In this document: positions 1 through 7,438 of the stretch, piece after piece
Layout: each line of letters begins with the position of its first letter
Position numbering within the stretch: the stretch's first letter is position 1
Virus record (IMG/VR): IMGVR_UViG_2671181019_000005
Direction: 5' to 3' (one strand)
From: a virus
Lineage: Duplodnaviria; Heunggongvirae; Uroviricota; Caudoviricetes
Length of the DNA stretch: 7,438 nucleotides
Notes under the pieces: generated by a model
What the model saw: only the letters and a program-made list of their open reading frames with translations
Database searches by the model: none
What the model was told of the DNA's origin: nothing
Translations under genes and position numbers: made by a program

Positions 1-1878
1 GACCCGACGTCGGGACTGATGGCGATGGCGCGCCAGTTCCGTAACGTGACGGCAGAGCAGATTGCGTATGTTGCACAGCTGCAGCGTTCCGGAGACGAGG
101 CCGGGGCATTGCAGGCGGCGAACGATATCGCCACGAAAGGCTTTGATGAGCAGACCCGTCGCCTGAAAGAAAACATGGGAACACTGGAGACCTGGGCGGA
201 TAAAACAGGGAAGGCATTCAAATCGATGTGGGATGCCATTCTGGATATCGGTCGTCCTGAGTCCTCAGCGGATATGCTCGCCAGTGCGCAGAAGGCATTT
301 GATGAGGCGGATAAAAAATGGCAGTGGTACCAGAGCCGGAGCCAGCGCCGGGGAAAGACCTCCTCTTTTCGTGCGAACCTTCAGGGGGCATGGGATGACC
401 GGGAAAATGCCCGTCTGGGTCTGGCAGCGGCCACGCTGCAGTCGGATATGGAAAAAGCCGGTGAACTGGCGGCAAGGGACCGGGCTGAGCGTGAGGCGTC
501 ACAGCTGAAGTATACCGGAGAGGCGCAGAAGGCGTATGAGCGCCTGCAGACGCCGCTGGATAAATATACCGCCCGTCAGAAAGAGCTGAATAAGGCCCTG
601 AAAGACGGAAAAATCCTGCAGGCGGATTACAACACGCTGATGGCGTCGGCAAAAAAGGATTATGAATCGACGCTGAAAAAGCCGTCCGGTGTGAAGGTGT
701 CTGCCGGTGAGCGCCAGGAAGACCGGGCGCATGCAGCCATGCTGGCGCTTGAAACCGAGCTCAGGACGCTGGAAAAACACAGCGGTGTGAATGAGAAAAT
801 CAGCCAGCAGCGCCGGGATTTATGGGAAGCGGAAAATCAGTATGTGGTCCTGAAAGAGGCCGCCACGAAACGGCAGTTATCTGAGCAGGAAAAATCCCTG
901 CTGGCTCATGAGAAAGAGACGCTGGAGTACAAACGCCAGCTGGCTGAGCTGGGCGACAAGATTGAACACCAGAAACGGCTGAATGAGCTGGCACAGCAGG
1001 CGGCGCGGTTTGAACAGCAGCAGAGCGCGAAGCAGGCGGCAATCAGCGCAAAAGCCCGCGGACTCACCGACCGTCAGGCGCAGCGGGAGTCGGAAGAGCA
1101 GCGCCTTCGTGACGTGTACGGTGATAATCCGGATGCGCTGGCGAAGGCCACATCTGCACTGAAGAACACCTGGTCTGCGGAGGAGCAGCTTCGTGGAAGC
1201 TGGATGGCCGGGATGAAGTCCGGCTGGGGCGAGTGGGCGGAAAGTGCGACGGACAGTTTTTCGCAGGTTAAAAACGCGGCCACGCAGACCTTTGACGGTA
1301 TTGCACAGAATATGGCAGCGATGCTGACCGGCAGCGAACAGAACTGGCGGGGATTCACCCGTTCGGTGCTCTCCATGCTGACAGAAATTCTGCTTAAGCA
1401 GGCAATGGTGGGGATTGTCGGGAGTATCGGCAGCGCCATTGGCGGGGCTGTTGGTGGCGGCGCATCCGCGTCAGGCGGTACAGCCATTCAGGCTGCGGCG
1501 GCGAAATTCCATTTTGCAACCGGAGGATTTACGGGAACCGGCGGCAAATATGAGCCAGCGGGAATTGTTCACCGCGGTGAATTCGTCTTCACGAAGGAGG
1601 CAACCAGCCGGATTGGCGTGGGGAATCTCTACCGGCTGATGCGCGGCTATGCCACCGGCGGTTATGTCGGTACACCGGGCAGCATGGCGGACAGCCGGTC
1701 GCAGGCGTCCGGGACGTTTGAGCAGAATAACCATGTGGTGATTAACAACGACGGCACGAACGGTCAGATAGGGCCACAGGCACTGAAGGCTGTTTATGAC
1801 GTAGCCCGTAAGGCGGCAATGGATGTTGTGACCGGGCAGATGCGCGATGGTGGTCTGTTCTCCGGAGGTGGACGATGA
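1..1878 (+). CDS. H: Tail tape measure protein (lambda gpH-like), C-terminal ~626 codons; 5' partial, reading frame open from base 1
   Basis: Frame is open from position 1 (no stop before the first ATG at 19) to TGA at 1876-1878. The translation is helical and charged (Q/E/K/R/A-rich, coiled-coil-like) through most of its length, then has a Gly/Ala-rich hydrophobic block (MVGIVGSIGSAIGGAVGGGASASGG...) and ends ...MRDGGLFSGGGR. From memory this closely matches the C-terminal part of lambda gpH. It sits immediately upstream of M/L/K/I/J. Confidence 0.93.
   Translation, partial: DPTSGLMAMARQFRNVTAEQIAYVAQLQRSGDEAGALQAANDIATKGFDEQTRRLKENMGTLETWADKTGKAFKSMWDAILDIGRPESSADMLASAQKAFDEADKKWQWYQSRSQRRGKTSSFRANLQGAWDDRENARLGLAAATLQSDMEKAGELAARDRAEREASQLKYTGEAQKAYERLQTPLDKYTARQKELNKALKDGKILQADYNTLMASAKKDYESTLKKPSGVKVSAGERQEDRAHAAMLALETELRTLEKHSGVNEKISQQRRDLWEAENQYVVLKEAATKRQLSEQEKSLLAHEKETLEYKRQLAELGDKIEHQKRLNELAQQAARFEQQQSAKQAAISAKARGLTDRQAQRESEEQRLRDVYGDNPDALAKATSALKNTWSAEEQLRGSWMAGMKSGWGEWAESATDSFSQVKNAATQTFDGIAQNMAAMLTGSEQNWRGFTRSVLSMLTEILLKQAMVGIVGSIGSAIGGAVGGGASASGGTAIQAAAAKFHFATGGFTGTGGKYEPAGIVHRGEFVFTKEATSRIGVGNLYRLMRGYATGGYVGTPGSMADSRSQASGTFEQNNHVVINNDGTNGQIGPQALKAVYDVARKAAMDVVTGQMRDGGLFSGGGR
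1864..1868 (+). promoter_or_regulatory. Shine-Dalgarno (GGAGG) for M, 6 nt upstream of the ATG, embedded in the end of H
   Basis: GGAGG at 1864-1868, 6-nt spacer, ATG at 1875; the H stop TGA (1876-1878) overlaps the M start as ATGA. Confidence 0.55.
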
Positions 1879-2204
1879 AAACCTTCCGCTGGAAAGTGAA
1901 ACCCGGTATGGATGTGGCTTCGGCCCCTTCCGTAAGAAAGGTGCGCTTTGGTGATGGCTATTCCCAGCGAGCGCCTGCCGGGCTGAACACTGACCTGAAA
2001 ACGTACAGCGTGACGCTTTCTGTTCCCCGTTGGGAGGCCGCGGCGCTGGAGTCGTTTCTGGCTGAGCACGGGGGCTGGAAGGCCTTTCTGTGGACGCCGC
2101 CTTATGGCTACCGGCAGATAAAGGTGACCTGCGCAAAATGGTCGTCGCGGGTCAGTATGCTGCGTGTTGAGTTCAGCGCAGAGTTTGAACAGGTGGTGAA
2201 CTGA
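1875..2204 (+). CDS. M: Minor tail protein M (lambda gpM-like), 109 aa
   Basis: ORF 1875..2204 with a good SD. The translation MKTFRWKVKPGMDVAS...WTPPYGYRQIKVTCAKWSSRVSMLRVEFSAEFEQVVN is near-identical, from memory, to lambda gpM, and has the same length (109 aa). Start overlaps the H stop (ATGA); stop overlaps the L start (TGATG). Confidence 0.95.
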   Translation: MKTFRWKVKPGMDVASAPSVRKVRFGDGYSQRAPAGLNTDLKTYSVTLSVPRWEAAALESFLAEHGGWKAFLWTPPYGYRQIKVTCAKWSSRVSMLRVEFSAEFEQVVN

Positions 2205-2902
2205 TGCAGGATATCCGGCAGGAAACACTGAATGAATGCACCCGTACGGAGCAGTCGGCCAGCGTGGTGCTCTGGGAAATCGACCTGACAGAGGTCGGTG
2301 GAGAACGTTATTTTTTCTGTAATGAGCAGAACGAAAAAGGTGAGCCGGTCACCTGGCAGGGGCGGCAGTATCAGCCGTATCCCATTCAGGGGAGTGGTTT
2401 TGAACTGAATGGCAAAGGCACCAGTACGCGCCCCACGCTGACGGTTTCTAACCTGTACGGTATGGTCACCGGGATGGCGGAAGATCTGCAGAGTCTGGTC
2501 GGCGGAACGGTGGTCCGGCGTAAGGTTTACGCCCGTTTTCTGGATGCGGTGAACTTCGTCAACGGAAACAGTGACGCCGATCCGGAGCAGGAGGTGATCA
2601 GCAGCTGGCGCATTGAGCAGTGCAGCGAACTGAGCGCGGTGAGTGCCTCTTTTGTACTGTCCACGCCGACGGAAACGGACGGTGCTGTTTTTCCTGGACG
2701 TATCATGCTGGCCAACACCTGCACCTGGACCTATCGCGGTGATGAGTGCGGTTATCACGGTCCGGCAGTCGCGGATGAATATGATCAGCCGACGTCCGAT
2801 ATCACGAAGGATAAATGCAGCAAATGCCTGAGTGGCTGTAAGTTTCGCAATAACGTCGGCAACTTTGGCGGCTTCCTTTCCATTAACAAACTTTCGCAGT
2901 AA
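2204..2902 (+). CDS. L: Minor tail protein L (lambda gpL-like), 232 aa
   Basis: ORF 2204..2902. The translation MQDIRQETLNECTRTEQSASVVLWEIDLTEVGGERYFFCNEQ...CSKCLSGCKFRNNVGNFGGFLSINKLSQ matches lambda gpL from memory (same length, C-terminal Cys cluster). Start codon overlaps the M stop. Confidence 0.95.
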   Translation: MQDIRQETLNECTRTEQSASVVLWEIDLTEVGGERYFFCNEQNEKGEPVTWQGRQYQPYPIQGSGFELNGKGTSTRPTLTVSNLYGMVTGMAEDLQSLVGGTVVRRKVYARFLDAVNFVNGNSDADPEQEVISSWRIEQCSELSAVSASFVLSTPTETDGAVFPGRIMLANTCTWTYRGDECGYHGPAVADEYDQPTSDITKDKCSKCLSGCKFRNNVGNFGGFLSINKLSQ

Positions 2903-2907
2903 ATCCC

Positions 2908-3651
2908 ATGACACAGACAGAATCAGCGATTCTGGCGCACGCCCGGCGATGTGCGCCAGCGGAGTCGTGCGGCTTCGTGGTAAGCACGCCGGAGGGGGAA
3001 AGATATTTTCCCTGCGTGAATATCTCCGGTGAGCCGGAGGCGTATTTCCGGATGTCGCCGGAGGACTGGCTGCGGGCAGAGATGCAGGGTGAGATTGTGG
3101 CGCTGGTCCACAGCCACCCCGGTGGTCTGCCCTGGCTGAGTGAGACCGACCGGCGGCTGCAGGTGCAGAGTAATTTGCCGTGGTGGCTGGTTTGCCGGGG
3201 GGCGATTCACAAGTTCCGCTGTGTGCCACATCTTTCCGGGCGGCGCTTTGAGCACGGGGTGACGGACTGTTACACGCTGTTCCGGGATGCTTACCATCTG
3301 GCGGGGATTGAGATGCCGGATTTTCATCGCGGGGATGACTGGTGGCGTCACGGTCAGAATCTCTATCTGGATAATCTGGAGGCCACAGGGCTGTATCAGG
3401 TGCCGTTGTCAGCGGCGCAGCCGGGCGATGTGCTGCTGTGTTGTTTTGGTTCATCGGTGCCGAATCATGCCGCCATTTACTGTGGTGACAGCGAGCTGCT
3501 GCACCATATTCCTGAACAACTGAGCAAACGAGAGAGGTACACCGACAAATGGCAGCGACGCACACACTCCCTCTGGCGTCACCGGGAATGGCACGCATCT
3601 GCCTTTACGGGGATTTACAACGATTTGGCCGCCGCATCGACCTTCGAGTGA
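2908..3651 (+). CDS. K: Tail assembly protein K (lambda gpK-like) with JAMM/MPN metalloprotease and NlpC/P60 cysteine peptidase motifs; 247 aa from the first ATG, alternative start at 3052 (199 aa)
   Basis: ORF 2908..3651 begins 5 nt after the L stop. It contains the JAMM signature HxHx7Sx2D as HSHPGGLPWLSETD (about 3109-3150), and an NlpC/P60-like Cys (DCYTLF, Cys codon 3268-3270) with downstream His residues (NHAAIY, LLHHIP). The protein is near-identical to lambda gpK from memory. The lambda annotation starts at the internal Met corresponding to 3052, which here has a GGAGG (3036-3040) 11 nt upstream, whereas 2908 has no obvious SD. Confidence 0.88.
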   Translation: MTQTESAILAHARRCAPAESCGFVVSTPEGERYFPCVNISGEPEAYFRMSPEDWLRAEMQGEIVALVHSHPGGLPWLSETDRRLQVQSNLPWWLVCRGAIHKFRCVPHLSGRRFEHGVTDCYTLFRDAYHLAGIEMPDFHRGDDWWRHGQNLYLDNLEATGLYQVPLSAAQPGDVLLCCFGSSVPNHAAIYCGDSELLHHIPEQLSKRERYTDKWQRRTHSLWRHREWHASAFTGIYNDLAAASTFE

Positions 3652-4196
3652 AAACGGGGTCCGAAGCCATCCGGGCGCTGGCCATGCAGATCCCGGCGTT
3701 TCGTCAGAAACTGAGCGACGGCTGGTACCAGGTACGGATTGCCGGGCGGGATGCAGGAGAAACCGAATTATCATCCCGTCTTAATGAGCCGCTGAAAAAT
3801 GGTGCCGTGATCCACATCGTTCCGCGTCTTGCGGGAGCAAAAAGTGGCGGTGTATTTCAGGCGGTGCTGGGTGCGGCGCTGATTGCAGTGGCGTGGTGGA
3901 ACCCTGCAGGCTGGCTGGGAGCTGCGGCTTTATCGGGCATGTATGCTGCGGGGGCCAGTATGATCCTTGGCGGTGTGGCGCAGATGCTGGCACCGAAAGC
4001 CAGTACCGCAACAACGACCAGCACGGATAACGGTAAGCAGAACACGTATTTCTCGTCACTGGATAACATGGTTGCCCAGGGCAATGTTCTGCCTGTTCTG
4101 TACGGTGAAATGCGCGTGGGGTCACGTGTGGTTTCTCAGGAGATCAGCACGGCAGACGAAGGGGACGGTGGTCAGGTTGTGGTGATTGGTCGCTGA
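3549..4196 (+). CDS. I: Tail assembly protein I (lambda gpI-like), 215 aa; N-terminal ubiquitin-like domain, central Gly/Ala-rich hydrophobic segment, conserved C-terminus
   Basis: ORF 3549..4196 overlaps the 3' end of K by 103 nt in the -1 frame relative to K. The N-terminus MAATHTLPLASPGMARICLYGDLQRFGRRIDLRVKTG... and the C-terminus ...DNGKQNTYFSSLDNMVAQGNVLPVLYGEMRVGSRVVSQEISTADEGDGGQVVVIGR match lambda gpI from memory. The middle (about aa 68-155) appears different from lambda and a few residues shorter. Confidence 0.9.
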   Translation: MAATHTLPLASPGMARICLYGDLQRFGRRIDLRVKTGSEAIRALAMQIPAFRQKLSDGWYQVRIAGRDAGETELSSRLNEPLKNGAVIHIVPRLAGAKSGGVFQAVLGAALIAVAWWNPAGWLGAAALSGMYAAGASMILGGVAQMLAPKASTATTTSTDNGKQNTYFSSLDNMVAQGNVLPVLYGEMRVGSRVVSQEISTADEGDGGQVVVIGR

Positions 4197-4213
4197 GGCA
4201 AAATGTTTTATGT

Positions 4214-4235
4214 GAAACCGCCTCCGGGCGGTTTT
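4214..4235 (+). promoter_or_regulatory. GC-rich hairpin in the I-J intergenic spacer (8-bp stem AAACCGCC / GGCGGTTT, 4-nt loop TCCG) followed by a T-rich tract; terminator-like or attenuator/RNA-stability element
   Basis: Direct base pairing: 4215-4222 aaaccgcc pairs with 4227-4234 ggcggttt, with loop 4223-4226 tccg. It is followed by ttttgtcgttt. It lies between the I stop (4196) and the J start (4257). Confidence 0.4.
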
Positions 4236-4244
4236 GTCGTTTAT

Positions 4245-4256
4245 GGAGCGTGAGGA
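4245..4256 (+). promoter_or_regulatory. Ribosome-binding region for J (GGAG at 4245-4248, GAGGA at 4252-4256)
   Basis: Purine-rich SD-like motifs immediately upstream of the J ATG at 4257; GGAG has an 8-nt spacer. Confidence 0.45.
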
Positions 4257-7200
4257 ATGGGTAAAGGCAGCAGTAAGGGGCATACCCCGCGCGAAGCGAA
4301 GGACAACCTGAAGTCCACGCAGTTGCTGAGTGTGATCGATGCCATCAGCGAAGGGCCGGTTGAAGGTCCGGTGGATGGATTAAAAAGCGTGCTGCTGAAC
4401 AGTACGCCGGTGCTGGACACTGAGGGGAATACCAATATCTCCGGCGTCACGGTGGTGTTCCGGGCCGGTGAGCAGGAGCAGACACCGCCGGAGGGATTTG
4501 AATCCTCCGGCTCCGAGACGGTGCTGGGTACGGAAGTGAAGTACGACACGCCGATTACCCGGACCATCACGTCTGCAAACATCGACCGTCTGCGCTTTAC
4601 CTTCGGTGTGCAGGCACTGGTGGAAACCACCTCAAAGGGGGACCGGAATCCGTCGGAAGTCCGCCTGCTGGTTCAGATACAGCGTAACGGTGGCTGGGTG
4701 ACGGAAAAAGACATCACCATTAAAGGCAAAACCACCTCACAGTATCTGGCCTCGGTGGTGGTGGGTAACCTGCCGCCGCGCCCGTTCAATATCCGGATGC
4801 GCAGGATGACGCCGGACAGCACCACAGACCAGCTGCAGAACAAAACGCTCTGGTCGTCATACACCGAAATCATCGATGTGAAACAGTGCTACCCGAACAC
4901 GGCACTGGTCGGCGTACAGGTGGATTCGGAGCAGTTCGGCAGCCAGCAGGTGAGCCGTAATTATCATCTGCGCGGGCGTATTCTGCAGGTGCCGTCGAAC
5001 TATAACCCGCAGACGCGGCAATACAGCGGTATCTGGGACGGAACGTTTAAGCCAGCATACAGCAATAACATGGCCTGGTGTCTGTGGGATATGCTGACCC
5101 ATCCACGCTACGGCATGGGGAAACGTCTTGGTGCGGCGGATGTGGATAAATGGGCGCTGTATGTCATCGGCCAGAATTGCGACCAGTCGGTGCCGGATGG
5201 CTTTGGTGGCACGGAGCCGCGTATCACCTGTAATGCGTACCTGACCACGCAGCGCAAGGCGTGGGATGTGCTCAGTGATTTCTGCTCGGCGATGCGCTGT
5301 ATGCCGGTATGGAACGGGCAGACGCTGACGTTCGTGCAGGACCGGCCATCGGATAAGGTGTGGACCTATAACCGCAGTAATGTGGTGATGCCGGATGATG
5401 GCGCACCGTTCCGCTACAGCTTCAGCGCCCTGAAGGACCGCCATAATGCCGTTGAGGTGAACTGGATTGACCCGGATAACGGCTGGGAGACGGCGACAGA
5501 GCTTGTGGAGGATACGCAGGCCATTGTCCGTTACGGTCGTAACGTCACGAAGATGGATGCCTTTGGCTGTACCAGCCGGGGGCAGGCACACCGCGCCGGG
5601 CTGTGGCTGATTAAAACGGAGCTGCTGGAGACGCAGACCGTGGACTTCAGCGTGGGCGCAGAAGGGCTTCGCCATGTACCGGGCGATGTCATTGAAATCT
5701 GCGATGATGACTATGCCGGTATCAGCACCGGCGGGCGCGTGCTGGCGGTGAACAGCCAGACCCGGACGCTGACGCTCGACCGTGAAATCACGCTGCCATC
5801 TTCCGGCACCACGCTGATAAGCCTGGTTGACGGAAGTGGCAATCCGGTCAGCGTGGAGGTTCAGTCCGTCACTGATGGCGTGAAGGTAAAAGTGAGCCGT
5901 GTTCCTGACGGCGTTGCCGGATACAGTGTATGGGGGCTGAAGCTGCCGATGCTGCGCCAGCGCCAGTTCCGCTGCGTGAGTATCCGTGAGAACGACGACG
6001 GCACGTATGCCATCACCGCCGTGCAGCATGTACCGGAAAAAGAGGCCATCGTGGATAACGGGGCGCACTTTGACGGCGACCAGAGCGGCACGGTGAATGG
6101 TGTCACGCCGCCAGCGGTGCAGCACCTGACCGCAGAAGTCACCGCAGACAGTGGGGAATATCAGGTGCTGGCGCGCTGGGACACGCCGAAGGTGGTGAAG
6201 GGGGTGAGCTTTATGCTTCGCCTGACCGTGGCAGCGGATGACGGCAGTGAGCGGCTGGTCAGCACGGCCCGGACGACGGAAACCACATACCGCTTCAGGC
6301 AACTGGCGCTGGGGAACTACAGGCTGACAGTCCGGGCGGTAAATGCGTGGGGGCAGCAGGGCGACCCGGCGTCGGTATCGTTCCGGATTGCCGCACCGGC
6401 AGCACCGTCGAGGATTGAGCTGACGCCGGGCTATTTTCAGATAACCGCCACGCCGCATCTTGCCGTTTATGACCCGACGGTACAGTTTGAGTTCTGGTTC
6501 TCGGAAAAACGGATTGCGGATATCAGGCAGGTTGAAACCACAGCCCGCTATCTTGGTACGGCGCTGTACTGGATAGCCGCCAGTATCAATATTAAGCCGG
6601 GCCATGATTATTATTTTTACGTTCGCAGTGTGAACACAGTCGGCAAATCGGCATTCGTGGAGGCTGTCGGTCGGGCGAGCGATGATGCGGAAGGTTACCT
6701 GGATTTTTTCAAAGGAGAAATCGGGAAAACACATCTGGCCCAGGAGCTGTGGACGCAGATTGATAACGGTCAGCTTGCGCCGGACCTGGTTGAAATCAGG
6801 ACGTCCATTACGAATGTCAGCAATGAAATCACGCAGACCGTCAATAAAAAACTGGAAGACCAGAGTGCGGCAATCCAGCAGATACAGAAAGTTCAGGTTG
6901 ATACAAATAATAACCTGAACAGCATGTGGGCCGTGAAACTGCAGCAGATGAAGGACGGACGCCTTTATATTGCGGGTATCGGAGCCGGTATTGGGAATAC
7001 GCCAGCAGGTATGCAGAGTCAGGTGCTTCTGGCTGCTGACCGGATTGCGATGATTAATCCTGCGAATGGCAACACAAAGCCGATGTTTGTTGGTCAGGGC
7101 GATCAGATATTCATGAACGACGTGTTCCTGAAACGCCTGACAGCTCCGACCATTACCAGCGGCGGTAATCCTCCGGCATTTTCCCTGACACCGGACGGGC

Positions 7201-7438
7201 GGCTGACGGCGAAAAATGCCGATATCAGCGGTAACGTGAATGCGAACTCCGGGACGCTCAACAACGTCACGATTAACGAGAACTGTCGGGTTCTGGGAAA
7301 ATTGTCCGCCAACCAGATTGAAGGCGATCTCGTTAAAACAGTGGGCAAAGCTTTCCCCCGGGACTCCCGTGCACCGGAGCGGTGGCCATCAGGGACCATT
7401 ACCGTCAGGGTTTATGACGATCAGCCGTTTGACCGGCA
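4257..7438 (+). CDS. J: Host specificity protein J / central tail fibre (lambda gpJ-like), N-terminal ~1060 codons; 3' partial, runs off the window end
   Basis: ATG at 4257 with an open frame to the end of the window. The translation begins [58 protein letters not shown]... and continues with long stretches that match lambda gpJ from memory, including ...[28 protein letters not shown]...WPSGT. It is not in the supplied ORF track because no in-frame stop occurs before base 7438. Confidence 0.95.

What the first reader, a model, noticed from the sequence alone, without database searches (positions are those of the whole stretch)
2908..3651. K is a two-enzyme protein (JAMM/MPN plus NlpC/P60) and its true start is ambiguous
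The sequence shows a complete JAMM motif (HSHPGGLPWLSETD) and an NlpC/P60-type Cys/His set in one ORF. The ORF is open for 48 codons upstream of the Met that corresponds to the lambda-annotated gpK start. That extension begins 5 nt after the L stop and would supply the N-terminal part of the MPN fold, including candidate metal-coordinating Glu residues. Neither start has an ideal SD (none at 2908; GGAGG with an 11-nt spacer at 3052), so which form is made, or whether both are, cannot be settled from sequence. A tail-assembly protein carrying both a deubiquitinase-like metalloprotease and a cysteine peptidase is functionally under-explained.
Basis: partly seen in the sequence, partly recalled or inferred. 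Interest (0 to 1): 0.55.

Follow-up and report, generated by a model that had tools for sequence, protein, structure and literature searches.

The report
Lambda-type tail assembly protease K, full-length
This is the ordinary tail-tip assembly gene K of a lambda-like phage: it really carries two peptidase domains, it starts at the upstream ATG to give 247 amino acids, and the short 199-residue "lambda gpK" comes from one missing base in the 1982 lambda reference sequence.

Summary
ORF 2908-3651 encodes 247 aa with a complete Prok-JAB/JAMM domain (res 3-100) and an NlpC/P60 domain (res 111-224).

The start can be settled from sequence, and ATG 2908 is the real one.
- The first 48 codons hold the catalytic Glu (E19), and the model is most confident there.
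- Among 106 homologues below 65% identity, these positions are 95% occupied.
- dN/dS for codons 1-48 is 0.24.
- Codon 1 is ATG in 88/88 unique close relatives. The start lies -4 to +17 nt from the L stop in 35 of 38 diverged prophages.
- Codon 49 is a start codon in only 3 of 46 diverged loci, and none of these has an SD.

The 199-aa lambda annotation exists because J02459/NC_001416 lacks a G after position 14266, so the upstream part is out of frame. Every independently sequenced lambda copy I fetched has that G and a 247-aa ORF.

The JAB plus NlpC/P60 architecture was published in 2003-2006. A proposed role was also published: cutting the ubiquitin-like domain off gpI, the product of the next, overlapping gene. 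A 2025 conference report says this was confirmed experimentally. The NlpC/P60 substrate is still unknown.

Verdict: already known, low interest.

The parts
2204..2902 (+). Gene L (tail tip protein), upstream neighbour; its stop TAA is at 2900-2902
   Evidence: Pfam Phage_tail_L, E 1e-100; ORF list
2900..2910 (+). L-K junction TAA-ATCCC-ATG. It has no Shine-Dalgarno sequence and is the presumed site of translational coupling (termination-reinitiation)
   Evidence: Anti-SD duplex dG is +0.7. The junction is stop + 4-5 nt + ATG in nearly all of 117 close loci, with no purine-rich SD in any. In 35 of 38 diverged loci the K start lies -4 to +17 nt from the L stop.
2908..3651 (+). Gene K, full length: 247 aa, 28.3 kDa, tail-tip assembly protease
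   Evidence: ORF; Pfam two-domain match; the same 744-nt CDS is annotated in mEp460, vB_EcoS-640R1 and lambda PV340536; homologues of 230-260 aa align from residue ~1-10
2908..3051 (+). Codons 1-48, the 'extension': helix 3-15 and strands 21-27 and 30-36 of the MPN fold, including the catalytic Glu19 (2962-2964) in the motif P-x-E-x-C-G
   Evidence: pLDDT is 91-95 over residues 1-40 and 76 over 41-50. P17, E19, C21, G22, N38 and F47 are conserved in 87-97% of 106 diverged homologues, with 95% occupancy. dN/dS is 0.24. PDB 2KKS aligns from residue 7.
3109..3150 (+). JAMM motif HSHPGGLPWLSETD (H68, H70, S78, D81)
   Evidence: for coordinates; conserved in 91-97% of diverged homologues; invariant H68, S69, H70 and D81 in alignment A2
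3036..3054 (+). SD-like GGAGG (3036-3040), the G at 3042 that is missing from the lambda reference (insertion after 14266), and the internal ATG at codon 49 (3052-3054), which is the start annotated in lambda
   Evidence: Codon 49 is a start codon in 3 of 46 diverged loci, none with an SD. GGAGG is part of the E42-P43-E44-A45 codons.
3238..3579 (+). NlpC/P60 (C40) cysteine peptidase domain, res 111-224; catalytic C121 (3268-3270), H187 (3466-3468) and H199 (3502-3504)
   Evidence: Pfam PF00877, 46.1 bits; catalytic residues conserved in 95-96%; Foldseek hits to 4HPE, 9UBF, LytE 8I2E and MepS 8XUD; dN/dS 0.07
3586..3651 (+). K C-terminal tail (res 227-247) plus stop, encoded in the overlap with gene I; low model confidence
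   Evidence: pLDDT is below 50 for 234-247. Occupancy is 0.39 in diverged homologues. K-frame dN/dS is much greater than 1 among close relatives, but I-frame wobble entropy is reduced in deep comparisons.
3549..4196 (+). Gene I (-1 frame relative to K): N-terminal ubiquitin-like domain (res 14-97, nt 3588-3839), conserved G96 and G100-G101 (3846-3851), then the structural C-terminal part. It is the probable substrate of K. The family-conserved start is ATG 3588; ATG 3549 is specific to the lambda clade.
   Evidence: Pfam Lambda_tail_I covers res 14-97. I-frame dN/dS is 0.035 over 3585-3647. ATG at res 14 in 36 of 44 deep loci, against 10 of 44 at res 1. G96 and G101 are invariant in 44 of 44.

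Best explanation
The region is gene K of a lambdoid phage or prophage.

**Start and product.** K is translated from ATG 2908, 5 nt after the stop of L. Because there is no Shine-Dalgarno sequence, initiation most likely depends on ribosomes that terminate on L and reinitiate. The product is one 247-aa (28 kDa) protein that is not part of the virion.

**Domains.**
- Residues 1 to about 105 form a complete minimal JAMM/MPN+ zinc metalloprotease (E19, H68, H70, S78, D81).
- Residues 111-224 form an NlpC/P60 papain-like cysteine peptidase (C121, H187, H199).

**Why the short form exists.** The 199-aa 'lambda gpK' that starts at codon 49 is an annotation legacy. The 1982 lambda sequence lacks one G, 10 nt before that ATG, so the first 48 codons appeared to be out of frame.

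**Function.** During tail-tip assembly the JAB domain acts like a deubiquitinase. It cuts the N-terminal ubiquitin-like domain off gpI, the product of the next, overlapping gene, at the conserved Gly residues that end that domain. The C-terminal part of gpI stays in the tip as the plug. K then leaves.

**Shown here:** the ORF, both domains, conservation of the catalytic residues, conservation of the start, and the error in the reference sequence.
**Taken from the literature:** cleavage of gpI, and absence of K from virions.
**Inferred:** translational coupling.
**Open:** the substrate of the NlpC/P60 domain.
For: **Domains**
- Pfam: Prok-JAB 54.6 bits over res 3-100 and NLPC_P60 46.1 bits over res 111-224. 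The 199-aa form keeps only profile positions 63-109 of the JAB model, at 25.8 bits.
- PDB MPN protein 2KKS aligns from residue 7, with E19 aligned to the Glu of its NEACG motif.
- The AF2 model has pLDDT 91-95 over residues 1-40.
- The best Foldseek hits are the archaeal desampylase PfJAMM1, including its complex with the ubiquitin-like SAMP2 (5LD9, 5LDA), then Rpn11 and CSN5. NlpC/P60 hydrolases match the C-terminal domain.

**Start**
- 2752 representatives score E<=1e-3. Those of 230-260 aa and 34-59% identity align from query residue 1-10.
- In 106 diverged homologues, residues 1-48 are 95% occupied, and E19, C21, G22 and N38 are conserved in 90-97%.
- dN/dS is 0.24 for codons 1-48, against 0.15 for the rest of the JAB domain. 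Codon 1 is ATG in 88/88 unique sequences, while codon 49 is CTG, ATC or ATA in 4.
- In 46 diverged loci codon 49 is ATT, ATA, ATC or GTT in 42, and none has an SD.
- The start lies next to the L stop across Enterobacterales, Pasteurellaceae, Gilliamella and Aeromonadales.

**Reference error**
- NC_001416 reads GGAGGC-TATTTCC, where the window, mEp460, DE3, lambda imm21, KT232076, LC730321 and PV340536 read GGAGGCGTATTTCC.
- All of the more than 30 lambda-identical copies among the fetched loci have the G.
- The MutaMouse lambda-gt10 transgene shows 14266 C>CG and 137 AG>A relative to the reference (PMC6760142).
- OR974322, the only other fetched record without the G, also shares the reference-specific G at 138.

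**Function**
- Iyer, Burroughs and Aravind 2006 described TAPK as JAB plus NlpC/P60 and TAPI as ubiquitin-like, and predicted that K cleaves I at the C-terminal Gly.
- gpK is not detected in virions by mass spectrometry.
- gpI is resolved only from about residue 101 in virions.
- The I homologue follows K in all 49 diverged loci listed, overlapping the K stop in 48 of them. G96 and G101 of I are invariant in 44/44 deep I alignments.
Against: - There is no direct evidence of the protein's N-terminus, either proteomic or from ribosome profiling.
- ATG 2908 has no SD, while ATG 3052 has a strong one (dG -9.5), so some internal initiation in the lambda clade cannot be excluded. Gene callers still produce thousands of 199-aa calls (clusters P0057, P0059, P0065 and P0069).
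- The gpI-cleavage result is known to me only from a conference summary, not from a paper with data.
- The exact cleavage site (after G96 or after G101) is not known.
- The role of the strongly conserved NlpC/P60 triad is not explained by the JAB-Ubl model.
Confidence: 0.85

Rival explanations
1. Both forms are made in lambda-clade phages. Besides the 247-aa protein, internal initiation at ATG 3052, driven by GGAGG-N11, gives a 199-aa isoform. This isoform would have an intact NlpC/P60 domain and a non-functional JAB remnant, and would do a separate job.
For: There is a strong SD-like sequence (dG -9.5) at a usable, if long, spacing before ATG 3052, and no SD at 2908. 115 of 121 close loci keep ATG at codon 49, and 119 keep the SD-like sequence. 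Iyer et al. note phage versions of K that carry only NlpC/P60, and RcGTA g14 is an NlpC/P60-only counterpart.
Against: GGAGG is the E-P-E-A codons of a conserved peptide, and Met49 is a conserved hydrophobic position (Ile in most homologues), so both are explained by coding constraint. Only 3 of 46 diverged loci have a start codon there and none has an SD. Four unique close relatives have CTG, ATC or ATA at codon 49. The 11-nt spacing is longer than optimal.
Confidence: 0.12
2. The short form is the only real product. The gene starts at 3052 as annotated in lambda, and the upstream 48 codons are untranslated spacer.
For: The lambda reference, DE3 and lambda imm21 annotations use this start, and it has an SD. 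Many automatic 199-aa calls exist.
Against: The upstream codons are conserved as protein down to 33% identity and are under purifying selection (dN/dS 0.24). They contain the catalytic Glu and three core secondary-structure elements of the MPN fold, and the short form barely reaches the Pfam JAB threshold. The reference annotation is explained by a missing base.
Confidence: 0.02
3. The main job of K is muralytic. The NlpC/P60 domain is a peptidoglycan endopeptidase that helps the tail or the DNA cross the cell wall, and the JAB domain is accessory.
For: The NlpC/P60 triad is 95-96% conserved and its dN/dS of 0.07 is the lowest in the gene. The closest structures are cell-wall hydrolases. The RcGTA counterpart g14 degrades peptidoglycan in vitro and may sit in the tail lumen. 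The enzyme that lambda uses on peptidoglycan is still unidentified.
Against: gpK was not found in lambda virions by mass spectrometry and was not resolved in any tail structure, nor was its F-pyocin counterpart. Deleting RcGTA g14 blocks tail formation, which points to an assembly role. The score against the GTA-type family TIGR02219 is far below its cut-off (23.6 against 81.9 bits).
Confidence: 0.15

Closest known systems
Bacteriophage lambda gpK (tail tip assembly protein K; 'TAPK' of Iyer, Burroughs and Aravind 2006; PGAP name 'C40 family peptidase')
   Same: About 96% amino-acid identity. Same position in the H-M-L-K-I-J block, the same L-K junction and the same 103-nt overlap with I. Same JAB plus NlpC/P60 architecture.
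   Different: None in kind. The only difference is in annotation: the lambda reference entry is 199 aa because of the missing G after 14266, whereas this window and re-sequenced lambda copies encode 247 aa.
Archaeal desampylases and minimal JAMM proteases (PfJAMM1 5LD9/5LDA, HvJAMM1; NCBIfam NF041370), and eukaryotic Rpn11 and CSN5
   Same: Same MPN+ fold and E...HxHx7Sx2D active site. These are the best structural matches, including a complex with a ubiquitin-like protein. They work by cutting after the C-terminal Gly-Gly of a beta-grasp domain.
   Different: K scores below the desampylase family cut-off (30.5 against 130 bits). It is fused to an NlpC/P60 domain. Its presumed substrate is a linear fusion (ubiquitin-like domain joined to a structural domain in gpI), not an isopeptide conjugate. 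No E1 or E2 partners are present.
RcGTA g14 (Rcc01697) and the TIGR02219 phage NlpC/P60 family
   Same: An NlpC/P60 peptidase encoded at the equivalent place in a lambda-like tail module and required for tail formation.
   Different: g14 has 150 residues and no JAB domain. It has shown peptidoglycan-degrading activity and may be carried in the particle. K scores only 23.6 bits against a cut-off of 81.9.

Membership tests
JAMM/MPN+ metalloprotease (Pfam Prok-JAB PF14464) | Profile match above the curated threshold, covering the whole domain | tested here: met
   54.6 bits against a cut-off of 25; residues 3-100 match profile positions 3-108 of 114. With the 199-aa form the score is only 25.8 bits and only profile positions 63-109 are matched.
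JAMM/MPN+ metalloprotease (Pfam Prok-JAB PF14464) | Active-site motif E...HxHx7Sx2D | tested here: met
   E19, H68, H70, S78 and D81 are present. They are conserved in 91-97% of 106 homologues below 65% identity.
JAMM/MPN+ metalloprotease (Pfam Prok-JAB PF14464) | MPN fold | tested here: met
   AF2 model with pLDDT 91-95 over residues 1-40. The top Foldseek hits are PfJAMM1 5LD9/5LDA (TM 0.65 on the target, 109 columns), Rpn11 and CSN5.
JAMM/MPN+ metalloprotease (Pfam Prok-JAB PF14464) | Zinc binding and peptidase or isopeptidase activity after a ubiquitin-like domain | not testable with these tools
   Only a conference summary reports cleavage of gpI by gpK.
NlpC/P60 (Pfam PF00877, MEROPS C40) | Profile match above the curated threshold | tested here: met
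   46.1 bits against a cut-off of 23; residues 111-224 match profile positions 1-105 of 105.
NlpC/P60 (Pfam PF00877, MEROPS C40) | Catalytic Cys-His plus a third polar residue, in a papain-like fold | tested here: met
   C121, H187 and H199 are conserved in 95-96% of homologues. Foldseek hits include 4HPE, 9UBF, LytE 8I2E and MepS 8XUD.
NlpC/P60 (Pfam PF00877, MEROPS C40) | Hydrolysis of peptidoglycan stem peptides or another defined substrate | not testable with these tools
   The substrate is unknown. K is absent from virions according to the literature.
Lambda gpK / TAPK tail-tip assembly protein | Near-identity to lambda K and synteny L-K-I-J | tested here: met
   About 96% identity to lambda copies. 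The neighbours are Phage_tail_L and Lambda_tail_I. Annotated records show the same gene order.
Lambda gpK / TAPK tail-tip assembly protein | Paired with a downstream gpI that carries an N-terminal ubiquitin-like domain ending in conserved Gly | tested here: met
   Lambda_tail_I domain at residues 14-97. G96 and G101 are invariant in 44/44 deep I alignments. An I homologue follows K in all 49 diverged loci listed, overlapping the K stop in 48 of them.
Lambda gpK / TAPK tail-tip assembly protein | Required for tail assembly but absent from the finished virion | not testable with these tools
   Literature only.
TIGR02219 phage_NlpC_fam (GTA g14 type) | Score above the NCBIfam cut-off | tested here: not met
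   23.6 bits against a cut-off of 81.9.
Desampylase NF041370 | Score above the NCBIfam cut-off | tested here: not met
   30.5 bits against a cut-off of 130. The match appears only with the 247-aa form.

The most novel reading that the evidence does not exclude
The out-of-frame overlap between the end of K and the start of I (at least 58-64 nt) may be a functional dual-coding element rather than an accident of packing. It is conserved from E. coli phages to prophages of Pasteurellaceae, Gilliamella and Aeromonadales. K's C-terminal tail (motif F-T-x-I-x-N-D-L) and the first beta-strand of I's ubiquitin-like domain would then both be under selection. The overlap could tie synthesis of the substrate (I) to synthesis of its protease (K), or give K a docking element for I.
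Probability: 0.3. Interest if true: 0.4.

Novelty: already known. Interest (0 to 1): 0.2.

Why it matters
The main value is practical. The canonical lambda entry (J02459/NC_001416, 199-aa gpK) is still copied into new annotations, reviews and gene-caller output. That entry hides the N-terminal third of the JAMM domain, including the catalytic Glu. A 2020 review working from the 199-aa sequence saw only 'a peptidase domain'. Anyone expressing, mutating or modelling gpK should use the 247-aa form. Biologically, K plus I is a minimal phage-encoded pair of a deubiquitinase-like enzyme and a ubiquitin-like domain that controls the order of tail-tip assembly. That idea is already published, so this window adds nothing new in kind.

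Tried and rejected
1. **Other in-frame starts for K.** GTG at codon 24 (2977) and GTG at codon 37 (3016, used in record KT232076) both lie downstream of the catalytic E19 and of the conserved N-terminus, so both are rejected.
2. **A programmed -1 frameshift fusing K to I.** I is in the -1 frame, and K-I fused proteins and a fused PHROG profile exist. However, there is no X_XXY_YYZ heptamer anywhere in the K frame, and the fused database proteins are clusters of only 1-2 members. Rejected as a canonical frameshift.
3. **GTG 3648 (overlapping the K stop) as the I start**, as annotated in mEp460 and PV340536. The I frame is under strong purifying selection upstream of it (dN/dS 0.035), so this is rejected.
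4. **The missing G as a real polymorphism of lambda.** Among the fetched loci, the only other record without the G (OR974322) also shares the other reference-specific base at 138. All independent assemblies differ from the reference at both sites. A second 100%-matching record (OR474059) was not fetched or checked.
5. **Searches that led nowhere.**
   - The search for related loci with the 36-sequence alignment failed for lack of a conserved block. It was rerun with 10 closer sequences.
   - Liu et al. 2013 (lambda ribosome profiling) and Casjens and Hendrix 2015 are not held in the library, so I could not check whether they discuss the K start.
   - The CRISPRi essentiality paper and the lambda mutation-rate preprint say nothing on the point.

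Full report
**What the window is.** The 7.4-kb window is the tail-tip block of a lambdoid phage or prophage. It holds the end of H (19-1878), M (1875-2204), L (2204-2902), K (2908-3651), I (3549-4196) and the start of J (4258 onward). The closest public record is Escherichia phage mEp460_ev081 at 97% identity. Lambda itself is a few percent away.

**Checking the observation.**
- The ORF is 247 codons.
- The L stop TAA (2900-2902) is followed by ATCCC and then ATG 2908.
- HSHPGGLPWLSETD is residues 68-81.
- The Cys/His set is C121, H187 and H199/H200.
- ATG 3052 is codon 49 and aligns with lambda's annotated K start.
- GGAGG lies 11 nt upstream of ATG 3052, and 2908 has no SD.
- Pfam gives Prok-JAB (54.6 bits, res 3-100, profile 3-108 of 114) and NLPC_P60 (46.1 bits, res 111-224).
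- The 199-aa form retains only the last 47 profile positions of the JAB model, at 25.8 bits, right on the threshold.

**Which start is used.** Five independent lines point to ATG 2908.
1. *Family-wide protein conservation.*
   - A search of 1.84 billion cluster representatives found 2752 relatives.
   - The full-length ones (230-260 aa, 34-59% identity) align from query residue 1-10 at their own residue 1-15.
   - In 106 of them below 65% identity, residues 1-48 are 95% occupied. They are as similar to K (33%) as the rest of the JAB domain (35%).
   - P17, E19, C21, G22, N38 and F47 are conserved in 87-97%.
2. *Purifying selection.* Among 88 unique close sequences, dN/dS is 0.24 for codons 1-48, 0.15 for codons 49-110 and 0.07 for the NlpC/P60 domain. 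Codon 1 is ATG in all 88. Codon 49 is CTG, ATC or ATA in four.
3. *The short start is not conserved.* In 46 diverged prophage loci the codon aligned with Met49 is ATT, ATA, ATC or GTT in 42, and ATG in only 3. None has an SD-like sequence upstream. The GGAGG in this window is simply the codons of the conserved peptide E-P-E-A.
4. *Structure.*
   - The AF2 model (mean pLDDT 79.9) is most confident in residues 1-40 (pLDDT 91-95). These form the first helix and two strands of the MPN fold.
   - The best PDB matches are the minimal JAMM protease PfJAMM1, alone and bound to the ubiquitin-like SAMP2, then Rpn11 and CSN5.
   - PDB 2KKS aligns by sequence from residue 7, and its NEACG motif lies over K's AESCG.
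   - Without residues 1-48 the domain lacks its catalytic Glu.
5. *Gene organisation.* In nearly all of 117 close loci the junction is stop + 4-5 nt + ATG, with no purine-rich SD in any. In 35 of 38 diverged loci with a clear L homologue, the K start lies -4 to +17 nt from the L stop. This fits translational coupling, which I infer but have not shown.

**Why lambda's K is annotated short.**
- In the reference record (J02459/NC_001416) the sequence reads GGAGGC-TATTTCC. The window, mEp460, DE3, lambda imm21, KT232076, LC730321 and PV340536 read GGAGGCGTATTTCC.
- In the reference, the ORF that starts 5 nt after L therefore runs out of frame and stops after 76 codons. In all the others it runs for 247 codons.
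- All of the more than 30 copies of K that are at least 99.5% identical to lambda among the fetched loci carry the G. This includes lambda DNA that turns up as low-coverage contigs in assemblies of unrelated bacteria.
- A published variant table for the lambda-gt10 transgene of MutaMouse lists 14266 C>CG and 137 AG>A against the reference.
- LC730321 and lambda imm434 show the same pair of differences. OR974322, the only other fetched record without the G, also copies the reference at 138 and is probably reference-guided.
- The simplest reading is a one-base omission in the 1982 sequence. From memory only, this +G is also listed in supplier and software documentation for lambda DNA. I could not verify that here.
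- Annotations of the same gene now use three different starts: codon 1, codon 37 and codon 49. Automatic gene callers still produce large clusters of 199-aa calls.

**What K does.**
- The two-peptidase architecture and its link to gene I were described by Anantharaman and Aravind (2003, cited) and by Iyer, Burroughs and Aravind (2006).
- In that account, I has an N-terminal ubiquitin-like beta-grasp domain with a conserved C-terminal Gly. K has JAB plus NlpC/P60 domains, and the JAB domain probably releases the ubiquitin-like domain by cutting at that Gly.
[quoted passage not shown] The cleavage occurs only after gpI has engaged other tip proteins, which enforces the order of assembly.
- Supporting observations:
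  - gpK is absent from virions by mass spectrometry and is unresolved in tail structures.
  - gpI is visible only from about residue 101.
  - In this window the Lambda_tail_I domain covers I residues 14-97, followed by A-G96-A-K-S-G100-G101. G96 and G101 are invariant in 44 diverged homologues.
  - An I homologue follows K in all 49 diverged loci listed, overlapping the K stop in 48 of them.
- I therefore commit to the JAB-cleaves-gpI mechanism.
- The NlpC/P60 domain is clearly an active enzyme: its triad is 95-96% conserved and it has the lowest dN/dS in the gene. Its substrate is unknown.
- The counterpart in the Rhodobacter gene transfer agent (g14, NlpC/P60 only) degrades peptidoglycan in vitro, and its deletion blocks tail formation. 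A muralytic or second processing role therefore remains possible.

**Comparison with known families and novelty.**
- K passes every sequence and fold test for JAMM/MPN+ and for NlpC/P60. It is about 96% identical to lambda gpK, in the same gene order.
- It falls below the cut-offs of the desampylase family (30.5 against 130 bits) and the GTA-type phage NlpC family (23.6 against 81.9 bits). So it works like the former and resembles the latter without belonging to either.
- Nothing here is new in kind. The useful outcome is that the start is not ambiguous and that the 199-aa lambda entry is wrong.

**Side observations.** The I start is also annotated inconsistently.
- The GTG at 3648 used in some records cannot be right, because the I frame is under strong purifying selection upstream of it (dN/dS 0.035).
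- In deep comparisons the family-conserved start is the ATG at 3588: it is ATG in 36 of 44 loci, and the Pfam domain begins there.
- The lambda-annotated ATG at 3549 is a by-product of K's invariant Trp215 codon, and 25 of 44 loci have stops in that 13-codon stretch.
- The K-I overlap of at least 58-64 nt is conserved across several orders of Gammaproteobacteria.
- I-frame wobble positions inside the overlap are less variable than those outside (entropy 1.12 against 1.72). This suggests that K's C-terminal tail is also constrained.
- No canonical slippery site for a K-I frameshift fusion exists.

Noticed in passing
window 3042; L002 (NC_001416) between locus positions 967 and 968 (record 14266/14267): The lambda reference sequence lacks a G that is present in this window and in every independently sequenced lambda copy I fetched. 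This puts the first 48 codons of K out of frame and explains the 199-aa annotation. The same records also differ from the reference by loss of a G at 138.
   Followed up: yes
window 3549-3651: The start of gene I is annotated in two ways: ATG 3549 in lambda, and GTG 3648 in mEp460 and PV340536. Selection patterns rule out GTG 3648. They point to ATG 3588 (Met14) as the family-conserved start. ATG 3549 and its SD-like GAGAGG are by-products of K's conserved K-R-E-R...W codons and are specific to the lambda clade.
   Followed up: partly
window 3586-3651; loci L118-L167: The K stop lies 57-105 nt inside the I coding region in nearly all diverged prophages (Citrobacter, Proteus, Morganella, Gilliamella, Pasteurellaceae, Oceanimonas). 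K's tail keeps an F-T-x-I-x-N-D-L motif, and I's wobble positions are less variable inside the overlap, which suggests dual coding. No slippery heptamer for a frameshift fusion was found.
   Followed up: partly
loci L092, L095-L100, L102-L105, L112-L116, L120, L123, L153, L156: DNA identical to lambda appears as low-coverage contigs, some about 48.4-48.5 kb long, in genome assemblies labelled Neobacillus, Pseudomonas, Shewanella, Bradyrhizobium, Chromatium, Paenibacillus, Enterococcus and others. This is almost certainly laboratory lambda DNA contamination or spike-in.
   Followed up: no
PHROG profiles phrog_30 and phrog_28576; proteins P0015, P0025, P0032, P0036, P0089, P0118: Some database families and proteins fuse L to K, or K to I. 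The fused proteins are clusters of 1-11 members (1-2 for the K-I fusions) and probably reflect frameshift errors or read-through calls at the tight L-K and overlapping K-I junctions.
   Followed up: partly
window 4197-4257: The I-J intergenic region folds into a stable hairpin (AAACCGCC-UCCG-GGCGGUUU, extended to -21.1 kcal/mol, z -2.7) followed by a U-rich run. It looks like a terminator inside the late operon, just before the SD of J. The simple terminator scan did not list it.
   Followed up: partly
window 2108-3598 (-) and 4857-6734 (-): Very long antisense ORFs (496 and 625 aa) run opposite L/K and opposite J. There is no family evidence for them. They are most likely a by-product of the codon bias of the sense genes.
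   Followed up: no

What the first reader, a model, noticed from the sequence alone, without database searches (positions are those of the whole stretch)
3549..4196. I has a ubiquitin-like N-terminus ending in a di-glycine (AKSGG) just before a hydrophobic Gly/Ala-rich core, adjacent to the JAMM enzyme K
The first ~95 residues of I look like a small beta-grasp domain and end ...VPRLAGAKSGG (GG codons 3846-3851). They are followed by a ~50-residue hydrophobic, Gly/Ala-rich segment (VFQAVLGAALIAVAWWNPAGWLGAAALSGMYAAGASMILGGVAQMLAP) and then a conserved C-terminal domain. The combination of a ubiquitin-like module with a di-Gly next to a JAMM peptidase gene resembles prokaryotic ubiquitin-like processing systems that have been proposed for lambda K/I. 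A specific inference is that K cleaves I after the GG. The central segment also appears to differ from lambda I (215 versus 223 aa), so this region may be a variable linker.
Basis: partly seen in the sequence, partly recalled or inferred. Interest (0 to 1): 0.55.

Follow-up and report, generated by a model that had tools for sequence, protein, structure and literature searches.

The report
Lambda-type tail protein I, ubiquitin-like domain

Summary
ORF 3549-4196 encodes a 215-aa homologue of lambda tail tip assembly protein I. It has an N-terminal beta-grasp domain (AlphaFold2 pLDDT 92-97; best fold matches SAMP1, MoaD, CysO, Urm1, ubiquitin). A charge-free Gly/Ala-rich hydrophobic segment follows (residues 102-149), then the conserved C-terminal plug domain. 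The upstream gene K (2908-3651) has an intact JAMM motif and an NlpC/P60 domain.

Iyer, Burroughs and Aravind predicted in 2006 that K's JAB domain releases I's ubiquitin-like domain. A 2025 conference talk from the Davidson laboratory reports experimental confirmation for lambda.

The specific claim of cleavage after Gly101 is not supported. Across 61 diverse homologues, GG at that position occurs in 25%, whereas P92 is present in 100% and G96-[A/S/G]97 in 97%. Profile alignments place G96-A97 on the terminal Gly-Gly of MoaD, CysO and ubiquitin. The published lambda tail model resolves gpI from residue 101 onward. The likely cut therefore lies next to G96-A97.

The verdict is an already known system, with a refined and still untested prediction of the cleavage site.

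The parts
2908..3651 (+). Gene K, tail tip assembly protein K, 247 aa. JAB/JAMM domain at residues 3-100 (nt 2914-3207) and NlpC/P60 domain at residues 111-224 (nt 3238-3579).
   Evidence: Pfam Prok-JAB E 1.2e-14 and NLPC_P60 E 5.4e-12, both above their cut-offs. The modelled K portion (pLDDT >90) matches PfJAMM1 5lda/5ld9, Rpn11 and CSN5, and MepS/LytE.
3109..3150 (+). JAMM zinc-site motif HSHPGGLPWLSETD (H68-x-H70-x7-S78-x2-D81). The upstream catalytic Glu19 lies at nt 2962-2964.
   Evidence: Read directly from the sequence. E19, H68, H70, S78 and D81 are invariant in K homologues of 36-44% identity.
3268..3270 (+). Cys121 codon, the predicted NlpC/P60 catalytic cysteine. Its partners are H187 and H199/H200.
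   Evidence: D120, C121, H187, H199 and H200 are invariant in the K alignment.
3549..4196 (+). Gene I, tail tip assembly protein I, 215 aa counted from ATG 3549. An alternative start is ATG 3588 (Met14).
   Evidence: PDB 8iyk_I (lambda gpI) E 2.3e-104 over the full length. phrog_32 'tail assembly protein' E 1.6e-83. About 95% nucleotide identity to mEp460-type phages.
3549..3651 (+). 103-nt overlap between K and I, with I in the -1 frame relative to K. The overlap is 64 nt if I starts at Met14.
   Evidence: The same 103-nt overlap is annotated in lambda. Within 3588-3651 the common polymorphisms are synonymous in I and non-synonymous in K.
3588..3824 (+). Ubiquitin-like (ThiS/MoaD/SAMP-type) beta-grasp domain of I, residues 14-92.
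   Evidence: AlphaFold2 pLDDT 92-97, with strands 14-19, 29-33, 60-64, 67-69 and 87-92 and helices 37-47 and 49-56. Foldseek matches SAMP1 at E 3.6e-5 and MoaD at TM 0.74.
3825..3851 (+). Extended tail and linker RLAGAKSGG, residues 93-101. This is the only unstructured stretch between the beta-grasp domain and helix H1, and it is the predicted site of proteolysis.
   Evidence: Coil at 93-99 in the model, with a helix from residue 100.
3834..3839 (+). Gly96-Ala97, the family-conserved equivalent of the ubiquitin/MoaD C-terminal Gly-Gly. This is the predicted scissile position (inference).
   Evidence: G96 is present in 98% and [ASG]97 in 98% of 61 diverse homologues. G96 aligns with MoaD G80/81, Ub G75/76, 3rpf_C 73/74 and 4n6e_B 89/90.
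3846..3851 (+). It is predicted to be the N-cap of hydrophobic helix H1.
   Evidence: GG occurs in this register in only 25% of diverse homologues.
3852..3995 (+). Hydrophobic Gly/Ala-rich segment, residues 102-149, forming two predicted helices (H1 and H2 of lambda gpI). Its length varies among homologues.
   Evidence: no charged residues, 44% G+A, variable length. (helices). (all indels relative to lambda fall here). PMC11101478 describes H1/H2 as predicted transmembrane helices.
3996..4193 (+). C-terminal plug domain of I, residues 150-215. It corresponds to the part of lambda gpI that is resolved inside the tail-tip lumen.
   Evidence: 60/66 identical to lambda. PDB 9e7m chains of 90 residues align to query residues 131-214. 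Lambda gpI 134/135-223 is modelled as a trimeric plug under gpH.

Best explanation
The window is the H-M-L-K-I-J tail-tip block of an mEp460/lambda-type siphophage. Protein I is made as a three-part precursor. Residues about 14-92 form a ThiS/MoaD/SAMP-like beta-grasp (ubiquitin-like) domain. A short extended tail follows (93-99). Then come two hydrophobic Gly/Ala-rich helices (100-147) and a C-terminal plug domain (150-215). In lambda that plug sits as a trimer in the tail-tip lumen under the C-terminus of the tape measure.

Protein K, encoded immediately upstream and overlapping I, carries a minimal JAMM/MPN+ zinc metalloprotease domain of the desampylase/PfJAMM1 type and an NlpC/P60 cysteine peptidase domain. 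The mechanism is as follows. K's JAMM domain recognises the beta-grasp domain of I and cuts the tail that follows it, in the way a deubiquitinase or desampylase does. The ubiquitin-like domain is released and discarded. The hydrophobic helices and the plug remain in the tip. The ubiquitin-like domain would therefore act as a removable assembly handle or checkpoint.

Shown here: the folds, the catalytic motifs, the gene linkage and the conservation pattern. Taken from the literature: that cleavage by gpK occurs in lambda, and only after gpI has joined the tip complex. My inference: the scissile bond is next to the conserved Gly96-Ala97 (most likely A97|K98, the equivalent of Ub Gly76), not after Gly101.
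For: - Identity: lambda gpI E 2.3e-104; Pfam domains for the whole operon; 95% nucleotide identity to mEp460-type phages.
- Fold of I: pLDDT 92-97 for residues 11-90; Foldseek hits to SAMP1, MoaD, CysO, Urm1, SUMO and ubiquitin.
- Fold of K: matches PfJAMM1 (including its complex with SAMP2), Rpn11 and CSN5, and MepS/LytE for the second domain. There is a weak NCBIfam 'desampylase' match. E19, H68, H70, S78 and D81 are invariant.
- Linkage: a JAB+NlpC/P60 ORF lies upstream of the I homologue in 73/73 close loci, 8/8 loci of one distant group and 64/73 loci of another. PHROG families also match as natural JAB-I and I-J fusions.
- Site: P92 100%, G96 98%, [ASG]97 98%, against GG in register at 25%. 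G96 aligns with the penultimate Gly of MoaD, CysO and ubiquitin. Beta-5 ends at residue 92, so G96/A97 lie +4/+5 from it, as Gly75/76 do in ubiquitin.
- Literature: the 2006 prediction (PMC1779556). [quoted passage not shown] Only gpI 134/135-223 or 101-223 is seen in virions or tails, and K is absent from virions. Lambda virion mass spectrometry gives one gpI peptide at 9.87% coverage, which equals only the tryptic peptide 202-223. The F-pyocin homologue PA0640 loses its N-terminal domain on maturation.
Against: - No cleavage was observed for this phage, and nothing here measures it.
- The experimental support for lambda comes from a meeting summary. I found no primary paper.
- The alignments to MoaD, CysO and ubiquitin that place G96-A97 on the terminal Gly-Gly are weak (E 1.4e-4, 0.078 and 0.8-1.3).
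- Ala or Ser at P1 would be unusual for a JAMM enzyme.
- The AlphaFold2 run on a natural K-I fusion gave no usable docking information. pTM was 0.54, the junction had pLDDT <50, and no coordinates are returned.
- In 9 of 73 loci of one distant group, no JAB ORF was found within 3 kb upstream although the G-S motif is kept.
- The F-pyocin authors saw the N-terminal region removed by unknown E. coli proteases when the protein was expressed alone.
Confidence: 0.75

Rival explanations
1. K's JAMM domain cuts exactly after the di-Gly Gly100-Gly101. This would leave a ubiquitin-like fragment ending in ...AKSGG and a C-terminal fragment starting at Val102.
For: GG is the canonical P2-P1 pair for JAMM and deubiquitinating enzymes. 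G101 is present in 61/84 representatives in one alignment. The GG is conserved in lambda and in the close relatives checked. It lies in the same unstructured linker.
Against: GG in this register occurs in only 25% of diverse homologues, and many have no Gly-Gly anywhere after G96-[AS]. The GG lies 8-9 residues after the end of beta-5, compared with 4-5 in ubiquitin and MoaD. It is predicted to cap helix H1. The lambda tail model is said to resolve gpI from residue 101 onward. The number of GG dipeptides in I equals the chance expectation.
Confidence: 0.15
2. The NlpC/P60 cysteine peptidase domain of K, not the JAMM domain, removes the N-terminal domain of I, or both domains cut at separate sites.
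For: C121, H187 and H199/H200 are invariant in distant K homologues, so this domain is probably catalytic. Its substrate is unknown, and K is not in virions, which argues against a role in wall digestion at infection. Iyer et al. note phages whose K has only NlpC/P60.
Against: The Ubl-JAMM pairing has direct structural precedent in the PfJAMM1-SAMP2 complex, the top fold hit. The talk summary describes gpK as having a deubiquitinating domain and reports that gpK makes the cut. NlpC/P60 enzymes typically act on peptidoglycan stem peptides.
Confidence: 0.1
3. I is not cleaved. The ubiquitin-like domain stays attached and is simply disordered or flexible in tails and virions.
For: Absence of cryo-EM density cannot distinguish disorder from removal, and the authors say so for PA0640 and for lambda.
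Against: Lambda virion mass spectrometry found only the C-terminal tryptic peptide, although four good tryptic peptides exist in the ubiquitin-like domain. N-terminal peptides of PA0640 are present in stalled precursors and absent from mature particles. The talk summary reports cleavage.
Confidence: 0.05
4. The ubiquitin-like domain is a true modifier. After release it is conjugated through its C-terminus to another tail protein, or it carries sulfur as ThiS and MoaD do.
For: The domain belongs to the ThiS/MoaD/SAMP clade by fold and has a conserved Gly near its C-terminus.
Against: There is no E1-like (ThiF/MoeB) or E2-like gene in the operon. Every ORF in the window is accounted for as H, M, L, K, I or J. 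The domain ends in G-A/S rather than G-G in most homologues. No ubiquitin-like density is reported on any tail protein.
Confidence: 0.02

Closest known systems
Bacteriophage lambda gpI / gpK (tail tip assembly proteins I and K; Pfam PF06805 Lambda_tail_I; 'TAPI/TAPK' of Iyer, Burroughs and Aravind 2006)
   Same: The gene order H-M-L-K-I-J is the same, and so is the 103-nt K/I overlap. I is identical to lambda gpI in residues 1-37, 72/88 identical over 14-101 and 60/66 identical over the C-terminal domain. The same AGAKSGG tail is present. K is nearly identical over its 199 comparable residues.
   Different: The central hydrophobic segment is 8 residues shorter and only 30/46 identical. The K reading frame is intact here (247 aa), whereas the lambda reference record annotates 199 aa because of a 1-nt gap that re-sequenced lambda does not have.
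Archaeal SAMP / JAMM desampylase pairs (Pyrococcus furiosus JAMM1-SAMP2, PDB 5LDA; Haloferax HvJAMM1)
   Same: The best fold match of I's N-terminal domain is SAMP1. The best fold match of K's first domain is PfJAMM1, including its complex with SAMP2. The JAMM motif is intact. There is a weak NCBIfam 'desampylase' match.
   Different: There is no E1 enzyme and no conjugation cycle. The ubiquitin-like domain is translated as the N-terminus of its 'substrate' and would be removed once. The residue equivalent to the last Gly is Ala or Ser in most family members. K carries an additional NlpC/P60 domain. The NCBIfam score of 30.5 is far below the family cut-off of 130, so K is not a member of that equivalog.
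F-type pyocin tip plug protein PA0640 with gpK homologue PA0639 (PDB 25vf, 9l9p)
   Same: PA0640-type chains match I at E 1.6e-21 and 1.8e-17, and their N-terminal domains match the ubiquitin-like profile and end in IVP-x3-GSK. Only the C-terminal part is seen in particles. The N-terminal domain is present in stalled precursors and absent from mature particles. The K homologue is needed for tip assembly.
   Different: It is a tailocin, not a phage, and is about 30-40% identical. Its tail reads G-S-K-R-A-G, with no di-Gly. The responsible protease is stated to be unknown.
T5 baseplate hub protein pb3 plug domain
   Same: It forms a trimeric plug in the same lumenal position and has a proposed membrane-insertion role.
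   Different: In T5 the plug is an insertion within one large hub protein. There is no ubiquitin-like domain and no K-type protease (from the paper, not tested here).

Membership tests
Lambda tail tip assembly protein I (PF06805 / TAPI) | N-terminal Lambda_tail_I domain above the Pfam gathering score | tested here: met
   PF06805, 84.2 bits against a cut-off of 23.8, residues 14-97.
Lambda tail tip assembly protein I (PF06805 / TAPI) | Full-length similarity to lambda gpI, including the Gly-rich hydrophobic linker and the C-terminal 'TAPI-C' domain | tested here: met
   8iyk_I E 2.3e-104, query residues 1-215 aligned to chain residues 1-223.
Lambda tail tip assembly protein I (PF06805 / TAPI) | Position in the tail operon between a K-type peptidase gene and the central fibre gene J | tested here: met
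   ORF map and Pfam matches for M, L, K, I and J. The same order is annotated in lambda and mEp460.
Lambda tail tip assembly protein I (PF06805 / TAPI) | C-terminal domain forms the trimeric plug in the tail-tip lumen | not testable with these tools
   Inferred from 60/66 identity to the lambda region resolved by cryo-EM. The AlphaFold2 monomer model is of low confidence there (pLDDT about 50).
Ubiquitin-like beta-grasp proteins, ThiS/MoaD/SAMP/Urm1 clade | Beta-grasp fold | tested here: met
   pLDDT 92-97. Foldseek matches SAMP1 at E 3.6e-5, MoaD 1fm0_D at TMt 0.74 and rmsd 2.4, plus CysO and Urm1.
Ubiquitin-like beta-grasp proteins, ThiS/MoaD/SAMP/Urm1 clade | Gly-Gly at the C-terminal end of the fold, 4-5 residues after beta-5 | tested here: not met
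   The equivalent dipeptide is Gly96-Ala97. In the family it is G-[A/S] in 93% of homologues. The actual GG lies 4 residues further on and is not conserved.
Ubiquitin-like beta-grasp proteins, ThiS/MoaD/SAMP/Urm1 clade | Partner E1-like adenylating enzyme (ThiF/MoeB/UbaA) for activation or conjugation | tested here: not met
   None is present in the window. All ORFs are assigned to H, M, L, K, I or J. I is therefore ubiquitin-like in fold, not a member of a conjugation or sulfur-carrier system.
JAMM/MPN+ metalloproteases (K, first domain) | Prok-JAB profile match and the E...HxHx7Sx2D zinc-site motif | tested here: met
   PF14464, 54.6 bits against a cut-off of 25. E19, H68, H70, S78 and D81 are present and invariant in homologues.
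JAMM/MPN+ metalloproteases (K, first domain) | MPN fold | tested here: met
   Foldseek matches 5lda_A and 5ld9_A (PfJAMM1), Rpn11, CSN5 and AF2198. The K portion of the model has pLDDT >90.
JAMM/MPN+ metalloproteases (K, first domain) | Zinc-dependent cleavage after the C-terminal residue of a ubiquitin-like domain | not testable with these tools
   Reported for lambda only in a meeting summary.
NlpC/P60 (C40) peptidases (K, second domain) | Profile match and a conserved Cys-His-His/polar catalytic triad | tested here: met
   PF00877, 46.1 bits against a cut-off of 23. C121, H187 and H199/200 are invariant. Fold matches to MepS, Spr and LytE.

The most novel reading that the evidence does not exclude
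K is a two-protease maturation enzyme with two different substrates. Its JAMM domain releases I's ubiquitin-like domain at the conserved Gly96-Ala/Ser97 position. That would make it a JAMM enzyme that accepts Ala or Ser instead of Gly at P1. Its NlpC/P60 domain has an invariant Cys-His-His triad, has no known substrate, and is absent from virions. It might cut a second tail protein, and the obvious orphan event is the gpH to gpH* processing of the tape measure, whose protease PMC12617516 says is unknown.
Probability: 0.07. Interest if true: 0.6.

Novelty: already known. Interest (0 to 1): 0.2.

Why it matters
The K/I pair is an early predicted example of a ubiquitin-like domain paired with a JAMM protease outside eukaryotes, and it sits at a checkpoint in the assembly of a classic phage tail. 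For this window the finding adds nothing new in kind: it is a close relative of lambda, and the idea dates from 2006. The useful addition is practical. Anyone testing the cleavage should look for a product boundary at Gly96-Ala97 (nt 3834-3839) rather than at the di-Gly. They should use the 247-aa form of K and should not trust database starts for I that remove the first strand of the ubiquitin-like domain.

Tried and rejected
- I tried to dock the ubiquitin-like tail into the JAMM site by running AlphaFold2 on a database K-I fusion (P0316, 428 aa) with a block alignment of K and I homologues. The first MAFFT alignment misplaced the K homologues and had to be repaired by adding more fusion sequences. 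Both K domains folded well, but pTM was 0.54, the junction had pLDDT <50, and the tool returns no coordinates. No conclusion about the scissile bond was possible.
- The search for related loci with the 65-sequence alignment failed because no stretch was conserved enough. With a smaller alignment it returned only close relatives. With P0261 it found nothing.
- NCBIfam has no model that matches I.
- I tested whether I codons 1-13 are under coding constraint by looking at polymorphism in 44 haplotypes. The 34 nt from 3549 to 3582 are invariant, but the expected number of changes is only about 2, so the test is inconclusive.
- I looked for a primary paper on gpK cleavage of gpI and found only the meeting summary. 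The Structure 2024 lambda tail paper is not in the library, so the statement 'resolved from residue 101' is second-hand.
- I rejected the K-I fusion ORFs in the databases as evidence for programmed frameshifting. They are mostly clusters of one or two sequences with different junctions, and some are chimeras with terminase.
Full report
**What the window is.** The 7438-base window carries, on the + strand:
- the 3' part of a tape-measure gene (19-1878)
- M (1875-2204)
- L (2204-2902)
- K (2908-3651)
- I (3549-4196)
- the first 1060 codons of J (from 4257)

Each has the expected Pfam family. The K-I stretch is about 95% identical in DNA to mEp460-type lambdoid phages of E. coli, and 268 phage records match it. 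Protein I matches lambda 'tail tip assembly protein I' in the PDB (8iyk_I) at E 2.3e-104 over its full length.

**Checking the observation.**
- The ORF is 215 aa, and Gly100-Gly101 are encoded at 3846-3851.
- Residues 14-97 match PF06805.
- I predicted the structure of I using 64 homologues of 30-80% identity. Residues 11-90 have pLDDT 92-97. The order of elements is strand 14-19, strand 29-33, helices 37-47 and 49-56, strands 60-64 and 67-69, a short helix, and strand 87-92. Then come a coil at 93-99 and helices at 100-117 and 119-147.
- Foldseek against the PDB returns SAMP1 (E 3.6e-5), MoaD (TM 0.74, rmsd 2.4 Å), CysO, Urm1, SUMO and ubiquitin.
- Residues 102-149 are 44% Gly+Ala with no charged residue.
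- The 8-residue length difference from lambda lies entirely in this segment, and its length varies widely in the family.

**Gene K.**
- K has Prok-JAB (residues 3-100) and NlpC/P60 (residues 111-224) domains.
- The motif E19...H68-S-H70-x7-S78-x2-D81 is intact. It is invariant in K homologues of 36-44% identity that I extracted from distant loci, as is the NlpC/P60 set C121, H187 and H199/H200.
- A model containing K (from a database K-I fusion) has pLDDT above 90 across both K domains. It matches PfJAMM1 (including its complex with the ubiquitin-like SAMP2), Rpn11 and CSN5 for the first domain, and MepS, Spr and LytE for the second.
- NCBIfam gives a sub-threshold 'desampylase' match.

**Linkage of K and I.**
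- Among loci with at least 2 kb upstream of the I homologue, a single ORF with both JAB and NlpC/P60 similarity is present in 73/73 close relatives. It is also present in 8/8 loci of one distant group (about 44% identity to I) and 64/73 of another (about 38% identity).
- PHROG families exist that match as JAB-I fusions (phrog_35166) and I-J fusions (phrog_31). Iyer et al. noted the same fusions.

**What is already known.**
- Iyer, Burroughs and Aravind (Genome Biol 2006, PMC1779556) identified the ubiquitin-like domain of 'TAPI', its Gly-rich linker and C-terminal domain, and the JAB+NlpC/P60 architecture of 'TAPK'. [quoted passage not shown]
- Cryo-EM structures of lambda show only gpI 134/135-223 (virions) or 101-223 (tails), as a trimeric plug beneath the C-terminus of gpH. 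K is absent from virions.
- A summary of a 2025 talk by A. [quoted passage not shown]
- For the F-pyocin homologue PA0640, N-terminal peptides are present in stalled precursors and absent from mature particles. The gpK homologue is required for tip assembly, and the protease was left unassigned.
- One small extra point: the lambda virion proteome lists gpI with one peptide and 9.87% coverage. The only fully tryptic peptide of that size is the C-terminal 202-223. None of the four good tryptic peptides of the ubiquitin-like domain was seen.

I took 61 family representatives of up to about 56% identity and read the residues that follow the invariant Pro92.
- Gly at +4 (G96) occurs in 98%, and Ala/Ser/Gly at +5 in 98%.
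- Gly-Gly in the window's register (+8, +9) occurs in 25%, and any Gly-Gly between +6 and +12 in 48%.
- A distant group of about 80 loci (found with P0248) mostly reads P-V-I-x-G-S-K-R-A-G-L, with no di-Gly.
- I contains 3 GG dipeptides, against 3.1 expected from its glycine content.
- A profile of the ubiquitin-like domain aligns G96 with the penultimate Gly of MoaD (80 of 81; E 1.4e-4) and of ubiquitin (75 of 76; weak). The same holds for the PDB chains 3rpf_C (73 of 74) and 4n6e_B CysO (89 of 90), both weak hits. All four agree, so A97 is the counterpart of Ub Gly76.
- In the model, beta-5 ends at residue 92. G96/A97 therefore lie +4/+5 from it, as in ubiquitin, whereas G100-G101 cap the first hydrophobic helix.
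- PMC11101478 says the lambda tail model resolves gpI 'from position 101 onward'. If so, residue 101 stays in the tail.

I therefore predict a cut next to G96-A97 (nt 3834-3839), most likely A97|K98. This is an inference. The alignments are weak, and no cleavage product has been mapped in anything I could read.

**Mechanism and rivals.**
- The best explanation (0.75) is a one-shot, deubiquitinase-like removal of an N-terminal ubiquitin-like assembly domain by K's JAMM domain. This leaves the hydrophobic helices and the plug in the tip.
- The rivals are a cut after G101 (0.15), cleavage by the NlpC/P60 domain (0.1), no cleavage (0.05), and a true conjugation or sulfur-carrier role (0.02). No E1-like gene is present.
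- The role of the conserved NlpC/P60 triad remains open. The most novel reading I cannot exclude is that it processes a second tail protein such as gpH, whose protease is unknown. I give this a probability of about 0.07.

**Verdict.** The general interpretation is supported but was published 20 years ago and is reportedly now confirmed by experiment. The specific Gly101 site is not supported. Novelty: already known. Interest: 0.2.

Noticed in passing
window 2908-3060 (K N-terminus); lambda NC_001416 14128-14280 (L001 1129-1280): The lambda reference records (J02459/NC_001416) annotate K as 199 aa starting at the Met equivalent to window Met49. They lack one base that is present here (GGAGGCGTATTTCC here, GGAGGC-TATTTCC in lambda). 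That gap puts the first 48 codons of the JAB domain, including the catalytic Glu, out of frame. Re-sequenced lambda records span 203 rather than 202 bases here, and PV340536.1 annotates K as 744 nt. The 199-aa K is most likely an error in the 1982 sequence.
   Followed up: yes
window 3549-3651: The start of I is annotated in three ways in public records. They are Met1 (215/223 aa, 103-nt overlap with K), Met14 (200-202 aa, common in NCBI annotation) and Val34 (182-190 aa, for example in mEp460_ev081 and lambda PV340536). The Val34 start would delete the first strand of the ubiquitin-like domain. Most of the diverse full-length homologues, and phrog_32, begin at or within a few residues of the Met14 equivalent. 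In one distant group, K's stop overlaps I's start by only 1-4 nt. Which start is used here is unresolved.
   Followed up: partly
window 3588-3651: Within the K/I overlap, eight of the common polymorphisms among 44 haplotypes are synonymous in I and non-synonymous in K. The last 20 or so residues of K therefore appear to evolve freely, while the I frame is constrained.
   Followed up: partly
window 4215-4234 (I-J spacer 4197-4256): The 60-nt spacer between I and J holds a stable hairpin, AAACCGCC-TCCG-GGCGGTTT, followed by TGTCGTTT (-25.2 kcal/mol for the 73-nt stretch, z -2.4). The stem is conserved in lambda and in nearly all close relatives, while the loop varies. The consensus terminator scan did not flag it, and its function is unknown.
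   Followed up: partly
database proteins P0004, P0006, P0007, P0042, P0047, P0287, P0316, P0330; P0020, P0121: Many clusters of one or two sequences are K-I fusions with different junctions inside the overlap. Two are terminase-I chimeras. They look like frameshift errors or decayed prophages rather than programmed frameshifting, although I lies in the -1 frame of K.
   Followed up: partly
loci L089, L094, L096, L126, L127, L137, L138, L144, L148: In 9 of 73 loci of a distant I group, no ORF with JAB or NlpC/P60 similarity and no HxHx7Sx2D motif was found within 3 kb upstream, although I keeps the P-x3-G-S motif. In many other loci of this group, K lies 0.5-1.2 kb upstream of I with another gene in between.
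   Followed up: no
window 3549-3851 (I N-terminal domain): [quoted passage not shown] The confident beta-grasp model and the SAMP/MoaD fold matches give no support for a hydrolase there.
   Followed up: yes
window 2108-3598 (-) and 4857-6734 (-): There are long open reading frames of 496 and 625 aa on the minus strand, antisense to L/K and to J. They lie opposite well-supported genes and are presumably non-coding shadow frames.
   Followed up: no
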